Notes under the pieces: generated by a model
The model's database searches: none
What the model was told of the DNA's origin: nothing
What the model saw: only the letters and a program-made list of their open reading frames with translations
In this document: piece by piece, positions 1 through 64,000 of the stretch
Numbering within the stretch: position 1 is the first letter of the stretch
How the letters are laid out: each line of letters starts with the position of its first letter
Position numbers and translations under genes: made by a program
Origin: an uncultured Pseudomonadota bacterium
GTDB taxonomy: Bacteria; Pseudomonadota; Alphaproteobacteria; RF32; CAG-239
Assembly (NCBI GenBank): GCA_949298065.1
Contig: CASFUZ010000001.1
Location: 101,473-165,472 of the forward strand
Direction: 5' to 3'
Length of the DNA: 64,000 nt

Positions 1-8
1 GAAAATAA

Positions 9-599
9 ATGGCAAAAAATCAACCCATAAAATCAAGCCTAACCAATATGATTTTAGCTCTGGTTATTGTCTGTGCCTTATCAGCACTTATATTGGGCTA
101 TGTTCAACAAATAACGGCTGCTCCGATTAAGGCGGTTAAAGACAATATGGAGCTCAAAGCCATCTCCGAGATTATCCCCGAAGAGTTTGACAACAATCCT
201 TTTGCCGAAAGAACATACATCACCACCTCTCATAAGAAGAAGCTGATGATGTATCCTGTTCGCCGCAACGGCAAAATTATCGCCTTAGCCATAAAGTCTT
301 ATACCAACAAAGGCTTTGGCGGCAAAATGGAGATTATGGTCGGCTTTACCCTAGATGGCAACATCAGCGGCTATAAGCTGATTGAACATAAAGAAACCCC
401 AGGCCTTGGAACAAAAGTTGCCGAAAAATCTTTTGCCGACCAATTTAAGGGCTTAAACCCGAGCAAAATAAATTTCAAAGTAAACAAAGACGGTGGAGAT
501 ATTGATGCCGTAACGGCAGCCACCATAAGCTCACGCGCAGTCATAGATGCTATCCAGCGCGCCTATGATGCATATAGCAATTTTTCAGCAGGATTATAA
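9..599 (+). CDS. rnfG: Rnf electron transport complex subunit G
   Basis: N-terminal TM helix, HKETPGLG motif and FMN-attachment motif DAVTAATISS; upstream of rnfE/rnfA. Confidence 0.93.
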   Translation: MAKNQPIKSSLTNMILALVIVCALSALILGYVQQITAAPIKAVKDNMELKAISEIIPEEFDNNPFAERTYITTSHKKKLMMYPVRRNGKIIALAIKSYTNKGFGGKMEIMVGFTLDGNISGYKLIEHKETPGLGTKVAEKSFADQFKGLNPSKINFKVNKDGGDIDAVTAATISSRAVIDAIQRAYDAYSNFSAGL

Positions 600-602
600 G
601 AT

Positions 603-1199
603 ATGAGCTCACAAACTATTCAAAATCTGACCCGAGGCATTATTCGCGAAAACCCAACCTTTGTTATGCTTTTGGGTATGTGTCCGACTTTAGGCGTAAC
701 CACTTCAGCCGCCAATGGTTTGGGCATGGGCTTAGCAACCTTATTTGTGCTAATCTTGTCCAATTCGGCCATATCTTTGGTCAAAAACTTTATTCCCTCA
801 ATGGTGCGCATCCCTTGCTACATTGTCATAATTGCCTCATTTGTAACGGTTGTGGAGCTTTTGATGGCGGCATATCTGCCCGAACTCCATGCCCAATTAG
901 GCATTTTCATTCCGCTGATTGTGGTCAACTGCATCATCTTGGGTAGAGCAGAGGCTTTTGCAGCCGAAAACAATATGTTTCAGTCCGTGCTTGATGCAAT
1001 CGGCATGGGCTTAGGCTTCACAATCGGCTTAACATCTCTTGGCATCGTCCGTGAGATTTTGGGCTCTTATTCTGTCTTTGGCTGGAGCTTTGCAGGCGAG
1101 GGGGCATACCCGATGCTTTTGTTCATTATGCCGCCGGGAGCATTTATTGCTTTGGCCGGTTTAATCATTCTTGTCAACAAACTGCGTGGAGTAAAATAA
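603..1199 (+). CDS. rnfE: Rnf electron transport complex subunit E
   Basis: ENPTFVMLLGMCPTLGVT and IPLIVVNCIILGRAEAFA motifs; polytopic membrane protein. Confidence 0.95.
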   Translation: MSSQTIQNLTRGIIRENPTFVMLLGMCPTLGVTTSAANGLGMGLATLFVLILSNSAISLVKNFIPSMVRIPCYIVIIASFVTVVELLMAAYLPELHAQLGIFIPLIVVNCIILGRAEAFAAENNMFQSVLDAIGMGLGFTIGLTSLGIVREILGSYSVFGWSFAGEGAYPMLLFIMPPGAFIALAGLIILVNKLRGVK

Positions 1200-1775
1200 A
1201 TGAGCTACCTTATGATTTTTATTGCCGCCATTTTCGTAAACAACATTGTTTTGTCGCAGTTTTTGGGCATTTGTCCGTTTTTGGGTGTTTCCAAGAAAAT
1301 TTCTACGGCTTTGGGTATGGGCTTTGCCGTAATGTTCGTTATGACACTTTCGGCAATCGTAACTTTCCTGATTTATTATAAATTGCTGGTTCCTTATGAC
1401 CTAACCTTTATGATAACGGTAATCTTCATTTTGGTTATAGCCTCGCTTGTTCAGATGGTTGAGATAATCTTAAAGAAGGTATCACCGGCGCTTTATCAGG
1501 CTCTGGGTATCTTCTTGCCCTTAATCACCACCAACTGCGCGGTTTTAGGTGTTGCCATATTAGCCATTCAAAAGCAGTTTGGCTTGCTTTCTTCCGTATG
1601 CTATGGTCTGGCCAATGCCATGGGCTTCACCTTGGCGATTGTCCTATTTGCCGGCTTAAGGGAGAGAATGTCCCGAACCAAACTTCCGGCTGTTATCAAA
1701 GGCACGCCGATAGCTCTTATCACAGCTGGTCTACTATCAATGGCTTTTATGGGTTTTGCCGGAATAGGGCACTAG
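1200..1775 (+). CDS. rnfA: Rnf electron transport complex subunit A
   Basis: NNIVLSQFLGICPFLGVS and LGIFLPLITTNCAVLG motifs. Confidence 0.95.
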   Translation: MSYLMIFIAAIFVNNIVLSQFLGICPFLGVSKKISTALGMGFAVMFVMTLSAIVTFLIYYKLLVPYDLTFMITVIFILVIASLVQMVEIILKKVSPALYQALGIFLPLITTNCAVLGVAILAIQKQFGLLSSVCYGLANAMGFTLAIVLFAGLRERMSRTKLPAVIKGTPIALITAGLLSMAFMGFAGIGH

Positions 1776-1784
1776 TTTATTGCC

Positions 1785-1831
1785 AAAAAGAAAGGGTTTT
1801 GCTCAAAAATGAAGCAAAACCCTTTCTTTTT
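1785..1831. terminator. Bidirectional intrinsic terminator
   Basis: AAAAAGAAAGGGTTTTGCT...AGCAAAACCCTTTCTTTTT inverted repeat between convergent genes. Confidence 0.85.
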
Positions 1832-1833
1832 CA

Positions 1834-2616
1834 TCATCTATTCCAGGTGTTTATAAAACAACGCCTAATTGGAACATAATTTTCCCTCAAAGGATAGACC
1901 TGATTATCATTATCCAAAATCATAGCCTCACCCTTGAAAGAATCAATTCGGCGCAAAATATTTTTATTATGAGAAAAAAGCTGATGCAAAGAGGATTTTT
2001 CCACTACAGCATCTTCAAAAACATATTGCCGTCCTTCGCCTTCAACATCAAAAGTCGCATCTGAATAGTAGACACAAGAAAAAGCTTCAAAACCAATGAT
2101 ATCATCATACTTCATCTTAGTTGTAATCTCGGATAAGACACAAAAATCAGACTTTTCTTGACCGATAACCCGAAAAACAGGTTCAGACAACAACCAAGCT
2201 TTACCGTTTAAGCGCACATTTTCTCCGGCCAGTTTGCGACAAAAACCATCACTTAAAACAATATCATTTTCACCCACCGGCATAAATTGTGTTCCGGCAG
2301 CCCGAGAACAATATACAAATGACTTAAAGCCTTTTTCCTCAACAGATTCAATCCATCTTATTCCTGAGGAATTAAGCATTTGTTTTCCCTCATCAATAGA
2401 AAACTCTTTGCCAAAGATATAAGTTACAGGCTCTTCACGTTGTTTAATGAGAGTTTTATAACGACCATAGCACTTATCGCGACTAAGAACAATATACATA
2501 CCGCCGCTTTGATACATCTTAATCACAGCTTCTCTAAAAGTCCGTTGTCTGACAGCTGTATTCAAACCATCAGCTTCCCCGATAGAATATAAGGGAACTT
2601 CAATAATACTTTTCAT
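1834..2616 (-). CDS. Hypothetical protein
   Basis: 260-aa ORF ending at the terminator; no recognisable motif. Confidence 0.65.
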   Translation of the reverse strand: MKSIIEVPLYSIGEADGLNTAVRQRTFREAVIKMYQSGGMYIVLSRDKCYGRYKTLIKQREEPVTYIFGKEFSIDEGKQMLNSSGIRWIESVEEKGFKSFVYCSRAAGTQFMPVGENDIVLSDGFCRKLAGENVRLNGKAWLLSEPVFRVIGQEKSDFCVLSEITTKMKYDDIIGFEAFSCVYYSDATFDVEGEGRQYVFEDAVVEKSSLHQLFSHNKNILRRIDSFKGEAMILDNDNQVYPLRENYVPIRRCFINTWNR

Positions 2617-2685
2617 AAATTATATATTTTTTAGTGAATAATAGATTTTAACTATCTTCACTACAAACATATTTTGACGAAAAAA

Positions 2686-3330
2686 TCAACATTTTTTGAG
2701 CAAATCGGTAATTTTTTGGACAATTTCTTCAAACATTTCATAGGTCAAAACGCCTGTATTAATGTTGTAGCGAGATGTATGATAGGAATTAAGCATTAGG
2801 AGATTATGCTGAGGAAGCTTATGCACCGCCCCATGCGCAAACTTGAAAGCGGCCTTTTTATATCCTAACACCCCCAAAACGGCACTATGCGCCACACTTC
2901 CCAAAGTAAGGATAATTTTAAGATTTTTCATATCCCAGATTTCCTCAATTAAGAACTTACCGCAAGTTTTGACCTCATCGCCGATAACTTTGTTTTGCGG
3001 CGGCACACAACGAACGGAATTTGTAACTCTGATATTTAAAAGCTCAAAACCATCATCTTTACGTTTGGCATAATTTCCTTGCGCAAAGCCATATTTTTTG
3101 AGTATCGGATATAAAACATCACCGGCATAATCATTGGTAAAGGGGCGAGCGGTCTGGTTAGCACCATTAAGTCCCGGAGCTAAACCGACAATTAAGACTT
3201 CTGCTTCAATTGGTCCAAAAGACGGAACGGGACCATTATAATAAGTAGGAAACTTAAGTTTATTATTTTCCCGAAAAGCCACCAACCGTGGACACAAAGC
3301 ACAATCCTTTAAAGGACATACAAAAGCCAT
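2686..3330 (-). CDS. Uracil-DNA glycosylase, family 5 (UdgB-like, 4Fe-4S)
   Basis: CxxCPRL, GLAPGLNGANQTARPFT, VRCVPPQNK and SYHTS motifs; start moved to ATG 3330 after GAGGAG. Confidence 0.88.
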   Translation of the reverse strand: MAFVCPLKDCALCPRLVAFRENNKLKFPTYYNGPVPSFGPIEAEVLIVGLAPGLNGANQTARPFTNDYAGDVLYPILKKYGFAQGNYAKRKDDGFELLNIRVTNSVRCVPPQNKVIGDEVKTCGKFLIEEIWDMKNLKIILTLGSVAHSAVLGVLGYKKAAFKFAHGAVHKLPQHNLLMLNSYHTSRYNINTGVLTYEMFEEIVQKITDLLKKC

Positions 3331-3509
3331 AAACTCTCTCCTCAAATTTTTTTTATAATTTAACAGAATTTTTTTATCTTGCACTCTTTAAATCTCATTT
3401 TTCACGCATATATACACCGCTGTAATGTATTATAGCCTTTTTATAATATGTAAAAGATCTGCAATTTGCAGAAGATTTTAAACAAAATTTATAAATGGAG
3501 TTTTTTATT

Positions 3510-4070
3510 ATGAAGAAAACATTACTTTTAGCCGGCGTAGCTTGTCTTTTTTCGTTTGGCGCCAATGCTGCTGATTACAGCATGAAAGAACTCAAACCTT
3601 ATGTAGGTTTGGATTATGTCTATACCAACGCCAATGTCAAAAAAGACACACATTTAAAGAAAGATTATGATTCATTGGCACTTAATGCTGGTGTAAAAAT
3701 GAATGACTACATCGGACTTGAAGCCTTCTTCCAGCAGTCTGGAGAAAGAAAATCCATGAAAGGCACGATCAACGAACTCAAATCAGAATTTTATGCTTAT
3801 GGTTTGGATATGTATGGTTACATGCCGATAGGCTGTGACGGATTAAACTTGTTGGGTTCACTTGGTTTAGCAAATTACAACGTAAAAGTAAAACATCGTA
3901 TTGTTGGCAGCGAAGACAAACAACATGTAGGCTACAGAGCAGGTATCGGTGCTCAATATGACTTCACCGAGAACTTGGCTGGCCGTTTGATGTACAGATA
4001 TTCTTACCTTGGTATGAAAGAATTGAAGAACCTCAACGAAATCACCGCAGGTGTCAGATATACTTTCTAA
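3510..4070 (+). CDS. Outer-membrane beta-barrel (OmpA-TM/porin family) protein
   Basis: Signal peptide MKKTLLLAGVACLFSFGANA, amphipathic strands, C-terminal GVRYTF; GGAG RBS before ATG 3510. Confidence 0.85.
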   Translation: MKKTLLLAGVACLFSFGANAADYSMKELKPYVGLDYVYTNANVKKDTHLKKDYDSLALNAGVKMNDYIGLEAFFQQSGERKSMKGTINELKSEFYAYGLDMYGYMPIGCDGLNLLGSLGLANYNVKVKHRIVGSEDKQHVGYRAGIGAQYDFTENLAGRLMYRYSYLGMKELKNLNEITAGVRYTF

Positions 4071-4083
4071 TCAAAACACAGAC

Positions 4084-4120
4084 AAAAAGAGCTTTGGAAC
4101 AAATCCAAAGCTCTTTTTTT
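4084..4120 (+). terminator. Intrinsic terminator
   Basis: AAAAAGAGCTTTGGA-ACAAA-TCCAAAGCTCTTTTTTT. Confidence 0.85.
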
Positions 4121-4169
4121 GTTGTCTGCAAACAGATAATATGATATTTTCCCAAACAAAGGACAAAAG

Positions 4170-5045
4170 ATGAAAAAACTGCAAAGCTTAATAGACTTTT
4201 TAGGAGAGATAAGAGAAGGCGAAATCTCTGTTGCAGACAAAGGGTTTGACGCTGCTTTTCTGACTTGGTTGACTGTGCCAAAGAACTTAAACAAAAACCT
4301 TGCCACCCAAATAGCTCTTTTATCTCCGTTAAATGAACAAATACACCACTTAGCAAAGATAAGTGAAAAAGGACATATCTTAGAACTTTATGAACAACTA
4401 AAAGAAAACCAAAATAATGAAGCTGATTTTGTGCGCTTTATTAGTGGACAAGAGAGTAGGGAGTTTTATCCCGAAGCCGCCGTTTATATTGACAAGCATC
4501 GTCAAGCAATTTTTAAGCTTTTTAAGGACATACATAATCTGAAGCGCAGTGGCTGGGTAAATCACAACGTCAGCAATCCGGAATCTGTTGCCGAACATAC
4601 ATATGCTGTAGCTCTAATGACTTTACTTTACACTCCTCAGATAATGAACAAAGACAAAGCCGTCAATATGGCGCTTTTGCACGACATTCAGGAAACAATA
4701 ATCGGTGATTATACACCGGAAGATAACATCACACCGCAAGAAAAAGCACAAAAAGAGCTCCAAGCCATCAAAAAAATCGCAAAATCACTAGAAAAACCCG
4801 AAATTTTTGCTCTTTTTGAAGAATTTGAGGCCAAAACAAGCAAAGAAAGCCGTTGGGTTAAAGATTTGGACCATTTGGATGCTGTTTTGCTTGCAAGTTA
4901 CTACGACCAACAGAAACGTGCATCTCAAACCCTTTTAGCAGAATTTAGCGCTTACGCCCAAAAAAGTTATATTGGCGGATATGAGTTTGATTTTGTTGAA
5001 AATATTTATAAAAGAGCCAACAACGCTTGTGCAAATCCTGAATAA
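4170..5045 (+). CDS. HD-domain hydrolase (YfbR/HDDC2-like) with N-terminal extension
   Basis: LKRSGWV, ESVAEH, ALLHD, IGDYTP and KDLD motifs in the C-terminal ~170 aa. Confidence 0.85.
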   Translation: MKKLQSLIDFLGEIREGEISVADKGFDAAFLTWLTVPKNLNKNLATQIALLSPLNEQIHHLAKISEKGHILELYEQLKENQNNEADFVRFISGQESREFYPEAAVYIDKHRQAIFKLFKDIHNLKRSGWVNHNVSNPESVAEHTYAVALMTLLYTPQIMNKDKAVNMALLHDIQETIIGDYTPEDNITPQEKAQKELQAIKKIAKSLEKPEIFALFEEFEAKTSKESRWVKDLDHLDAVLLASYYDQQKRASQTLLAEFSAYAQKSYIGGYEFDFVENIYKRANNACANPE

Positions 5046-5107
5046 ACATTGCCGTAAACAAGCTTTTCTGCTATGAGCAAATTAGACTAACCTTTCGGAG
5101 AAAAACT

Positions 5108-5449
5108 ATGAAAAAAAATACCGCGCTTTACATTTTGGCCATCATCATCTGCTTGGCTTTAGCCGCTTTTATCTTTCACATTCCGGCACTCAAGCATTTG
5201 TTTCATAATCTATATGCTATGTTGCAAAGCCCATATATTCTGGTTTCGGGAGCAGTTTGCGCCTTTTTGTTCATCAATACCAAAAACTACTGGCTCATTA
5301 TTGCCGGTTGCGGCATTTTAGCATCATTAATCATCCAATTTGCCATAATTGGACATGGGGCAGGGCTGTATACTTTGGCTGTACGGGCATTAGCCTTCAT
5401 TACAGTTGTATATCTGCTTAACTTGGTCAAAGTTATTTTCACCAAATAA
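5108..5449 (+). CDS. Small integral membrane protein
   Basis: 113 aa, about four hydrophobic segments, GGAG RBS. Confidence 0.75.
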   Translation: MKKNTALYILAIIICLALAAFIFHIPALKHLFHNLYAMLQSPYILVSGAVCAFLFINTKNYWLIIAGCGILASLIIQFAIIGHGAGLYTLAVRALAFITVVYLLNLVKVIFTK

Positions 5450-5680
5450 AACTTAAAAGCCTCACAACTCAGACTTAAGTTTTATATTTTATACAACTAA
5501 AGTATATATTTTTCTTTACAAACAACCTTTAAGGGTTTATTGTTGATTATAAGACAAAAAGTTGTGATAATGCGTCATAACTTTTCTTAATGAAACAAAT
5601 TCAAAATAGAATAGGACAATCTCATACAAAACACGCCTTTATCTATTTGAAAACTCTATTTAATATAAAGGATGTTCTAA

Positions 5681-6124
5681 ATGAAAAATATCATATCTAC
5701 TATAACCTTGAGCGCTATGCTGATAGGTTGCACAACATTAACCCATCAAGAACGCAATACTCTCCGCGGCCTTCAAGCCGAAGGAATTACGGTAGACAAG
5801 CCGCTTGGCAACTGGGAACGTCCGGCGAGTCCTGCAGGAGCGGGAGCTCTCAACCTATTACCAGGCTTTGGCAATTTTTATCTGGCATCAGGTAATGGCG
5901 GAGATAGCAGCCAATATCTCTATGGTTTTCTTAATCTTCTAACCTGGCCTATATCAGTTCTTTGGGGAATTCCAGAAGCGGCCATAGACGCCAATCGTAT
6001 CAATGAGAGGGAGCTCATTTACTACTACACCTTTGATAAAGCAGGAAAAGAAGCAATACAAGCCAAGGGCTTTGAACTAACGGCATCAGGTCATCTGGAA
6101 AAAATTAAAGAAGCTCAAAAATAG
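5681..6124 (+). CDS. Putative lipoprotein with hydrophobic segment
   Basis: Lipobox-like MLIGC, LLPGFGNFYL segment, AAGGA RBS. Confidence 0.75.
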   Translation: MKNIISTITLSAMLIGCTTLTHQERNTLRGLQAEGITVDKPLGNWERPASPAGAGALNLLPGFGNFYLASGNGGDSSQYLYGFLNLLTWPISVLWGIPEAAIDANRINERELIYYYTFDKAGKEAIQAKGFELTASGHLEKIKEAQK

Positions 6125-6174
6125 ATATCCCCGGGTAAACTCGGGGCTTTCTGTAAGACTTTAATAAATATAAG

Positions 6175-6640
6175 CCTCTCAGAGCGAGCTGAACGTATAA
6201 ATACCCATAAATTATTCCTCAGCTCGTTCTGAGAGGTCTTTTATTACAATAATATATTGATTTTTCATATTATATATGAGAATAGGGCTCATAAAACCCA
6301 AAATAAGATAAATAAATAATTCAGAAACAACCAAGCAAGCATTAATGACACCAGAAGGATAACGCACATATTTGTCGCAAACAAATTTTACAAGCTCACA
6401 CCAAGCACATCCATTACGTTTTTTTTGCGCGTTTTAATTAACCTTTGACAAAACGGCTAGTACCTTGAAAAACAAAAATTTTTGATGAGGGAACACCCTT
6501 AACAACAAATATATTTGTCGCATAATATATATTATGTATAAAAAGATGGATTTTAGGAGAGGTGTGCAATACCACAAAACAAAGCTCTCAGAACGAGCTC
6601 AACAAAATTCAACGCATATTTATATTTTTATACGTCAGCT
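6175..6640. repeat. Pair of inverted ~60-bp hairpin elements flanking a ~350-bp non-coding interval
   Basis: CCTCTCAGAGCGAGCTGA (6175-6192) / TCAGCTCGTTCTGAGAGG (6219-6236); inverted related copy 6585-6640; 12-bp direct repeat ATATTTGTCGCA at 6368 and 6511. Confidence 0.7.
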
Positions 6641-6661
6641 TAGCAAATCAATTCAAAAATC

Positions 6662-6988
6662 TTATGATAACTTTGCCAGATGCTTAACAATCAAATCTTT
6701 CATTACATTCAAGTCGCCATCAGCTTGCAGATAAAAATAAATTCCACCGACTATAACAATCAGCAAAACAATCATTGGCCAACTTAAGGATAAACCATTT
6801 TTCTCATCACCAATTTCCGGCAATGATTCTTTATAATAAATTCCTTTTCTTCCTGCGTGAATATAATTTCCTTTCGGCCCCATTCCGACACGCAACCCTT
6901 TAACACCGAAAGACAATCCGACACCGGATTTTGAAAAATTAATTCTTAGCGGACCAAAATTAAAACCTTTTCTTAAATAGAACCCCAT
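6662..6988 (-). CDS. DUF4236-domain protein with C-terminal TM helix
   Basis: MGFYLRKGFNFGPLRINFSKSGVGLSFGVKGLRVG is the typical DUF4236 N-terminus. Confidence 0.85.
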   Translation of the reverse strand: MGFYLRKGFNFGPLRINFSKSGVGLSFGVKGLRVGMGPKGNYIHAGRKGIYYKESLPEIGDEKNGLSLSWPMIVLLIVIVGGIYFYLQADGDLNVMKDLIVKHLAKLS

Positions 6989-7006
6989 CTTACCATCCCC
7001 ACTCTT

Positions 7007-8596
7007 TTAGACCGAAGCCTCAATCAGCGCTTTCGTATATTCTTCATGTGGATGCTCAAAAATCTGTTCTTTTGAGCCCATTTCCACAAATTTGCCATCT
7101 TTCATAACAGCAATTCTGTCAGACATAGCCCTAACAGCCTTCATATCATGCGATATAAAAATATAGCTCAAGCCTTTATCTTTCTGAATTTTTTGCAATA
7201 AATCAATAATTTGTGCCTGAATTGTAACATCTAAGGCCGAAGTTGGCTCATCTAACACCAAAATTTTTGGCTCCAAAATCAAAGCTCGCGCTATTGCAAT
7301 TCTTTGCCTTTGTCCTCCGGAAAACTCATGCGGATATTTATCAAGTACATCTTCACCAAGACCAACTTCCGCCAATGCTTTTGCAGCTAAATTTCTTTTT
7401 TCTTTTGCAGATAACTCTGGCCGATGCACTTCCAAACCTTCAGCCACAATCTGCGACACATTCATCCTCGGATTAAGTGAATTATATGGATCTTGGAAAA
7501 CAATCTGCACACTTCTTCTAAAACTTTTACTTTCTTTTCTAATTTGTTGTTTTTCTTTATTTTTTACAATAAAATTACCTTTGGCTTTAATCAAATCTAC
7601 AATCGCCATACCAAGCGTTGTTTTACCCGAACCGGACTCTCCGACAATGCCTAAAGTCTCACCTTCTCGCAAATCAAAACTGATATCATCTACAGCCTTA
7701 ACCTCGCTAATCACCCTTCCCCAAAAATTCTTCTTTAGCGGAAAATAAACTTTCGCGTCTTGAACAGAGAGCACAATATTACTTTTAATATTATCATTGT
7801 ATTTCAATGAAGAATGAGCATTAATTAAAGTTTTAGTGTAAGAATCTTTTGGGCTTTCAAAAATACTTTCCGTATTACCCTGCTCCATGATTTTACCATC
7901 TTTCATAACGACAATACGATCCGCAATTTTACGCACCAAACGCAAATCATGGCTGATAAAGATAATACTCATTCCAAGCTTTTTACGCAAATCCATCAAT
8001 AAATCAATAATTTGCGCCTGAATTGTAACATCTAAAGCTGTTGTTGGCTCATCTGCAATCAAGATTTTTGGCTTATTTGCAATCGCCATGGCAATCATCA
8101 CACGTTGCCTTTGCCCACCCGAGAGCTCAAACGGATAGGCTTTCATCCGCTCTTTAGCATTCTTAATGCCCGTTAGTTTCAGTAAATTTAAAACTTCTTT
8201 TTTTATTTGTTTTTCAGACAGTTGACTATGTAACCTTAAAGTTTCGCCAATTTGTTTTTCTATTCTGTGCAACGGGTTTAATGAGGACATTGGTTCCTGA
8301 AAAATAAAAGCAATATCAGCTCCGCGCACAGCTTGCAAATCCTTTTCATCAGCTCGGATAAGTTCTTTTCCGCCAAACTTAATAGAGCTTTGGGCTGAAT
8401 GATAAGATTTCGGATAAGGCAGCAACCCCAAAACTGACAAGGCCGTAACCGATTTTCCTGAACCGGATTCTCCCACAATCCCCAAAACCTCGCCTTCATT
8501 GAGCTTAAAGGAAATATCATCAACCGCAAGCTTGTCCGGCCTACCGTTTTCTCCCTTAAATCCGACACTTAAATGTTGCACATCTAACAAAGACAT
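7007..8596 (-). CDS. yejF: Peptide ABC transporter ATP-binding protein, duplicated ATPase (YejF-like)
   Basis: Two Walker A (GESGSGKS/T), two SGGQRQR signatures and two DEPT motifs; follows YejE-like permease. Confidence 0.88.
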   Translation of the reverse strand: MSLLDVQHLSVGFKGENGRPDKLAVDDISFKLNEGEVLGIVGESGSGKSVTALSVLGLLPYPKSYHSAQSSIKFGGKELIRADEKDLQAVRGADIAFIFQEPMSSLNPLHRIEKQIGETLRLHSQLSEKQIKKEVLNLLKLTGIKNAKERMKAYPFELSGGQRQRVMIAMAIANKPKILIADEPTTALDVTIQAQIIDLLMDLRKKLGMSIIFISHDLRLVRKIADRIVVMKDGKIMEQGNTESIFESPKDSYTKTLINAHSSLKYNDNIKSNIVLSVQDAKVYFPLKKNFWGRVISEVKAVDDISFDLREGETLGIVGESGSGKTTLGMAIVDLIKAKGNFIVKNKEKQQIRKESKSFRRSVQIVFQDPYNSLNPRMNVSQIVAEGLEVHRPELSAKEKRNLAAKALAEVGLGEDVLDKYPHEFSGGQRQRIAIARALILEPKILVLDEPTSALDVTIQAQIIDLLQKIQKDKGLSYIFISHDMKAVRAMSDRIAVMKDGKFVEMGSKEQIFEHPHEEYTKALIEASV

Positions 8597-9669
8597 CAGC
8601 TATTCTTCCTTGCATCAAAAGCATCACGCACACCCTCGCCTATAAAAATAAGCAAAGTCAACAAGCTAGAGAGCACAACAAAGATGGTGATTCCAATCCA
8701 AGGCGCTTGCAGATTATCTTTACCTTGCCGCACCAAATCTCCCAAACTCGGATAATCCTGCGATAAGCCCAAACCCAAAAAATCAAGCGCGGTCAAAGCC
8801 ACAATAGCTTCCGACAAAACAAAAGGCACAAAAGTAACCGTTGCCACCACGGCGTTTGGCAAAATATGCCGAAAAATAATCCGTCCGTTGCCAACACCCA
8901 AGGCTTTTGCCGCTTTAACATATTCCAAGTTTCTGGCACGCAAAAACTCTGCGCGCACCATTCCGGTCAAACTCGTCCAAGAAAACAACATCAAAATAAT
9001 GAGCAAACTCCAAAATGTCGGTACAAAGATACTGGCAACGATAATCAGAATAAACAATTGCGGCAAAGATTCCCAAATTTCCATAAATCTTTGCATAAAG
9101 ATATCAATTTTTCCGCCCCAATACCCCTGAATAGCGCCGGCCGCAATACCGATAACCGAAGAAACCGCCGTCAACAAAAAAGCAAATACTACTGAAAGCC
9201 TGATACCATATAAGATTCTGGCCAAGATATCGCGTCCTTCATCATCAGTTCCGAGCCAATGTCTGCTACTCGGTGCCGCCGGTGTCGGAGAAAGTAAATC
9301 GTAATCTACTGTATTAAAAGAGAACGGAATAAGCGGCATAAGCATCCACCCTTCTCGCTCAACATTTTGCTTAATATACGCATCACGATAATCTGCCGGT
9401 GTCGGAAAATCTCCGCCAAATTCTTGTTCTGTATACTCAAACAAAATCGGAAAATAAAATTTTCCCTTATATTTCATAATCAGAGGTTTATCATTAGCAA
9501 TAACTTCTGAGAACAAAGACAAAGCAAACACAGCACCAAATATCACTAAAGAAACAAAAGCGCGCTTATTTTTGGCAAAAGCACATAATCGCCGTTGTGT
9601 TAGCGGAGAAAAACCTTGCCAAATATGCTCTTTAAGCCTTTCTAACAAAAGTTTATTCCTTTTGCTCAT
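8596..9669 (-). CDS. yejE: Peptide ABC transporter permease (YejE-like)
   Basis: IANDKPL, HWLGTDDEGRDILAR, RAEFLRAR and LDFLGLG motifs. Confidence 0.88.
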   Translation of the reverse strand: MSKRNKLLLERLKEHIWQGFSPLTQRRLCAFAKNKRAFVSLVIFGAVFALSLFSEVIANDKPLIMKYKGKFYFPILFEYTEQEFGGDFPTPADYRDAYIKQNVEREGWMLMPLIPFSFNTVDYDLLSPTPAAPSSRHWLGTDDEGRDILARILYGIRLSVVFAFLLTAVSSVIGIAAGAIQGYWGGKIDIFMQRFMEIWESLPQLFILIIVASIFVPTFWSLLIILMLFSWTSLTGMVRAEFLRARNLEYVKAAKALGVGNGRIIFRHILPNAVVATVTFVPFVLSEAIVALTALDFLGLGLSQDYPSLGDLVRQGKDNLQAPWIGITIFVVLSSLLTLLIFIGEGVRDAFDARKNS

Positions 9670-12115
9670 CTGTTGCAGGAGTTTGAGCCAAATCTTGTTT
9701 CATCTTTTCTTTCAAAGATTCCACCTTTTGTTCCATCTGTTCCGCCACTTCACTTGCCATCAACGGCGCTTTGCTCACAATTTTTTCCGGCTCTTTTTTC
9801 TCTACCACCTGTTGGCCTTGAGGATCTTGCTCTTCTTTTACATTTTCAGATATATCCGGTTGAGGTTCTTGCGCCTCAACCTCAACAACTTCGGTTGAAA
9901 CCTCAGCCTCATCTTCTGCTGTAGTTTGTTCTTGCTCAACCTCTTCTGCCACAATCTCTTTATTTTCAACATCTTCCGTTTTTTGTTCTATCTCTGGGGA
10001 TTGTTCTTCGGGTTTCTCGGGCTCTTCTAACATCTCCTCTTTTGGCTTAGCCGCCACTTCTGCTTCAAACATTTGAGCTTGTTTTTCAACCTTCTTTTCT
10101 AAGGGCAACAATTCATCCGGCACTCCGTCATTAAACATTTCGGCAGTTTCGGCTTCTTTTTCCTGTTTTAGCGCTTGCTCAGAAGCTTTTTGAACCGGTA
10201 GCGGTATGATTTCCTTAACATTTTTTTTATTTGCTGCCGCCCAAAGTTTATACCAATCATCAAAATATTTTATGGCAGTTTGCGTCATCTGACTTGTAAT
10301 TTGATAACGACCCAACATTCCTTTTAACTCTTTTTTAGCACCGGAATGAACATTTAAATCCTTCATTTCCACACATTTACCACGGCGGAACAAATACTGA
10401 TTCAAAATATCCGGAGCTTCACAAATCTCTTCCCCCACGACAAAATTTTTCTTCAACGGATCTCTGATAGCCATTGTAACCAGTTTTTTATTCTTAAAAT
10501 CGGGAACAAATTGCCGTTCTTTCACATTTTGCAAATCATCAGCTCCGCTTAACCCTTGAATAACAATAACCGTTTCATCCAAGACACCTGATTTTTGCAA
10601 GAAAGCAACAAATTGCTCCAATTTACCATACAAGCAGGCACTCTGATCCAAATAAGCCGACCTTTTGTTGAACAGATTTTTATTAATAACCCAAGGCAAA
10701 CTCTCCATATGCAACCATTGTGAAGTTGGCTTAATCTTACAATACTCATTGTAAACAAACATATTTGCGGGCAAATCCCACAAAACAAAATAAGCCTGAT
10801 TACCTCTGTCTTTTACAATATCTTTGCTAAGTTTTTCCAACATTTGTGGCGTATCAACCACATACAAATTATCAGACTTAACTCCAACCATCAGCATATT
10901 ATCAGATTTAGCAAAGGCCTTAAAAGTATCATAAAATATCTTCATATTCTTAAAAAGCCCCATGCTATCCAACCATTGAACAACCAACAACTGTGTTTTT
11001 TCAATCACAGATAAACGCATATTAGCAAAACTTATGGGAGAATTGACCTTTTCAACACATCTGTCTACGTTACGCATACCATTTTTGCTACATAAATCAA
11101 TACCCCTTGTTTTATAAGCCGAAATCTTATACTTAGCGCGTTTAAACACTCCATAGAGCTGATTCTCATTCAGATAAATATATTCATCATTAAGATTCTT
11201 AAAGCTCCAATAACCATCCATTGGCACGGCTGAAGCAACAAAAGTTTCTTCCTTATCATTGGAGAGATTATTCAAATTACGCACCGCGTTCATAAAAGCA
11301 TCATCATTTTGAACAAAAGCATTAGGATAAAGTTTGAAGCCGTTTTTAGCAAAGAAGCCGAGCATAATATTTTGAACTTTTTCCACCTTATTCACATCGG
11401 AATTAGCTTCTTTCATATCTTCTAAATAGCTCAGCGATGCAGCATTAGGAAGCATAATATAAACAAACTTTTTTCCACGTTCATCTTTGGAGAATGCGTT
11501 ATCATAAACTGTTTTATATATTTGGTGATTATTGCGATTAAAATACTCATCAGCCAAAATTCCCAAGAAGACAACAGCCAAAGCTCCCATAAAATAAGCA
11601 ATATTCTTTTTTTCCGCCATCACCAGAAAAACATATGTAATGATTGCCGCTGCCACAGATGTCACAATATGGGAATTTCCCATAAAATTAAGAGCCAAAT
11701 CATTTCCTAAATAAGGTGCAAGCAAATATACCAAAAAAGAAGACTGATCAAATAAAGCAAATTGCTTTAACAACACAAAAACAAAAAAACCAACAATAGT
11801 GGATGTAACCACATTTTGTAAGAAGGAAGAAAATGATATTAAGAACATCACCCCTAGCACCAGAACAAACACAGCTCCCATGACAAACAATGTTTCAGGC
11901 ACCATCGTAAAACCGGAAGAAAAAATGGAAAAATTACCGGCACTAATAAAAAGTAAAAAATCAATATTGATTAACAAAGCAATAATTATACCTTTAACCA
12001 ACCAATCAAACAAATAGACACTAAAATCGCGTTTAGTGCTCACACGCTGAAACTTTTGTTTTTTACTACTACGAACAGATACAGGAGCTGGTTCATCAAC
12101 AATAATGTCTTCCAT
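9653..12115 (-). CDS. Large membrane protein: N-terminal TM helices, soluble domain, Glu-rich low-complexity tail
   Basis: ~820-aa ORF; about five hydrophobic helices, then soluble domain and E/Q/K-rich C-terminus; start set to ATG 12115. Confidence 0.75.
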   Translation of the reverse strand: MEDIIVDEPAPVSVRSSKKQKFQRVSTKRDFSVYLFDWLVKGIIIALLINIDFLLFISAGNFSIFSSGFTMVPETLFVMGAVFVLVLGVMFLISFSSFLQNVVTSTIVGFFVFVLLKQFALFDQSSFLVYLLAPYLGNDLALNFMGNSHIVTSVAAAIITYVFLVMAEKKNIAYFMGALAVVFLGILADEYFNRNNHQIYKTVYDNAFSKDERGKKFVYIMLPNAASLSYLEDMKEANSDVNKVEKVQNIMLGFFAKNGFKLYPNAFVQNDDAFMNAVRNLNNLSNDKEETFVASAVPMDGYWSFKNLNDEYIYLNENQLYGVFKRAKYKISAYKTRGIDLCSKNGMRNVDRCVEKVNSPISFANMRLSVIEKTQLLVVQWLDSMGLFKNMKIFYDTFKAFAKSDNMLMVGVKSDNLYVVDTPQMLEKLSKDIVKDRGNQAYFVLWDLPANMFVYNEYCKIKPTSQWLHMESLPWVINKNLFNKRSAYLDQSACLYGKLEQFVAFLQKSGVLDETVIVIQGLSGADDLQNVKERQFVPDFKNKKLVTMAIRDPLKKNFVVGEEICEAPDILNQYLFRRGKCVEMKDLNVHSGAKKELKGMLGRYQITSQMTQTAIKYFDDWYKLWAAANKKNVKEIIPLPVQKASEQALKQEKEAETAEMFNDGVPDELLPLEKKVEKQAQMFEAEVAAKPKEEMLEEPEKPEEQSPEIEQKTEDVENKEIVAEEVEQEQTTAEDEAEVSTEVVEVEAQEPQPDISENVKEEQDPQGQQVVEKKEPEKIVSKAPLMASEVAEQMEQKVESLKEKMKQDLAQTPATDEQKE

Positions 12116-12188
12116 TTTTGCAACCCTCAATATTCATATTTTTGATTTACACCCAATCTAAGCACATTTTTTTAGACATTTAAAGCAC

Positions 12189-12225
12189 AAAAACCCCAGA
12201 CCTGCATAAGTCTGGGGCTTTTTTT
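12189..12225. terminator. Intrinsic terminator after rpsD
   Basis: CCCCAGAC-CTGCATAA-GTCTGGGG flanked by A and T runs. Confidence 0.8.
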
Positions 12226-12239
12226 GAACTCTAAAAAGA

Positions 12240-12854
12240 TTATCTTGAGTAGTATTCGATAACCAGGTTCGGTTCCATAACGGCGCCATAAGGAACGTCA
12301 TCAAACTTCGGAACGAAAGTATATTTAGCAGTCAGCTTTTTGCTGTCAACTTCAACATATCCCGGAACATCACGAACCGTAGACTCAACGGCAGCAATAA
12401 CAATCGGGAGCTGTTTAGATTTTTCGCGAACTTCAATAACATCGCCGGCTTTAACCATATAAGAAGGAATATTAACCTTCTTGCCGTTAACCAAGATATG
12501 ACCATGGTTAACAAACTGACGAGCAGCAAAAATGGTTGAAGCGAACTTAGCTTTATAAACCAAGTTATCCAAACGAGATTCCAAAATACCGATTAAGTTT
12601 TCGGCAGCATCACCTGTTCTTCTGATAGCTTCAACATAATATTTGTGGAATTGCTTTTCAGAAACGTTACCATAATAGGTTTTGAGCTTCTGTTTTGCGT
12701 GCAATTGCTCACCATAGTCAGTTTGTTTTTTTCTTCTCTGACCATGTTGACCCGGAGCATATTCTCTCTTATTCAACGGACTTTTCGGATCGCCCCAGAT
12801 ATTGCTCAAATAACGGCGAGCCGGTTTTTTCTTTGCAGAAACAATACTTTTCAT
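12240..12854 (-). CDS. rpsD: 30S ribosomal protein S4
   Basis: [21 protein letters not shown] and [14 protein letters not shown] motifs. Confidence 0.98.
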
Positions 12855-13060
12855 TAAAATTTTCCTTTTATTTATTAGCTAACATTATTGTCCCGGTAGT
12901 TTTGGTTCTTAAATGCCAAACGGGGAATTTCACCCTCATTCCCGGAAGTATGCGCAATCTAACGCAGTTTTTACATAATTTCAAGCAAAATCTTATAAAT
13001 AAATATAGATTTTTTTCAATTAAGTAATAAAATAAGCAAAAATTCAGCAGGAACCATAAA

Positions 13061-14800
13061 ATGTCTTATGATTTAATGTTTCAACAAGCTTTGGCTTTGC
13101 ACGAACAAGGACGCTTTGATGAGGCGGAAAACCTTTACCGCCAAATATTGCAAACCGCCCCCAATAATCCTGATGTACTCAATCTTTTGGGGCTCGTTGC
13201 TCAAGCAAAAGGCGTGCATAATGAGGCTGTTGAACTCTTTTACCAAGCCATACGCCAAGCCCCTGCCCATGCCCCGTTTTATTTCAACTTAGCTCTGTCG
13301 TTAGATATGTGGGGCAAACCTTATGAGGCAATAGATACATATCAAAAAGCCCTCAGCCTAAAACCGGACATCAAAGAAGCTTGGAACAATATCGGAAATA
13401 TCTATAAAAGCCTAAAAGATAATCCAAACGCAACCTCCGCTTACCAAAAAGCCATTGCCTTGGACAAAGACTATGCTGAACCGCAAGCCAACTTAGCATA
13501 CCTAAATCATGACATTCAGGCACTCACGGAGCTATGCCGAAAATATCCCGAAAACGCACAGAGTTTTTATTTCTTAGCCAACGAGTTTTATAACAAAAAA
13601 GACTATAAGCAAGCCAAAGAAAACATCATCAAAGCGGAACAAAATGCGCAAATGGACGCAGATGTCAAAAACCTATACGGACTAATTTTGTTAGCAAAAA
13701 AACACCCCAAAGAAGCAAAAGTATATTTTCAAAAAGCTTTGCTGCTCAATCCGCAAAATATTTCCGCACTTATTAATCTTGCCAACCAAGAAACCGCGGA
13801 TTTAGAGTTTAAAGAAGCCGAAAAGCACTACAAACGCGCTCTGGAGTTTTCTCCTCAAGACTTGGATGCGCACATAAATTATGCTGATTTTTTATATCAT
13901 CAGCATCGCCTGCCCGAAGCCTTGGAAGAATATCGCTCTGCCGTCATCATCAACCCTGCTCAGCCAGAGATTAGCAATAATCTGGGTATAATCTTAAAGG
14001 ATTTAGGCGAATATGAAGAGGCATTGGGATTATTTTTCAATGCTTTCAACCTTGCTCCACAAATAGAAGAAATTTCAGTCAATATTGCTGAAACTCTAAC
14101 CCTCTTATATGCAAAAGATATTGAAACAGCAAAAAAAATTGCTCAAAATTGGTATAAACTGGCTCCGGATAACACTTTTGCCATTCACACCAAAGCAGCC
14201 CTAACAGGAGAAAAAGACATTGAGAATACTCAAATTTATGCTGAAAAGCTTTTTGACAATTTCGCTGATAATTACGAGCTGGTTCTCCAAAAGCTTGATT
14301 ACGGCGTTGTCCGAAGCCTTAGAGACTTTACGGGGAATGTTCAAGGTCGTCTTGTGGATTTGGGATGCGGCACGGGGCTTGCTGGCATGGTTTATAAAAC
14401 CCCTTCTACCGAGCTTATCGGCGTTGATATCTCCGAAAAAATGCTCCAAAGAGCCAAAGAAAAAGGAATCTACCAAGAACTGATAAAATCCGATATTTTG
14501 TCTTATCTGCAAAACAAACCGCAGGCAGATTTGTTTATTGCCGCTGATGTTTTTAATTATATCGGCGAGCTTTTGCCAATTTTTAAGGCTGTTTTTCCGC
14601 AAAAGCTGGCCTTTTCCACCGAAAATCTGCAATCAGAGAAAGATTATGCTCTACAACCCAACGGCCGCTTTGCCCACACCCCCCAATACATTAAAGAATG
14701 TTTAGAAAAAGCAGGATATAAAGACATCAAAAGCCAGGAGACCACACTCCGCACCGAAAACGGACAAACCGTACAAGGCACCCTCTGGAAGACATGGTAA
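13061..14800 (+). CDS. TPR-repeat protein with C-terminal class I SAM-dependent methyltransferase
   Basis: Many TPR units, then LFDNFA, VDLGCGTGL, GVDIS, AADVF and GRFAH motifs. Confidence 0.88.
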   Translation: MSYDLMFQQALALHEQGRFDEAENLYRQILQTAPNNPDVLNLLGLVAQAKGVHNEAVELFYQAIRQAPAHAPFYFNLALSLDMWGKPYEAIDTYQKALSLKPDIKEAWNNIGNIYKSLKDNPNATSAYQKAIALDKDYAEPQANLAYLNHDIQALTELCRKYPENAQSFYFLANEFYNKKDYKQAKENIIKAEQNAQMDADVKNLYGLILLAKKHPKEAKVYFQKALLLNPQNISALINLANQETADLEFKEAEKHYKRALEFSPQDLDAHINYADFLYHQHRLPEALEEYRSAVIINPAQPEISNNLGIILKDLGEYEEALGLFFNAFNLAPQIEEISVNIAETLTLLYAKDIETAKKIAQNWYKLAPDNTFAIHTKAALTGEKDIENTQIYAEKLFDNFADNYELVLQKLDYGVVRSLRDFTGNVQGRLVDLGCGTGLAGMVYKTPSTELIGVDISEKMLQRAKEKGIYQELIKSDILSYLQNKPQADLFIAADVFNYIGELLPIFKAVFPQKLAFSTENLQSEKDYALQPNGRFAHTPQYIKECLEKAGYKDIKSQETTLRTENGQTVQGTLWKTW

Positions 14801-14879
14801 TAAATATTTCTTAAATTTAACCTTCATTTAATTAACTTGTCTTATATTAACTGCATCAGATAAAATTGGAGAAAAGACC

Positions 14880-15203
14880 ATGGACAAACTCAAACAATAT
14901 TTTCCTTTAATAAAAAGAACATTTATCTTTCTGTTAGGCAGTTGGATTTTTGCATATGGTACAGCTTCTGTTGTAACCATTTTTTGGCTGGAATCATTAC
15001 AAAACATAAGTATTGAAAGCATCCGCAGCTATTTTCAGGATCCATTCCCAAACATTTTTGTTTCGGCGCTTAAGATGTATGTCATTGTCTACATTTTGTT
15101 TTACACCCTACCCGACAAAATCCAAAATGCCAAAATCTGGCTTCGTGGCATCTATTTTCTGCTGTTTTATATCTTCTGCTGCTTAACATATTTTTGGATT
15201 TAA
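14880..15203 (+). CDS. Small membrane protein
   Basis: 107 aa, three hydrophobic segments, GGAG RBS. Confidence 0.65.
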   Translation: MDKLKQYFPLIKRTFIFLLGSWIFAYGTASVVTIFWLESLQNISIESIRSYFQDPFPNIFVSALKMYVIVYILFYTLPDKIQNAKIWLRGIYFLLFYIFCCLTYFWI

Positions 15204-15358
15204 GCAAACAAGAATCAACAAAGCCCCACAATGTCGCAAGATATTACGGGGTATTTTTTTTGGCGTTTTTGTCTATTTTTTGTATTTACAACCTCAAATA
15301 AATATGATATTATCCCTTTCAAACAACGATATTATTAACCACATAAAAACTTAAGAAT

Positions 15359-15772
15359 ATGAATTTAAATGAAAAAAGAGAAAAAATCTCTGAAATCAAA
15401 CAAGATTTTGAAAGAAACATGTCACAAAACAGCAGAGTAGAAAACATCGGCACAATGTTTTTTCTCTACTACACAGGCCCTTGCGTTTTAAGAGACGCTG
15501 TTTACTGCAGCTCAAAACGCCACGGCATTGATTTTGAAGCATTGAGTATGACCAGCTCGTACTTTATCGGCTCCAAAGCCCATACCGAAGCTCTGCAAGA
15601 GGCATTGGGAGGAAAATGTTACCCAACTGAGTACTGCTATCTTGCAAACGGAGCTCGGGAGCTCTACGCTTGGGAAGGCCCAAAACGCCAGCAACAATGT
15701 GAAGAAATTCATCGGCAAGGTTATACCTCCGAGCCACTGGATTTAGAAGAAATTAAGATGATTTTGTTCTAA
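15359..15772 (+). CDS. Hypothetical protein
   Basis: 137-aa ORF followed by a terminator. Confidence 0.65.
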   Translation: MNLNEKREKISEIKQDFERNMSQNSRVENIGTMFFLYYTGPCVLRDAVYCSSKRHGIDFEALSMTSSYFIGSKAHTEALQEALGGKCYPTEYCYLANGARELYAWEGPKRQQQCEEIHRQGYTSEPLDLEEIKMILF

Positions 15773-15789
15773 AGATCATCTTACCACAC

Positions 15790-15828
15790 AAAAAAGACCG
15801 CTTTTTTATTAAAAAGCGGTCTTTTTTT
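15790..15828. terminator. Bidirectional intrinsic terminator
   Basis: AAAAAGACCGCTTTTT...AAAAAGCGGTCTTTTT between convergent ORFs. Confidence 0.85.
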
Positions 15829-15841
15829 ATCCTTTTTAGTC

Positions 15842-16141
15842 CTAATTGGCCATATTTTTCAGATTATTAATAATCGTTTGCGCCGTAGATTGCGATTCCT
15901 CGCTAATCCCCGCTGCCTGCAAAGCCAATTTTTTAAGACAAGTATTAACAATCTCATCAGCCGTAGCTCTTACGGTGTTTGTAAACAACGTTCCGGCCTG
16001 AAACTTGCTGTTTGCCTCACTCACCATACAAGCACGCATCTTTGTTTTGGCGGAAGCATTGCTGTCAACTGTCGTAAATTTTGACAAATCGGAACATCCG
16101 GCCAAAACAGCCAACATTCCCAATAATACAATTTTTTTCAT
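15842..16141 (-). CDS. Putative lipoprotein
   Basis: MKKIVLLGMLAVLAGC lipobox. Confidence 0.8.
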   Translation of the reverse strand: MKKIVLLGMLAVLAGCSDLSKFTTVDSNASAKTKMRACMVSEANSKFQAGTLFTNTVRATADEIVNTCLKKLALQAAGISEESQSTAQTIINNLKNMAN

Positions 16142-16232
16142 CCTTGCCTCACGATTTTTGTTTCATTCGCTTAAATGTATAACTCTGCAAATTAAAAAAG
16201 AATAAATATCAAAAAAACTTTTTACCCAATAC

Positions 16233-16262
16233 AAAAGCCACCTTTTTTCAAAGGTGGCTTTT
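16233..16262 (-). terminator. Terminator of tRNA-Ser(GCT)
   Basis: AAAAGCCACCTT...AAGGTGGCTTTT directly 3' of the tRNA. Confidence 0.85.
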
Positions 16263-16264
16263 AG

Positions 16265-16353
16265 TGGCGGAGAGTACAGGACTCGAACCTGTGCATCCCT
16301 TTAACAGGATGACGGATTAGCAATCCGCTGCATTACCACTCTGCCAACTCTCC
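16265..16353 (-). tRNA. tRNA-Ser(GCT)
   Basis: Reverse complement GGAGAGTTGGCAGAGTGG...GCGGATT-GCT-AATCCGT...long variable arm...GGTTCGAGTCC...CTCTCCGCCA. Confidence 0.97.
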
Positions 16354-16429
16354 AATTTTGGTAACGGAGTTATATTTATATTATGTTTACCTCAACGTCA
16401 ATAGCAAAAATAATAATTCTCAACATTTT

Positions 16430-17311
16430 TTAATCAGCAGCCAAAATCAAAACCACAACGGAACAAAGCAGCAAAGCGGCCGCCTTAACATTCATCCGAT
16501 TATAGACCATATCCGGCACCATTTTTGCCCTTATCCAATTATAGCCAGCAATCCACAAAATATAGATATAAAGCAAAGCCGCCACATAAGATGGATTAAA
16601 AGCATAATACATCGCAAAATTTTTGCTGACATTACAACCTATTAAAAGCAAAAACACAGGCAAACATTTAAGATTTTGCTTTGCAACCACTTGTTTAAGC
16701 GTTCCATTTTGGCGCAAATAAACAATCAAATTAATAACCCCTGCCACCAAAGCAATCAGCAAAACATAGAAATAACTTGCCGAAACAACATCTCCCTGCC
16801 CGTAGCTCATAGCTTTTTTGTTGACGATATCACATATTGCCCCGACCACAAGAGCCGAAATCACAAATTTCAGCGCCTGCATACTAACCTTGCTCTTATT
16901 AAACAACCTGACGGAAACAACAATTCCCGCCAAGGCCAAAACAATAAACAAGGCCTCCATCGGCTGTTGCAAATAAACAAAAATTGTAGACGGCGCAATA
17001 ATGAGCCATAAAACAAAAGTTATTCCGATAGAAAAAGGTTGCAAGGAAGTCGCGACTTCTGCGCCAAAGCGCCGCAATGTTGCAAAGAAGCGCCCGTCAG
17101 CATAAGCCACCAAAGCCCCCTGCACCACGCACAAAGCATAAAACTCCCAGTTTTTAATCGGTTCAAAGAAAAAAGCAAACGGCAGAAGCATAAAGAAAAC
17201 AGCCCACCCGCGATAAACCATAAACAAAGCCACGCTCATCGCCATTTTCTGGTTAAGAAGAAAATAAGCCGCATTAAAAAAGCTGGTTAAGAGTGTAAAC
17301 AGAACCCACAT
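16430..17311 (-). CDS. DMT/EamA-like 10-TM transporter
   Basis: 293 aa, about ten TM helices in two repeats. Confidence 0.7.
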   Translation of the reverse strand: MWVLFTLLTSFFNAAYFLLNQKMAMSVALFMVYRGWAVFFMLLPFAFFFEPIKNWEFYALCVVQGALVAYADGRFFATLRRFGAEVATSLQPFSIGITFVLWLIIAPSTIFVYLQQPMEALFIVLALAGIVVSVRLFNKSKVSMQALKFVISALVVGAICDIVNKKAMSYGQGDVVSASYFYVLLIALVAGVINLIVYLRQNGTLKQVVAKQNLKCLPVFLLLIGCNVSKNFAMYYAFNPSYVAALLYIYILWIAGYNWIRAKMVPDMVYNRMNVKAAALLLCSVVVLILAAD

Positions 17312-17312
17312 C

Positions 17313-18086
17313 TTATTCCATAACCATACTGATATATGTCATAAAGATAAAACCGGCAAACACCGCGAATGCAGATTTTTCGGTTTGTTTAATACCATAG
17401 GTTTCGGGCAAAATCTCGTTAATAACCACAAACAAGAGTGTTCCGCCGGCCATTGCCATTCCCAAAGGCACAATTTTATCACTCAAACCCATTGTCAACA
17501 ATCCGAGCAGAGCTCCCAAAGGCTGAACCATACCGATAAGCAACGCTGTTGTCGCCGCTTTGAGTTTAGAACATTTTGCCGCCACCAAAGAAATGGCTAT
17601 TGTCAAACCTTCAGGAATATTATGCACGGCAATACCGATAACCAAACTATCCGGATTCATAAAGTCTTCGGCGCTGTAAGCGACACCAACAGCCAAACCT
17701 TCGGGAAGTTTGTGAAGTGTGATGGCAATAATAAAGAGCCAAGCCTTTTTGAGTGTAAAATGCAAACCATGCAAACCCATATTATTATGTTCATGCGGCA
17801 AAAGGTCATTCAACAGCCAAACCAAAGCCACACCGACAAAAACCGCGCCGCAGAACCAAAATCCGGCAATATGAATATCTGGATGAAAAGTCGTAATCTT
17901 ATGCATGGAAGGCACCAAGAGCCCAAAGAATGAAGCTGCCAACATAACCCCTGCTGCAATATTAAGCATACAGTTAATATTGTCTTGGGTGTATTTTTTC
18001 TTCAAAAATATCATAAAGCCGCCCACGCCCGTAACCAAACCGGCGACTAAAGATGCCAACAATCCTTGCATCAAAACACTGCTCAT
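17313..18086 (-). CDS. ZIP-family (GufA-like) metal transporter
   Basis: AAGVMLAAS, PHEH, ITLHKLPEGLAVG and HNIPEG motifs. Confidence 0.92.
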   Translation of the reverse strand: MSSVLMQGLLASLVAGLVTGVGGFMIFLKKKYTQDNINCMLNIAAGVMLAASFFGLLVPSMHKITTFHPDIHIAGFWFCGAVFVGVALVWLLNDLLPHEHNNMGLHGLHFTLKKAWLFIIAITLHKLPEGLAVGVAYSAEDFMNPDSLVIGIAVHNIPEGLTIAISLVAAKCSKLKAATTALLIGMVQPLGALLGLLTMGLSDKIVPLGMAMAGGTLLFVVINEILPETYGIKQTEKSAFAVFAGFIFMTYISMVME

Positions 18087-18092
18087 TTTTAC

Positions 18093-18665
18093 CTACCACT
18101 TATATTTTCTTATTTTTTCCATAATGCGTTGATAATAAACTATGGTGTACTCATTTGTTACATAGTCTTTGACCTCATCAAACGCAAGCCAACCGACAGC
18201 GGAGTTTTCATCTTCCTTGATACGGATAGGCTCATTTTCGTCTGCTTCCAACAAATAAACCGCATTCGGATGCAAATGCCTTGGCACAAAAGCACCGCGT
18301 TTGTAGTGATTATGCACCACCATCATATTCAAATCAATCGGCGTATCAAAAACAGGTTTAACATTTGTGAGCCCTGTTTCCTCTTGTGTTTCTTTGAGAG
18401 CCACATGGAGCAAATCTTTATCTCCATCCGCGTGTCCGCCGACCCAAGCCCAAGTTTTATACATATTATGATAAATCATCAACACTTTGCTGCGGTCTTT
18501 GTTCACAATCCACGCCGAAGAAGAAAAATGCCCGACCAAATTATCTCTATCGTAAGATTTATCGCCGAAAGCCTGCACAAATTGCACAATCTCTTTGCGC
18601 TCAGCTTCTTCCTCTTCATTAAAGGCTTGATAATTTTTCAAAAACTCTAAAAAATCCATATTCAT
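18093..18665 (-). CDS. NUDIX hydrolase
   Basis: Nudix box GGHADGDKDLLHVALKETQEETGL. Confidence 0.92.
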   Translation of the reverse strand: MNMDFLEFLKNYQAFNEEEEAERKEIVQFVQAFGDKSYDRDNLVGHFSSSAWIVNKDRSKVLMIYHNMYKTWAWVGGHADGDKDLLHVALKETQEETGLTNVKPVFDTPIDLNMMVVHNHYKRGAFVPRHLHPNAVYLLEADENEPIRIKEDENSAVGWLAFDEVKDYVTNEYTIVYYQRIMEKIRKYKW

Positions 18666-18708
18666 TCCAAAGAAAAATCTGGGGCGGTGGTTTGCCGCCC
18701 CAAGAAGA

Positions 18709-20166
18709 TTACTTCAGCTTTTCAGCAATCATTTTGTTAACGATTCCGGGGTTTGCCTTACCTTTTGAGGCTTTCATAACCTGACCGACAAACCATCCGG
18801 CCAATGCTGTTTTACCAGCCTTATATGCGGCAACATTATCCGGATTATCCGCAATCACTTGGTCAACAATAGCCTCAATTGCGCCGGTATCCGTAACTTG
18901 CTTGAGCCCTTTCTCTTCAACGATTTTTTCGGGTTCTTCACCTGTTTCGGCCATAATCTGGAAAACTTCCTTACCGATATTTCCCGAAATGACATTGCTG
19001 TTAATCAGGTTAACCAGTTTTCCGATATTCTCAGGCTTAATCGGACTCTGTTCAAGCTCCAGATGGCGCGCTTTCAGCATTGCGAAGAAATCACCCATAA
19101 TCCAGTTAGCTACCTTTTTGCCATCACTCCCCTGAGCTGCCTTTTCAAAGAAAGCGGCTACTTCCTTGTTTTCGCACAAGATATCGGCATCATAAGGAGT
19201 CAAGCCCATATCTTTGATAAAACGCTCTTTTTTTGCGTCAGGAAGCTCAACCATCTCTTTGCGAATATCCTCAATATATTCGTCCGTCAAGACCAAAGGC
19301 GGTAAATCCGGCTCGGGGAAATAACGATAGTCATGAGCAAACTCTTTCTTGCGCATAACTTTTGTTTGACCGGTCAATGGATCAAACTGACGGGTTTCCT
19401 GCTCAATTTTTCCGCCGTTTTCATAAACTTCCACATGGCGCTTGGCCTCGTTCTCAATGGCTGACATCACAAATTTGACCGAGTTCACGTTTTTCATCTC
19501 ACAACGTGTTCTGTAGCCTTCTTCGCCGACTTTGCGTACCGAAACGTTAACATCACAACGCATAGAACCTTCATCCATATTACCATCACAAGTTTCCAAA
19601 TAACGAACGATAGAACGAAGTTTTTTCAAGAACGCACCGGCTTCTTCGGGAGAACGAAAATCAGGTTTTGTAACAATTTCCATCAAGCCGACACCCGCAC
19701 GGTTCAAGTCAATAAAGGTCTTCTTCGGGTCAATATCATGAATGGACTTTCCGGCATCCTGCTCAATATGCATACGCTCAATACCGATTTCCTTGGTTGT
19801 TCCGTCTTCCAGATTAATAAGCACCTTTCCTTCACCCACAATCGGATATTGGAACTGCGTAATCTGATACCCCTGCGGCAAGTCCGCATAGAAATAGTTT
19901 TTGCGAGAAAATTGCGAATATTTGTTGATTTTGGCATTCAATCCCAAACCGGTCTTAACTGCCTGATGAACACATCTTTCGTTCAAAACCGGCAACATTC
20001 CGGGCATTCCCGCATCAACGAAGGACACATGCTCGTTTGCATCAGCCCCGAAAACCGTGGAAGCACCGCTGAACATTTTAGACTTGGAAATAATCTGGCA
20101 GTGGATTTCCAAACCGCAGATAACTTCCCATTTGTTTTCTTTTGTTTCAATAATATATCCAGCCAT
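18709..20166 (-). CDS. gatB: Asp/Glu-tRNA amidotransferase subunit B
   Basis: [29 protein letters not shown] and YRYFPEPDL motifs. Confidence 0.98.
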
Positions 20167-20168
20167 TT

Positions 20169-21623
20169 TTACTTCCTCACAAACTTAATATCTTCTTCCA
20201 AGGCCGAAGCTGTTTTGAAAACCGCACCTTCGTCAAATGCTTTTCCGATGACCTGCAAGCCCAAAGGCAAGCCTTCGGCAGACAAACCGGCAGGCAAGCT
20301 CATAGCCGGCAAACCGGCCAAGTTAACCGAAACCGTAAACACATCATTCAAATACATATTAATCGGGTTTTCTAACATAGACTTATCACCAATCGGGAAA
20401 GCAGGAACAGGAGCTGTCGGTGTCAAAATCACATCACATTTCTCAAAAGCCTTCATAAAGTCATCACGGATAAGGCGGCGAACTTTCTGCGCTTTAAGAT
20501 AATAAGCGTCATAATATCCGGCAGACAAAACATAAGTGCCAATCATAATACGGCGTTTTACCTCTTTGCCGAAACCTTCCGAACGGCTGTTGATATACAT
20601 ATTATCCAAATGCTCACCCGGCACACGCAAACCATAACGCAAACCGTCATATCTTGCCAAGTTTGAAGAAGCTTCCGCCGGAGCGATGATATAATAAGTT
20701 GCCAAAGCATACTTCGTATGCGGCAAAGATATATTAACAATCTCAGCCCCGCGCGCTTTAAGCATCTCAATACCTTTGTCCCAAACAGCGGCAATTTCGG
20801 CGTTTAAGCCATCCGGACGATATTCTGACGGAATACCGATTTTCATACCTTTAACATCTTGTCCCAAGAATTTTTCAAAATCAGGCACATCAACTTTTGC
20901 AGAGGTTGAATCTTTATTATCATAACCGGACATAGCCTTAAGCAAAATAGCACAATCGCGAACATCTTTGGCAATCGGTCCGGCCTGGTCTAAGGAAGAG
21001 GCAAAAGCCATAATACCATAGCGAGAACAACGACCATAAGTCGGCTTAATTCCCGTCACGCCGCAAAAAGCCGAAGGCTGACGAATAGAACCACCGGTAT
21101 CCGTTCCCGTAGCCGCCGCACAAATATTTGCAGCAACAGCTACCGCCGAACCACCGGAAGAACCACCGGCTACCAGAGCCTTATCTTTACTCCACGGGTT
21201 AACCGCAGGACCATAATAGCTGGTCTCGTTGCTTCCGCCCATAGCAAACTCATCCATATTAAGCTTGCCCAAGAAAGAAGCTCCGGCATCTAACAACTTT
21301 TGCGTAACCGTTGATTCATACTCCGGCACAAAACCGTCTAAGATATGCGAACAAGCTGTGGTGCGAATACCCTTGGTGCAGAACAAATCCTTAACACCGA
21401 GCGGAATACCCTCCAAAGCTCCGTTTGTGCCGTTTTTATACTTTTCATCAGAGCTTTTGGCTTGTTCCAAGGCTTTTTCAGGTGTTTCCAAAACATAAGC
21501 ATTAAGGTCGCGGTGGCTTTGCATTTTTTCAACATAAGCGTTTGTGAGCTCAACAGCGCTAAATTCCTTACTTTTGAACCCTTTCAAAGCTTCAGCAATT
21601 GTCAGTTTTGTTAAATCTGTCAT
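20169..21623 (-). CDS. gatA: Asp/Glu-tRNA amidotransferase subunit A
   Basis: Amidase signature [16 protein letters not shown] and [11 protein letters not shown]. Confidence 0.98.
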
Positions 21624-21628
21624 CTTCC

Positions 21629-21916
21629 CTACTCCACAACCTTCGGCACAACAAAATATCCAAACTCGGACATCGGCGCATTTTTCAACACTTCTTCGGC
21701 TTTTTCACCATCATTAACCACATCTTGTCGCCATTCCAAATTCGTTTGGTTAACCGAAACCAGCGGCTCCACATTATCTGTGTCAACTTCATTAAGTTGC
21801 TCCACCCAATTGAGAATCTTATTAAATTCTTCCTCGGTTTCCGCAATTTTATCTTCGTCCACTCTCAGGCGTGACAAAAATGCCACCCTTTTCACGGTTT
21901 CAGTATCAATAGCCAT
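21629..21916 (-). CDS. gatC: Asp/Glu-tRNA amidotransferase subunit C
   Basis: 95 aa ending YFVVPKVVE, upstream of gatA. Confidence 0.96.
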
Positions 21917-21928
21917 ATTTCTTTCCTC

Positions 21929-23743
21929 TTAATAAACAATTTTAAACGGCGGCAACACCGTCTCATACTTCATTCTTTTCAACATATTAATATCATTAGC
22001 CTCAAAGCCAAAATCATTCGCCACCTTATTAACAGAAATTTTCGGACCATTTCCGAGCATTTGCGCCAATTTTTCCTGAAAACTTCTGCGTCTCGGATAA
22101 TAAGAAATGTTAAAGCGTGTTTTAGGCTCAATTCCGCCCAATTCTTTAGCCTTAGCCACAGCAGCATTAATTCCGCCCAACGCATCTACCAATTTGTTAT
22201 CAACGGCGTTTTGCCCCAACCAAACTCTGCCACGTGCCAAACGATCCATCTCATTAGGGTTAATATCCCTGATTGTTGCGGTTTTTTCGGTAAAATCTTT
22301 ATAAATATTATCCAGAGAGCGATTAAATATGGCTTTTTCCGCCGGTGTAAAGACGTGGTTAGAACTCAAAATTCCGGCATTTTTACCGAATTTTATCTCA
22401 CCCCAATTAATATCAAGCTTTTTCCAAAGCTCGCTCAAAACCATTTTGCCGCCCAAAACACCAATAGAACCTGTAATGGTTAGCGGTTCAGCAATAATAT
22501 AATCTCCGGCCAAAGCCACAAAATATCCGCCCGATGCGGCATAATCCCCCATAGACACAACCACAGGTATCATTTTCTGCTTTTTTAGGCGCATAATAGC
22601 ATACCAAATCTCATTAGAGGCTGTATAACTTCCTCCGGGAGAATTAACTCGCAAAACCAAAGCCTTAACATTTTCATCTTGCGCAATCTCATCAAGTTGC
22701 CGAGCAATTGTATCAGCACCGACAACCGCCTCGCCTTGCAACGGGCTAGACACACTCTCGCCTTCCGTAATCATCCCGTCCAAAACCATCAAAGCCACTG
22801 TCGGACGATTTTTTTTGCCTTCTTTAATACTAAGTGCATAATCCAACACATTAACCATTTCGGCATTAGTATCATTCATCACTTGCTCTATCAAATCGGG
22901 CTTGTAGGCAATTTTATCAATCAATTTCAAATCCAAAGCTTTTTCTGCCGTAATCGGAGCATCATCAACAGCCTTTTCAATTTCAGACTTTTTAATACCC
23001 CTGGCTTCAGCCATACCCTCAACCATCTTTTCAAAGATACCGCCGCCAAGCTTTTTCATCTCACTCCGATATTCTTTGCTAAATTCCTTGTTCAAAAGCG
23101 ACGCAGCCGCATTTTTATATTCATGTCTGGCATAAAACTCCGGCCTTATTCCAAATTTATCCAACAGCCCTCTGACAAACGGAACTTCTATGCTCACCCC
23201 CGTAATTCCGACCTCTGTTGTCGGCTGCATCCAAATTTCATCAAAAGCCGTTGCCAAATAATATTCGCGCATACCCTGCCCAAAACTGCCGAATCCCGTT
23301 GAGTAAAGATAAGCTTTTTTACCGGTACTGCGAAAAACCTTAACTGCCTCGCGCAAATCCCCAATCTGTGCCATACCGAGTCCCGAAACACTCACATTAC
23401 CGACAAAAGCCTTCACTTTAGGGTCTAAAGCAGCCAAATTAATAGCTTTAATCAAATCATAAAAAGACAAAGAAGGAATACCGGAAAACTCCGTAAACAA
23501 ATCATCACTACGCGTTTCCGGATAATTTTCATTAAAATCCACAACTAAAATAGCCTTATCCGGCACTTCAGCCGCCACAAAATCATCTTGTCTGAGCATA
23601 TTCAGTACAAACAAAAGCAAAACAATAAACAACAAACCGAACAAAGCAAACGAATAGACCACCGATTTCATCAAAATTTTGGTAGCTAAAGTTTTTTTTC
23701 TGTTTGTTTTCAAGGCCGGAAAAGGCGTTTCAATCTGATTCAT
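21929..23743 (-). CDS. sppA: Signal peptide peptidase SppA (67-kDa type)
   Basis: EYKNA, LRVNSPGGS, SMGDYAASGGY, TGSIGV and GRVWLG motifs. Confidence 0.95.
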   Translation of the reverse strand: MNQIETPFPALKTNRKKTLATKILMKSVVYSFALFGLLFIVLLLFVLNMLRQDDFVAAEVPDKAILVVDFNENYPETRSDDLFTEFSGIPSLSFYDLIKAINLAALDPKVKAFVGNVSVSGLGMAQIGDLREAVKVFRSTGKKAYLYSTGFGSFGQGMREYYLATAFDEIWMQPTTEVGITGVSIEVPFVRGLLDKFGIRPEFYARHEYKNAAASLLNKEFSKEYRSEMKKLGGGIFEKMVEGMAEARGIKKSEIEKAVDDAPITAEKALDLKLIDKIAYKPDLIEQVMNDTNAEMVNVLDYALSIKEGKKNRPTVALMVLDGMITEGESVSSPLQGEAVVGADTIARQLDEIAQDENVKALVLRVNSPGGSYTASNEIWYAIMRLKKQKMIPVVVSMGDYAASGGYFVALAGDYIIAEPLTITGSIGVLGGKMVLSELWKKLDINWGEIKFGKNAGILSSNHVFTPAEKAIFNRSLDNIYKDFTEKTATIRDINPNEMDRLARGRVWLGQNAVDNKLVDALGGINAAVAKAKELGGIEPKTRFNISYYPRRRSFQEKLAQMLGNGPKISVNKVANDFGFEANDINMLKRMKYETVLPPFKIVY

Positions 23744-23823
23744 TTTTTCATACTTTCACAAAAAAGCCATCAGCCGACAAGGCCAATGGCTTTTAATATA
23801 AAGATTATGACTTAAAACTCAAG

Positions 23824-24654
23824 TTAAAATTCAGCCAAAACCTCAGCTGACTCATGAGCTTTATCCAAAGCTACCATACCGATTGAATGGTAACCGGCAT
23901 CAACGTGCAAAACTTCGCCCGTAATACCCATTCCCAAATCAGATAACAAAGCCAATGCGGCGCGACCGACTTCATCTTGCGTAACATTGCGTTTCAAAGG
24001 AGCATTGAGCTCGTTCCAACGCAAAATCTTGCGGAAATCACCGATACCGGAAGCAGCCAAAGTCTTAATCGGACCGGCAGAAATAGCATTAACGCGAACA
24101 TTCTGAACACCGAGGTCAACAGCAGCATAACGAACAGCAGCATCCAAAGCAGCTTTTGCAACACCCATAATATTATAGTTTGGCAAAGTTCTCTCGCCAC
24201 CCAAATAGGTCAAAGTAACAATACCTGCGCCATCGTTCAAAATCGGAGCAGCGCAACGGCATGTTTCCAAGAAAGAATAGCAAGAAATATGCATTGTGTT
24301 CAAAAAGTTCGGCAAAGTTGTATCAATCGTCCGACCTTTAAGCTCGTTTTTATCAGAAAAAGCAATAGCATGAACAACAAAATCAATTTTACCCCATTTT
24401 TCGCCCAATTCTTTGAAGCAAGCTTCAACACTGGCGGAGTCGGTAACATCACACTTAATCAGTGTCGGCTCAAAATGAAGAGTTTCCGAAAGCGGCTTAA
24501 CTCTTTTTTCCAAAGCTTCATTCTGGTAAGAGAAAGCAAGCTGAGCCCCCTGAGCATCCAAAGCCTGAGCAATACCCCAAGCAATAGACTTGTCGTTAGC
24601 CAAACCCATAATCAAACCTTTTTTACCGGCCATCAATGGTGTAGTCCCTGTCAT
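23824..24654 (-). CDS. fabI: Enoyl-ACP reductase
   Basis: GLANDKSIAWGIA, YNIMGVAKAAL and AISAGPIKTLAA; start moved to ATG 24654. Confidence 0.96.
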   Translation of the reverse strand: MTGTTPLMAGKKGLIMGLANDKSIAWGIAQALDAQGAQLAFSYQNEALEKRVKPLSETLHFEPTLIKCDVTDSASVEACFKELGEKWGKIDFVVHAIAFSDKNELKGRTIDTTLPNFLNTMHISCYSFLETCRCAAPILNDGAGIVTLTYLGGERTLPNYNIMGVAKAALDAAVRYAAVDLGVQNVRVNAISAGPIKTLAASGIGDFRKILRWNELNAPLKRNVTQDEVGRAALALLSDLGMGITGEVLHVDAGYHSIGMVALDKAHESAEVLAEF

Positions 24655-24764
24655 AATATTTTCCTTTGCTTTATTTAAAAAATTAAATATATTAAAATCA
24701 AATTCTGATAGACGTTTTATTAGATTAAACATTCTTTGTAAACATTTTTTTTCAGGTAATCAGT

Positions 24765-25667
24765 ATGTATTGGAAAACCGAACTTAAAAGCAAACTGCGC
24801 AAACACACGGAAACCATTAGAGAATTTTTGTTTTTCTTAGGCCGCCGCGCCCAAAACGACACAATTTTTCGCGTCGCTGCCTCATTAAGCTATACTTCGC
24901 TTATCGCCATTGTTCCGCTTTTTGCCATCGGCTTGTCTGTTTTCTCCGCTTTTCCGGTGTTTGATAGTGTCAAAGAACAAATCCAAGATTTTTTATTGCG
25001 CAACTTTGTCCCCACCATTGAACAAGAAGTCAGCCAATACCTGATAGAATTTATAGATGCCTCGGCACAATTAACCACAATTGGCGTTGTCAGTATCGCC
25101 ATCACGGCAATTTTAATGCTCTCCACGATTGAAAACAGCCTGAATTTCATATTTAAAGTAACACGTCCGCGCCGCTTGACAACAAAGATTACGCTTTACT
25201 GGACGGTCATCACCTTAGGCCCCCTGCTTTTAGGAACAGCCTTCTCCATGCGCGGATACTTGTTTACCCTGCAAAAATTTATGCCGCAAGACATAGCCGC
25301 CACCGAGATTCTCATAAGCAAACTCATCCCTTCAATGATAACAATGCTTTTGTTGGTCTTGGTATATGTTTTGGTTCCCAACAAAAAAATCAAAATCGGC
25401 AACGCTTTTATCGGTTCTCTGGTTGCCGTTATTATGTTTGCCTTTCTCCGCAAAGGATTCGCCTATTTCATGATAAAAGCCGCAACCTACAAAACCCTAT
25501 ACGGTGCTTTAGCTACCCTACCCGTCTTTCTTATCTGGATGTATCTGGCTTGGGCTGTGGTCATTTTCGGAGCTGTCGTTACCGCTGCTTTAGAGGAATA
25601 TCAACAGCTTGACAAACGCTCTCTTAAAAAAATCATCATCGCCGGCAAGCCCGAAAAACGTAAATAA
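24765..25667 (+). CDS. YihY/BrkB family inner-membrane protein
   Basis: AASLSYTSL, YWTVITLGP and YGALATLPVFLIWMYLAW motifs. Confidence 0.9.
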   Translation: MYWKTELKSKLRKHTETIREFLFFLGRRAQNDTIFRVAASLSYTSLIAIVPLFAIGLSVFSAFPVFDSVKEQIQDFLLRNFVPTIEQEVSQYLIEFIDASAQLTTIGVVSIAITAILMLSTIENSLNFIFKVTRPRRLTTKITLYWTVITLGPLLLGTAFSMRGYLFTLQKFMPQDIAATEILISKLIPSMITMLLLVLVYVLVPNKKIKIGNAFIGSLVAVIMFAFLRKGFAYFMIKAATYKTLYGALATLPVFLIWMYLAWAVVIFGAVVTAALEEYQQLDKRSLKKIIIAGKPEKRK

Positions 25668-25706
25668 AATTATTTTTACTAAAGTCAAAAAAAGTTCTTG
25701 CAAAAA

Positions 25707-25721
25707 GAACAAAAGTAGTAC
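25707..25721 (+). promoter_or_regulatory. Alphaproteobacterial LexA box upstream of recA
   Basis: GAAC-AAAAGTA-GTAC fits GAAC-N7-GAAC/GTAC, ~110 bp before the recA ATG. Confidence 0.75.
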
Positions 25722-25827
25722 ATTGTATTTTCCAAGGGATAACTGCAATGCTCAAATTGTCTTTTAAAAGAATAAGAGTGATAGTAGGAATCAGAAATTA
25801 ACTAATCGTTACAGGAAGAGAGACGAC

Positions 25828-26859
25828 ATGGAAAAAGATAAAGCCCTAGACGCGGCATTAAGCCAAATTGAACGCGCTTTTGGCAAAGGCTCTATTATGC
25901 GCCTTGGTCAAAACCCGAATGTAGACATTGAAGCCATCTCAACCGGTTCCTTAGGCATAGACATTGCCTTGGGTATCGGAGGCTTGCCCAAAGGCCGTAT
26001 TATTGAAATTTATGGTCCTGAGAGCTCAGGTAAAACAACTTTGGCTTTGAGCGTCATTGCACAATCCCAGAAAAAAGGCGGAACTTGCGCTTTCATTGAT
26101 GCCGAACACGCTCTTGACCCTTCTTATGCCAAGAAAATCGGCGTTGACATTGACAATCTGCTCATTTCTCAACCTGATGCCGGCGAACAAGCTCTTGAAA
26201 TTGCTGATACCTTGGTTCGCTCCGGCGCGATTGATGTTCTGGTCGTAGACTCTGTTGCCGCGCTGGTTCCCAAAGCCGAACTTGAAGGCGAAATGGGCGA
26301 TTCTCATATGGGCCTGCAAGCCAGACTAATGAGCCAAGCTTTGCGTAAATTGACCTCCACAGTTTCTCGCTCAAACACACTGATTATTTTCATCAACCAA
26401 ATCCGTATGAAAATCGGTGTTATGTTTGGCAATCCCGAGACCACAACCGGCGGTAATGCACTGAAATTCTATGCATCTGTTCGCATGGACATCCGCCGCA
26501 TCGGCTCCATTAAGGATAAAGAAGATGTTATCGGTAGCCAAACCAGAGTCAAAATTGTTAAGAACAAAGTTGCTCCTCCGTTCAAAACCGTTGACTTTGA
26601 CATTATGTATGGCGAAGGCATCTCCAAAACAGGTGAGCTGATTGACCTCGGTGTTAAAGCCGGAATTGTTGAAAAAGCCGGAGCATGGTTTTCTTATAAA
26701 GGAGAAAAACTCGGTCAAGGCCGCGAAAATGCCAAACTATTCTTAAGAGATAATCCAGCTATAGCCGAAGAGATTGAAAATAAGATTCGCGCCGACGCAG
26801 GACATCTCACCACAGAAATGATAGGTGATGACGACCCCGAAGCCATCAACGAAGACTAA
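25828..26859 (+). CDS. recA: Recombinase A
   Basis: [29 protein letters not shown] and ALKFYASVR. Confidence 0.99.
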
Positions 26860-26893
26860 AAAAAAGAGCACCTGAAAAGGTGCTCTTTTTTTT
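26860..26893. terminator. Bidirectional terminator recA/trkH
   Basis: AAAAAGAGCACCT-GAAA-AGGTGCTCTTTTT. Confidence 0.88.
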
Positions 26894-26904
26894 CATATCT
26901 AAAC

Positions 26905-28350
26905 TTAATTTCGCCAAAAACTTTTTGTAAAGATTACCAATACGGTCAAAACTTCCAAACGACCAAGCAACATTGCCAAAACCAACATATATTTAGCAAA
27001 ATCAGACAGCGGCGCAAAAGTTCCGGCAGGCCCCACAATCGGACCAATTCCCGGACCTGAGTTTGTAACACAAGCCACAACGGCACTAAATGCTGTTTCA
27101 AAATCTAATCCGGTCATAGCCACCAAGACTGTAAGGACAACCAAAGTTCCCATAAATGCGCTCAAAAATACAAATACGGAAGACACAATAGAACCACCTG
27201 TAGCCAACTTACCGATTTTAATCGGCACAACCCGATTCGGCTCTGTAGCCACAATAAGAGACTGTTTCAAATAAGCCCAAACAACTTGCCATCTAAACAC
27301 CTTAACAGAACCTGAAGTAGAGCCGGTACAGCCACCTGTCATTGCAAATATAATAAAGAGAGTACCGGCCAATGGCCCCCATTTCATATAATCTGTTGAT
27401 ACATAACCAGTTGTTGTAACAATAGAGACAATATTAAATGTAGCATATCGCAAAGACTGCCAAAAATTTTCATAAACATCATCATAAGTCAGCCATATGG
27501 CCGTAAATAAAATATAAAAGAACAAAATCTTAGTAAAAGCCACAACCTGCGTAGACCTCAGAGAATGGATTTCCCTCTTTTGCACCAATAAAATATAAAA
27601 AGTCATCGGCAAAGCGCCTAAATACATGAACAAGGTCAATATCATCTCAATGCTGACACTGTCATAATAACCAACCGACGCATTTTTTGTAGCAAAACCA
27701 CCTGTTGCAATAGACGACATAGCATAATTAAGCGCCTCAAAGATACTCATTCCGGCCAACCATAAGCATACGGCACAAGCAAATAACAAAAAGAAATAAA
27801 CGATTAAAATTCTTTTGGCTATATAATTGAATTTTGGCATAAATTTATCATTTAAGTCAGAATTTTCACGTTGAAAAATCTGCATACCGCCAATTCCCAA
27901 AAATGGAAGCAAAGCCACGGCAAAAATAACAATACCTATTCCTCCTAAGCCATTCAGCATAGAGCGCCATAACAAAATAGATTTTGGCAAGACTTCCAAA
28001 TCTTTAATAGCTGTTGCACCTGTTGTACTCAGTCCCGACATAGCTTCAAATAGAGCATCTGCAAAACCGGGAACAACTCCAAACAACATAAAAGGCAAAG
28101 CCGCCAAAAGTGTCAAAGAAACCCAACTGATTGTCGTTAACAAATAACCTTGTTGCAAGCTAATTTTTTCAATTTTAGTTTTGTTTCCCAAAAACAGAGA
28201 AATTCCAATAAACAACGTAACCATAGAAGAAGTAATGAAAGGCGACCATTTTGCTCCGGCATAAAACATATCAATCATTGCCGGAAACAGCATCGCCACT
28301 CCCAAAACGCTAATAAGATAACCGTTAATCATCAAAACCGGCTGCCACAT
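26905..28350 (-). CDS. trkH: Trk potassium uptake permease
   Basis: Four pore loops (STTG, ATGG, TTTG, NSGPG), GGCTGSTSGSVK and LGRLE. Confidence 0.93.
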   Translation of the reverse strand: MWQPVLMINGYLISVLGVAMLFPAMIDMFYAGAKWSPFITSSMVTLFIGISLFLGNKTKIEKISLQQGYLLTTISWVSLTLLAALPFMLFGVVPGFADALFEAMSGLSTTGATAIKDLEVLPKSILLWRSMLNGLGGIGIVIFAVALLPFLGIGGMQIFQRENSDLNDKFMPKFNYIAKRILIVYFFLLFACAVCLWLAGMSIFEALNYAMSSIATGGFATKNASVGYYDSVSIEMILTLFMYLGALPMTFYILLVQKREIHSLRSTQVVAFTKILFFYILFTAIWLTYDDVYENFWQSLRYATFNIVSIVTTTGYVSTDYMKWGPLAGTLFIIFAMTGGCTGSTSGSVKVFRWQVVWAYLKQSLIVATEPNRVVPIKIGKLATGGSIVSSVFVFLSAFMGTLVVLTVLVAMTGLDFETAFSAVVACVTNSGPGIGPIVGPAGTFAPLSDFAKYMLVLAMLLGRLEVLTVLVIFTKSFWRN

Positions 28351-28362
28351 CTGCCCTACCCT

Positions 28363-29211
28363 TTATAATGCAACGTTTTTGGAAAGCCCATCATCAACCA
28401 TCTTTTGGTTAATACTTTGACCATCCACCTCGCAGAGAGCTGTCGCCACTTCTTGATATGTATATGCCACAATATTGCAGCGAACCGTTTTTCCCTTAAC
28501 CATTTGTTCCAAAAACTTCTTAGCTTCAATACCTTTGGGTGTATTCGGGTCAACATAAATACCATAAAGGAAAAGATATGTTCCGTTAACAATCATCTCA
28601 TTAGCATTTTGAACAATAGCTGCACCGCTGACATCAATCTGATTTTCAACATAAATTAAAGGCAAGGTCTCAGAGACAACGATTTTCTGTTTTTCAGGCT
28701 GAAGATTATCGTTTTTAGCAACTTCTTCCATAATAGCATCAGTTTTTTCGGCTTGTATCAATGCTTGCTCTTTTTTCACTTCTTCTACAGAAACCACTTC
28801 TTGATTTTCTAAAATATCAACAGCTTGCGGAGCAGACTTTGCTTTTTCAAACATCTGTCTGCGAATAGCCTTTTGCTTAGTTCCGACCAATTGGTCAATA
28901 CCTCTTTCAGGCAACATTTTGCCACCCAATTCAGGCATCAACACCTCTGTTTTTCCGACAATCGGCTTAACCTTATCCGAAACAGTTTCAGCCACAAAAT
29001 TATAACCATTTTTAATTTTGTTCCAGTACCAAAGATGCACTTCCGAAGGCTTAGAGCCGATAAATGTCGGAATCAAATACATCAAAATCAGCACCGGAAT
29101 AAAGATTAAAGGCTTACGAAGAGGATAAAGCAAAATCATTGCCACTCTATGCAAAAACCCCTTAAAACCGGTCATTGGTCCGAAATAGTCGCGATCATTT
29201 CTGCGTCTCAT
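28363..29211 (-). CDS. Membrane-anchored protein with C-terminal thermonuclease (SNase)-like domain
   Basis: N-terminal TM; C-terminal LYGI...AKKFLEQMVKGKTVRC...ALCEVDGQSINQKMVDDG pattern. Confidence 0.7.
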   Translation of the reverse strand: MRRRNDRDYFGPMTGFKGFLHRVAMILLYPLRKPLIFIPVLILMYLIPTFIGSKPSEVHLWYWNKIKNGYNFVAETVSDKVKPIVGKTEVLMPELGGKMLPERGIDQLVGTKQKAIRRQMFEKAKSAPQAVDILENQEVVSVEEVKKEQALIQAEKTDAIMEEVAKNDNLQPEKQKIVVSETLPLIYVENQIDVSGAAIVQNANEMIVNGTYLFLYGIYVDPNTPKGIEAKKFLEQMVKGKTVRCNIVAYTYQEVATALCEVDGQSINQKMVDDGLSKNVAL

Positions 29212-30923
29212 TTTTTCTCACTTCCGTATTTATCTTTGAGTTCCTGAGCTTTTTCCGGAGAAATTCTTTCAAACAAAGCCTCTCCGACCACAAATTTATG
29301 TCCGGGCTTCAAAACCTCAATTTCCTTACTAATGTCAAAATTCTTCAATTCCGGCATATCTGCAATGCCCAACCCCAAACGAGCCAACATTTGCTCCGAA
29401 ATTTTCGGCATAATCGGATAGTTCAAAATTGCAAAAATGCGAATAAGATTGATGCAAACACGCAAGATTGCGGCGGCTCTGTCTTTATCTTCCTTAATAA
29501 CAGTCCACGGCTCGGTTGTAGAGATATAGTTGTTTCCCTCTACCCAAATAGCGCGCAACTCATTCATGGCTTTGCGGAACTCCATATCTTCCATAAACTT
29601 AAGATAATTATTTATTTTTTCTTGCAAAGTTTTAACCAACTCAAGTTCAACTTCTGTCATCTCTCCGCCGGCAGGAACTTCCTCGCCAAGCTTAGATGCA
29701 GTCATCTTCAACACGCGGGATACAAAATTACCCAACACGCCGTTCAGGTCTTTATTAACCACACCGGAGAACAAATCAAAATCAAAAGAAGCATCTGAAC
29801 CTTCGGGGATATTTGCCATCAGCCAATAACGCCAATAATCTGCCGGAAATTCCTTAACCGCATCTTCGGCAAAGATTCCTCGGTTCTCGGACTTTGAAAA
29901 CTTTCCGCCTTCATAAGTCAGGTAGCTCATACCCTTCAAATAATCAACCATTGTCCAGTTTTCGCCCGTACCAAGCAAAGTCGCGGGGAAAGAGATAGAG
30001 TGGAAAGGCACATTATCCTTGCCCATAAACTCCACATACCGAACATCTTTGGCATCAAGCCACCATCCTTTCCAACTGCGCTCTTCCGGTTTTTCATCAG
30101 CCCATTGTTTGGTAATGCCGATATACCCGATTGGCGCATCAAACCACACATAAAAGACCTTATTTTCAAAACCCGGACGATTAACCGGAAAACCCCATTT
30201 CAAATCACGTGTAATACAACGCTCTTGCAAACCTTCCTTAAGCCATTTTTGTGCGATAGAATAAGCCATATCCGGCCAGAAAGGCTCCTTAGACTTAACC
30301 CATGCGGCTAATTTTTCCTCAATTTTCGGCAGTTTCAGGAACAAATGCTTGGTTTCGCGAACCTCCAGATTCGTACTTCCCGAAATTGTACTGCGCGGAT
30401 TAATCAGTTCGGTTGGTTCCAAAACCTTTGTGCAGTTTTCACATTGGTCACCACGCGCTTTTTCATAACCACAGTGCGGACAAGTTCCCGTAACATATCT
30501 ATCCGGCAAAAAGCGCTCATCATCAATGGAATAAAGTTGCTTAATAACCCGCTCTTCAATAAAACCATTCTTGTCCAACTGGTCAAAGATATGATAAACC
30601 AGCTCTTTGTTTTGCTCACTGCTAGAGCGACCAAAACAGTCAAAAGACAACTCAAAATCATCATAAGTTTTTTTGTGTCTTGCATGATATTTATCACAAT
30701 AAGCCTCAACACTCATACCTTCTTTAGCAGAGCCAACCTCTGATGGAGTCCCGTGTTCATCCGTACCGCCGATATACAAAACCTCATGTCCCATCATTCG
30801 CATAAACCTTGCATAAACATCAGAAGGCAACAAGCAACCGACCATATGCCCCAAATGCGGCACACCGTTTACATAAGGCAAAGCAGAAGTAATCAAAATC
30901 TTAGACATAAAGTTTTTCTCCAT
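29208..30923 (-). CDS. metG: Methionyl-tRNA synthetase
   Basis: TSALPYVNGVPHLGH (HIGH), Zn knuckle CPHC...CENC, YVWFDA and KFSKS. Confidence 0.97.
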   Translation of the reverse strand: MEKNFMSKILITSALPYVNGVPHLGHMVGCLLPSDVYARFMRMMGHEVLYIGGTDEHGTPSEVGSAKEGMSVEAYCDKYHARHKKTYDDFELSFDCFGRSSSEQNKELVYHIFDQLDKNGFIEERVIKQLYSIDDERFLPDRYVTGTCPHCGYEKARGDQCENCTKVLEPTELINPRSTISGSTNLEVRETKHLFLKLPKIEEKLAAWVKSKEPFWPDMAYSIAQKWLKEGLQERCITRDLKWGFPVNRPGFENKVFYVWFDAPIGYIGITKQWADEKPEERSWKGWWLDAKDVRYVEFMGKDNVPFHSISFPATLLGTGENWTMVDYLKGMSYLTYEGGKFSKSENRGIFAEDAVKEFPADYWRYWLMANIPEGSDASFDFDLFSGVVNKDLNGVLGNFVSRVLKMTASKLGEEVPAGGEMTEVELELVKTLQEKINNYLKFMEDMEFRKAMNELRAIWVEGNNYISTTEPWTVIKEDKDRAAAILRVCINLIRIFAILNYPIMPKISEQMLARLGLGIADMPELKNFDISKEIEVLKPGHKFVVGEALFERISPEKAQELKDKYGSEKK

Positions 30924-30987
30924 TATTTTTTTTAATTTTTATGCTTATAACGCGCCGATTTTACAACAAATGCACAATTTCTCAAGC

Positions 30988-31026
30988 AAAAAAAGGTTGT
31001 TTCCACCCGAAAACAACCTTTTTTTT
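30988..31026 (-). terminator. Intrinsic terminator
   Basis: AAAAAAAGGTTGTTT...AAACAACCTTTTTTT. Confidence 0.8.
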
Positions 31027-31041
31027 CCGAATTATATTAAG

Positions 31042-32202
31042 CTATTTAATCGCTTCGTTAATAATCAAACGAGCATCTTCTTCATTAAGCGCAACAGGGT
31101 CAAGTTCATACAAAGAGCCCATAGCCTCAAAAGAATTTTTAGCCAGTTTCAGGTCATCTTCTTTTTTCAAGCCCCATTCCGAAAGTTTAAGATTATCCAT
31201 TCCGATATTTTTAATCAGCTTTTTCAAAGCCTCAATAAAGGCTTCCGGAGACTTAACATTTTCTTCCCCCATAGCTTTAGCCATATCCATATAGCGTTCA
31301 GCCACAACTTGTCCGCCTTTTTTCAGCATATATGAGAAATACGGCACGGACAAAGCAATCAAACCCGCGCCATGCGGCAACGCCGGATAATAAGCAGACA
31401 AAGCATGCTCCATAGAATGCTCTGAAATACAGCAAGACGTGCTCTCAACCATACCTGCCTGTGTGCTTGCCCAAGCCAACTCTTCGCGCGCCTGCATATC
31501 GCTGCCGTCTTTAACGGCTTTAGGCAAATATTTGGTAATACGGCGAATAGAATCTAAGGCAAAAGCATCGCTCGCCGGCTGAGCAACTTTAGCCAAATAC
31601 CCCTCGGCTGAATGAAAGAAAGCATCCATTCCTTGATAAGCTGTCAAAGCAGATGGTACTGAAAGCATCAATTCCGCATCTACAATAGACAATACGGGGA
31701 ACAATTCGGGAATACCATAACCGATTTTTTCATTGGTTTCGGTGTTGGTAATAACCGTCCACGGGTCAGACTCTGTTCCCGTACCGGCTGTTGTCGGAAT
31801 GGCAATAACCGGCAAAACCTTTTTTTCCGGCTTTCTGCCTTTCACATATTCCCAATAATTTCCGTCATTATGTACCATCAAGGCAATAGACTTTGCTGAA
31901 TCAATGGCACTGCCGCCGCCCAAACCGATAACCATATCACAGCCTTCATTTTTAGCGAGCTCTGCGGCTTCCATAACATGAGCCAAAGTCGGGTTCGGCA
32001 AAATCTTGTCAAACAAAACAGATGTAGCACCGTTTTGCGCCAAATATTTTTCCACGCGTTCCAAATAACCGAATTTTTTCATTGATTTTCCGTTCGTAAT
32101 CACAATCAATGCTTTCTTTCCCGGCAAATTTTCTGTTGCCAATTCTTCCAATCTTCCCTTACCAAAAATAATTTTTGTCGGAATATAGTAATCAAAACGC
32201 AT
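31042..32202 (-). CDS. Iron-containing alcohol dehydrogenase
   Basis: GLGGGSAID, PTTAGTGTE, DAFFH, HSMEH and PHG metal ligands; start ATG 32202 after GAGGAG. Confidence 0.93.
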   Translation of the reverse strand: MRFDYYIPTKIIFGKGRLEELATENLPGKKALIVITNGKSMKKFGYLERVEKYLAQNGATSVLFDKILPNPTLAHVMEAAELAKNEGCDMVIGLGGGSAIDSAKSIALMVHNDGNYWEYVKGRKPEKKVLPVIAIPTTAGTGTESDPWTVITNTETNEKIGYGIPELFPVLSIVDAELMLSVPSALTAYQGMDAFFHSAEGYLAKVAQPASDAFALDSIRRITKYLPKAVKDGSDMQAREELAWASTQAGMVESTSCCISEHSMEHALSAYYPALPHGAGLIALSVPYFSYMLKKGGQVVAERYMDMAKAMGEENVKSPEAFIEALKKLIKNIGMDNLKLSEWGLKKEDDLKLAKNSFEAMGSLYELDPVALNEEDARLIINEAIK

Positions 32203-32230
32203 TTCAATTCTCCTCAACAATTATGTTTAA

Positions 32231-33088
32231 TTATTTACCTTGACGCAAAAACTCTGGCAGTTCCGGCAAATTAGATGCTCCGGCAGCCCTAGTATGACCG
32301 CCGCCGCCCATACTAGCCGCCAGCTTTGAAACATCAATTCCGTCCTTATAAGTGTAAAAAGACAAATTCCACTTATTATTTTTGTTCATAAAGAAATTAA
32401 TCCGCACATCATAATCCAACACATTTTCAATAGAATCAAAGAAGTCGGAATATCCCTGCGGCATATTGGCACAAATACATTTCAGCCCGTTAACCTCACT
32501 TTCAAAAGCCATACTTCTGACCAAACGATAATTGCGCATCTTAATCCAAGACAAAATCGCATCACCTTTTTCCACAATAGAAGCAATATCAAGCTCATCA
32601 TTGAACAACTTAACCCAAATCTCATCATCGGGTTTGTTTGTTCCCAAAGATTGAAAAGCAAACTCAAACGGCCGCACTCTTGGGTCTCTTAAATCAAATA
32701 CATCATTCAAACCTAAGAGTTTAACCCCTTCCGGTAACTCTTTATCAGGATAAAAATATTCCCAACAAAGAACCATAGCCGCCGTCCCTGAACGCCTTAT
32801 TCCTTTAATCGCCTCATACTCGCCGGTCTGCATCTTCTGCTCATATTCCTCAATCACCGAAGCATGATGATCAATCCACGTAATATCTTTGGTCTTGTTC
32901 AGCTCAAACATATAATCAACCGGCAGAGCATAATCACAAATAACAATCTTGTCGTGCTTTTCAATCTCTTCATACGGAATTTTCATATCATGGTTAATTC
33001 CCAAAAACTCCGTTTCGGGATAAACGCTGCGTACAATGGCTGCGGAACCTTTTCCGTCATGGTCTGCCAAATGATAAATACATAACAT
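32231..33088 (-). CDS. DHH/DHHA1 phosphoesterase
   Basis: DHDG, WIDHH and GGGGHTRAAG motifs. Confidence 0.88.
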   Translation of the reverse strand: MLCIYHLADHDGKGSAAIVRSVYPETEFLGINHDMKIPYEEIEKHDKIVICDYALPVDYMFELNKTKDITWIDHHASVIEEYEQKMQTGEYEAIKGIRRSGTAAMVLCWEYFYPDKELPEGVKLLGLNDVFDLRDPRVRPFEFAFQSLGTNKPDDEIWVKLFNDELDIASIVEKGDAILSWIKMRNYRLVRSMAFESEVNGLKCICANMPQGYSDFFDSIENVLDYDVRINFFMNKNNKWNLSFYTYKDGIDVSKLAASMGGGGHTRAAGASNLPELPEFLRQGK

Positions 33089-33111
33089 ATTATTCTTTCC
33101 CTTCACTCAAA

Positions 33112-33900
33112 CTAAAACTCAACCACCAAATTATCATAAGCCGGCCGCACAAAATTAGGTGTCATCTCATTAATTTTGTCATAATCGCATTCATTTGCCA
33201 TATGATTAATAACCACCTTTTCCGGCTGAATTTTCTCAATTACGGACATAACCTCCTCAAGGCTTGCGTGTTGAACGGCACCTTCGGGCAAAGTCAGCGG
33301 AATTACCATAAGTTTTGGCTTTTTCTTAATCATCTTATATGCGCTTGAGGCCAAAACCTTAAAATCGGCAATATGCACATATTCACCGTCATCAAACACA
33401 TAACCATAACATTCCGTACAATGATTCAAGAGCTTAATCGGCACAATTCGCACACCGTTAACATAGAAAGGTTTATTGGCTTTCACGGCATTCATCACCA
33501 AACTTGGTCTTCTGATAACATTATTGGCTGATTTTTTGGAAGCAATCAAATAGTCAAACCGATGTTCAATCTTCTTGATGGTATATTTTCCGGCATAAAT
33601 ATCCAAACTCTGGTGATTAATACGGTTAATCTCGCGCAAATCATCAATACCGTGCAAATGGTCAGCGTGTGAATGCGAATATAACACGGCATCCACATTT
33701 CTGATATTTTGGGCAATAAGCTGCGCACGCATATCCGGCCCCGTATCAATCAAAAACTTCACACCCTTATATTCCAAATAAGTTGCAGCACGCGTGCGTG
33801 TATTTTTCGGATTTTCAGGATTACAACGTCCATAGCCTGTTCCCAAGGATGGCACGCCGGGAGCTGCGCCCGCCCCCAAAATAATCAGCTTATTTTCCAT
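33112..33900 (-). CDS. MBL-fold hydrolase (PhnP/YycJ-like)
   Basis: IDTGPD and HSHADHLHGIDDLR; conserved position after tatD. Confidence 0.9.
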   Translation of the reverse strand: MENKLIILGAGAAPGVPSLGTGYGRCNPENPKNTRTRAATYLEYKGVKFLIDTGPDMRAQLIAQNIRNVDAVLYSHSHADHLHGIDDLREINRINHQSLDIYAGKYTIKKIEHRFDYLIASKKSANNVIRRPSLVMNAVKANKPFYVNGVRIVPIKLLNHCTECYGYVFDDGEYVHIADFKVLASSAYKMIKKKPKLMVIPLTLPEGAVQHASLEEVMSVIEKIQPEKVVINHMANECDYDKINEMTPNFVRPAYDNLVVEF

Positions 33901-34694
33901 TAAAACTCATACCTCCCCTTATCGCTGGCTTTCCGAAACAGCGAATAAAAATTATCAGAGGTAACTTGCGCCATTTTCTCAAACGGCACGCCTTTGATTT
34001 GTGCTAACTTTTCTAATGTATGCACCACAAAAGAGGATTCATTTCTGCGCCCGCGCATCGGCACCGGAGCCAAAAACGGCGCATCAGTCTCAACCAGCAA
34101 CCTATCCATCGGAACTTCCGCAAAAATATCTCTCAATTCGGCAGATTTGTTGAATGTAATAATTCCTGAAGCCGAAATATAAAACCCGATGGACAAGGCA
34201 AAATCAGCCAATTTTTTGGAAGATGAAAAACAGTGGATTTCACCGCTGAAAGCACCTTTTTTATATTCTTTCTTCAAAATCTCTATTGTATCATCATCGG
34301 CATCACGGGTGTGAATAATCAATGGCAAACCTGTTTCTCTGGCTGCCTTGATTTGTTCAACAAAAACTTTAACTTGTACGTCTTTCGGACTGTAATCGTA
34401 GTAATAATCCAGTCCGCACTCGCCGATTGCCACAACCTTCTTATGTCCGGCCTTGGCTATAAAATCTTCGGCCTTAATATTCTCATACTCAGCGGCATTA
34501 TGCGGATGCACACCGACTGCCGTATATATAAACGGATATTTTTCCGAAATCTCCAGTTGCTTGTCCAACTCGTCTATATTGTTACCTGCATTAAGCATGG
34601 CCGTAACGCCTTTTTCACGCGCTCTGACCAGCATATCTTCAAAATCTTCTTCAAAATCGTTAAAATCTAAATGACAATGACTGTCTACTAACAT
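33900..34694 (-). CDS. tatD: TatD-family DNase
   Basis: DSHCHLD, GVHPH, GECGLD, IHTR, HCFS and ETDAPFL. Confidence 0.94.
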   Translation of the reverse strand: MLVDSHCHLDFNDFEEDFEDMLVRAREKGVTAMLNAGNNIDELDKQLEISEKYPFIYTAVGVHPHNAAEYENIKAEDFIAKAGHKKVVAIGECGLDYYYDYSPKDVQVKVFVEQIKAARETGLPLIIHTRDADDDTIEILKKEYKKGAFSGEIHCFSSSKKLADFALSIGFYISASGIITFNKSAELRDIFAEVPMDRLLVETDAPFLAPVPMRGRRNESSFVVHTLEKLAQIKGVPFEKMAQVTSDNFYSLFRKASDKGRYEF

Positions 34695-34706
34695 CTTACC
34701 TTCCGT

Positions 34707-35774
34707 TTATATTACTTTACAAATTCCGCTGATAATATTGATAAGCGCCTGTTTTTTATCCAGATTAAGCCGCTCCGTTTCATCAAAAATCTTCACGGCT
34801 TTTTCCCACATTTCAGCCAGTTCTTCAATATTATCACAACCCTTCACATTTTCTGCCACAAATTTCAAGACAAGTTCACGTGCAAGGTCATAACCATCTT
34901 CATCAGCCACGGCCGCATCACAAAAAGCCAATAAATCCGAGAGCTTATACTTGTTTTTGGCATAAATAATTTTGCACAAATCATCATAACTCGTCAACGC
35001 CGCATTATCGGCATACAAAATCGCTTTGCCAATACTCCCCGAACTCAGCTCTGCCAAGCCTTTAACAGCTTTTTCAGACAACTCCGGACGATAACGTCTG
35101 AGCAAACTTGCCACTTCGTTAACCTCTAAGGGTTTAAGATTCATTTTGGCACAACGAGACTTTATGGTTGGCAACAACTTGTTCGGATTGTGGCTAATCA
35201 GCATAATCACGGTCTTTGCCGGCGGTTCTTCCAAGATTTTTAAGATAGCATTGGCTCCGGCATTGTTCAAGTCATCAACACTATCCACGATAACCACGCG
35301 CCACCCGTCATTAGAAGACTTTTTAGCCAAAAACCCGTTAATCGTACGTACATCATCAATCTTGATAATGGCGGATTTTTTCAGCCCGCGCAATTCTTCA
35401 TCAGATAATTGCTCACCGTCCTTAATCGCTTTGAGCACTTTCTTTTTGTCCGCATCCACATAATCGCGCTCAATCACTTTAAGGTCCGGATGCGACCCGT
35501 TTGCCACCAATTTATAAGCTGAAGAATCTACACTGACATCTAATGATGTATATTTTTCGCGCTGTTTGTCATCTGCCGCCAACAAAAAACGCGCAAACCG
35601 AAAAGCCAAAGTTGCCTTTCCGATACCTTCAATTCCGCACAAAAGCCACGAATTATGCAGTGTTCTGTTTTTCCAAGCATTCAGCAAAATCTGCTCTTCT
35701 TCCCCATGTCCGAGAAGAAAACTATTACACCTTGGCTCAATCACGCTACTTTGTTGTTGTTCGTCTGCAGGCAT
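34707..35774 (-). CDS. holB: DNA polymerase III delta' subunit
   Basis: GIGKATLA, HPDL, ANAILKILEEPP and PTIKSRC; follows tmk. Confidence 0.93.
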   Translation of the reverse strand: MPADEQQQSSVIEPRCNSFLLGHGEEEQILLNAWKNRTLHNSWLLCGIEGIGKATLAFRFARFLLAADDKQREKYTSLDVSVDSSAYKLVANGSHPDLKVIERDYVDADKKKVLKAIKDGEQLSDEELRGLKKSAIIKIDDVRTINGFLAKKSSNDGWRVVIVDSVDDLNNAGANAILKILEEPPAKTVIMLISHNPNKLLPTIKSRCAKMNLKPLEVNEVASLLRRYRPELSEKAVKGLAELSSGSIGKAILYADNAALTSYDDLCKIIYAKNKYKLSDLLAFCDAAVADEDGYDLARELVLKFVAENVKGCDNIEELAEMWEKAVKIFDETERLNLDKKQALINIISGICKVI

Positions 35775-36427
35775 CAGCTCAAACCAAACCTCTCAGAGAT
35801 AATCTTAACCACCTCTTTGTGCTGTTCTTCAATACTTTTGCTGGCATCAATCACCACACAACGCTCTGGCTCTTTTTTGGCGATTTCTAAAAAGCCTTGG
35901 CGCAAACGCTTATGAAATTCCAAGCCCCTGCTCTCATGCCTTGTTTCTTTAACAGCCATACCTTCGGCTTTTTTGAACGAACGCGCCAGACCAATTTCAG
36001 GGTCCAAATCAAAGATTAAAGTCAAGTCCGGCTTAAAATCACCAACGGCAATCTTGTACAAATCCGCCAAAGTCTCATAAGGAACCTTTTTATCATAGCC
36101 ATAATATTGATAAGCCACGGTAGAATCAGCAAATCTGTCGCTCAAGACCCAAGCACCTTGTTCAAGCAAAGGCCAAACTTTTGAAGCCAGATGGACTCTT
36201 CTGTCGGCATAATAAAGCAAACATTCAGCCACGGCATCAAACTTGTCTTTATCTCCCGTAACCAGCAATTGGCGCAACTCTTGCCCAACTTCTGTTCCGC
36301 CGGGTTCTTTGGTCATTGTGTTTGCCACACCTTTTTGGCTCAAATACTCCGACAAAAGACGGAGCTGGGTAGATTTCCCCGTTCCGTCTCCGCCTTCAAA
36401 GGTAATAAAATATCCTTTGTTTTGCAT
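35774..36427 (-). CDS. tmk: Thymidylate kinase
   Basis: FITFEGGDGTGKST, EPGG and DRFADSTVAYQ. Confidence 0.96.
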   Translation of the reverse strand: MQNKGYFITFEGGDGTGKSTQLRLLSEYLSQKGVANTMTKEPGGTEVGQELRQLLVTGDKDKFDAVAECLLYYADRRVHLASKVWPLLEQGAWVLSDRFADSTVAYQYYGYDKKVPYETLADLYKIAVGDFKPDLTLIFDLDPEIGLARSFKKAEGMAVKETRHESRGLEFHKRLRQGFLEIAKKEPERCVVIDASKSIEEQHKEVVKIISERFGLS

Positions 36428-37582
36428 TTACTCAGCCCCAAACAATAAATACTTAAGGTTCTGAATAACACGTCCGAAAAAGCCGAGCTTTTCCACACTA
36501 TTTTCGGCAACCAAAGGTACAATTTCCATCTCTTGTTCGTCCAAAGAAATTTTAACCTCGCCAAGCTTATCTCCTTTGGCAACGGGAGCCACAATCGGCT
36601 TACTGTAAACTGCCGTCATTTTTACCTTAGCAGCCTGATTTTTCTTCAAAGTGCGCTTAATTGTTTCCGGCACAATCAAATTAACTTCTTTCTGTTGACC
36701 AAAAGAAACCGGAACTTCAGCCACAACCTGATTTTGACTTAACAAATCATAGTTGTTAAACTCACGGAATCCCCATTCCATAAGGCGTTCAGCCTCTTCC
36801 GAACGCTCTTTGTTAGAGCTCAAGCCGGTCATAACCTCAATCAAACGTCTATCACCTTTTTTAGCCGATGCCGCCAAGCAGAAACCGGCTTCTTCCGTAT
36901 GCCCCGTTTTCAAACCATCGGCATTAGACATAGAATAAAGCAACGGATTGCGGTTGCCTTGCGTAATATTATTATGTGTATAATATTTTTCCGAAAAGAT
37001 ATGATAAAATTCCGGAAATTCTTTAATGATATGCTGAGATAACTTGGCCAAATCCTCAACCGACATTTTTTGGTCCGGATGAGGTAATCCCGTAGAGTTT
37101 GCAAAAGAACTATTGTTTAAACCAAGCTCTCTGGCTCTCTTATTCATCATTTCGGCAAAATCATCTTCCGAACCGGCCAAATTTTCGGCAGCAACAATGC
37201 AAGCATCATTACCTGACTGTATCAAAATCCCCTTTAATATCTCTTCAACACGAACTTTTTCACCGATTTTTAAAAACATCGTAGAACCGCCGCTTGCAGC
37301 ACCACCAAGTTTCCAAGCTCTTTCACTGACCGTAAAAGTATCATCTAAAGATAAAGAACCGTCTTTCAACTTTTCAAAAATCATATTAACGGTCATCAAC
37401 TTACTCATAGATGCCGGCGCAACCATTTTTTCATGGTCTTTCACATACAAATATTGTCCGGTATCATAATCCATCAAAATAGCATTGCGCGCTTTGGTCT
37501 CAATCGCCCAAGCATTTCCGATACCAAGCAATATAACACCTGTTGTCAAAACCGATGCATATAATTTTTTTCTGCCAAACAT
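36428..37582 (-). CDS. dacA: D-alanyl-D-alanine carboxypeptidase (PBP5/6)
   Basis: SxxK (SMSK), SGN and KTG motifs; start set to ATG 37582. Confidence 0.92.
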   Translation of the reverse strand: MFGRKKLYASVLTTGVILLGIGNAWAIETKARNAILMDYDTGQYLYVKDHEKMVAPASMSKLMTVNMIFEKLKDGSLSLDDTFTVSERAWKLGGAASGGSTMFLKIGEKVRVEEILKGILIQSGNDACIVAAENLAGSEDDFAEMMNKRARELGLNNSSFANSTGLPHPDQKMSVEDLAKLSQHIIKEFPEFYHIFSEKYYTHNNITQGNRNPLLYSMSNADGLKTGHTEEAGFCLAASAKKGDRRLIEVMTGLSSNKERSEEAERLMEWGFREFNNYDLLSQNQVVAEVPVSFGQQKEVNLIVPETIKRTLKKNQAAKVKMTAVYSKPIVAPVAKGDKLGEVKISLDEQEMEIVPLVAENSVEKLGFFGRVIQNLKYLLFGAE

Positions 37583-37606
37583 TTTACTATCCTTTACTCC
37601 CAAACT

Positions 37607-38467
37607 TTAATCCTGAACAACTTTTGCATTATAAATACCAAAATTCTTAACTTTGGCTAATGTAACTTCAGCTTCTTCGGCATAGCTGAACGGGCCGATA
37701 CGAACACGATAAAATCTATTTCCGTCAACATCCGCTTTTGCCACGTTAGCATTTCCGAACTTGCTTAATTTTGAGCTCAACTCTTCAGCCGCATCATGCT
37801 TCACAAAAGAACCCGCTTGCACAAAATAGTTCTTTTCTGCAGCCACACCGCCGGCCGCATTATACGGGTTATCCAAGCGCAAGGGCTCAAACTCCGAAAA
37901 CTCCATTTTTTTAATCGGCGTTGTCTTTTTAGCCGCAACCTTAACCGGCTCAACCTTTTCTCCGGTCAATGCAGCTTTAAGCTCTTTGCTTTCCTTCTCC
38001 AGCAGTTCCACTCTGACCTTGGCTGTTCCCTTGGTTTGGAATCCGAGCAACTGAGCGCCTCTTTTGGAAATATCTATAATACGATTTTTGGCATAAGGGC
38101 CGCGGTCATTCACGCGCAGCACAAGCGAGCGCCCGTTTTCAAGGTTCGTAACTTTTACAATAGACGGCAAAGGAAGCGTCCTGTGCGCTGCCGTTAATGT
38201 GTTCATATCATAAATTTCGCCGTTAGCGGTTTTTTTATTATGAAAATCAGAGCCATACCAAGAGGCTATACCTACTTCGGAATAATCATAATCTTCAGCC
38301 GGATAATAAGTTTTTCCCATAATTTTATAGGGGTTTCCCACCTTATAAGTTCCACCCGTACCGCTGATTGCCGCTGCCTGAGAATAACCATCCGGTCCTG
38401 ATGTAGAAGCACATCCGGACAACAGAGCCAACATTCCCAAAACAGCTATATTACTTCTTAACTTCAT
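37607..38467 (-). CDS. rlpA: Septal ring lytic transglycosylase RlpA (SPOR domain)
   Basis: Lipobox LSGC, ASWYG, TAAHRTLP, VNDRGP, C-terminal SPOR (VQAGSF...YRVRIGP). Confidence 0.94.
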   Translation of the reverse strand: MKLRSNIAVLGMLALLSGCASTSGPDGYSQAAAISGTGGTYKVGNPYKIMGKTYYPAEDYDYSEVGIASWYGSDFHNKKTANGEIYDMNTLTAAHRTLPLPSIVKVTNLENGRSLVLRVNDRGPYAKNRIIDISKRGAQLLGFQTKGTAKVRVELLEKESKELKAALTGEKVEPVKVAAKKTTPIKKMEFSEFEPLRLDNPYNAAGGVAAEKNYFVQAGSFVKHDAAEELSSKLSKFGNANVAKADVDGNRFYRVRIGPFSYAEEAEVTLAKVKNFGIYNAKVVQD

Positions 38468-38538
38468 AAAATTCCCTAAAATTCAAAATCATTCGCTATA
38501 ATTTACCCTTTTTTTTTCGTTCCGTAAAGCACGATATT

Positions 38539-39816
38539 TCACTTGTGTAATTTTCTTTCCGGCACAGGCACCGCGAAGCCGATTGTAGGATTATAACGGT
38601 TAATTTTTTGCAAAAGCTGATAATCGGGATACCCATCTTGCGGCATATTTGCCTTTTTCTGCACTTTTTTAATCGCATTTCGGGTCTTCGTACCAAGCAT
38701 TCCGTCTTCATCCAGCTTAAACCAACCGAGTTTATTAATAAAGGACTGGATTTTCAAAACATCATCCGTTTTAACCCGCACGGCCGGATTCATTACGACC
38801 GGCTTCCATTTTGCATCAGACTTAATATAATCCGCCAACATTCCAATCGCTAAAGCATAATTTTCGGAGCGATTCCAATTCATAATTTTTCTGAAATTTT
38901 CTCTGATTAAATAAGCAACCCCCTTACGCCCTTCCGGCAAAATAATGGAGACCACCTCATCATCAGGCAAATCAAGACTTTGGTTATTTTTGGTTTTAAC
39001 GCCGATTTTGCGCCATTGTTTGACCGTTTTCTTTACATCTCTGCCACTTAAGGCATAATCAAAATTCCACGGTAAGCTAACTTCTTCTCCCCAATCTTGT
39101 CCGGCTTGCCACCCCATAGACGACAAATAGTTTGCCGCCGAAGCAATCGCATCTTCAAAGGAGTGCCAAATATCAATTTTGCCATCACCGTTATAATCCA
39201 CGGCATAAGCATTAAAAGTTGATGGCATAAACTGAAAATGTCCCATAGCCCCAGCCCAAGACCCTTCCATTTGCTTAGGTTCAACTTGCCATTTGTCAAT
39301 AATCGTCAGAGCTTGAAACAACTCCTCTTTAAAAAACTTCGGTCTTCTTTTGTCATAACTAAGCGTTGTTAAGGCATCAATCACCTCATAATTACCGAAA
39401 TTCTGCCCAAAATTCGTTTCCATTCCCCAAAAAGCAATCAGATAACTAACCTGCACGCCATATTTTTTCTCCATATCCTTAAACAAGGGATAAAGTTGTT
39501 TGTATTTTTCACGCGCTTTTGCCACTTTTTTGGCATTAACTACTCGGTTCAGGTATTCGGTTGAGGTTAGAACAAACTCAATTTGCTTGCGGTCAATTTT
39601 AACCACTTCGGGATCTGGGTGATAATAGTCATTTTTGCCATAAGCCAAATCTATCGTTTTTTTGGAGATTCCGCGCTCAATCATCTCTTCTTTTAAGTCA
39701 TTCAGCCATTTTGTATAAACCTCTGGTGTTGCTGTTTTTTCGGCAGCACCGACCAAAGCAGGCACACATAAAGACGTTGCAAGCAGCAAAATTCCGAATT
39801 TTGTTCTCATTTTCAT
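38539..39816 (-). CDS. mltB: Lytic murein transglycosylase (MltB family) with PG-binding domain
   Basis: WGMETNFG, GSWAGAMGHFQFMPS, DGKIDI and WNRS. Confidence 0.92.
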   Translation of the reverse strand: MKMRTKFGILLLATSLCVPALVGAAEKTATPEVYTKWLNDLKEEMIERGISKKTIDLAYGKNDYYHPDPEVVKIDRKQIEFVLTSTEYLNRVVNAKKVAKAREKYKQLYPLFKDMEKKYGVQVSYLIAFWGMETNFGQNFGNYEVIDALTTLSYDKRRPKFFKEELFQALTIIDKWQVEPKQMEGSWAGAMGHFQFMPSTFNAYAVDYNGDGKIDIWHSFEDAIASAANYLSSMGWQAGQDWGEEVSLPWNFDYALSGRDVKKTVKQWRKIGVKTKNNQSLDLPDDEVVSIILPEGRKGVAYLIRENFRKIMNWNRSENYALAIGMLADYIKSDAKWKPVVMNPAVRVKTDDVLKIQSFINKLGWFKLDEDGMLGTKTRNAIKKVQKKANMPQDGYPDYQLLQKINRYNPTIGFAVPVPERKLHK

Positions 39817-39958
39817 CCCGATATATCAATTATTTATAATAATATACAATCACAGGCTTTTAAAAACAGTTAATGTCAGATAAATTTTTATAGATAATTT
39901 GAAACTCATATTTATAATGAGTATATAAAAGCAAAAACATAACAAAAGAGAGGTTATT

Positions 39959-41341
39959 ATGGTTGCAACACGTTCCCGCTTTCAACGCCACTTTTGGCTC
40001 TATCTCATAGCCGCCGTGGCATCTTTGGGCGGTTTATTAGCCGGTTTTGACATGGGCGTTATCTCCGGCGCGCTCTTGTTCATCAACGACACCTGGAACA
40101 TGTCGGACTTCACCAAAGGTTGGGTTGTCAGTTCTGCCATTGTCGGCGCGGTTATCGGCGCGGCAGGTAATGGTTTTCTGGCAGACATTTACGGCCGCAA
40201 AAAAGTAATTATCGCCACGGCGCTTATTTTTGCGGTTGGATCAATTCTTTGCGGCATAGCACCGAGCATTGGCTGGCTGATTGCCGGACGTATGATTTTA
40301 GGACTTGCTGTTGGTATGGTTAACTTTGTCATTCCGCTTTACTTGTCGGAAATCTCGCCGCAAAAAGTCCGCGGAATGCTGGTTTCGCTTTATCAACTGG
40401 CCATCACGGCGGGAATTTTGTTCTCTTACCTCATTAACCGTATTTTTGCTTTAAGTGAAAACAACTGGCGCTGGATGTTGGGTTCAGGACTTTTCCCCGC
40501 CATCATTATGTTGATAGGCATCTGTTTTTTGGGCGACACACCGCGTTGGCTGATTAGCAAAAAACGCGATGATGAAGCCCGCAAAATTTTCAAAGATATT
40601 GACCCTGATTGCGACCCCGAACAACAAATCTGCGAAATCCGCCAAACTATTAAGCGCGCCCAAAAAGATGACGGACACGCCGCTTTCAAGCGTTGGATGC
40701 TTATGCCCGTGTTTGTCGGTGTCGGTATGATGTTTATGCAAATCTGCACCGGTATCAATACCATCATTTACTACACCACCACCATTTTCAAGGTTGCGGG
40801 CTTTTCTTCGGCTATTGGCGCAATTTATGCTACCATAGGCATTGGTTTTGTAAACTTCTTAATGACCTTTGTCGCCATCATCTTTGCTGACCGTATCGGC
40901 CGCAAACCTTTGCTTTATGCCGGCTTAAGCGGTGTAACCGTTAGCTTGTTTGCTTTGGGCGCTTCTTTCTGGTTTGCCGATGCTTTGGGCGATAATCTTA
41001 AATGGATGGCTGTCGGCAGCGTTGTAGTTTATATTGCCTCTTTTGCCTTCTCACTCGGCCCGATTGGTTGGATTGTCGTTTCAGAAATCTTACCGCTCAA
41101 GATCCGCGGCTTGGCTATGAGCATTTGCACGGTTGCCAATATGGCCTTCAACTTCATTGTTGTCTTAACCTTCTTGCCGCTCATCAACAGCATCGGCGAA
41201 GCTTGGACATTCTGGATTTATGGCATTATCGGCATTTTCTGCCTGTTCTTCACTTATTATCTGTTACCCGAAACCAAAGGCCGCTCTTTGGAACAGATAG
41301 AAAAGAATTGGGCGGAAGGCGTCCCTGCCCGTAAGTTCTAA
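39959..41341 (+). CDS. Sugar porter family MFS transporter
   Basis: GFDMGVISGA, DIYGRK, YLSEISP, TPRWL, DRIGRK and PETKGRSLE. Confidence 0.94.
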   Translation: MVATRSRFQRHFWLYLIAAVASLGGLLAGFDMGVISGALLFINDTWNMSDFTKGWVVSSAIVGAVIGAAGNGFLADIYGRKKVIIATALIFAVGSILCGIAPSIGWLIAGRMILGLAVGMVNFVIPLYLSEISPQKVRGMLVSLYQLAITAGILFSYLINRIFALSENNWRWMLGSGLFPAIIMLIGICFLGDTPRWLISKKRDDEARKIFKDIDPDCDPEQQICEIRQTIKRAQKDDGHAAFKRWMLMPVFVGVGMMFMQICTGINTIIYYTTTIFKVAGFSSAIGAIYATIGIGFVNFLMTFVAIIFADRIGRKPLLYAGLSGVTVSLFALGASFWFADALGDNLKWMAVGSVVVYIASFAFSLGPIGWIVVSEILPLKIRGLAMSICTVANMAFNFIVVLTFLPLINSIGEAWTFWIYGIIGIFCLFFTYYLLPETKGRSLEQIEKNWAEGVPARKF

Positions 41342-41355
41342 AACAAGGCTTAAAC

Positions 41356-41397
41356 AAAAAAAGACGTGTTCTCTTCTGAGAATACGTCTTTTTTTTT
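41356..41397. terminator. Bidirectional terminator
   Basis: AAAAAAAGACGTGTTCTC...GAGAATACGTCTTTTTTT between convergent genes. Confidence 0.85.
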
Positions 41398-41414
41398 GCT
41401 TGGTTTTTCAAATA

Positions 41415-42242
41415 TTATCTATCAATCTTTTCCAAAAGCACCAGCATCCTTTGTTGAAGAAGGAAAGCTTCTTCTTTAGCGGCTTCCGCATAGTATCTGC
41501 CAGTATCAGCATAAATGATACCTCGGGAAGAATTAACAATCAACCCGCAGTTGTCGTTCATACCATATTCAGCAACTTTTTCCAAACTACCGCCCTGAGC
41601 ACCGACACCGGGAACAAGCAAGAAGTGGTTAGGAACAATTTTGCGAATATCTGCCAACATTTCTGCCTGAGTTGCACCGACAACATACATCATCTTGTTC
41701 TCATCGGCCCATTGTTGAGAAGTTTTCAAAACCTTCTCAAACAACATTTCACCATTGGCATCTTCCATCAACTCAAAGTCTTCAGCGCCTTTGTTTGAGG
41801 TCAAAGCCAACAGAATAACCCATTTTCCGTTATATTTCAGGAAAGGTTCAACACTATCCATCCCCATATAAGGTGCAACGGTAACCGCATCTGCTTTGAG
41901 TGTGGAGAACATAGCTTTGGCATAACGCTCACTTGTGTTTCCGATATCACCGCGCTTGGCATCTGCAATAACCAGAATCTCCGGATAATTTTGATGAATA
42001 TAATCCACCGTCTTTTTCAAGCTCATCAAGCCGTAAGCAAAACTTTCTTCATAAAATGCCAGATTCGGCTTGAACGCCACCGCAAATTCGGCCGTTGCAT
42101 CAATAATTCCCTTATTAAACGCAAAGATAGGATCTTCCTCACCCATTAAGAACTGAGGAATTTTTTGAATATCCGTATCCAGTCCCACACACAAAAAAGA
42201 TTTTTTAGCAAAAATCTGATTCACTAAATCTAAATAATTCAT
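41415..42242 (-). CDS. pyrF: Orotidine-5'-phosphate decarboxylase (subfamily 2)
   Basis: [34 protein letters not shown] and NSSRGI. Confidence 0.96.
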
Positions 42243-42384
42243 AAAACAAACGTTTTAAGGATTAAACATAAAAAATCTATAATCACAAAATACAGGGACA
42301 CTTATAACGCTAGTTTACAGATATTTCAAGATTTTTGTACAAATATATTATATTCCTCGGATCAAATAACATTGATTTAAAAAC

Positions 42385-42414
42385 AGAAAAACGACCCTAA
42401 AAGGTCGTTTTTCT
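42385..42414 (-). terminator. Original tRNA-Ser(TGA) terminator, displaced by the integrated element
   Basis: AGAAAAACGACC-CTAAAA-GGTCGTTTTTCT immediately outside the duplicated tRNA 3' end. Confidence 0.8.
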
Positions 42415-42416
42415 TT

Positions 42417-42437
42417 AATTGGCGGAGAGGCAGAGAT
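42417..42437. repeat. att site, distal copy (duplicated tRNA 3' end)
   Basis: AATTGGCGGAGAGGCAGAGAT identical to 49981-50001. Confidence 0.95.
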
Positions 42438-42619
42438 AATTTGCCAACGCCATTATAACACATTGTAAAACCCAAATATTTTTATTTTTCATTTTTTTAA
42501 ATATGCTATTTTGTAGCACGATTCTGTAATACCCTAGAGTCTAAAAAAATTCAATATAAAATTTCCTAATTACAAAATTTAATGAAAAACAAATAAATAA
42601 AATTAGATGAATTTTATTT

Positions 42620-42649
42620 TTGCGTTGGTCTCAACGTATATGATATTAT
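42620..42649 (+). promoter_or_regulatory. Putative sigma70 promoter for the structured non-coding region
   Basis: TTGCGT-N18-TATTAT with extended -10 TGn; palindrome CGTTG-GTCT-CAACG overlaps the -35/spacer. Confidence 0.5.
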
Positions 42650-42655
42650 TCAAAT

Positions 42656-42965
42656 ATATACCAATTACAAAAGTTATATTTTGTATCACGAAAACGGGGA
42701 AACAGGCCTTTTGACAGGCACCCTCACGCAGGGAACAAACTGAAAACCTATGACGACTAATCCATTGGTATTAGCACCGCAAAATAACCCCTCCGAAGGC
42801 GGCTGGCGGAATATAAATAGGGCACGGCTGATGATGTCAGTTAGAAGTCGGGGCAATATCTGTGCTCATTGATAACCCCAGCATTTAAAATTTGGTTCTT
42901 GTTCGGATTTTAAATGTGCCAACCGGAAAAGCAGGTGGAAGGTTCGCATTGGCGGTGTGCGGATT
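42656..42965 (+). ncRNA. Candidate large structured non-coding RNA of unknown class
   Basis: No ORF of 60 aa or more; ~47% GC by hand count (42721-42960) in an AT-rich element; at least 8 stems, with G-U pairs favouring the + strand. Confidence 0.55.
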
Positions 42966-43205
42966 TTAAGGAAACATACTTAATATAACCAAAACAAGAA
43001 AGCAAACTCAACGGATATGCTATACTCTTTTTTACCCTCTGTTTATGGGTAAAAAGAGCAAATCTAACGGATATACTATGAAAAATAAATTATCAAAAAA
43101 ATAAATTAAGAAAAAAAATTAAATGAGCAATCAAAGATTGCGAAATTTTGCCTGAACGAGCAAAGCGAGTTTAGGCATTAAAATAATTATAAAAAAGGAG
43201 AATAA

Positions 43206-43676
43206 ATGAATTTAGAGAAAACCGCCATAAATGACCGCATAGAAGCCATAATGAAGGATAATGAGTCAATCAACAGCAAATTAAAATACACCTCACCAGC
43301 GAACGAAAAAAAGGCATTACAAGATAAAAAAGCCAAAAACAATAACGAATTAAGAAAAGAAAGAACAAAACGCTATAATTTAGAACAAGAAGATGCCGAA
43401 TTTATTAGAGAATGCTGTCAATATCTTCAAAAATTAGGGATAGTAAAAAGCCAAAGGCAATTCAGCCAGCAATTTTTGAGTAAAAGCCAAGATTATTTGG
43501 GTATGTTGATTTGCGAAAGAAGACAACCACCAATTAACATATTGCACCGCCTTGTCCAAAATCTGATTCAAATTCAGCCAATTTATGAAGACAAATACAC
43601 CATCAACAATTATTTAGATATTCTCATTAACCGAGGTAATCAAATAATCACAAAAAAATTGCTTAAATATCTATAA
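43206..43676 (+). CDS. Hypothetical protein: N-terminal coiled coil plus DUF6626-like domain
   Basis: AAGGAG RBS; LGIVKSQRQFSQQFLSKSQDYLGMLICERRQP resembles DUF6626 proteins (recalled, not searched). Confidence 0.6.
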   Translation: MNLEKTAINDRIEAIMKDNESINSKLKYTSPANEKKALQDKKAKNNNELRKERTKRYNLEQEDAEFIRECCQYLQKLGIVKSQRQFSQQFLSKSQDYLGMLICERRQPPINILHRLVQNLIQIQPIYEDKYTINNYLDILINRGNQIITKKLLKYL

Positions 43677-43745
43677 ATTAACCCTACTTTTAAGTTTCGT
43701 TAATTGATAAATTTTGATTTTTATAAAAAAAATTAAGGATTAAAA

Positions 43746-43931
43746 ATGGAAATAATCAGAGCATATCAGCAACTAATGACATACAATAAAAAATATTCAT
43801 ACATCCAGAGCGATGGTAAAATTGTGTTTAATAATAATTGGGCTTGGATTGTAGTATTCCAAGCCCAAAATAAAAGAAATTATGCTATTGTAAAATATGA
43901 TAGCGGAAAATATACTGTAATTGAAGTTTAA
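43746..43931 (+). CDS. Small hypothetical protein
   Basis: 61 aa, AAGGA RBS, abuts the convergent ORF. Confidence 0.55.
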   Translation: MEIIRAYQQLMTYNKKYSYIQSDGKIVFNNNWAWIVVFQAQNKRNYAIVKYDSGKYTVIEV

Positions 43932-44303
43932 TTATTTCCAATTTGGAATGCAATGTGAATTTGCAAATCTTTCTGTCAAAATACTATTAACACGTGATAT
44001 AATATCCAATCTAATTGCAATCAATTCAGCATTTGCTCTTCCATTAAAATTTAAAGCATCTATTTCTCTTTGAGTAAGATTTAAGTTTTGCCGAATATGT
44101 GATTTTACATCTTTTTTTAAACAATCATAATATGGCATATTTGATAATTTTGAAAGTTCATAATCAACAACATTATCTATTAAAAGGTGTGCAGAACTAT
44201 TATTTTGTGAAAAACATAATAGAACAATAACACTCCCTATAATCGGCAATATATATTTAAGGATATTATTAGAATAACCTGATTTTCTTGTAGTAGGTAG
44301 CAT
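43932..44303 (-). CDS. Hypothetical membrane-anchored or exported protein
   Basis: ATG 44303 overlaps the upstream TAA (TAATG); hydrophobic segment ILPIIGSVIVLLCF. Confidence 0.65.
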   Translation of the reverse strand: MLPTTRKSGYSNNILKYILPIIGSVIVLLCFSQNNSSAHLLIDNVVDYELSKLSNMPYYDCLKKDVKSHIRQNLNLTQREIDALNFNGRANAELIAIRLDIISRVNSILTERFANSHCIPNWK

Positions 44304-45079
44304 TATATGAAAAACCAAAGATTGACACCTAAAAGCCCTAATAAGGTTAGTAAAGCAAAGAACCCACCAAAGCAAATTCCAAATAGCAACTCTATAATTC
44401 CAACTTCTTTATCTTTACATATTGATAATAATAACTTTGCGACAAACGCAAAGAGAGATGCTGGAACAAAACAACCAAATAAGTATCCAGGAACAACTAT
44501 AAGTCCACGAACAATAAGAATTACTGCTAAAATTGAAAGAACAATCATTACCCATTCTGAAACACTAAACTCATCAGAAGATTCTTCAATTTTATTTTTA
44601 TGATTTATTAATAACTTAATCCTTTTTTCTATTTCATTTATTTTATATATTAAATAAATTCCTATTTCTCCCTCTGATAAAACTTTAATATTTTCCCAAT
44701 CAATTAGATTTATAGTCGGAACAATGTTTTTATTGATAGAACATTCTGTTGGAATAATTTCAGGAGGTCTTTTATTATTACGATTAATTGGGGCTATACC
44801 ATTATACATAAAATTACCATTCATTATTTTATTTTCAATAAATGATGTTTTATTCCAATCAATTTCTATGTCAGTATTAGATTTATTTTCAATCTTAATG
44901 TTGAAAAGAATATTGTTTTTAACAGTGAAAACAATGTCAATGTTTTCATCAGAATATTTTGCTATCTGAGAATCTATATCATTTAAATATTCTTCTCGTT
45001 TTTGATTAAATTCTTCTTCTGTAATAACTCCTTTTTCTTTTAGTTCGTTAAGTTTTTCTAATTCTTCTGCTGTAATCAT
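44303..45079 (-). CDS. SHOCT-domain protein with three C-terminal TM helices
   Basis: N-terminal ELEKLNELKEKGVITEEEFNQKREEYL (SHOCT), hydrophobic C-terminus. Confidence 0.8.
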   Translation of the reverse strand: MITAEELEKLNELKEKGVITEEEFNQKREEYLNDIDSQIAKYSDENIDIVFTVKNNILFNIKIENKSNTDIEIDWNKTSFIENKIMNGNFMYNGIAPINRNNKRPPEIIPTECSINKNIVPTINLIDWENIKVLSEGEIGIYLIYKINEIEKRIKLLINHKNKIEESSDEFSVSEWVMIVLSILAVILIVRGLIVVPGYLFGCFVPASLFAFVAKLLLSICKDKEVGIIELLFGICFGGFFALLTLLGLLGVNLWFFI

Positions 45080-45094
45080 TTTTTACACCTCAAA

Positions 45095-45538
45095 CTACAA
45101 ATTCTTTTCAATATAATCAAATATCTTATTTGTAATTTTTTTCTTTTCTCCCCAATCAAAAACTTGAAAAGCAATACATTTACCAAATATAGAAACAGAT
45201 ATAGATTGTTTTGATTTTAATATCTGAATTAGCATTGTTTGACCATAAGATAGCCATGTTTGAGGGGTATCAAACATAATGATACCTTTATTTTTATTTG
45301 AATTAGAAATTGTATAATTCAATTCTTTTATTACATTTTGAGCAGAATTAAATATTTTATCATAGTCGGCATTAAACAATCTCTCTCCTTGTTTAGGAAG
45401 TTGAGGTATATCTACAATATCAGATTCAATGTCTGATTCAAAACCTAAAATTTGCTTCTTTTTTTCATTAAACTGTTCTTCTGTAATAATACCCTTTTCT
45501 TTTAGTTCAAAAAGTTTTTCAAGTTCCTTTGTATCCAT
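45095..45538 (-). CDS. SHOCT-domain protein
   Basis: N-terminal ELEKLFELKEKGIITEEQFNEKKKQIL; C-terminal domain with a DWG motif. Confidence 0.8.
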   Translation of the reverse strand: MDTKELEKLFELKEKGIITEEQFNEKKKQILGFESDIESDIVDIPQLPKQGERLFNADYDKIFNSAQNVIKELNYTISNSNKNKGIIMFDTPQTWLSYGQTMLIQILKSKQSISVSIFGKCIAFQVFDWGEKKKITNKIFDYIEKNL

Positions 45539-45542
45539 TATT

Positions 45543-45893
45543 TCAATCCTTATAAGTGGTTAAACCTAAATCTTTTCTCATTAATGAAATCATTTTTTCA
45601 ATATCTGCATTATTAAGATTTTTATGTTTCAAAAAATCTTTTGCCATAATTCCGATTTGTGGATTTTTAGCAAATAAACAAATATTATATGTTTGTATTT
45701 CTAAATCTTTTTTAGAAATTAAAGATTTTAGATAATTCCAATATCTATCCCTTAATTTTCGCTCTCTAATAAGTGATAATTCTCTATATAAAGCAATATG
45801 AGCCGCAATTACTGATAAAGTTACAGAAATAATAATGCTTATACATAGCATTACTAGATTGCCATAAGTTATATTTTCAAACCCTATATTCAT
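45543..45893 (-). CDS. Hypothetical single-TM protein
   Basis: Start moved to ATG 45893 (AGGT RBS); one hydrophobic helix. Confidence 0.65.
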   Translation of the reverse strand: MNIGFENITYGNLVMLCISIIISVTLSVIAAHIALYRELSLIRERKLRDRYWNYLKSLISKKDLEIQTYNICLFAKNPQIGIMAKDFLKHKNLNNADIEKMISLMRKDLGLTTYKD

Positions 45894-46126
45894 AAAAACC
45901 TGCGAAAAACTGAACGGTTTTCTTCCACAAAAATATACGGGTAAAACAAATTCACAGGGAAATTTAAGAAAATCCAAGCCCCACAAGGGATTAAAGGCAA
46001 AAAAATAAATTTATTTGACTTTTAAAAAGATAGATATAGTATGGAAAAGAATTGTTCCTTTATTTTCAATCATATATAAGTATTTAAAACTTAATCTTTT
46101 TAATAAATAAATTAAAAGGATTAGTT

Positions 46127-46723
46127 ATGATTTACGCATATATTAGAATATCAACTGACTTACAACATCAAGAAAATCAAAAATTTGAAATAGAAAACTT
46201 TGCTAAAACAAATAATATCAATATTGATAAATGGATTATGGAAACAATATCATCAAAAAAGCCATTAGAAGAAAGAAAATTAGGAAAAATATTAAGAAAA
46301 TTAAAACAAGATGATATTTTAATAACTTCTGAAATTTCAAGATTAGGCAGAAATTTATTACAAATTATGTATATACTTCATCACTGTATGAATGTTGGTT
46401 GTCAGATATGGACGATTAAAGATAATTATAGATTGGGAACAGATATACAGTCGAAGGTATTGGCTTTTGCTTTTGGATTAAGTGCAGAAATAGAAAGAGA
46501 TTTAATATCACAAAGAACTAAACAATGTTTAGCACGATTAAAAGCTGATGGAAAACATATTGGAAGACCAATAGGAAGAAAAAATAAAATAACTAAATTA
46601 TCAGGAAAAGAAGATTTAATTGATAAATTACTATCACAAAACATCAAGAAAACTAAAATTGCTAAAATGCTAAATGTCGATTATTCAACATTTTATAAAT
46701 TCTTAAAACAAAAGGCGGTATAA
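46127..46723 (+). CDS. Serine recombinase, Mpi (master DNA invertase)-like family
   Basis: YIRIST catalytic Ser, SEISRLGR, WTIKDNYRLGTDIQSKVLAFAFGLSAEIERDLISQRTK typical of Bacteroides Mpi-type enzymes; C-terminal HTH. Confidence 0.85.
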   Translation: MIYAYIRISTDLQHQENQKFEIENFAKTNNINIDKWIMETISSKKPLEERKLGKILRKLKQDDILITSEISRLGRNLLQIMYILHHCMNVGCQIWTIKDNYRLGTDIQSKVLAFAFGLSAEIERDLISQRTKQCLARLKADGKHIGRPIGRKNKITKLSGKEDLIDKLLSQNIKKTKIAKMLNVDYSTFYKFLKQKAV

Positions 46724-46730
46724 ATCCGCC

Positions 46731-47279
46731 TTATTTTTCTATATAGCTATATACAGTTGGTCTTGTTATTTCAAATTTTCTCGCAATTTCAGCAACGGCA
46801 ACACCATTTTTATATAAATTATTTAATTCTTTTACTTGTTCGTCTGATAATTTATTTTTACCACCTTTATATTTTCCTTTCGCTTTTGCCAACGCCACAC
46901 CTTCTCTAACTCTATCATTGATTAAAGAACGCTCCAAAGAACTAACAGCAGCTAACATTGTCATCATCATTTCTTGATAAGGGTCTTTTTTATCAGGAGA
47001 GAAAGTTAAATTTTCTTTATGAAACTTAATTGTTGCTCCAATATTGTTTATTTCTTCAACAATATTTAACAAATCACGAGTATTTCTCGCCAATCTATCC
47101 ATAGAATGAACATTAACAACATCACCGGCACGCAAATTTGACAACATTGCTTCTAATTGAGGACGCTCTCTATTTTTACCAGATAATTTATCCTCATATT
47201 CTCTATCACAAGGAACATCAATTAACTGTCTTTCAGTAGATTGGATTAAAGTTGAAACTCTTTTATAGTTAAAAATCAT
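46731..47279 (-). CDS. Serine resolvase (Tn3/Tn21 TnpR-like)
   Basis: YKRVST, SGKNRERPQL, VHSMDRLARN, LERSLI, C-terminal HTH (IARKFEITRPTVY). Confidence 0.92.
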   Translation of the reverse strand: MIFNYKRVSTLIQSTERQLIDVPCDREYEDKLSGKNRERPQLEAMLSNLRAGDVVNVHSMDRLARNTRDLLNIVEEINNIGATIKFHKENLTFSPDKKDPYQEMMMTMLAAVSSLERSLINDRVREGVALAKAKGKYKGGKNKLSDEQVKELNNLYKNGVAVAEIARKFEITRPTVYSYIEK

Positions 47280-47296
47280 TTTTAAAATTCCTTAAA

Positions 47297-47415
47297 TGTA
47301 AAATCAATATCTTTAATATGACTTTACAATATACAAAAAGTGTAAAATTGTCAAGTATTTTATGTTAGATTTTACACTTTTTTATAATTAAATTTGATTA
47401 TAGTTGAATTTTACA
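47297..47415. promoter_or_regulatory. Putative three-subsite res site of the resolvase
   Basis: TGTAAAAT-type inverted repeats: 47297-47328, perfect 14-bp IR 47335-47348/47369-47382, degenerate third site ending 47415. Confidence 0.7.
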
Positions 47416-47583
47416 AGTATTTAAGCCACTTCCAAACAATCAGACATAACAAAAAAGCATAATAAAACTATAATATAACTATTCTTTAACCATATATGTG
47501 TATAAAACTAATACAATAATTGACATTAAAAATATAATATATCCATAATTTAACATCATTAACACAAATACGGAGAATAAAAA

Positions 47584-48036
47584 ATGGCTGAAAATTCTAA
47601 CTCAAACAATAAAAAAACAACATTAAACTTTACTGGTCTTGATATGAATGTTGAAAAAGCAAATGTATTTAACGCAAAAGTTAATTCAATCAAGGCAAAA
47701 ATCGCAGATAGCATTCAAAAAAATCTCAATTACGAAAACAGTATCGAAAACAAATCAGCTCCCGCATCGCAATTATCACCATCTATGCGTATTTTGAAGG
47801 ATAGCGGAGATTACACTGTAATTACCTTGCGTTGTGGTGCTTATCCAATTTTTAAGAACACTACTAAAAAAAGCGAATATACGCACACTAAAATTTTGTC
47901 TTCATTAAAATCAATGCTTGAAGAAGGACAATTTGACGAGGAAATAAAGGCATATGCCAAGAAAAAACGCACAAGAAAATCAAACGAAGATGAAACAGAA
48001 GAAAATTCATCTAAAAACAAAACAAAGAAAAAATAA
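47584..48036 (+). CDS. Hypothetical basic protein (DUF6641-like C-terminus)
   Basis: GGAG RBS; ITLRCGAYPI...LKSMLEEGQFDEEI resembles the DUF6641 'GELD' ending (recalled, not searched); K/R-rich tail. Confidence 0.6.
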   Translation: MAENSNSNNKKTTLNFTGLDMNVEKANVFNAKVNSIKAKIADSIQKNLNYENSIENKSAPASQLSPSMRILKDSGDYTVITLRCGAYPIFKNTTKKSEYTHTKILSSLKSMLEEGQFDEEIKAYAKKKRTRKSNEDETEENSSKNKTKKK

Positions 48037-48058
48037 TCTATAATAATGGGAGAGTTAA

Positions 48059-49897
48059 TTAACTCTCCTTTTTCTTTGTCTTCTTTTTTGATAATTCATA
48101 ATCACCAGTTGAAAAATCTTTTTGAGATGGGTCATATGCAAGTTTGTGTAATATTTGTTTTAAACATGGATAATCTATTTTCTTTAACTCGCGATTAAGC
48201 AATGAAATATTGATGTTTTTACCATAAATTGATTGCCCTATACCTTTATTAGCCCACCCACCAAGAGCATTTTGGACTTCTGTTGATATTTTTTTTGCAA
48301 TAGCATGTTCTTCAAAACAATATCTAAAACTATGAAATACAATTTTATTTGCTGTTATACCGAGTTTATCAAGATAACGAGCAAACCAATGACCGACAGC
48401 ACCTGAAAATTGATTTTTTTTGGTATATTCAATAGTGTAAAAAATCCACTCTTTTTTATTTGTTTTTAATTTTTTTACAAAATCAATGAAACCTAAAAAT
48501 ATAAGAGCCGGGTGTATAGGCACAATTCTTTTAGAATGCTTGTTTTTTAATGATTGTTTGGGATGTGTGTCACAAATATTAAAACACCATATGCCTTTTA
48601 CTTTGATAATATCTTCCACTCGTAATTGGCAAATCTCGTTAATCCGAGCACCTGAAAATAAGGCAATTAAAGGAACCCAGAACTTTACAAATTCATAACG
48701 GCTATATCTATTGGGATAGGTTTCTGGATTGAATATCTTTTTTAAATCTTTATCAGAAAATCCAATGCGTGCAGGATCTTTATTTAATAATGGCGTTGTA
48801 ATATTTTTCTTAAAATCATTCGGTATAATGCCTTCATCAACTGCAAATTTTAATAATTCTTGAAAAGATATTAAATGAGCTTTGATTGTTTTTAGAGAGA
48901 TACATTTTTCATTATCAATCGGAAGTAAAATACTATTCAACCTCTTGTTCGGATATAAAAATTGCCATCTTTTGGGCACTCTATGAATATCAATAGAAAT
49001 TCTTTTGCAATCTTCTGCCGTTATATCGTCAATACAATCTTTTTCAAGAAGGGCGAAAATAGTTTTTAAATGTGTTCTTTTAGAATCTACAGAACTTTGT
49101 TTTATTTTTTTACGTAAATTATGAACCGTTATCATTCGGTCAAATAAAGTAGTCCAAAGAGTTTTTATTTTTCGTTGTTTTTCTATTCTCTTATTAGCTA
49201 TGTCTTGGCAAGTGGTTGTTAATTTTCTGATTAGCGGATTTATATTAGCATACTTAACCGCAGTATCATCAGTATTATGAATATCATTTATCAATTTTTC
49301 ATTATAACTCTCTACCTGCTGAAACTTATTTACATATGATTTAAACCAATCAGCGGTTTCCAAATTACGATATGTAGATGGAGATGTTGGGATATTGGTT
49401 AATCCACGCATAATTTTTTCTAAAACATTTTTTAATGTAATATGCGTGTCAGGTTGTTGATAGAGCCATAATAGATAAGAGTTGAGGTATTTTCCTGCAC
49501 AAAATGTTATATCACCACTAGTGAAAACAGAAACCTCTCTAAAATCTGCTTTACCTTTTTCAATATCATTAAAATTATCTTCACAAAACTTTTGCACTTC
49601 TTCCAATCTATGAATTAAAAGAGCGTCAATATCAGCATCATCCATCGTAATGCCGAAAGGGTGTGTTCTCTTGCTAATTTTCAATGCAACAACCTTTAAA
49701 AAATCAATAAATTTATCCATTGCGAGGGATTCTTTGGGATATTGTTTTATCGCCGTATAATAATCCCTTGTGCCAAGAGAATAAATCAACTCTTTGCGAA
49801 GTGCAAGAGGTTGCAAAATTCTGGGGATAGCAACCCTAATATAGAATACATGAAGCCGACGAGTTAGACGGGGATATCTTGACCGATTCTGTAACAC
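48059..49897 (-). CDS. Tyrosine integrase with N-terminal DUF6538-type arm-binding domain
   Basis: FYIRVAIP...KELIYSLGTRD N-terminus; catalytic R (SGARINEI), K (SLKN), HxxR (FHSFR), W (LGGW), Y (SIYG); start codon uncertain. Confidence 0.93.
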   Translation of the reverse strand: MLQNRSRYPRLTRRLHVFYIRVAIPRILQPLALRKELIYSLGTRDYYTAIKQYPKESLAMDKFIDFLKVVALKISKRTHPFGITMDDADIDALLIHRLEEVQKFCEDNFNDIEKGKADFREVSVFTSGDITFCAGKYLNSYLLWLYQQPDTHITLKNVLEKIMRGLTNIPTSPSTYRNLETADWFKSYVNKFQQVESYNEKLINDIHNTDDTAVKYANINPLIRKLTTTCQDIANKRIEKQRKIKTLWTTLFDRMITVHNLRKKIKQSSVDSKRTHLKTIFALLEKDCIDDITAEDCKRISIDIHRVPKRWQFLYPNKRLNSILLPIDNEKCISLKTIKAHLISFQELLKFAVDEGIIPNDFKKNITTPLLNKDPARIGFSDKDLKKIFNPETYPNRYSRYEFVKFWVPLIALFSGARINEICQLRVEDIIKVKGIWCFNICDTHPKQSLKNKHSKRIVPIHPALIFLGFIDFVKKLKTNKKEWIFYTIEYTKKNQFSGAVGHWFARYLDKLGITANKIVFHSFRYCFEEHAIAKKISTEVQNALGGWANKGIGQSIYGKNINISLLNRELKKIDYPCLKQILHKLAYDPSQKDFSTGDYELSKKKTKKKES

Positions 49898-49944
49898 TTT
49901 GCTGTAACACCTCTGATTTTGGGTGTTTTAAATGTGTTTTACTT

Positions 49945-49975
49945 AAAAAAATAACCCGTTATTTCAACGGGTTAT
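49945..49975 (-). terminator. Element-supplied terminator between the tRNA and the integrase
   Basis: ATAACCCGTT-N5-AACGGGTTAT followed by a T run on the minus strand. Confidence 0.65.
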
Positions 49976-49983
49976 CAATGAAT

Positions 49984-50073
49984 TGGCGGAGAGGCAGAGA
50001 TTCGAACTCTGGGAGGGCTCGCACCCTCGACGGTTTTCAAGACCGCTGCATTAAACCACTCTGCCACCTCTCC
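49984..50073 (-). tRNA. tRNA-Ser(TGA)
   Basis: Reverse complement GGAGAGGTGGCAGAGTGG...GCGGTCT-TGA-AAACCGT...variable arm...AGTTCGAATCT...CTCTCCGCCA. Confidence 0.97.
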
Positions 50074-50233
50074 ATAATCATTAACGGCAATCCGTGTTTG
50101 CATAGCTTTTTTAATCAATTCGTCTTTAAACGTCAAGCATTATTTTTGATTATTGATAATAAAAATCTTCTTTATTGACTTATTGTCAAAAAAGAGCTAT
50201 TTTTTGTCCAAACAACTATTAAAAACATATATT

Positions 50234-50494
50234 ATGGAAAAGAAACATATCATTGAGCTGATAAACAAATATGCTCAATATGTAGAAAAAAATCCATCAG
50301 ACAGATATTATCGCCAAGTATGGATGCTTTGTTGTTCCGCTTTTTTCACCAAAGCAACAATTCCTGCAAAAGTTTTGCTGGAAAACATTGAAAAATTGCA
50401 AAACAATGCAACCATACTAAATCGACGACGAATATTCAGAGATGATTTAATAACGCTAAAAAGCTTTGTTGAAGACATAATTGCCAACAACTAA
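50234..50494 (+). CDS. Small hypothetical protein
   Basis: 86 aa from ATG 50234, followed by a terminator-like hairpin at ~50500-50541. Confidence 0.55.
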   Translation: MEKKHIIELINKYAQYVEKNPSDRYYRQVWMLCCSAFFTKATIPAKVLLENIEKLQNNATILNRRRIFRDDLITLKSFVEDIIANN

Positions 50495-50554
50495 CATCAA
50501 AAAAACAGGCCGTAATTAAAAAATTACCGCCTGTTTTTTTTGTATTTATTTTGT

Positions 50555-50868
50555 GCGTCCCGCTAATTCTGTATTAGTCAGCCACAGAGCCAACCACCTC
50601 TCCTCCTGTGCCAAACCAAAAATCGGGATATGTGCGACGAATAATAAGAATTTAGGGCAAAAACACCGCAGCGTACATAAACGTACGTGAGGATGTTTGC
50701 GTCCCGCTAATTCTGTATTAGTCGGCCACAGAGCCAACCACCTCTCCTCCTGTGCCAAACCGAAAATCGGGATATGTGCGGCGAATAATAAGAATTTAGG
50801 GCAAAAACACCGCAGCGTACATAAGCGTCCCGCTAATTCTGTATTAGTCGCCCACAGAGCCCGATTTT
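50555..50868. repeat. Tandem array of an RPE-1-like palindromic element (periods 144 and 126 bp)
   Basis: GCGTCCCGCTAATTCTGTATTAGTC at 50555, 50699 and 50825; core ACCGCAGCGTACATAAACGTACGTGAGGAT (50665-50694). Confidence 0.85.
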
Positions 50869-50871
50869 CCC

Positions 50872-52683
50872 CTAGCGGCGTTCAAACAACTTCTCAATAT
50901 CTTTCAACTTGAGTTCAACATAAGTCGGGCGGCCATGGTTGCATTGACCGGAATGCTCGGTTTTTTCCATATCGCGCAAGAGGTGGTTCATCTCGTTAAT
51001 ATTAAGTTTGCGCCCTGCCCTGACCGAACCATGACAAGCGATTGTGGCACAAATCGTATGTAGCTTGTCGGTCAAACTAAAACCTTTACCCCATTCTGCC
51101 ATTTCTCCGGCCAAATCCCGAATTAAGGCTTTGATATCACAATCGCCGATTAATGCCGGAACTTCACGAACAATAACTGCCGTAGAACCAAACTCTTCCA
51201 CCACCAAACCGAGCTTTTGCAGTTCTTCCGCGGCTTCAACAATCCGTGTTTTTTCGCTGATACTCAAATCCACAATTTCGGGAATAAGCAAAATCTGCGT
51301 TGCCACCTTGTTTTCAGCCAAAAGCGAAGCTTTCAACTTTTCCATCACAATACGCTCATGCGAGGCGTGTTGGTCAATAATAACAATGCTGTCCTCGGTT
51401 TGAGAGATAATATAGGTATCATGGAATTGAGCTTTTGCTAAGCCGAGCGGTCCGACCTCATCTTCAGTTTCCACCGAAGGACTATCAACCTTAATGGAAA
51501 AGGATTTGCGCTCCAAGTCCGGCAAACAAACCTGCCGCCTTGGCTGTGGTATAGCAGATTGAAAAACCGGATAATTTGCCGAAACAGGCTGGTGCTCGCG
51601 CAGAACTGTTGTCTCATTCTGCCCGAAAGAAGGAATATTATCTTGTACAAATGCCGCCAAATCCAAGTTATTGGCTGTTTTATGGTCGCCCAATGCCAAA
51701 GCCTGACGAATGGAACTTACCAAAAGTCCGCGCACCAAAGCATTATCATAAAAGCGAACTTCAGCCTTTGCCGGATGTACGTTTACATCCACATAAGCCG
51801 GATCAATATCAAAATACAAAGCCGCCATCGGATAGCGATTATGCGCCAACACATCTTGATAAGCGCCTTTTATGGCCCCCAAAAGCAACTTATCCCGCAC
51901 CGGACGATTATTGACAAATAAATATTGATATAATGAATTGGATTTATTCAAGGTCGGCAAAGACACATAGCCCGTAATCCGCAAATTTTCACGCTGCGCG
52001 TTAATCAGGAGCGAATTATCACCAAATTCTCTCCCCATAACATCAGTTAAGCGTTTGAGTCTGGAATCAAACAACTCTCCTTGACAAGCATTAAGAGATA
52101 CTTTTTTCTTGCCATCTTCGGTCAGATAAAAAGAGATTGTCGGATTTGCCAGCGCAATTCTGTTAAGAATTTCAACACATTGCGCCGTTTCCGAAGCAGA
52201 TGACTTTAAGAATTTGAGTCTCGCCGGCGCAGCATAAAACAAGTCTCTTACCTCAATACGCGTTCCGCGCGGATGCGCTACTGGTATGACATCAGATTTT
52301 TCTCCGCCGTTAACCTCAATTTTCCAAGCATTTTCGGAGCCTTCTCGGCGGGAGACGATAGACATCCGCGCCACGGAAGAAATTGAGGGCAACGCCTCTC
52401 CGCGAAACCCGAAAAAATTGATGTTAAATAAGTTATCATCCGGAAGTTTTGATGTTGCATGCCGCTCCACGGCAATCGGCAATTCATCTTTATCTATACC
52501 TTTGCCGTTGTCAGAAACAACAATCAGACTTTTACCGCCATCGGATAAAGTAACTTCAACCGATGTAGCTCCGGCATCAATAGAGTTTTCCACCAACTCC
52601 TTGACAACGGAAGCCGGCCGCTCAATAACCTCACCGGCAGCAATCTGGTTAACCAGATTATTTGGTAAAATTCTGATTGCCAT
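50872..52683 (-). CDS. mutL: DNA mismatch repair protein MutL
   Basis: NQIAAGEVIERP, GFRGEAL, DVNVHPAK, DQHASHER and CNHGRP. Confidence 0.98.
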   Translation of the reverse strand: MAIRILPNNLVNQIAAGEVIERPASVVKELVENSIDAGATSVEVTLSDGGKSLIVVSDNGKGIDKDELPIAVERHATSKLPDDNLFNINFFGFRGEALPSISSVARMSIVSRREGSENAWKIEVNGGEKSDVIPVAHPRGTRIEVRDLFYAAPARLKFLKSSASETAQCVEILNRIALANPTISFYLTEDGKKKVSLNACQGELFDSRLKRLTDVMGREFGDNSLLINAQRENLRITGYVSLPTLNKSNSLYQYLFVNNRPVRDKLLLGAIKGAYQDVLAHNRYPMAALYFDIDPAYVDVNVHPAKAEVRFYDNALVRGLLVSSIRQALALGDHKTANNLDLAAFVQDNIPSFGQNETTVLREHQPVSANYPVFQSAIPQPRRQVCLPDLERKSFSIKVDSPSVETEDEVGPLGLAKAQFHDTYIISQTEDSIVIIDQHASHERIVMEKLKASLLAENKVATQILLIPEIVDLSISEKTRIVEAAEELQKLGLVVEEFGSTAVIVREVPALIGDCDIKALIRDLAGEMAEWGKGFSLTDKLHTICATIACHGSVRAGRKLNINEMNHLLRDMEKTEHSGQCNHGRPTYVELKLKDIEKLFERR

Positions 52684-52695
52684 TTTGTTTGTCTC

Positions 52696-54342
52696 TTACT
52701 TTCGCAAACGCTTAATCAACTCAATCAACGAGCCGGTTGAAGCATCATGTTTGTTTTCGGAAGAGTTATTCTGCAACTCCGGCAAAATACTCAAAGCCAT
52801 CTGCTTACCGAGCTCAACACCATATTGGTCAAAAGAGTTAATATTCCAAACCACACCCTGAACAAAAACCTTATGCTCATACATCGCAATCAGCATACCC
52901 AAGGTATAAGGATCAATCTTCTTAAAGACGATTGTGTTTGACGGTCTGTTCCCCTCAAAACTCTTAAACTTCTTCAGATAATTGATTTCCTCACGAGATT
53001 TTCCGGCTTTTTTAAGCTCTTCTGCCGCTTCTTTAACCGTTTTGCCGCGCATTAAGGCTTCACCTTGAGCCAACACATTTGCAACCAAAATCTCATGATG
53101 TTCACCGATTTCATTATGTGAGATTGCCGGAATAATAAAGTCCATCGGCACAATCTCTGTTCCCTGATGAATTAGCTGATAGAAAGAATGCTGAACATTC
53201 GTTCCCGCACCGCCGAACAAAACCGGTCCTGTGGCATATTTGACATATTCACCGTTAACAGCCACAAACTTACCATTGCTTTCCATATCAAGTTGTTGCA
53301 AATACATCGGCACATATTGCAAATACTGGTCATAAGGAATAACAGAGTAACGATGCACCCCGAAGAAGTTATTATACCAAATACCGAGCATTGCCAAAAT
53401 CACCGGAATATTGTGCTCCAAATCCGTATTATAAAAATGCTGGTCCATCGCATTTGCACCCTCAAGCATCCGCTCAAAGTTTTCAAATCCGACCGCAATG
53501 GCAATAATCAAGCCAATCGCTGACCACATAGAATAGCGCCCGCCGACAAAATCCCAAAATTCAAACATATTCTCAGGGTTAATGCCAAACTTCTCAACTT
53601 CTTGTGTATTGGTAGACAAAGCCACAAAATGTTTGGCAACGGCATGCTCGCCCAAAGCATCAACCAACCACTTGCGGCAAGTTCTGGCGTTCGTCAAAGT
53701 CTCAATGGTCGTAAAGGTCTTGGAAGCCACAATAAACAAAGTGGTTTCCGGGTCAATCTTATTCAACACCTCAGCGCAAGCCGTTCCGTCAATATTAGAG
53801 ATAAAATAACAGTTAATATCTTTAGCCCAATATTTACGCAAAGCCTCACAAGCCATAAAAGGTCCCAAGTCCGAACCGCCGATACCGATATTAACAATAT
53901 TAGTCAGTTTTTTGCCCGTATATCCCTTAAACTCACCAAAACGCACAGCATCGGAAAACTTTTTCATCTTCGCCAAAACATCATTAACTTGCGGCATAAC
54001 ATTTTTGCCATCAACCAAAATCGGCTTATTGGAGCGGTTGCGCAAAGCCACATGAAGTACGGCACGTTTTTCGGTAACATTGATTTTTTCTCCGGCAAAC
54101 ATTGCCTTAATTTTTTCTTCCAAACCGCTTTCCCTGGCCAAGGCCATCAAAAGCTTCATTGTGCGCTCATTAATACGGTTTTTGGAATAATCCAAATACA
54201 TCTGCTCCAAATTGATACTGAACTTTTTAGCTCTGTCTTCATCAAAAGCAAACATATCCTTCATTTCCACCTTGCGAAGGTGCTTATAATGATTCTCCAG
54301 TTTTTTCCATGCTTTTGTTTTATTTACTGTTTTTTCAAACAT
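52696..54342 (-). CDS. pgi: Glucose-6-phosphate isomerase
   Basis: [31 protein letters not shown] and DQYGVELGK. Confidence 0.98.
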
Positions 54343-55763
54343 TACTTAACTCCCTGCTTCTCAAAACTTCCGATATTAACAAACACAATCTGCTCGGGCT
54401 TAAAATATTCTTTCGCCACCCGATTAACATCATCAAACATAACTTGTCTCACATAAGCATTACGCTTCTGCAAAAAATCAAGTCCCAAATTGTCCTTTTG
54501 CATATAAACCAAAATGGAAGAAATCGTATCAATAGAGGCAAAACGCAGATTATATGAGGCAATCAAATAATCTTTGGCTTCATCAAGTTCTTTTTCGCTC
54601 ACCCCATCTTTTGCCATTTTAGCCCATTGTTGTTTCACGATTTCAACCACGCGATTAAAATTCTCCGGCGTTGCCGAAAAACCACCGCGAATCAGAGGCG
54701 CTTTGTCTTGCATACTCAAATAAGTCTCAATTCCATAAGTCAAGCCCTCGTTTTCGCGTGCTGCAACGGATAATCTGGAATTAAGCCCTGCTCCGCCCAA
54801 AATATGGTTGGCAATATATAAAGGATAAAAATCGGGATGTTGGCGTGCAATACCTTTGGTTGCAAAAGAAGATATAATCTGCGCCGAAGGTTGATTAATA
54901 TTTTTAACTCTGCCATCAAAAGCAAGCTCGGCTTCGCGAACAAACACAATCCGCCCATTCTCAGGCAAGTTTGCAAATATTTTATCAACTATTTTGCCTG
55001 CTTCTTCCTCGCTCACATCTCCGGCAATACCAATCATCAGATTGCTCCGACTAATGTGGTTTTGCACAAAATTTTGCAACTGAGCTTTGCTGATATTCTT
55101 AATAACTTTGGCATCACCAATCGGGTTTCTGGCATAAGGATGCTCGCCGAAAATCTCTTTTGCCGCAGCCAAAGCCAAAATCCCTGACGGATGTTCAACT
55201 TGGCGCTTAAGTGCAGTCAGCATCTGCGCCTTAGTACGCTGAACATCTTCCGCATCAAACCTTGGCTTGGTCAGAGCCATATTCAACAACTTAAAAGCCG
55301 TATCCATATTCTCACGTGTGGTCAGCAAACGTCCCGAAAAATCATCCATATCCACACTAAAACCCATACCAATGGCTTTTTGTTCCAAAAGTTCCTTAAA
55401 GGCTTGGCTGTCAAGATTTCCGGCACCCTCGGTCAACAAAGCCGCAACCATCGTGCTTATACCGCTTTCCTCTCCCTCATCGGTAGACAAGCCTGCATTT
55501 TTAAACAAGAAACTGATGCTTATAATCGGGTTGGTTTTGTCCTGAAACAAATAAGCCTTAATCTTCGCCTTAGGAGATGTAATCTCTTTGACCTCAGTAT
55601 CAAAGCTTTTTTCTTTCAATGTCGCATTTTCCAATATCACCCGCGGATTAAAGACAAACCAATGGTTATAGAGCCGCCAACCGCCATAAACCACCAAAGC
55701 GGCCAACAGTAACCACCACAGCCAATCATAAGAATGCGTTTTATGATAATATCTGCGCGCCAT
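54342..55763 (-). CDS. M16 peptidase family protein (non-catalytic subunit)
   Basis: M16 pattern lacking HxxEH; [10 protein letters not shown]; paired with the upstream catalytic subunit. Confidence 0.88.
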
Positions 55764-57103
55764 CAGTTCGCCTCCTCTGCCGGTTTAACAATTCCCGTAA
55801 CACTAATTGCGCCGCCAAACAACTTTTTAGCTGCTTGCCTAACTTCTGCTGCCGAAACCTTGCGAATATTCTCGGCATGATTTTCAATCTCTTCCACAGA
55901 CATCCCGACCGCGGCCATTGCCCCGACAATATAAGCCGCATCATTGGGATTATCGCGTAAATAAACCTGCCCGGCCAACATCTTTGCCTTGGTTTTCTCA
56001 ATTTCTTCAATCGTAATTTCAGCCACAGCTTGTTTGATAGCCTTGTTCAAAGCAGCTTCAAAATCCTCGGTCTTAATATCTTCTTTAGGTGTTGCCGAGA
56101 TACTAAAACCACCATAGCTCCTGGAAGCATAATCATAAGAAACAGAAACGCCTAAAGCCGATTTTTCTTGCAAAACAAGCTTTTTGTAGAGCTTTGAGGT
56201 TTCACCCTCACCCAAATAAGCCGCCAAAACCATCAAAGGATAAACTTCTGTTTTATCCAAATTAACTGACGGAGCCACATAAAGCTTCACCATCCGCTCA
56301 GCCTTAATTTGCGGCAACTTCATTTCCAAACGCGCATCAAACTGTTTGTCTAGCTTCGGAAAATCTGCTTTCAAGCCAACTTTTCTGGGCTCAATCTCGC
56401 CAAAATACTTTTCTGCCAAACTTTTTGCAACTTGTGGTTCAATATCACCGGACAAAATCAAAATAGCGTTGTTAGGCGCATAATAGCTTTCATAAAAAGC
56501 CATAACATCATCTCGGTTAAGAGACATAATCTCCTCCGGTGTCCCTGAGATTGAACGCGCATACGGATGCTGCTGCCACAAAACGCGCCGCAAAGCTTCA
56601 CCAAAATAAGCTGATGGATTATTTTCTACCACCTGCATTCGCTCCTGAAACACAATGTCTCTCTCTTTTTTGAAAGATTTTTTAGCAAAATCAAGGTTTT
56701 CCATGCGGTCAGCTTCCAAAGCCATCGCCAATTCAAGCCTTCCGACATCCATTGTTTCATAGTAAGAAGTAAAATCCTGTGCCGTAAAAGCGTTGCTGTC
56801 GCCGCCGTTTTGCGCCACAATACTGTTAAAATTGGAATCTTTGACCTTTTTTGTGCCTCTGAACATCAAATGTTCAAGCAAATGAGCCGTGCCACCTTTG
56901 CCTAAGGCCTCATCAACACTACCCACCTTATACCATACCATCTGCCGCACAATCGGCGCTTTATGGTTGGGAATAACAATAACCTGCAAGCCGTTTTTCA
57001 ACTGAAATTCGGTCATATCAAAGATTTTTGCCTCTGCTTTGACACAAAGCAGAAAAACACTCAGCAATCCAACAAAGACAGACTTTTTCTTACTTTTCAG
57101 CAT
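55763..57103 (-). CDS. M16 (pitrilysin) zinc peptidase
   Basis: HLLEHLMFRGT inverted zinc motif, NAFT and YYAPNNA. Confidence 0.93.
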   Translation of the reverse strand: MLKSKKKSVFVGLLSVFLLCVKAEAKIFDMTEFQLKNGLQVIVIPNHKAPIVRQMVWYKVGSVDEALGKGGTAHLLEHLMFRGTKKVKDSNFNSIVAQNGGDSNAFTAQDFTSYYETMDVGRLELAMALEADRMENLDFAKKSFKKERDIVFQERMQVVENNPSAYFGEALRRVLWQQHPYARSISGTPEEIMSLNRDDVMAFYESYYAPNNAILILSGDIEPQVAKSLAEKYFGEIEPRKVGLKADFPKLDKQFDARLEMKLPQIKAERMVKLYVAPSVNLDKTEVYPLMVLAAYLGEGETSKLYKKLVLQEKSALGVSVSYDYASRSYGGFSISATPKEDIKTEDFEAALNKAIKQAVAEITIEEIEKTKAKMLAGQVYLRDNPNDAAYIVGAMAAVGMSVEEIENHAENIRKVSAAEVRQAAKKLFGGAISVTGIVKPAEEAN

Positions 57104-57416
57104 TCAGTTCCCTAAAATCTTGTTCAAGTTTATCTTTAATATTTGCATCGGTTTGCGTTGCATCAATCTTAGCCATCAGTTTCCGCTCAGACAAATCCAT
57201 GCCTGCCATCCTCTCTTCCATATCAATCTGTTGCATACCGCTCATATCATTAACCGGACGCAAATCATATTCCGGCGGCAAAGACAAAGGTGCTCTGGAC
57301 ATAACCATAAATTCATCCGGCGCTTGGTTAGCCAAGCCAAGCTTTCTCTTAGTTTCCGTACTGCAAGCACTCAAAACAAAAGCCACAGCCAACACAACAA
57401 AAACAGACTTTCTCAT
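57090..57416 (-). CDS. DUF3035 lipoprotein
   Basis: Lipobox LSAC, PDEFMVMSRAPLSLPPEYDLRP; conserved position after lspA. Confidence 0.88.
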   Translation of the reverse strand: MRKSVFVVLAVAFVLSACSTETKRKLGLANQAPDEFMVMSRAPLSLPPEYDLRPVNDMSGMQQIDMEERMAGMDLSERKLMAKIDATQTDANIKDKLEQDFRELNAEK

Positions 57417-57439
57417 ATTTTCCCCTTTTCAAACCTTAC

Positions 57440-57907
57440 CTAAATAACAGACTTTTCTTTGTTAAACAAACTATGAACAATAATGATAATTGCACCGATA
57501 CAAATAAAACTATCCGCCACATTAAATGCCGGCCAGTGCGCATCGGCAATATGAAAGTCCAAGAAGTCAAAAACGGCACCGAGGCGAATACGGTCAATCA
57601 AATTTCCGATAGCGCCACCGATAATAAAACCAAGAGCAGCTTGCACCAAACGGCTCGGCTCTTTTTTAAGCCACATAACCAAAAAACCGATAATGCTCAA
57701 AGCCAAAACGGAAAGCAAAAAAGCACCCCATGCCCCCATATCATTAAACATAGAGAAGCTCACCCCGGTGTTCCAGGCCTTAACCAGATTAAACCATGAT
57801 GTATAAATAATCATAGCTCTGTCTTCAAGAACTTCATTAAGAATATAATACTTAGAAATCTGGTCGGCAACCAACACCAAAGCGGCCAAGCATAAACCAA
57901 AAAACAC
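57440..57907 (-). CDS. lspA: Lipoprotein signal peptidase
   Basis: DQISK, NTGVSFS, GAIGNLIDR, VFDFL and FNVAD. Confidence 0.96.
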   Translation of the reverse strand: MFFGLCLAALVLVADQISKYYILNEVLEDRAMIIYTSWFNLVKAWNTGVSFSMFNDMGAWGAFLLSVLALSIIGFLVMWLKKEPSRLVQAALGFIIGGAIGNLIDRIRLGAVFDFLDFHIADAHWPAFNVADSFICIGAIIIIVHSLFNKEKSVI

Positions 57908-57998
57908 GCCGTTACTCCCCGTAGGTTAAAAAAAACAAACTCCATTATAAGCAAAAATTCGGAGATAGAAAGCTTTTAATCGGAAATATGCAGATATT

Positions 57999-59432
57999 TT
58001 AGAACAAAATCAGCTTAGCCAAGCCTAAAAAGATGAAATAACCGCCGGAATCGGTCATTGCAATCAAAAATACGCCGGAAGCTATGGCCGGATCAACTTT
58101 AAGTTTGTGCAACGTCAGCGGAATAAGAATACCGGCCAAACTCGCCAAGGAAAGATTACATAACATAGCAATGGCAATAATCAAACTTAACTCATGCTGT
58201 GTCGGGAACATAATCCACGTTATTATACCAATCAAACAAGCAAACAAAAGCCCGTTTACCACACCAACCATAAACTCTTTACCGATAGTTCTTAGGGTGT
58301 TGCTTGCTGTCAATTCTTTGGTCGCCAAAGCGCGCACAGCCACAGCAAGGGTTTGATTCCCCGTTGTTCCGCCCATAGAGGCCACAATCGGCATCAACAC
58401 CGCCAAGACAGAAATCTCGGCAATAATATCTTGGAAGCCCTTAACCACGGTTGAAGCCAAAATTGTCGCAAACAAATTTGTAATCAGCCAAATGGAACGA
58501 GATTTGAAGATTCCGAAAACTGACTTATAAACATCGCCTTCTTCCGCACCGGACAAATGCATAATATCTTCGCCGGCTTCTTCGTGTACAATGTTGACCA
58601 CATCATCAATATTAATCACACCGATAAGCCGCCCCTTGTTATCCACCACGGAAGCCGCCATCCAACCATATTCGCGGAACATATGCGCTACTTCTTCCTG
58701 GTCGGTATAAACATCAACCGGAACAATCTCGCAATCCATTATGTTGCAAAGCTTTTCATCACCTTTGGCCCGCAAAAGCTTATCAAGCGTAATTTCGCCT
58801 GTGGGATGCAAAGTCAGCGAGTCTGTTAAGAAAATCGTATAAAATTCATCAGGAAGCTCTGTATCAGAGAGTAAATATTGGCGCGCTTCTTTCACCGTCC
58901 AATGATCCGGCATACTCACAAAGTTGCGCACCATAATACGACCGGCAGAATCTTCGGGATAATTAAGAGAAGATTCAACCTGATATTTTAATTCAGGGTC
59001 CAATTGGTTGATGATGGATTTTTGCTCATCATCATCCATATGCTCCAAAATTTCAACCGCATCATCAGAGTCCAACTCATTAACGATATTAACCAATTGG
59101 TCTTCGTCTAAAGTCTCAATAACTTGTTCCTGAACAACATCATTAAGTTCGGGGAAAACTTCCGGATCAATATGGTCGCCCAAAATCTCAACCAATTGCC
59201 GCCGGTGGTTAATATCCAAGACCTCAATCAAACGCGCCAAATCATATTCATCAAGACCTTCCACAATCTTGCGAATATGGATTTTGTCGTCCTCATCCAA
59301 AGCCATAATAACGGAATTAATCATTTTCTGACCAATACCATATTGGACCTGTTGCAATTGTTTTTTACGGGTAAATTTTCTTTGTTTTTTTACTTTAGAG
59401 CCGGGCAGCCGCTTTTTCGCATTTTTCTTCAT
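57999..59432 (-). CDS. mgtE: Magnesium transporter MgtE
   Basis: DDAVEIL, YPEDSAGRIM, CBS pair, ASMGGTTGNQT, DPAIASG and TD motifs. Confidence 0.95.
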   Translation of the reverse strand: MKKNAKKRLPGSKVKKQRKFTRKKQLQQVQYGIGQKMINSVIMALDEDDKIHIRKIVEGLDEYDLARLIEVLDINHRRQLVEILGDHIDPEVFPELNDVVQEQVIETLDEDQLVNIVNELDSDDAVEILEHMDDDEQKSIINQLDPELKYQVESSLNYPEDSAGRIMVRNFVSMPDHWTVKEARQYLLSDTELPDEFYTIFLTDSLTLHPTGEITLDKLLRAKGDEKLCNIMDCEIVPVDVYTDQEEVAHMFREYGWMAASVVDNKGRLIGVINIDDVVNIVHEEAGEDIMHLSGAEEGDVYKSVFGIFKSRSIWLITNLFATILASTVVKGFQDIIAEISVLAVLMPIVASMGGTTGNQTLAVAVRALATKELTASNTLRTIGKEFMVGVVNGLLFACLIGIITWIMFPTQHELSLIIAIAMLCNLSLASLAGILIPLTLHKLKVDPAIASGVFLIAMTDSGGYFIFLGLAKLILF

Positions 59433-59564
59433 TTTTCCTCCCCGACTTTCAAGGCTAACGCCTAAAAACTAAACATAAGTTCTTTTTTCTGATATGCCGA
59501 TGGCAAAATCCTTAACGCAAAAAAACAAAATTCTTTGATTGATTATTGATGATTGCCTTAAATT

Positions 59565-59650
59565 TGGTGCGGCCGAGAAGACTCGAACTTCCATGAGCTT
59601 AGCTCATAACGACCTCAACGTTACGCGTCTACCAATTTCGCCACGGCCGC
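59565..59650 (-). tRNA. tRNA-Leu(GAG)
   Basis: Reverse complement GCGGCCGTGGCGAAATTGGTAGACGCG-TAACGTT-GAG-GTCGTTA...AGTTCGAGTCT...CGGCCGCACCA. Confidence 0.96.
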
Positions 59651-59747
59651 ATCTCAAATAAGACAAGCACAGATTTATTCCGATTTATAAAAATAATCAA
59701 GCATTTTTTGCAAATATGTTGAAAAATTTTTTTCATCAGAGACACAA

Positions 59748-59847
59748 GGCACGAAAGCAAGATATGCACAAAGGAAACATCGCGGTTCAACAAAGGTTCG
59801 TGCCGCAGCCAGTGAGCGCTCAAGTGCGTCCACTTGTCAAGCTGGCT
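59748..59847. repeat. Direct repeat copy 1 flanking the HTH cassette
   Basis: 59761-59814 matches 60411-60464 at 49/54; shared GTCAAGCTGGCT end. Confidence 0.85.
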
Positions 59848-59848
59848 C

Positions 59849-60139
59849 TTACTCATCGTTCTGTAAAGACTCTTTCTGATTTATAGCATTTGCGCTTTTT
59901 TCCATTTCAAAGCTAAACACTTTGCCATAGAAATTCATCAGAATTAAAAAATCGCTCCATTGTACATTGCCTTTGCCCAACTCTATGCGGTCAATGATTG
60001 TAGGGGTGAGCCCCGTTCTGCGGGAAACACTTTGTAAAGTTACATTCTTATGATAGCGACACCTAAAAAGTACAAAGCCCAATTGTCGGCGTAGCTTGCG
60101 TTTGCGGTTTATATTTTGTAGGTTAAAATCAAAATTCAT
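59849..60139 (-). CDS. XRE-family helix-turn-helix protein
   Basis: TLQSVSRRTGLTPTIIDRIELGK HTH; AGGAG RBS 9 nt before ATG 60139. Confidence 0.8.
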   Translation of the reverse strand: MNFDFNLQNINRKRKLRRQLGFVLFRCRYHKNVTLQSVSRRTGLTPTIIDRIELGKGNVQWSDFLILMNFYGKVFSFEMEKSANAINQKESLQNDE

Positions 60140-60164
60140 ACTGTTCAACTCCTATTGTTTTATG

Positions 60165-60342
60165 TAAAACAAAACCGCTCTCAAAAGAGAGCGGAGGAGT
60201 TGGAAACTGTACGAGAACAGTGTGCTTATTCGTCCGTTAAAAACGGCTTATATCGCACCATCCTCCATTTAGGAGGTTATTATTGGTTTCTCGTAGGGAG
60301 TTTCCACACTCCGTCATCAGCCTAACCATTGCTGATGACGGA
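60165..60342 (-). ncRNA. C4-antisense-like structured leader / attenuator
   Basis: 5' hairpin, GGAGTGTGGAAACTCC loop, complementary AGTTTCCAACTCC downstream, terminator hairpin with U tract before the RBS. Confidence 0.6.
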
Positions 60343-60346
60343 TGTG

Positions 60347-60374
60347 ATTATAAAGAGAATTTGCTAATTTTCAA
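60347..60374 (-). promoter_or_regulatory. sigma70 promoter of the leader/HTH transcript
   Basis: TTGAAA-N16-TATAAT on the minus strand just before the 5' hairpin. Confidence 0.65.
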
Positions 60375-60397
60375 TGAAGATTTTTAAATAGATATAG

Positions 60398-60481
60398 GGC
60401 ACAATCTCACGATATGCACAAAGGAAGCAACGCGTTTCAACAAAGGTTCGCGCCACAGCCAGTGTCGCGGTCAAGCTGGCT
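60398..60481. repeat. Direct repeat copy 2 flanking the HTH cassette
   Basis: Copy of 59748-59847 offset by 650 bp, with a shorter internal loop. Confidence 0.85.
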
Positions 60482-60550
60482 ACAGCTTGAAAAACTCGGC
60501 TGGTGGAATTTATAGAGTAATTTCTAGAGGTGATAAAAATTTTAGCGCAC

Positions 60551-60676
60551 AAAAACTCGGATAGCGCGGCAGATAATAAGAAACAAGGGGAAAATTTTTT
60601 GAGTGTACAAAAACAGTACACGACTAAAAATTTTACCCCGCAGTTTCTGTATTAGGTGCCCGCTAGACGAGTTTTT
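60551..60676. repeat. Diverged RPE-like palindromic element after fliE
   Basis: AAAAACTCG...CGAGTTTTT ends; shares ATAATAAGAA, GTAC-loop-GTAC and TTCTGTATTAG with the mutL array. Confidence 0.75.
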
Positions 60677-60989
60677 ACATCGGCATAGACATAATCTCTT
60701 TATAAGCCTTTATGGCTGAATCGCGTACGGCAACGACTGTCTCAAGTGCCATCTGGGCATTGGATACGGCTAAGACCACATCTTGAATGTCTGCTTTGCC
60801 TGAAATTCCGTTTATGGCAAGCTGCTCGCTTTGTTTGGATAAGTCAACGGTGGTTGTCAGAGCTTCCTTAACCATATCCTGGAAACCTGTTTTTTCTGCA
60901 GGTTTGGATTCAGCTGCCGGAAGTTTTGCCCCTATTCTGCCGAGAGCTTGCTGATAAGCATTAAGTGCACTGTTAATATTATTTGTCAA
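60675..60989 (-). CDS. fliE: Flagellar hook-basal body protein FliE
   Basis: DVVLAVSNAQMALETVVAVRD...AYKEIMSMPM; TTG start; after flgC. Confidence 0.93.
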   Translation of the reverse strand: MTNNINSALNAYQQALGRIGAKLPAAESKPAEKTGFQDMVKEALTTTVDLSKQSEQLAINGISGKADIQDVVLAVSNAQMALETVVAVRDSAIKAYKEIMSMPM

Positions 60990-61006
60990 TGTTTTTCCCC
61001 TTTAAC

Positions 61007-61420
61007 TTACTTCAAAACATCAAGAATACTGCTGTTCATATCACGCGCAGTTTGCATCATACTCATATTAGCTTCATAGCTGCGTTGCGCTTCTTTCATA
61101 TCCATCATCTCAATCAGCGGATTAACGTTTGGCATAGCCACATATCCCTGCTCGTTTGCCGCCGGATGATTAGGCATATATTTCATCTGAAACTCTGACT
61201 TATCCGGCACAACCTTGTCAACTTTAACCATCTGCGCGCCGGTTTCTTTATCAATATAGTTTTTGAACGTAACCACTTGGCGGCGGTACGGATCTTCGCC
61301 CGGGCGGATACCGACAGAGTCGGCATTAGCCATATTCTCGGAGATAACGCGCAAGCGCTCGGCTTGGGCTTTCATACCCGAGACGGCAATATCTGCACTT
61401 ACTGACAAATTTCCGGCCAT
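61007..61420 (-). CDS. flgC: Flagellar basal-body rod protein FlgC
   Basis: ISENMANADS, PYRRQ, HPAA, MPNVN and RSYEAN. Confidence 0.96.
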   Translation of the reverse strand: MAGNLSVSADIAVSGMKAQAERLRVISENMANADSVGIRPGEDPYRRQVVTFKNYIDKETGAQMVKVDKVVPDKSEFQMKYMPNHPAANEQGYVAMPNVNPLIEMMDMKEAQRSYEANMSMMQTARDMNSSILDVLK

Positions 61421-61435
61421 AATCCGTTATCCCTT

Positions 61436-61837
61436 CTATGAACCAGGCTCTGTATTAGCGGTTTTAAGCATATTGCGATAGGTAGTATAAATCGTGAGCA
61501 TACGATTATAATCGCCTTTAGTCTCCGCCACTTTGTTAAGCTGGTCTTCAATAATGACACCGTTACCGTCAATGGTTAAAGCATAATCGGGCTTTGGCGT
61601 ATAAATCCCGTTTGAGGAAATTTGCGACGGCAAAGCGGCAAAATGCTTTTCATTAGTAACATTAACGGTAAGAGCTTTTTTGAGTTCATCTTGAAATTTG
61701 GGTTCTTCCAAATCTTTGGCAATATAACCCGGTGTATTGGAGTTTGCCAGATTCGTAGCCAAAACCTTCTGACGCTCGGTCAGATAGTTGAGCTCTTGGT
61801 TTGCCATATTAAAAATGGTCAAATTGTTCAAATCCAT
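61436..61837 (-). CDS. flgB: Flagellar basal-body rod protein FlgB
   Basis: RQKVLATNLANSNTPGY and DGNGV; start moved to ATG 61837. Confidence 0.93.
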   Translation of the reverse strand: MDLNNLTIFNMANQELNYLTERQKVLATNLANSNTPGYIAKDLEEPKFQDELKKALTVNVTNEKHFAALPSQISSNGIYTPKPDYALTIDGNGVIIEDQLNKVAETKGDYNRMLTIYTTYRNMLKTANTEPGS

Positions 61838-61890
61838 GCAAATTCCCCTTTTGCAATATTGTAAGGTTACGTCCCCACATAACCCAAACA

Positions 61891-61906
61891 TGCAATAAAT
61901 ATGCCA
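61891..61906 (-). promoter_or_regulatory. sigma54 (-24/-12) promoter of flgBC-fliE
   Basis: Minus-strand TGGCAT-ATTTA-TTGCA fits TGGCAC-N5-TTGCW. Confidence 0.75.
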
Positions 61907-61972
61907 AATAAAAACCCTTGCCAAATAAGCTGCCTGAAACTACAATTAAAGCAACCAACAAGGAATGGCACC

Positions 61973-62296
61973 ATGTCTGAACAAGATAATAACAAAAAAA
62001 CAACCAAAGACAACGACGCAGATATTTTGTCCACAGATTATGCTGTTGCGCTCGGCTATGACAGCAAACAAAACGCCGCACCGAAAGTTTTAGCCAAAGG
62101 GCAAGGACATATTGCGCAAAAGATTGTGCAAATCGCCATTGATGAAGGCATTGAGATTCGTCAAGATGCTGATTTATTGCAGATTCTCAAAGCTGTAGAT
62201 ATTGATGAAGAAATTCCGGTTGAAGCTTTTGCTGCCGTTGCCGAAATCATTTCTTATGTTTATCAGGTCAACAATAAAGAATTACCCGAAAGTTAG
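61973..62296 (+). CDS. FlhB C-terminal-like export switch protein (EscU/YscU/HrcU family)
   Basis: AVALGY, APKVLAKG and EEIP...AVAEIISYVY; divergent from flgB. Confidence 0.88.
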   Translation: MSEQDNNKKTTKDNDADILSTDYAVALGYDSKQNAAPKVLAKGQGHIAQKIVQIAIDEGIEIRQDADLLQILKAVDIDEEIPVEAFAAVAEIISYVYQVNNKELPES

Positions 62297-63504
62297 GCCA
62301 TTTTTTCAAAAATTGCCAAGAAAAACCCGTCTGTATTGGTCAAAAGCGGTGAAAAACGCAAAAATTCGGTATTTTTTGCCGGATAAGGCGCATCAATTTT
62401 TTGTTGCCAAAGTTGCTTTAAGTCAATATAGCGAACATTTTTGTGTCTTTGCGCAAAAACGGAAACAATATTTTCATCTTCATCCGGCAAAATAGAACAA
62501 GTGATATAGACGATGCGCCCGCCAACCTTCGTATTTTCCAATGCAAATTCAAGCAGTTGAGACTGAATTTTGGTTAATTCGCTTAATTTTTCGGGCGTTA
62601 GGCGAAATTTTGCATCAGGTGATCTGCGCCAAGTTCCTGTTCCCGAGCAAGGGGCATCTATAATAAAGCGGTCATAATCTTTGCCGCTCAACTCCCGAAC
62701 CGGTACCACATTTTTAATATTCAGCCTCTCTAAACGCGGTTTGATTTGTTCCAAACGGTGCCAGTCAATATCATGCGCCTCAATTTTGCCTTTACCATTC
62801 AAGAGAGAAGCTATTGCCAAACTTTTTCCGCCTGCTCCGGCGCAATAATCAATAACTTTGTGCTCAGGCTTAACATCACACAAAATAGCCGCCAACTGCG
62901 AGGCTTCATCCTGAACTTCAACCACACCTTCTTTATAAGCAATACAGTTGTTCAGGTTCACCCTTTCGCTTGAGCGGATGCCAATGGGAGAATAAGGTGT
63001 CGGCGCAAAAAACAAACCTTCACGCCGCAAGTCTTGCAAAACTTGCTCCCTTGAACTGGAATTGACACGCAAATCCGCACTTGCCGGCTCGTTTAAGGAT
63101 TTAAGCAACGCAACATCTTTAATTTTTGCAAACAACCACTCCGGACATTCCGATTCCACATCAACAGGATAAACCTCTTCCTTCAAGTTTTTCATCCAGA
63201 TTTTTTCTTCTTTACTCAAGGCTGGCGGTGCATATTCCCCTGCCCCGAAAATCAAATCCAAATCCTCATCTTTCAGAAAAACAAGCAAAATCTTGCGTGC
63301 TTCTTTTGAGCCTGCCTCAAACTCAAGCCGCCGCCGATGCCTGATAATCTTCCACACGGTTTCGGTAATAAAACGTCTGTCGCCGGAGCCGATATATTTT
63401 CGCTCGCGCAAATAATTATTGATAATTCCGTCTGCCGGACTTTTATCCTTAAAAATTTCGCCAATAAGTTCCAAAACGGCATTATAGCGCGCAGCCTGTT
63501 GCAT
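62293..63504 (-). CDS. RsmB/NOP family RNA m5C methyltransferase
   Basis: VQDEASQ, DYCAGAGGKS, DAPCSGTGTWRR, YITCS and DGFF. Confidence 0.93.
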   Translation of the reverse strand: MQQAARYNAVLELIGEIFKDKSPADGIINNYLRERKYIGSGDRRFITETVWKIIRHRRRLEFEAGSKEARKILLVFLKDEDLDLIFGAGEYAPPALSKEEKIWMKNLKEEVYPVDVESECPEWLFAKIKDVALLKSLNEPASADLRVNSSSREQVLQDLRREGLFFAPTPYSPIGIRSSERVNLNNCIAYKEGVVEVQDEASQLAAILCDVKPEHKVIDYCAGAGGKSLAIASLLNGKGKIEAHDIDWHRLEQIKPRLERLNIKNVVPVRELSGKDYDRFIIDAPCSGTGTWRRSPDAKFRLTPEKLSELTKIQSQLLEFALENTKVGGRIVYITCSILPDEDENIVSVFAQRHKNVRYIDLKQLWQQKIDAPYPAKNTEFLRFSPLLTNTDGFFLAIFEKMA

Positions 63505-63540
63505 TTTTTACTCCTCAAAAATTTTTTCTACTATAAACGC

Positions 63541-63577
63541 CAAAGGCCTTAAAAGCAATCTGCTTTTAAGGCCTTTG
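63541..63577 (-). terminator. Terminator-like hairpin
   Basis: CAAAGGCCTTAAAAGCA-ATC-TGCTTTTAAGGCCTTTG perfect inverted repeat after the partial ORF. Confidence 0.7.
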
Positions 63578-63581
63578 AACA

Positions 63582-64000
63582 TTATTCGTCTTCTATAGAG
63601 CGGAAATACATCGCTCTGTAGGAATTAAAATTCTCACTTTGCGATTCCGCATAGAAAGCATTTTCCAACGCTATTCCTTCATTGCAGATGACATCGCGCT
63701 CTTCAATGCGATCTTCTTTAGCGCAAAGCTGCAGCTCATTTTTGAACCATTTTTTTTGCACCATAAAACACCTTGATTGCCGCCTAACAGTCGTATATCT
63801 GCTAAACGGATCTTTAAACGAGGTGTATTTCAGCACAAAACGGACAAATTCACCGGCCACAATCGGCTTAACAGATGAGACCAGCCCACGAGAAATGACG
63901 TACAACTTTCCCGAAAACGGCTGATAAATACCATACATCTGCTTATCTTCTTGGCGCAAAAGCAACCAAAAAACCGCATGCGTTCCATCATCTTTCAAAG
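63582..64000 (-). CDS. Hypothetical protein (probably 5'-truncated by the window edge)
   Basis: Reading frame open to the window end; no recognisable motif. Confidence 0.55.
   Translation of the reverse strand, partial: LKDDGTHAVFWLLLRQEDKQMYGIYQPFSGKLYVISRGLVSSVKPIVAGEFVRFVLKYTSFKDPFSRYTTVRRQSRCFMVQKKWFKNELQLCAKEDRIEERDVICNEGIALENAFYAESQSENFNSYRAMYFRSIEDE

Follow-up and report, generated by a model that had tools for sequence, protein, structure and literature searches.

The 64-kb stretch of DNA analysed here (the window) harbours, between positions 42417 and 50001, an intact and recently transferred integrative element. It belongs to a family whose members are compact (6-8 kb) and target tRNA genes in uncultured gut Alphaproteobacteria with small genomes (~1.6 Mb). 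We consider this element of 7.6 kb to be very probably mobile and tycheposon-like. Its left end encodes a structured RNA which, judging from covariation, is almost certainly real, new and previously undescribed. Our best explanation for the whole, a mobile element that carries an inverton and an RNA acting in the role of an HUH endonuclease, has in our estimate a probability of roughly 55%. The features of the element are:

42417..42437: attL core, a 21-bp copy of the tRNA-Ser 3' end, direct reading
42438..42654, plus strand: AT-rich left arm with a shared motif, an operator-like inverted repeat and a promoter-like site
42655..43075, plus strand: structured RNA core of ~420 nt (covariation, 20 distinct homologues)
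43076..43205, plus strand: A-rich linker with two conserved hairpins, ahead of the DUF6626 ribosome-binding site
43206..43676, plus strand: DUF6626 protein, 156 aa (PF20331)
43746..43931, plus strand: orf61, a conserved 61-aa protein found after DUF6626 in related elements
43932..45890, minus strand: cargo operon, ORFs with SHOCT (PF09851)
45912..46057: putative invertible segment, 146 bp, with a flipped copy in locus L024
46127..46723, plus strand: Mpi-family small serine invertase, 198 aa (NF009949, PF00239, HTH_7)
46731..47279, minus strand: resolvase, 182 aa (PF00239 114.5 bits, HTH_7 28.7 bits)
47297..47415: res-like site, four TGTAAAAT half-sites in the orientations + + - -
47584..48036, plus strand: orf150, a basic-tailed conserved protein between res and int, with copies in relatives
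48059..49897, minus strand: tyrosine integrase, 612 aa, with N-terminal DUF6538 (PF00589, PF20172, phrog_1, catalytic motifs)
49981..50001: attR core, inside tRNA-Ser(tga) 49984-50073, minus strand

Boundaries and relatives of the element

The two cores are identical copies of the direct repeat AATTGGCGGAGAGGCAGAGAT, and the right one forms the 3' end of the tRNA-Ser gene, which has a UGA anticodon. The flanks have a G+C content of ~0.40-0.47, compared with 0.22-0.36 in the interior of the element. In a genome of the same genus (G001), with a flank that is 98% identical, the pyrF flank is joined straight to the tRNA-Ser gene with a 20-nt overlap that equals the core, and this junction is the exact empty attB of the window element. 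An earlier note on this DNA had read the 21-bp repeat as an att site, which is now borne out, and had proposed to look for an empty attB. No circular (attP) form and no excess in copy number was seen. Logan contigs from four runs end at 42417/42418 and at 50001-50011, which means that they break at both att cores and the junctions are not visible there. In one run (X3) a contig jumps the cargo block, with position 43931 joined to 45999.

Besides the integrase, orf150 and the resolvase with its res site, the backbone of the family comprises cargo, orf61, DUF6626, a left-end module and, as an option, an Mpi-family invertase with inverton. Seven of twelve related loci show the complete order DUF6626-orf61-[cargo]-[Mpi]-Res-orf150-Int, the other five being partial or cut by contig ends, so that the gene set suspected in the earlier note does recur. 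Relatives bounded by tRNA repeats measure 6,056-8,316 bp in all six loci with two identifiable ends. They are as compact as the window element, which is thus no deletion remnant of something larger, a possibility raised in the earlier note. Their att repeats of 17-21 bp lie at tRNA-Ser, Gln, Met and Trp genes, and integrases (hence tRNA targets), cargo and left-end modules each assort independently of the rest. The RNA region of the window, which belongs to genus g1, is 99-100% identical in the genera g39 and g19. In one g39 genome (G257, locus L019) the backbone shows 96-97% identity across 1.5 + 4.2 kb, between unrelated flanks. In its architecture the window element is closest to the tycheposons, the definition of which fits the defence-type cargo of the relatives (10.1101/2020.12.28.424599).

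Recombinases, a probable invertible segment and cargo

The integrase faces inward, adjoins the intact tRNA gene and is the sole copy in the genome. Tyrosine recombinases share the catalytic pattern R..K..HxxR..W/H..Y, and by reading against it we assign R417, H522-x-x-R525, W548 and Y558; together with the PF00589 and DUF6538 matches this agrees with the earlier call of an integrase with its catalytic residues. The enzyme would excise and integrate the element at the tRNA core.

The same holds for the resolvase and its res-like site. The Ser of the resolvase is located in MIFNYKRVSTLIQ, and the half-sites form the subsites TGTAAAAT-N16-ACTTTACA (47297-47328) and TGTAAAAT-N20-ATTTTACA (47341-47376), with a further half-site ATTTTACA at 47408-47415. 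The total of nine TGTAAAAT copies in the window is not above chance, as 24 of 100 shuffles reach nine. The signal is therefore the clustering, four of the nine falling within 119 bp. In another resolvase clade a different repeated motif, GTAAYATT, occupies the same place. The res-like site overlaps a promoter-like sequence (47354-47326, minus strand, by consensus match only) that is directed at the resolvase gene. The resolvase, acting on a three-subsite res, would keep excised or replicated circles monomeric and repress its own gene.

Copies of orf150 with 35-99% identity are found in the same position in nine of twelve loci, and also in locus L033. The earlier label 'DUF6641-like' for this ORF could not be confirmed, as it has no Pfam match even at E<=5, and its one Atlas lead, below threshold at a score of 0.83, points to a cluster with DUF6641 in 58% of its members. 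The protein may be considered a candidate directionality or partition factor.

The small serine recombinase, suspected before to be Mpi-like, scores 291.7 bits on NF009949 against a cut-off of 272 bits, and its Ser is located in MIYAYIRISTDLQ. The neighbouring 146-bp segment ends in the inverted repeats GAACGGTTTTCTTCC (IRL, 45912-45926) and GGAAAAGAATTGTTC (IRR, 46043-46057). In L024 this segment is reversed between unchanged outer flanks, the breaks falling at the GAAC/GTTC cores. Among seven copies with the same invertase (the window and six loci) this flipped one is a single case, and its mpi gene is frameshifted. From this comparison 45912-46057 is likely to be an inverton. Inside it lies a promoter-like TTGACT-N16-TAGTAT (46015-46042, plus strand, consensus match only) which in the window is aimed at mpi. 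We count this likely invertible promoter next to an Mpi-family invertase among three new findings. The invertase would flip the promoter segment, so that the near-consensus promoter pointing toward the minus-strand cargo operon would represent the ON state (L024) and the one pointing toward mpi the OFF state of the cargo (window).

The opposite-strand cargo block spans 43932-45986 and encodes a 115-aa membrane protein (likely start 45890), two SHOCT-domain proteins of 147 and 258 aa, the larger with C-terminal membrane segments, and a 147-aa ORF. The operon has no PADLOC match. In relatives the block is swapped for other genes, mostly of the defence type: Type I, II, IIG and ISP restriction-modification, Abi_2, KAP NTPase and SocA.

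The left end: structured RNA or HUH gene

The left end (42438-43205) had been described in the earlier note as ~750 bp of non-coding DNA. Its 768 bp indeed contain no credible ORF, but they do encode a structured RNA of ~420 nt, and the suspicion of such an RNA in the same note is supported by covariation. In an alignment of 20 distinct sequences 93 pairs are formed, with 99.0% of the cells paired. Compensatory changes on both sides occur in 39 of these pairs, versus 22.3+-2.6 in shuffles (none of 500 reaches 39) and 2-8 in slid controls. That the plus strand is the transcribed one follows from G-U pairs that are invariant. No ORF is kept across the homologues of the RNA region, the variable columns lack 3-periodicity (62/73/77 by position mod 3), and no Rfam family matches. 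The predicted fold comprises at least 17 helices and a 5' pseudoknot of ACCAAU with the loop AUUGGU; a terminal hairpin (43025-43058) lies between two direct units (43002-43023 and 43058-43079). Many unpaired stretches are invariant, and an invariant CCUCC lies in the core. Of the 282 genomes in the family, 24 have the RNA, each in a single copy, and they represent 10 of 23 genera.

Upstream, the left arm contains the shared motif ATTACAAAATTTAAT (42569-42583), the operator-like inverted repeat AAATAAAATT / AATTTTATTT (42595-42604 and 42610-42619) and a promoter-like TTGCGT-N18-TATTAT with TG (42620-42649, consensus match). The operator and promoter roles are putative and derive from the sequence. 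Downstream, the linker hairpins GCAATC/GATTGC (43127-43141) and TGCCTGAAC../..GTTTAGGCA (~43153-43183) both show compensatory changes (columns 503-553) and are kept in homologues with a different next gene. The RNA is fully conserved also in the loci L092, L104 and L105, where it is followed by a gene on the other strand. Therefore the RNA appears to be a stand-alone gene and not a leader only.

The DUF6626-like ORF of the earlier note is a genuine family member (34.7 bits, cut-off 27.3 bits). Its all-helical AlphaFold2 model (pLDDT 91.9) consists of an N-terminal helical hairpin and a C-terminal helical domain and has no significant PDB match. Copies of orf61, 74-95% identical and without a family match in Pfam, PHROGs or NCBIfam, directly follow DUF6626 in all twelve related loci and in a paralogue on contig C6.

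Most sister elements (8 of 12 related loci) carry in the slot of the RNA, after the same promoter and before DUF6626, a gene for a 136-aa HUH (Rep-like) endonuclease. DUF6626 is the conserved partner in both arrangements. The left-arm layout, including the operator-like repeat and the promoter, precedes both forms alike (partial nhmmer matches included). Among 30 DUF6626 loci of the family an HUH gene lies directly upstream on the same strand in 15 and divergently in one, the RNA is found in three, neither in 11 and both in none; nor was an HUH gene found in any of 19 RNA-centred contexts. The 11 loci with neither module indicate that DUF6626 elements can dispense with both, and this makes an essential slot less plausible.

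The HUH protein has the motifs TFNPH / PHLHI / YxxKE in Rep order, with H66, H68 and Y115 invariant or nearly so in 24 sequences. In its AlphaFold2 model (pLDDT 89.4) HxH lies within a strand, and the helix after it bears the Y. VIA Z-scores are 7.8 for SIRV1 ORF119, 7.7 for RAYT, 7.5 for MVM NS1, 7.1 for geminivirus Rep and 6.2 for RepB; this fold match is middling, as generic ferredoxin-like folds are scattered among these Z-scores of 6-8 and the Foldseek E is ~0.01.

Searches of Pfam, PHROGs, NCBIfam and PADLOC place no ORF of the window element in a Rep, relaxase, primase, capsid or terminase family. The earlier claim that Rep, relaxase and capsid genes are missing thus holds for this element, but not that of a Rep-less family, given the HUH gene in the related loci and in 16 of 30 DUF6626 loci.

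Possible roles of the RNA

The left-end module would be transcribed from the conserved promoter behind the operator-like repeat, ahead of DUF6626-orf61, and it exists in two mutually exclusive forms: a pair of overlapping hairpins with the HUH gene, or the pseudoknotted RNA as in the window. In the first form, hairpins and HUH protein could act as a minimal nicking or rolling-circle initiator. In the second, the RNA, as a stand-alone functional RNA, might substitute for the HUH protein in the maintenance or propagation of the excised circle; the simplest way would be to mark or prime an origin jointly with DUF6626. The excised circle may then replicate without a Rep protein. That the RNA functionally replaces the HUH initiator is our leading guess, a tentative one drawn from its position.

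It is also possible, and to be held just as loosely, that the RNA is a cis-acting leader (a riboswitch-like or RNA-based immunity region) which sets the expression of DUF6626-orf61 and thereby excision, and that it is unrelated to the HUH function, the HUH gene being an optional first cistron. The RNA starts at the promoter position of the HUH-DUF6626 operon, stops ~130 nt before the DUF6626 start and has DUF6626 within ~1.3 kb downstream on the same strand in at least 12 of 19 contexts. The two hairpins stand directly before the ribosome-binding site, and the CCUCC could mask such a site. In loci with DUF6626 immediately behind it, the RNA forms a 5' leader in physical terms, and a purely regulatory role fits equally well. 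However, such a role does not suit the three loci with an opposite-strand neighbour, the core far exceeds known leaders in size, and the strict exclusion of the HUH gene (both in 0/30 and 0/19 loci) is left unexplained.

Rather doubtful is the idea that RNA-type elements are non-autonomous and, once excised, are mobilised or replicated in trans by an HUH-type sibling or a resident type IV secretion system. The cis site (oriT or ori) would then be, or lie within, the RNA region. The genome of the window does possess an HUH-type sibling module on contig C6 and a VirB4 homologue on contig C2, and HUH genes occur in 7 of 24 RNA-bearing genomes versus ~3 expected if independent, these being related genomes and not independent samples. 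Yet 17 of the 24 have no HUH match, as have three of five examined directly, the paired (overlapping) hairpins typical of HUH-type elements are absent from the window element, and covariation with G-U pairs indicates an RNA and not a DNA site.

Small size, tRNA integration and the defence-type cargo of relatives would also suit a phage satellite (PICI- or P4-like) that needs a helper phage for packaging, and some tycheposons are described as PICI-like (10.1101/2020.12.28.424599). This is very improbable, as neither capsid, terminase and primase nor phage-regulator families are found in any ORF (Pfam, PHROGs, NCBIfam), relatives of DUF6626 and of the HUH protein are missing from IMG/VR, as is the invariant 23-mer of the RNA, phage records yield no match to the RNA, and the host genome lacks a PF05065 capsid gene. 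An element without its own replication or transfer gene might be taken for the decaying and immobile relic of a larger element or of a prophage. This is hardly credible when every backbone ORF is open, bounded relatives are equal in size, an exact empty site exists and 96-100% identical copies occur in other genera.

Borders, gene content and relatives of the element

The element lies between two copies of a 21-bp direct repeat, the right one of which is the 3' end of a tRNA-Ser(tga) gene. Between the repeats the G+C content is 0.22-0.36, compared with about 0.40-0.47 outside; the host genome (1.62 Mb in 36 contigs) has about 41% G+C. In G001, a genome of the same genus, the pyrF flank is 98% identical and leads straight into tRNA-Ser with no element between, and the alignments of flank and tRNA have 20 nt in common, namely the core. 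Because G001 joins the pyrF flank to the tRNA with an overlap equal to the core, the segment was inserted site-specifically and its empty site is known; this bears out the att repeat and the integrated element described in the earlier note.

Features of the element and of its right border (window coordinates)
42417-42437: left copy of the att core AATTGGCGGAGAGGCAGAGAT, 21 bp, direct repeat
42655-43075, plus: structured RNA of about 420 nt
43206-43676, plus: DUF6626 protein (family match)
44303-45079, minus: SHOCT-domain protein, SHOCT at the N-terminal start
45095-45538, minus: SHOCT-domain protein, SHOCT at the N-terminal start
45912-45926: inverted repeat GAACGGTTTTCTTCC of the putative invertible segment (inverton, 146 bp), between cargo operon and invertase gene
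46015-46042: promoter-like TTGACT-N16-TAGTAT inside the inverton
46043-46057: second inverted repeat of the inverton, GGAAAAGAATTGTTC
46127-46723, plus: Mpi-family invertase (NF009949, 291.7 bits against an equivalog cut-off of 272, 196/203 positions)
46731-47279, minus: resolvase (PF00239, 114.5 bits; HTH_7 above cut-off)
47297-47415: res-like site of 119 bp with four TGTAAAAT half-sites, upstream of the resolvase gene
48059-49897, minus: tyrosine integrase of 612 aa (PF00589, 40.4 bits, cut-off 27.1; N-terminal DUF6538 domain)
49981-50001: right copy of the att core
49984-50073, minus: tRNA-Ser(tga)

Family searches found no Rep, primase, relaxase, capsid or terminase among the ORFs of the element. 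Four ORFs (43746-43931, 43932-44375, 45543-45986 and 47584-48036) had no family match, and PADLOC gave no defence-family match in the window's cargo. The last of these ORFs, orf150, had been labelled DUF6641-like; this label is unsupported, as there is no match to Pfam PF20346 (DUF6641) at E<=5 and the only lead is a weak one from the Atlas (score 0.83). Searches for a function of DUF6626 gave a best E of 1.3 for its profile against PDB sequences and of 0.65 in Foldseek, and in the Atlas DUF6626 clusters only. A reading of it as an XRE/CUT-like HTH protein, which comes from one weak row (1wh6, E 1.9) and from inspection of the sequence, is not claimed here. The literature search returned no paper containing "DUF6626" or "DUF6538".

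A DUF6626 scan of species-representative genomes revealed 12 loci with 85-99% identity. By tblastn and blastn they have a common gene order: DUF6626, orf61 (43746-43931 in the window), variable cargo on the opposite strand, an optional Mpi gene, resolvase, orf150 and integrase. This bears out the earlier proposal of a poorly described element family. The integrases of the related loci are of several types with about 33% mutual identity, each beside a different tRNA (Ser, Trp, Gln, Met). Six of the seven loci with an integrase-side tRNA have a 17-21-bp repeat of its 3' end at the other border, so that 6,056-8,316 bp are enclosed; in the seventh, L020, the contig ends about 260 bp before the gene of an HUH-like protein. 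Because the tRNA-bounded relatives span 6,056-8,316 bp, the elements are compact by nature and the window's copy is not a deletion remnant. The compactness assumed earlier is therefore found again in all six relatives bounded at both ends, and the idea of a decayed remnant has little support, as the bounded relatives are of the same size and G001 provides an exact empty site.

Two other genera include genomes in which the left-end region, on the side opposite the integrase, recurs with 99-100% identity. The backbone of the locus in G257 (genus g39) is 96-97% identical to that of the window over 1.5 and 4.2 kb, with flanks that can not be aligned. These identities show that the elements move between genera. 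The public records of the relatives are MAGs of uncultured Alphaproteobacteria, and most runs that contain the element are chicken-gut metagenomes; among 20 such runs there is no RNA run. The DNA contigs of four runs break at the att cores, and no attP joint or inverton strand-switch joint occurs among them. In summed contig depth the element exceeds its flanks; this was not taken as a sign of extra copies, since more than one host carries the element and the depth of contigs does not give a copy number. A metagenome scan for DUF6626 relatives gave three loci, and in the two whole contigs, L032 and L022, terminal overlap is absent, so that no circle was deduced. For many DUF6626 proteins with 87-96% identity to that of the window, the longest contig measures 8.9-9.1 kb (for example 9112, 9108, 9127, 9096, 9045, 8995); these contigs might be elements assembled on their own.

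Just past tRNA-Ser and a 113-aa ORF, at 50554-50861, there are tandem repeats of a 144-bp unit, two full copies 97% alike and a 37-nt start of a third. The array is one unit shorter in G001, and a contig of the sequencing run X1 skips 126 bp there. The final 45 nt or so of the unit are found again on host contigs C2, C7, C12 and C19.

Recombinases and their sites

Within its 7.6 kb the element would use site-specific recombination in three ways: to integrate, to resolve multimers and to switch a cargo promoter by phase variation. According to established knowledge of these protein families, the integrase would excise the element at the tRNA core, the resolvase would resolve multimers and regulate itself, and the invertase would act as an ON/OFF switch of the cargo. 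The integrase matches PF00589 and shows the motifs ARINE (R417), HSFRY (H522, R525), GGWA (W548) and SIYGK (Y558), read from the sequence; these residues we take to be those of the R..K..HxxR..H/W..Y pattern. An integrase with all catalytic residues had been described earlier, and match and motifs agree with it.

PF00239 matches both small serine recombinases (invertase 101 bits, resolvase 114.5 bits), and the catalytic-serine motifs RIST and RVST can be read in the two proteins. At the res-like site the half-sites are arranged as TGTAAAAT-N16-ACTTTACA and TGTAAAAT-N20-ATTTTACA, together with one further half-site. The whole 64-kb window contains only nine copies of TGTAAAAT, four of them clustered here. 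The other resolvase clade (about 41% identity) has GTAAYATT-type repeats at the equivalent position; of a true res site one would expect just this, a repeat motif that switches with the resolvase clade. The inverted half-site cluster beside the gene thus speaks for the pair of resolvase and res site noticed earlier. Resolvase-res systems of the Tn3/gamma-delta type, like those of plasmid multimer resolution, have inverted half-sites in three unequally spaced subsites which overlap their own promoter. The element resembles them in that a three-subsite half-site cluster lies before the gene of a small serine recombinase and overlaps its promoter, but it has no transposase, it sits in an integrative island, and its half-site TGTAAAAT is clade-specific. 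Outside the element, host contigs C4 (122507-133626) and C10 (119-694) carry genes paralogous to those for the resolvase (71%) and the Mpi-like invertase (54%, two copies), and a paralogue of a SHOCT N-terminus; they suggest further islands or invertase targets.

The invertase passes the NF009949 cut-off, as expected from its earlier description as Mpi-like, while its HTH_7 score of 20.2 is under the cut-off of 23.8. The sequence of the inverton repeats is presumably unlike that of the Mpi repeats. In L024, a relative of the element, the outer flanks of the segment are unchanged and the enclosed part aligns only as reverse complement, with the break points at the GAAC/GTTC cores. The promoter faces the invertase gene in the window and in five other loci with the same invertase, and the cargo genes in L024, so that one of seven natural copies is flipped. 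The geometry of the segment is exactly that of an invertase-controlled promoter, for which one flipped copy in seven is modest evidence. In L024 (12058-12655), the only copy with the promoter toward the cargo, a frameshift divides the invertase gene, and either the switch is locked ON or the assembly is in error. The Mpi "master" invertase (NCBIfam NF009949) and its invertible promoters are known from Bacteroides. There, as here, a short promoter-bearing segment lies between inverted repeats; there it switches the transcription of surface or membrane genes, and here it may do so. Unlike the Bacteroides Mpi, the enzyme is encoded on a mobile island and in an alphaproteobacterium, and one adjacent inverton is seen.

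A structured RNA and an HUH-like protein in the same slot

Five close copies of 42417-43210 hint at structure in the left end, and L024, 89% identical, differs there mainly by paired hairpin changes. By nhmmer and BLAST, homologues of the RNA down to 77% identity are present in 24 of 282 family genomes and in 10 of 23 genera, with one copy per genome; a search of the order with the covariance model R1 added no genome to those from BLAST. From an alignment of 20 distinct sequences (window 42655-43073) RNAalifold derives a structure of 91 pairs, and compensatory changes are present in 35. When a local hairpin is added, the 5' end pairs with its loop in an H-type pseudoknot, which brings the total to 93 pairs, with 99.0% paired cells in the alignment. 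Two-sided changes affect 39 of these 93 pairs, compared with 22.3+-2.6 in column shuffles (0/500 reach 39) and with 2-8 when the partners are slid by one to three columns. The left end, which had been taken as non-coding DNA with a structured RNA, thus contains a large structured RNA with very strong covariation in the alignment and without a match in Rfam 15. About ten pairs are invariant or nearly invariant G-U; because these would become A-C on the opposite strand, it is the plus strand that functions. The homologues do not share a conserved reading frame, and the variable columns show no periodicity by codon position (62/73/77). Single-sequence folds of 42620-43060 are unremarkable (z-scores -0.53 and -0.68), the structure being visible only by comparison of homologues. 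Between the RNA core and the start of DUF6626 there are an A-rich linker and two more covarying hairpins.

Against Rfam 15 at E<=1, the region 42000-50500 gave only the tRNA and chance matches elsewhere, and none for the RNA; for six divergent homologues the best hit was a partial GEBRO match of 19.9 bits (gathering score 284.7). No match was found in phage and plasmid collections, 400 class-level genomes gave by BLAST only chance-level matches of 21-32 nt, and IMG/VR has no copy of the invariant 23-mer of the RNA. The papers found on structured RNAs, integrases and islands are, judging by their abstracts, general surveys. GOLLD, ROOL and HEARO are large structured bacterial RNAs of mobile elements, and RNA II of ColE1 is a replication primer. 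Like GOLLD, ROOL, HEARO and GEBRO, the RNA is large and, for a mobile element that is otherwise AT-rich, high in G+C, and it combines many conserved helices with unpaired stretches. Unlike this group, it matches no Rfam 15 model at E<=1 save the 19.9-bit GEBRO fragment. In comparison to ColE1 RNA II, we identified for it neither an antisense partner nor an origin, nor any feature of a DNA-RNA hybrid.

Direct units of about 22 nt (43002-43023 and 43058-43079) flank the terminal hairpin, and a variable hexamer changes jointly in both across the homologues (GGATAT, GGAAAT, TTGGAT, GAAAAT, CTGAAAT). This is a covariation of identity and not of complementarity; the reverse complement of the hexamer does not occur in the element. 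A role as guide RNA was rejected: integrase and att are the same in the window and in L024, yet the variable 5' hairpin is not, so that this hairpin does not go with the att site. In L094 (G049:C94:1-10800) a full tRNA-Thr is followed by about 210 bp, the RNA and three small uncharacterised ORFs, and then by housekeeping genes (peptidase M24, PrmA, YebC and RuvC); with no integrase or recombinase present, this may be a mini-island or a relic.

Sibling elements carry a different gene at the place of the RNA, encoding orf136, an HUH-like protein of 136 aa which is absent from the window's element. Directly upstream of DUF6626, 8 of the 12 related loci have an orf136 homologue and the other 4 have the RNA. 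The same was tallied for 30 DUF6626 loci out of 201 family genomes.

Upstream neighbour of DUF6626 (30 loci)
HUH-like ORF, same strand and adjacent: 15/30
divergent HUH-like ORF: 1/30
RNA: 3/30
neither HUH-like ORF nor RNA: 11/30
both HUH-like ORF and RNA: 0/30

Conversely, none of 19 RNA-centred contexts contains an HUH-like ORF. Among the 282 family genomes 37 have HUH genes, 24 have the RNA and seven have both, on different elements; the 17 RNA genomes without HUH imply that RNA-type elements persist without a resident HUH protein. The earlier view that there is no recognisable Rep is correct for the window's element, which has no Rep family match, but not for the family, since most siblings have a minimal HUH gene in the slot of the RNA. 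The host itself has a second, partial left module on contig C6 (59339-60458; L006:1071-2193), composed of orf136, DUF6626 (52%) and orf61 (74%) and lying about 600 bp from the contig end.

The orf136 family is rare, with only 30 clusters at E<=0.001 in a set of 1.84 billion representatives, and Pfam, PHROGs and PADLOC contain no sequence family that matches it. In an alignment of 24 sequences TFNPH, PHLHI (with H66 and H68) and Y115-x-x-K-E follow one another as they typically do in Rep-class HUH proteins; H68 is invariant, and H66 and Y115 are conserved in at least 90% of the sequences. In the AlphaFold2 model (pLDDT 89.4) the HxH is on strand 66-72 and the tyrosine on helix 106-119. Eight HUH nucleases match the model with Z 6.2-7.8 (among them SIRV1 ORF119 7.8, RAYT 7.7, MVM NS1 7.5, geminivirus Rep 7.1, AAV5 Rep 6.8, RepB 6.2), but ferredoxin-like folds of no relation reach the same Z in between. 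Foldseek E values are about 0.007-0.03, with IS608 TnpA at about 0.008. By its fold alone, orf136 would be no more than a candidate HUH nuclease. In domain size, HxH strand, tyrosine helix and hairpin DNA upstream, orf136 resembles SIRV1 ORF119, RAYT, IS608 TnpA, pMV158 RepB and the Reps of parvoviruses and geminiviruses. Upstream of the HUH gene there are two overlapping, mutually exclusive hairpins, such as GCTGATGATT/AATCATCAGC and GGGAATATC/GATATTCCC at L025:9400-9450 (with equivalents in L028, L043 and L049); compensatory changes between clades preserve both. By analogy, overlapping hairpins are the kind of DNA that HUH nucleases act on.

Upstream, the two modules share ATTACAAAATTTAAT, the inverted repeat AAATAAAAT(T)/(A)ATTTTATTT and a promoter-like TTGnnn-N17/18-TAnnAT; the conserved 5' end of the RNA starts about 7 nt past the -10 element. 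Because of this common layout, we read RNA and HUH gene as alternative first parts of one transcription unit, and as judged from position and layout the two are equivalent occupants of one slot. The HUH protein of the siblings would initiate rolling-circle replication or transfer of the excised circle, and position and mutual exclusion suggest that the RNA may take its place. The RNA would then be a new class of large functional RNA which, together with DUF6626, starts replication or transfer of the excised element, as a primer or origin RNA or as a DNA-acting ribozyme. We give this reading a chance of roughly one in five. A serious rival is that the RNA is a cis-regulatory leader; its size speaks against this, as do three contexts in which the following gene lies on the opposite strand. 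If the initiator reading is true, one mobile backbone exists in interchangeable protein-initiated and RNA-initiated versions, and if the RNA primes replication, the circle would do without a Rep protein, as is the case with ColE1 RNA II. The natural swap makes the function of the RNA directly testable by module exchange, and the HUH family of orf136 is itself rare and without match in the searched family libraries.

Comparison with other islands, and the cargo

IMEs, MGIs and the NBUs of Bacteroides are small integrase-bearing islands which are transferred by other elements, some with only an oriT or a small relaxase. Unlike them, the element has no recognisable relaxase or oriT, and the HUH protein of the siblings differs from IME relaxases by the Rep motif order (HUH before Y) and by its size of only 136 aa. 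Mobilisation in trans is nevertheless possible: the host genome contains a VirB4 homologue and an HUH-type sibling, but neither is required for the presence of the element. The homologue (VirB4/TrbE, PF03135, 51 bits) is at C2:277018-277551 inside an open frame of 815 aa, and a type IV secretion system may be present in the host. A phage satellite of the PICI/P4 kind has little support, as the element lacks packaging, capsid-remodelling and primase families and nothing was found in IMG/VR or phage records. A GTA or prophage helper was likewise discarded, the PF05065 capsid gene being absent from the host genome.

Closer in architecture are the tycheposons, described from Prochlorococcus and other streamlined marine bacteria (10.1101/2020.12.28.424599). 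[quoted passage not shown] Measured against that description, the element is similar in that its tyrosine integrase faces inward, targets a tRNA 3' end and leaves partial tRNA copies at both ends, with a small module opposite the integrase, cargo between, and small-genome hosts with few classical mobile elements. It differs in its gut alphaproteobacterial host, the DUF6538 N-terminus of the integrase, the resolvase/res pair and the invertase with its inverton. The far-end module also differs: an HUH endonuclease or the structured RNA with DUF6626 in our family, and primase/helicase in the tycheposons as described. Primase and helicase, the hallmark replication genes, are absent from the window's ORFs, and the siblings carry the HUH endonuclease. 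Because these genes differ, and because the likeness is one of architecture to the preprint's description, we call the family tycheposon-like and not a member. The family is one of tRNA-integrating tycheposon-like islands, and its new part would be the RNA and the exchangeability of the RNA with an HUH endonuclease. The tycheposon idea is hereby carried from the oceans into the animal gut.

The cargo near the RNA in distant relatives, assigned by Pfam, includes Type I RM genes (HsdM, HsdS, RhuM), a HaeIII-type pair and Type IIG/ISP enzymes, further defence-type genes (Abi_2, KAP NTPase, SocA/Panacea protein) and ankyrin proteins. Small serine recombinases are always near the RNA in these relatives, and the integrases are of several kinds. 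In small-genome gut Alphaproteobacteria, with few recognisable plasmids or prophages, defence and surface genes are swapped between genera on 6-8 kb cassettes via tRNA sites. In one context polysaccharide synthesis genes adjoin an Mpi-like gene. There, in L104 (G130:C3:7300-19600), an Mpi-like invertase gene on the opposite strand comes next after the RNA, then another serine recombinase gene and a series of genes for glycosyltransferases, epimerases and nucleotidyl-transferases; the whole looks like a phase-variable polysaccharide locus.

What the first reader, a model, noticed from the sequence alone, without database searches (positions are those of the whole stretch)
42620..42965. Candidate undescribed large structured ncRNA inside a tRNA-integrated element
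Seen: this stretch has no ORF and is ~47% GC (114/240 by hand for 42721-42960) in an otherwise very AT-rich element. It follows an extended -10 promoter (TGaTATTAT, 42641-42649). It is densely pairable on the + strand: TACAAAA/TTTTGTA; GCCT/AGGC; CCCT/AGGG; CCTAT(42747)/ATAGG(42817) enclosing CTAAT/ATTAG and CCGC/GCGG stems; GGCA(42821)/TGCC(42917) closing a junction of GGCTGA/TCAGTT, GGGG/CCCC with TATC/GATA, and a ~14-bp CATTTAAAATTTGG/TCGGATTTTAAATG stem; then TTCGCA/TGCGGA. Several mismatches are G-U on this strand, which points to RNA-level structure. CGACT(42754)/AGTCG(42846) could form a pseudoknot. Inference: a ~300-nt multi-junction RNA that I cannot assign to a class I know.
Basis: partly seen in the sequence, partly recalled or inferred. 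Interest (0 to 1): 0.85.

Follow-up and report, generated by a model that had tools for sequence, protein, structure and literature searches.

The report
New structured RNA on integrative islands
This is a real, previously undescribed, roughly 430-base folded RNA gene carried by small DNA islands that insert next to tRNA genes in uncultured gut Alphaproteobacteria, and it sits where related islands carry a replication-type protein gene.

Summary
The finding holds and is larger than reported. Window 42658-43085 (+) is conserved at 75-100% identity in 47 other loci. These lie in 23 more genomes of the same bacterial family (of 281 searched) and in gut-type metagenome contigs. In most islands it is the only stretch that resembles the window's island. 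On 40 distinct sequences, 17 helices (98 pairs) are 97.2% paired. Changes on both sides occur at 43 pairs, which 0 of 500 shuffles reached. One helix is a 7-bp pseudoknot between a hairpin loop and a strand about 95 nt downstream. G-U pairs name the + strand. Single-sequence folding energy is no better than shuffles (z about 0). No Rfam family matches it. The element is a 7.6-kb island at tRNA-Ser. Relatives use three unrelated integrases and five tRNA targets. A DUF6626 gene follows the RNA in 32 of 48 loci. In 17 of 20 sampled DUF6626 loci without the RNA, a small HUH (Rep-like) gene sits in the same position. Function is inferred, not shown. My best guess is an island-borne RNA that works with DUF6626 in replication or maintenance of the excised island. 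Transcription was not demonstrated.

The parts
42417..42437 (.). Left attachment repeat of the island. It is a 21-nt copy of the 3' end of tRNA-Ser, and the other copy is at 49981-50001.
   Evidence: the repeat finder D19, 100% identical. tRNA-Ser(tga) at 49984-50073 on the - strand.
42641..42649 (+). Extended -10-like box, 7-9 nt upstream of the point where conservation begins. This is the presumed promoter of the RNA.
   Evidence: Read directly from the sequence. A/T-rich -10-like boxes stand at about the same place in homologs (columns 1-18 of A3). The consensus promoter scan did not call it. No transcription start was measured.
42658..43000 (+). Core of the structured RNA: helices P1 to P9, the junction helices and both strands of pseudoknot PK2.
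   Evidence: Alignment A3 of 40 distinct sequences. 98 pairs are 97.2% paired and 43 have changes on both sides (0/500 shuffles). Slid controls give 38.7-44.5% paired and 3-9 such pairs.
42666..42685 (+). P1 hairpin (42666-72 with 42679-85), the most variable helix.
   Evidence: 6 of 7 pairs changed on both sides, 99.3% paired (helix 2).
42661..42768 (+). Possible 5' pseudoknot PK1. The 5' CCAAU (42661-65) would pair with AUUGG (42764-68) in the loop of P3.
   Evidence: 5 pairs, invariant in all 40 sequences, so covariation neither supports nor contradicts it (helix 1).
42757..42774 (+). P3 hairpin (42757-61 with 42770-74).
   Evidence: 4 of 5 pairs changed on both sides, 100% paired (helix 6).
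42881..42917 (+). P7, a long hairpin (42881-94 with 42904-17) whose 7-nt loop forms PK2.
   Evidence: 8 of 14 pairs changed on both sides, 96.6% paired (helix 12).
42896..43000 (+). Pseudoknot PK2. The P7 loop (42896-42902) pairs with 42994-43000.
   Evidence: Found by an all-against-all helix scan. 4 of 7 pairs changed on both sides, 99.3% paired (helix 13).
42934..42990 (+). Three-way junction made of the closing helix (42934-36 with 42988-90), P8 (42941-48 with 42958-65) and P9 (42966-70 with 42979-83).
   Evidence: Pairs changed on both sides: 2 of 3, 4 of 8 and 4 of 5 (helices 14-16).
43001..43076 (+). Conserved tail. Two 21-23-nt direct repeats, R1 (43001-23) and R2 (43056-76), flank the A/U-rich hairpin P10 (43029-37 with 43047-55).
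   Evidence: the repeat finder D13. The two repeats change together across homologs: six core variants are shared by both copies, and AAA to AGG also occurs in both. P10 has 6 of 9 pairs invariant and 1 changed on both sides. Whether this tail acts as RNA or as DNA is open.
43127..43141 (+). Small hairpin followed by a weak T-run. It may be a leaky terminator of the RNA.
   Evidence: The tool's scan called it only on the - strand. A similar hairpin with a T-rich tail lies 76-97 nt after R2 in 12 of the 39 distinct downstream sequences scanned. A different, stronger hairpin follows in L054.
43206..43676 (+). DUF6626 gene, the usual downstream neighbour of the RNA.
   Evidence: Pfam PF20331, E 2.5e-8. 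It lies downstream on the same strand in 32 of 48 RNA loci.
46127..47279 (.). Two small serine recombinase (resolvase) genes of the island: 46127-46723 on + and 46731-47279 on -.
   Evidence: Pfam Resolvase, E 8e-29 and 6e-33.
48059..49897 (-). Tyrosine integrase of the island, next to tRNA-Ser.
   Evidence: Pfam Phage_integrase plus DUF6538.

Best explanation
Window 42658-43000 (+), with a conserved tail to about 43085, is the gene of a new structured RNA. It has about 12 hairpins or helices, multi-way junctions and at least one long-range pseudoknot. I put the odds that it is a real RNA-level structure at about 0.85. It is the most conserved cassette of a family of small integrative islands in uncultured gut Alphaproteobacteria.

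Shown here:
- The fold is kept by compensatory changes.
- The cassette has sharp borders.
- It travels with three unrelated integrases and five tRNA targets.
- It is normally followed by a DUF6626 gene.
- It occupies the position that a small HUH (Rep-like) gene holds in sister islands, and the two have been exchanged repeatedly.

Inferred mechanism (about 0.3): the RNA and DUF6626 form the island's replication or maintenance module. The RNA is transcribed from its own promoter toward two co-evolving iteron-like repeats that flank an A/T-rich hairpin. The pseudoknot ties the folded core to the strand just before these repeats. There the RNA could act as an origin-proximal (pre-primer or R-loop type) transcript, with DUF6626 reading the repeats. 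This would do by RNA what the HUH protein does by nicking.
For: Conservation:
- 24 of 282 family genomes (G000 included) match at 76-100% identity, in 10 of 23 genera, with one match per genome.
- 23 genome-contig loci and 24 of 29 metagenome loci were confirmed by nhmmer.
- In most islands only 42639/42691-43075/43196 resembles the window's island.

Structure:
- The counts are those, with the pseudoknot supported at 4 of 7 pairs.
- Strand: 409 G-U against 49 A-C cells.

It is a gene of its own:
- L039/L040 have a - strand resolvase downstream.
- L041 is flanked by - strand genes.

Context:
- Integrases are tyrosine type or large serine type.
- tRNA targets are Leu, Gly, Thr, Lys and Ser.
- DUF6626 lies downstream in 32 of 48 loci and upstream in 2.

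The slot:
- 17 of 20 sampled DUF6626 loci without the RNA have an HUH-motif gene directly upstream.
- The two HUH groups are homologous (hhalign 93.6%, E 2e-7).
- 4 of 103 relatives carry PF23343, a replication-associated family.
- No HUH gene was found in any of the 48 RNA loci.
- In the DUF6626 tree, RNA-linked proteins are interleaved with HUH-linked ones in several starred clades.
- The island has no Rep or transfer gene by Pfam.
- R1 and R2 change in concert.
Against: - Transcription was not shown. Only contigs from RNA libraries could be laid, and they prove nothing.
- Folding energy equals that of shuffles.
- There is no sign that the island replicates. 0 of 17 whole short contigs have terminal repeats (one of them, L064, is not a confirmed homolog). 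There is no DnaA-box-like site within 42400-43300.
- No antisense RNA was found. The one promoter-like site on the - strand (43011-42982) is a weak consensus match.
- A fold this elaborate is more than a primer needs.
- The slot upstream of DUF6626 is not always a Rep-like gene. Ankyrin-repeat genes occur there too, so sharing the position may only mean a recombination hotspot.
- The HUH assignment rests on motifs read by eye, one below-threshold Pfam hit (17.7 against a cut-off of 27.8 bits) and precomputed labels on 4 of 103 relatives.
- DUF6626 has no known function. My reading of it as helix-turn-helix-like got no support from Pfam or PDB sequence searches.
Confidence: 0.45

Rival explanations
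1. A long cis-acting leader of the DUF6626 (or ankyrin-DUF6626) operon, riboswitch-like or an attenuator. The fold would sense a signal and set read-through or translation of the downstream regulator.
For: DUF6626 lies downstream on the same strand in 32 of 48 loci, starting 515-1325 nt after the RNA start. No strong terminator separates them in most sequences: 26 of 39 downstream regions scanned had none by my criteria. The U-rich 5' arm of P10 directly follows a small R1 hairpin, which could allow alternative folds (sequence).
Against: L039/L040 have DUF6626 upstream and a - strand resolvase downstream. L041, L057, L058 and L062 have 1.9 kb or more of downstream sequence without DUF6626. G029 keeps the RNA with a strong hairpin plus T-run after it and no DUF6626. 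At about 430 nt with 17 helices, it is far larger than known leaders. The same RNA precedes DUF6626 proteins only 28-32% identical to the window's.
Confidence: 0.2
2. A trans-acting RNA cargo unrelated to replication. It could be a scaffold or RNP partner, a ribozyme, or a defence or host-directed RNA that sits in a variable hotspot beside the integrase.
For: It is free-standing in some loci. The slot also holds ankyrin genes. Several loops are invariant (P3, P8, P6), as expected for tertiary or intermolecular contacts. Large RNAs of unknown role are known on mobile elements (recalled: GOLLD, ROOL).
Against: Cargo usually varies between islands. Here the RNA is the constant part and the rest varies. 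It is tightly linked to DUF6626. No partner protein with an RNA-binding domain was seen.
Confidence: 0.2
3. A cis-acting DNA site used in single-stranded form, not an RNA. It could be an origin of transfer or a single-strand initiation site that lets a helper mobilise the island.
For: It is the most conserved stretch of an island that has no transfer genes. It is orientation-specific and close to one island end. G-T pairs are also tolerated in folded DNA (established knowledge). Sister islands encode HUH enzymes, which act on folded single strands. Near-identical copies in different genera show recent transfer.
Against: A 17-helix fold with a loop-to-strand pseudoknot kept by compensation is unlike the simple hairpins of known transfer or single-strand origins (recalled). 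Conservation starts a few bases after a -10-like box. 15 of 24 RNA-positive genomes have no HUH-like gene. No plasmid or phage record matches it.
Confidence: 0.12
4. A decayed protein-coding gene, or pairings that arise by chance.
For: Folding energy is no better than shuffles. An antisense ORF of 81-141 aa is open in 10 of 24 loci (cluster c0).
Against: No credible Pfam match for the ORFs: 3 of 4 have none and one has E 0.2. tblastn with the DUF6626 and HUH proteins finds nothing in the RNA regions (best E 0.11). Indels are not in threes. Compensatory changes occur at 43 of 98 pairs against 26.8 +/- 2.0 in shuffles.
Confidence: 0.02

Closest known systems
GOLLD and ROOL, large structured RNAs found on prophages and other mobile DNA (features recalled; Rfam models tested)
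   Same: Several hundred nucleotides long, with many helices and pseudoknots. Carried by mobile elements, often beside tRNA genes. No protein-coding role and function unknown.
   Different: No match to their Rfam models or to any other. Smaller. Confined, as far as searched, to one family of Alphaproteobacteria. Not found in IMG/VR by two patterns. Tied to a DUF6626 gene.
ColE1-type RNA II, the replication pre-primer (features recalled)
   Same: A structured transcript of about 500 nt on a replicon without a Rep protein. It is read toward a defined site. It has a variable but compensated 5' hairpin that could set specificity.
   Different: No homology. The Rfam RNAI hits are weak (18 against a gathering score of 47 bits) and lie at 42372-42480, outside the RNA. 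No antisense partner, no circular replicon and no origin were shown. The host is an alphaproteobacterium and the element is integrated.
Origins of phage-inducible chromosomal islands, with iterons flanking an A/T-rich stretch and read by an island-specific initiator (recalled)
   Same: Two direct repeats that co-vary between islands flank an A/T-rich hairpin (43001-43076). They lie near the integrase end of a small island at a tRNA gene.
   Different: No primase or replicase gene on the island. The repeats follow a large structured RNA. Binding by any protein is untested.
Guide RNAs of recombinases (bridge RNA of IS110; passages read in 10.64898/2026.10.21.760802) and omega RNA/HEARO
   Same: A structured RNA encoded beside a recombinase gene at the end of a mobile element.
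   Different: The recombinases here are tyrosine or serine type, not IS110, IscB or TnpB. An identical RNA sequence sits at tRNA-Leu(cag) in L037 and at tRNA-Thr(cgt) in L052, so it does not specify the target.

Membership tests
Any Rfam 15 family (including ROOL, GOLLD, OLE, HEARO, raiA, PAGEV, ARRPOF, RNAI) | Match to the family's covariance model at or above its gathering score | tested here: not met
   Whole window: only 3 tRNAs. At E up to 10 over 42300-43300, none of the 17 listed matches falls within 42547-43189. Seven homolog loci: only tRNAs.
ColE1-type pre-primer RNA II | Antisense regulator RNA (RNA I) overlapping the 5' part | tested here: inconclusive
   One promoter-like site on the - strand, at 43011-42982 in the 3' part, 9 of 12 consensus matches. 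Rfam RNAI hits lie only outside the RNA and far below gathering.
ColE1-type pre-primer RNA II | Replicon without a Rep protein that exists as a circle | tested here: inconclusive
   No Rep on the island by Pfam. However, 0 of 17 whole short contigs show terminal repeats, and the copies whose flanks were read lie beside tRNA genes or host genes.
ColE1-type pre-primer RNA II | RNA-DNA hybrid and RNase H cut that start DNA synthesis at the 3' end | not testable with these tools
   Needs mapping of DNA starts and hybrids.
Recombinase guide RNA (bridge RNA type) | Adjacent IS110-type recombinase, and RNA loops that co-vary with target and donor DNA | tested here: not met
   Recombinases are Phage_integrase or Resolvase/Recombinase. 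The same RNA sequence occurs at two different tRNA targets. No complementary partner of the variable repeat core was found in the loci.
Retron or defence reverse-transcriptase ncRNA | Adjacent reverse transcriptase gene | tested here: not met
   No RT domain among the 10 island proteins or among the neighbours tested in homologs.
Cis-regulatory leader or riboswitch | Always directly upstream, on the same strand, of the gene class it controls | tested here: inconclusive
   32 of 48 loci meet this. 2 have the gene upstream. 4 lack it despite 1.9 kb or more of flank. 10 flanks are too short.
Single-strand origin or origin of transfer (DNA) | Works only as folded single-stranded DNA, together with an HUH Rep or relaxase | not testable with these tools
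   No HUH gene in any of the 48 RNA loci. 15 of 24 RNA-positive genomes have none. Function as DNA cannot be excluded by sequence.
tRNA or tmRNA | ARAGORN or Rfam detection | tested here: not met
   ARAGORN finds 3 tRNAs, none in 42600-43100.

The most novel reading that the evidence does not exclude
The RNA is the functional replacement of an HUH (Rep-like) endonuclease. It would be an RNA initiator, either a catalytic RNA or a structured primer and origin-opening RNA. With DUF6626 it would start replication or mobilisation of an excised bacterial island without any initiator protein. The RNA and protein solutions would have been swapped repeatedly in evolution.
Probability: 0.15. Interest if true: 0.9.

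Novelty: categorically new. Interest (0 to 1): 0.75.

Why it matters
Bacterial RNAs of this size and complexity are rare. Known examples have turned out to be ribozymes, guides or large assemblies. This one has a clean comparative signal, including a pseudoknot supported by compensatory changes. It has a defined genetic setting, as the constant cassette of islands whose integrases, targets and cargo all vary. It also has a natural control, since sister islands carry a Rep-like HUH gene in the same position. That makes its role directly testable by comparing the two island types. If the RNA stands in for a protein initiator, it would be a new way for an integrative element to replicate or move. 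It also marks a mobile-element family that has moved recently between genera of common but uncultured gut bacteria. Finally, it shows that a fold can be real although its single-sequence folding energy is unremarkable.

Tried and rejected
Folding energy. z = 0.01 (+), 0.02 (-) and -0.19. This gives no support from thermodynamics, and I did not treat it as a refutation because covariation is strong.

Other collections. blastn of 42600-43000 against plasmids and phages found no match. Two pattern scans of viral contigs gave 0 hits and 2 hits. The 2 hits are chance matches: the one read, L117, looks like coding sequence, and neither has an R1 match.

RNA libraries. 22 runs were listed, and all RNA-labelled rows have small shares. 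Four were laid, as contigs only. In X6 a 199-nt contig lies on 42823-43010. In X12 an 835-nt contig covers 42658-42885 but runs on upstream of the presumed start. X2 and X1 are probably DNA. None of this shows transcription, ends or strand.

Wider homologs. Model R1 (the 5' 170 positions) found nothing in the 20 other DUF6626 loci searched with it. It found only already known copies in 151 genomes of the order (16 hits). It found only G000 among 151 genomes of the class. nhmmer --max on the other DUF6626 loci gave E > 1.

Guide-RNA idea. Rejected, because the same RNA sits at different tRNAs.

A partner strand for R1/R2. No consistent complement was found in the RNA or the flanks.

Other negative checks. 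No circular contigs. No DnaA boxes near the RNA. It is not a decayed gene.

DUF6626 and the HUH-like proteins. PDB sequence searches gave nothing significant. PHROGs gave only families of unknown function or weak hits. Pfam gave no helix-turn-helix family for DUF6626, so my helix-turn-helix reading is by eye only.

Literature. The term 'DUF6626' is in 0 papers. Searches for structured RNAs in microbiomes and for island-borne large RNAs listed nothing that matches. The search with the terms CAG-239/RF32 was a recalled guess at the host group and is not used. I read passages only (find mode) of PMC8040213, 10.64898/2026.10.21.760802 and 10.64898/2026.09.15.751765. PMC8040213 lists thousands of unnamed candidates in supplementary tables.
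Full report
What is there.

The finding lies about 200 bp inside the left end of a 7.6-kb island. The island is bounded by a perfect 21-nt direct repeat, at 42417-42437 and 49981-50001. That repeat is the 3' end of tRNA-Ser(tga) at 49984-50073. The island encodes:
- a tyrosine integrase (48059-49897);
- two small serine resolvases;
- two SHOCT-domain proteins;
- several proteins without a family;
- a DUF6626 protein (43206-43676), directly after the finding.

It has no replication or transfer gene. Its G+C is 0.278 outside the finding.

Is it more than chance?

Single-sequence thermodynamics says no. The z-score is 0.01 on the + strand and 0.02 on the - strand for 42656-42970, and -0.19 for 42658-43085.

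Comparative evidence overrides it.
- A DNA search of 282 genomes of the same family found the stretch in 24 (G000 included), in 10 of 23 genera. There was one match per genome, at 76-100% identity. Four copies in two other genera are 99-100% identical to the window's.
- A pattern taken from invariant columns found 23 loci in the species-representative genomes. Their record titles name Alphaproteobacteria in 17 cases, 'proteobacterium' in 2, Azospirillaceae in 1, and unrelated groups in 3 (one on a short contig).
- The same pattern found 29 loci in metagenomes, and nhmmer confirmed 24 of them.
- blastn of the whole island against these loci shows that in most of them only 42639/42691-43075/43196 is alike, with sharp borders.

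The fold.

I aligned 40 distinct full-length sequences (A3). I searched all column pairs for helices and counted a hand-built structure of 17 helices and 98 pairs.
- 97.2% of cells form standard pairs, against 89.8% in shuffles.
- 43 pairs show changes on both sides, against 26.8 +/- 2.0 in shuffles. 0 of 500 shuffles reached this.
- Sliding the partners by 1-3 columns drops pairing to 38.7-44.5% and the count to 3-9 pairs.

The sequences are related, so the shuffle figures are not probabilities. However, many pairs show three or more pair types, and the slid controls keep relatedness.

The best supported helices are P1 (6 of 7 pairs changed on both sides), P3 (4 of 5), the long P7 (8 of 14), P8 (4 of 8), P9 (4 of 5) and the inner P6 helix (3 of 4).

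The 7-nt loop of P7 (42896-42902) pairs with 42994-43000. 4 of its 7 pairs are changed on both sides, and it is 99.3% paired.

A second possible pseudoknot, the 5' end with the P3 loop, is invariant and therefore untested.

G-U cells outnumber A-C cells 409 to 49. The + strand is therefore 97.2% canonical and the - strand 87.9%.

The other 2 are not supported: GGCA/TGCC and the CGACT/AGTCG pseudoknot.

It is not coding.
- Indels of one or two bases occur throughout.
- The open frames have no credible Pfam match.
- tblastn with the neighbouring protein families finds nothing in the region.

It is not a known RNA.
- Rfam 15 gives only tRNAs in the window and in seven homolog loci.
- It gives nothing in the region even at E up to 10.
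- A covariance model of the 5' 170 positions (R1) finds no further copies in 151 genomes of the order beyond those found by DNA search.
- It finds none in 150 other families of the class.
- Plasmid, phage and viral collections hold no true match.

The tail.

After the pseudoknot strand come two 21-23-nt direct repeats, R1 (43001-23) and R2 (43056-76). They flank an A/U-rich hairpin. The two repeats change together from island to island. Six variants of a five-base core are shared by both copies of a sequence. A further AAA to AGG change also occurs in both copies.

No complementary partner exists in the RNA or nearby. The simplest reading is that both repeats are read by one island-specific factor, or that they are homogenised by conversion. 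Covariation here is too thin to say whether this part works as RNA or as DNA.

Context and what it suggests.

The islands sit at the 3' ends of tRNA-Leu(cag), Gly(gcc), Thr, Lys(ctt) and Ser(tga) genes. They use at least three unrelated integrases: two tyrosine types and a large serine recombinase. An identical RNA sequence is found at tRNA-Leu in L037 and at tRNA-Thr in L052. This rules out a target-guide role.

The constant neighbour is DUF6626. The tally over the 48 loci is:
- downstream on the same strand in 32;
- upstream in 2;
- absent despite 1.9 kb or more of flank in 4;
- undecidable in 10, where the flank is too short.

The loci without a downstream gene, and L041, which is flanked by genes on the other strand, show that the RNA can stand alone.

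DUF6626 itself is in 64 of 282 family genomes, more than have the RNA. I fetched 20 DUF6626 loci without the RNA. In 17 of them the gene directly upstream encodes a small protein of 129-224 aa with motifs that I read as the HUH endonuclease signature.
- The two size classes are homologous (hhalign 93.6%, E 2e-7).
- One member has a below-threshold Pfam hit to PF23343, a replication-associated family.
- 4 of 103 database relatives carry that label.
- One such island has a tyrosine integrase just upstream.
- None of the 48 RNA loci has such a gene.
- 15 of the 24 RNA-positive genomes have none anywhere. The RNA islands therefore do not rely on a resident copy.

In a tree of DUF6626 proteins, the RNA-linked ones fall into several separate, well supported groups next to HUH-linked ones. 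The protein is short and some branches are long. Even so, the RNA cassette and the HUH gene appear to have been exchanged as upstream partners of DUF6626 more than once.

Interpretation.

Shown: a conserved, strand-specific, pseudoknotted fold; a cassette with sharp borders that is the constant part of a mosaic island family; linkage to DUF6626; and occupation of the slot that a Rep-like HUH gene holds in sister islands.

Inferred: the RNA is transcribed from the -10-like box at 42641-42649, and it works with DUF6626 in replication or maintenance of the excised island. The two co-evolving repeats and the A/T-rich hairpin would act as an origin-like site. I give the RNA reading about 0.85 and this mechanism about 0.3.

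The main rivals are a very long leader of the DUF6626 operon, a trans-acting RNA cargo or ribozyme unrelated to replication, and a DNA site used in single-stranded form.

Against my preferred mechanism:
- there is no evidence of a circular or replicating form;
- there are no DnaA boxes;
- no antisense RNA was found;
- the slot also accepts ankyrin genes, so shared position may reflect a recombination hotspot only.

Comparison with known systems.

It works, at most, like a ColE1-type pre-primer or like the large RNAs of mobile elements (GOLLD, ROOL). It is a member of none of these (see the membership table). It is not a bridge, omega or retron RNA, because the defining neighbouring enzymes are absent.

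Limits.
- Transcription was not shown. The runs offered were contigs only.
- Supplementary tables of PMC8040213, which list thousands of unnamed candidate RNAs from human microbiomes, could not be read. An unnamed prior listing therefore cannot be excluded.
- No paper held the term DUF6626. The searches and the passages read showed nothing that matches.

Verdict.

This is a real and, as far as these searches reach, undescribed class of large structured RNA on integrative islands of gut Alphaproteobacteria. Its function is unknown, but a testable lead exists. Interest 0.75.

Noticed in passing
L087 (G000:C6:58200-60500); also L088-L093, L095-L104: The window's own genome has a second DUF6626 locus on another contig, with no RNA. 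There a 136-aa protein with HUH-like motifs sits directly upstream of DUF6626. Two homologous families of such small proteins (136 aa and 182-224 aa) are unannotated in Pfam, apart from a weak likeness to PF23343.
   Followed up: partly
window 43001-43023 and 43056-43076: Two direct repeats evolve in concert across islands: the same core variant is in both copies, with six variants seen. No complementary partner was found. A factor that reads both, or conversion between them, would explain it.
   Followed up: partly
G163, G156, G149 and G288 (loci L014-L017): Copies 99-100% identical to the window's RNA occur in genomes of two other genera. This points to recent horizontal transfer of the cassette or the island. 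L055 shares 89-96% identity over two separate island segments, so the islands are mosaics.
   Followed up: partly
L046:1352-2911 (-) with the tRNA at L046:1362-1444 (+): In the islands at tRNA-Leu(cag), the open frame of the large serine recombinase runs into the tRNA gene on the opposite strand.
   Followed up: no
window 43746-43931 (+): A 61-aa ORF without a family is conserved at 71-79% DNA identity in islands that otherwise share only the RNA (L042, L038, L081). It may be a small island gene, such as an excision factor.
   Followed up: no
window 44303-45079 and 45095-45538 (-): Two neighbouring genes start with SHOCT domains and share a 71-nt repeat at 82% identity in their 5' ends (repeat finder D1).
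   Followed up: no
L045, L047, L057: Three loci with the RNA come from bins whose titles name Clostridia, Eubacteriales or Muribaculaceae. L045 and L047 also carry the same island genes as the alphaproteobacterial loci, so mis-binning is likely.
   Followed up: no
L010 (G029:C94), RNA at 8366-8834 (-), and L005 (G019:C50): G029 keeps an intact RNA beside tRNA-Thr with a strong hairpin plus T-run after it, but has no integrase or DUF6626 nearby. This looks like a remnant or a minimal form. G019 keeps only the first 100-144 nt.
   Followed up: partly
window 42386-42414: A G+C-rich hairpin flanked by A- and T-runs lies between the pyrF-like gene (41415-42242, -) and the left attachment repeat. 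It looks like a two-way terminator. It is what attracted the weak Rfam hits (RNAI, Phe_leader, rli52).
   Followed up: no
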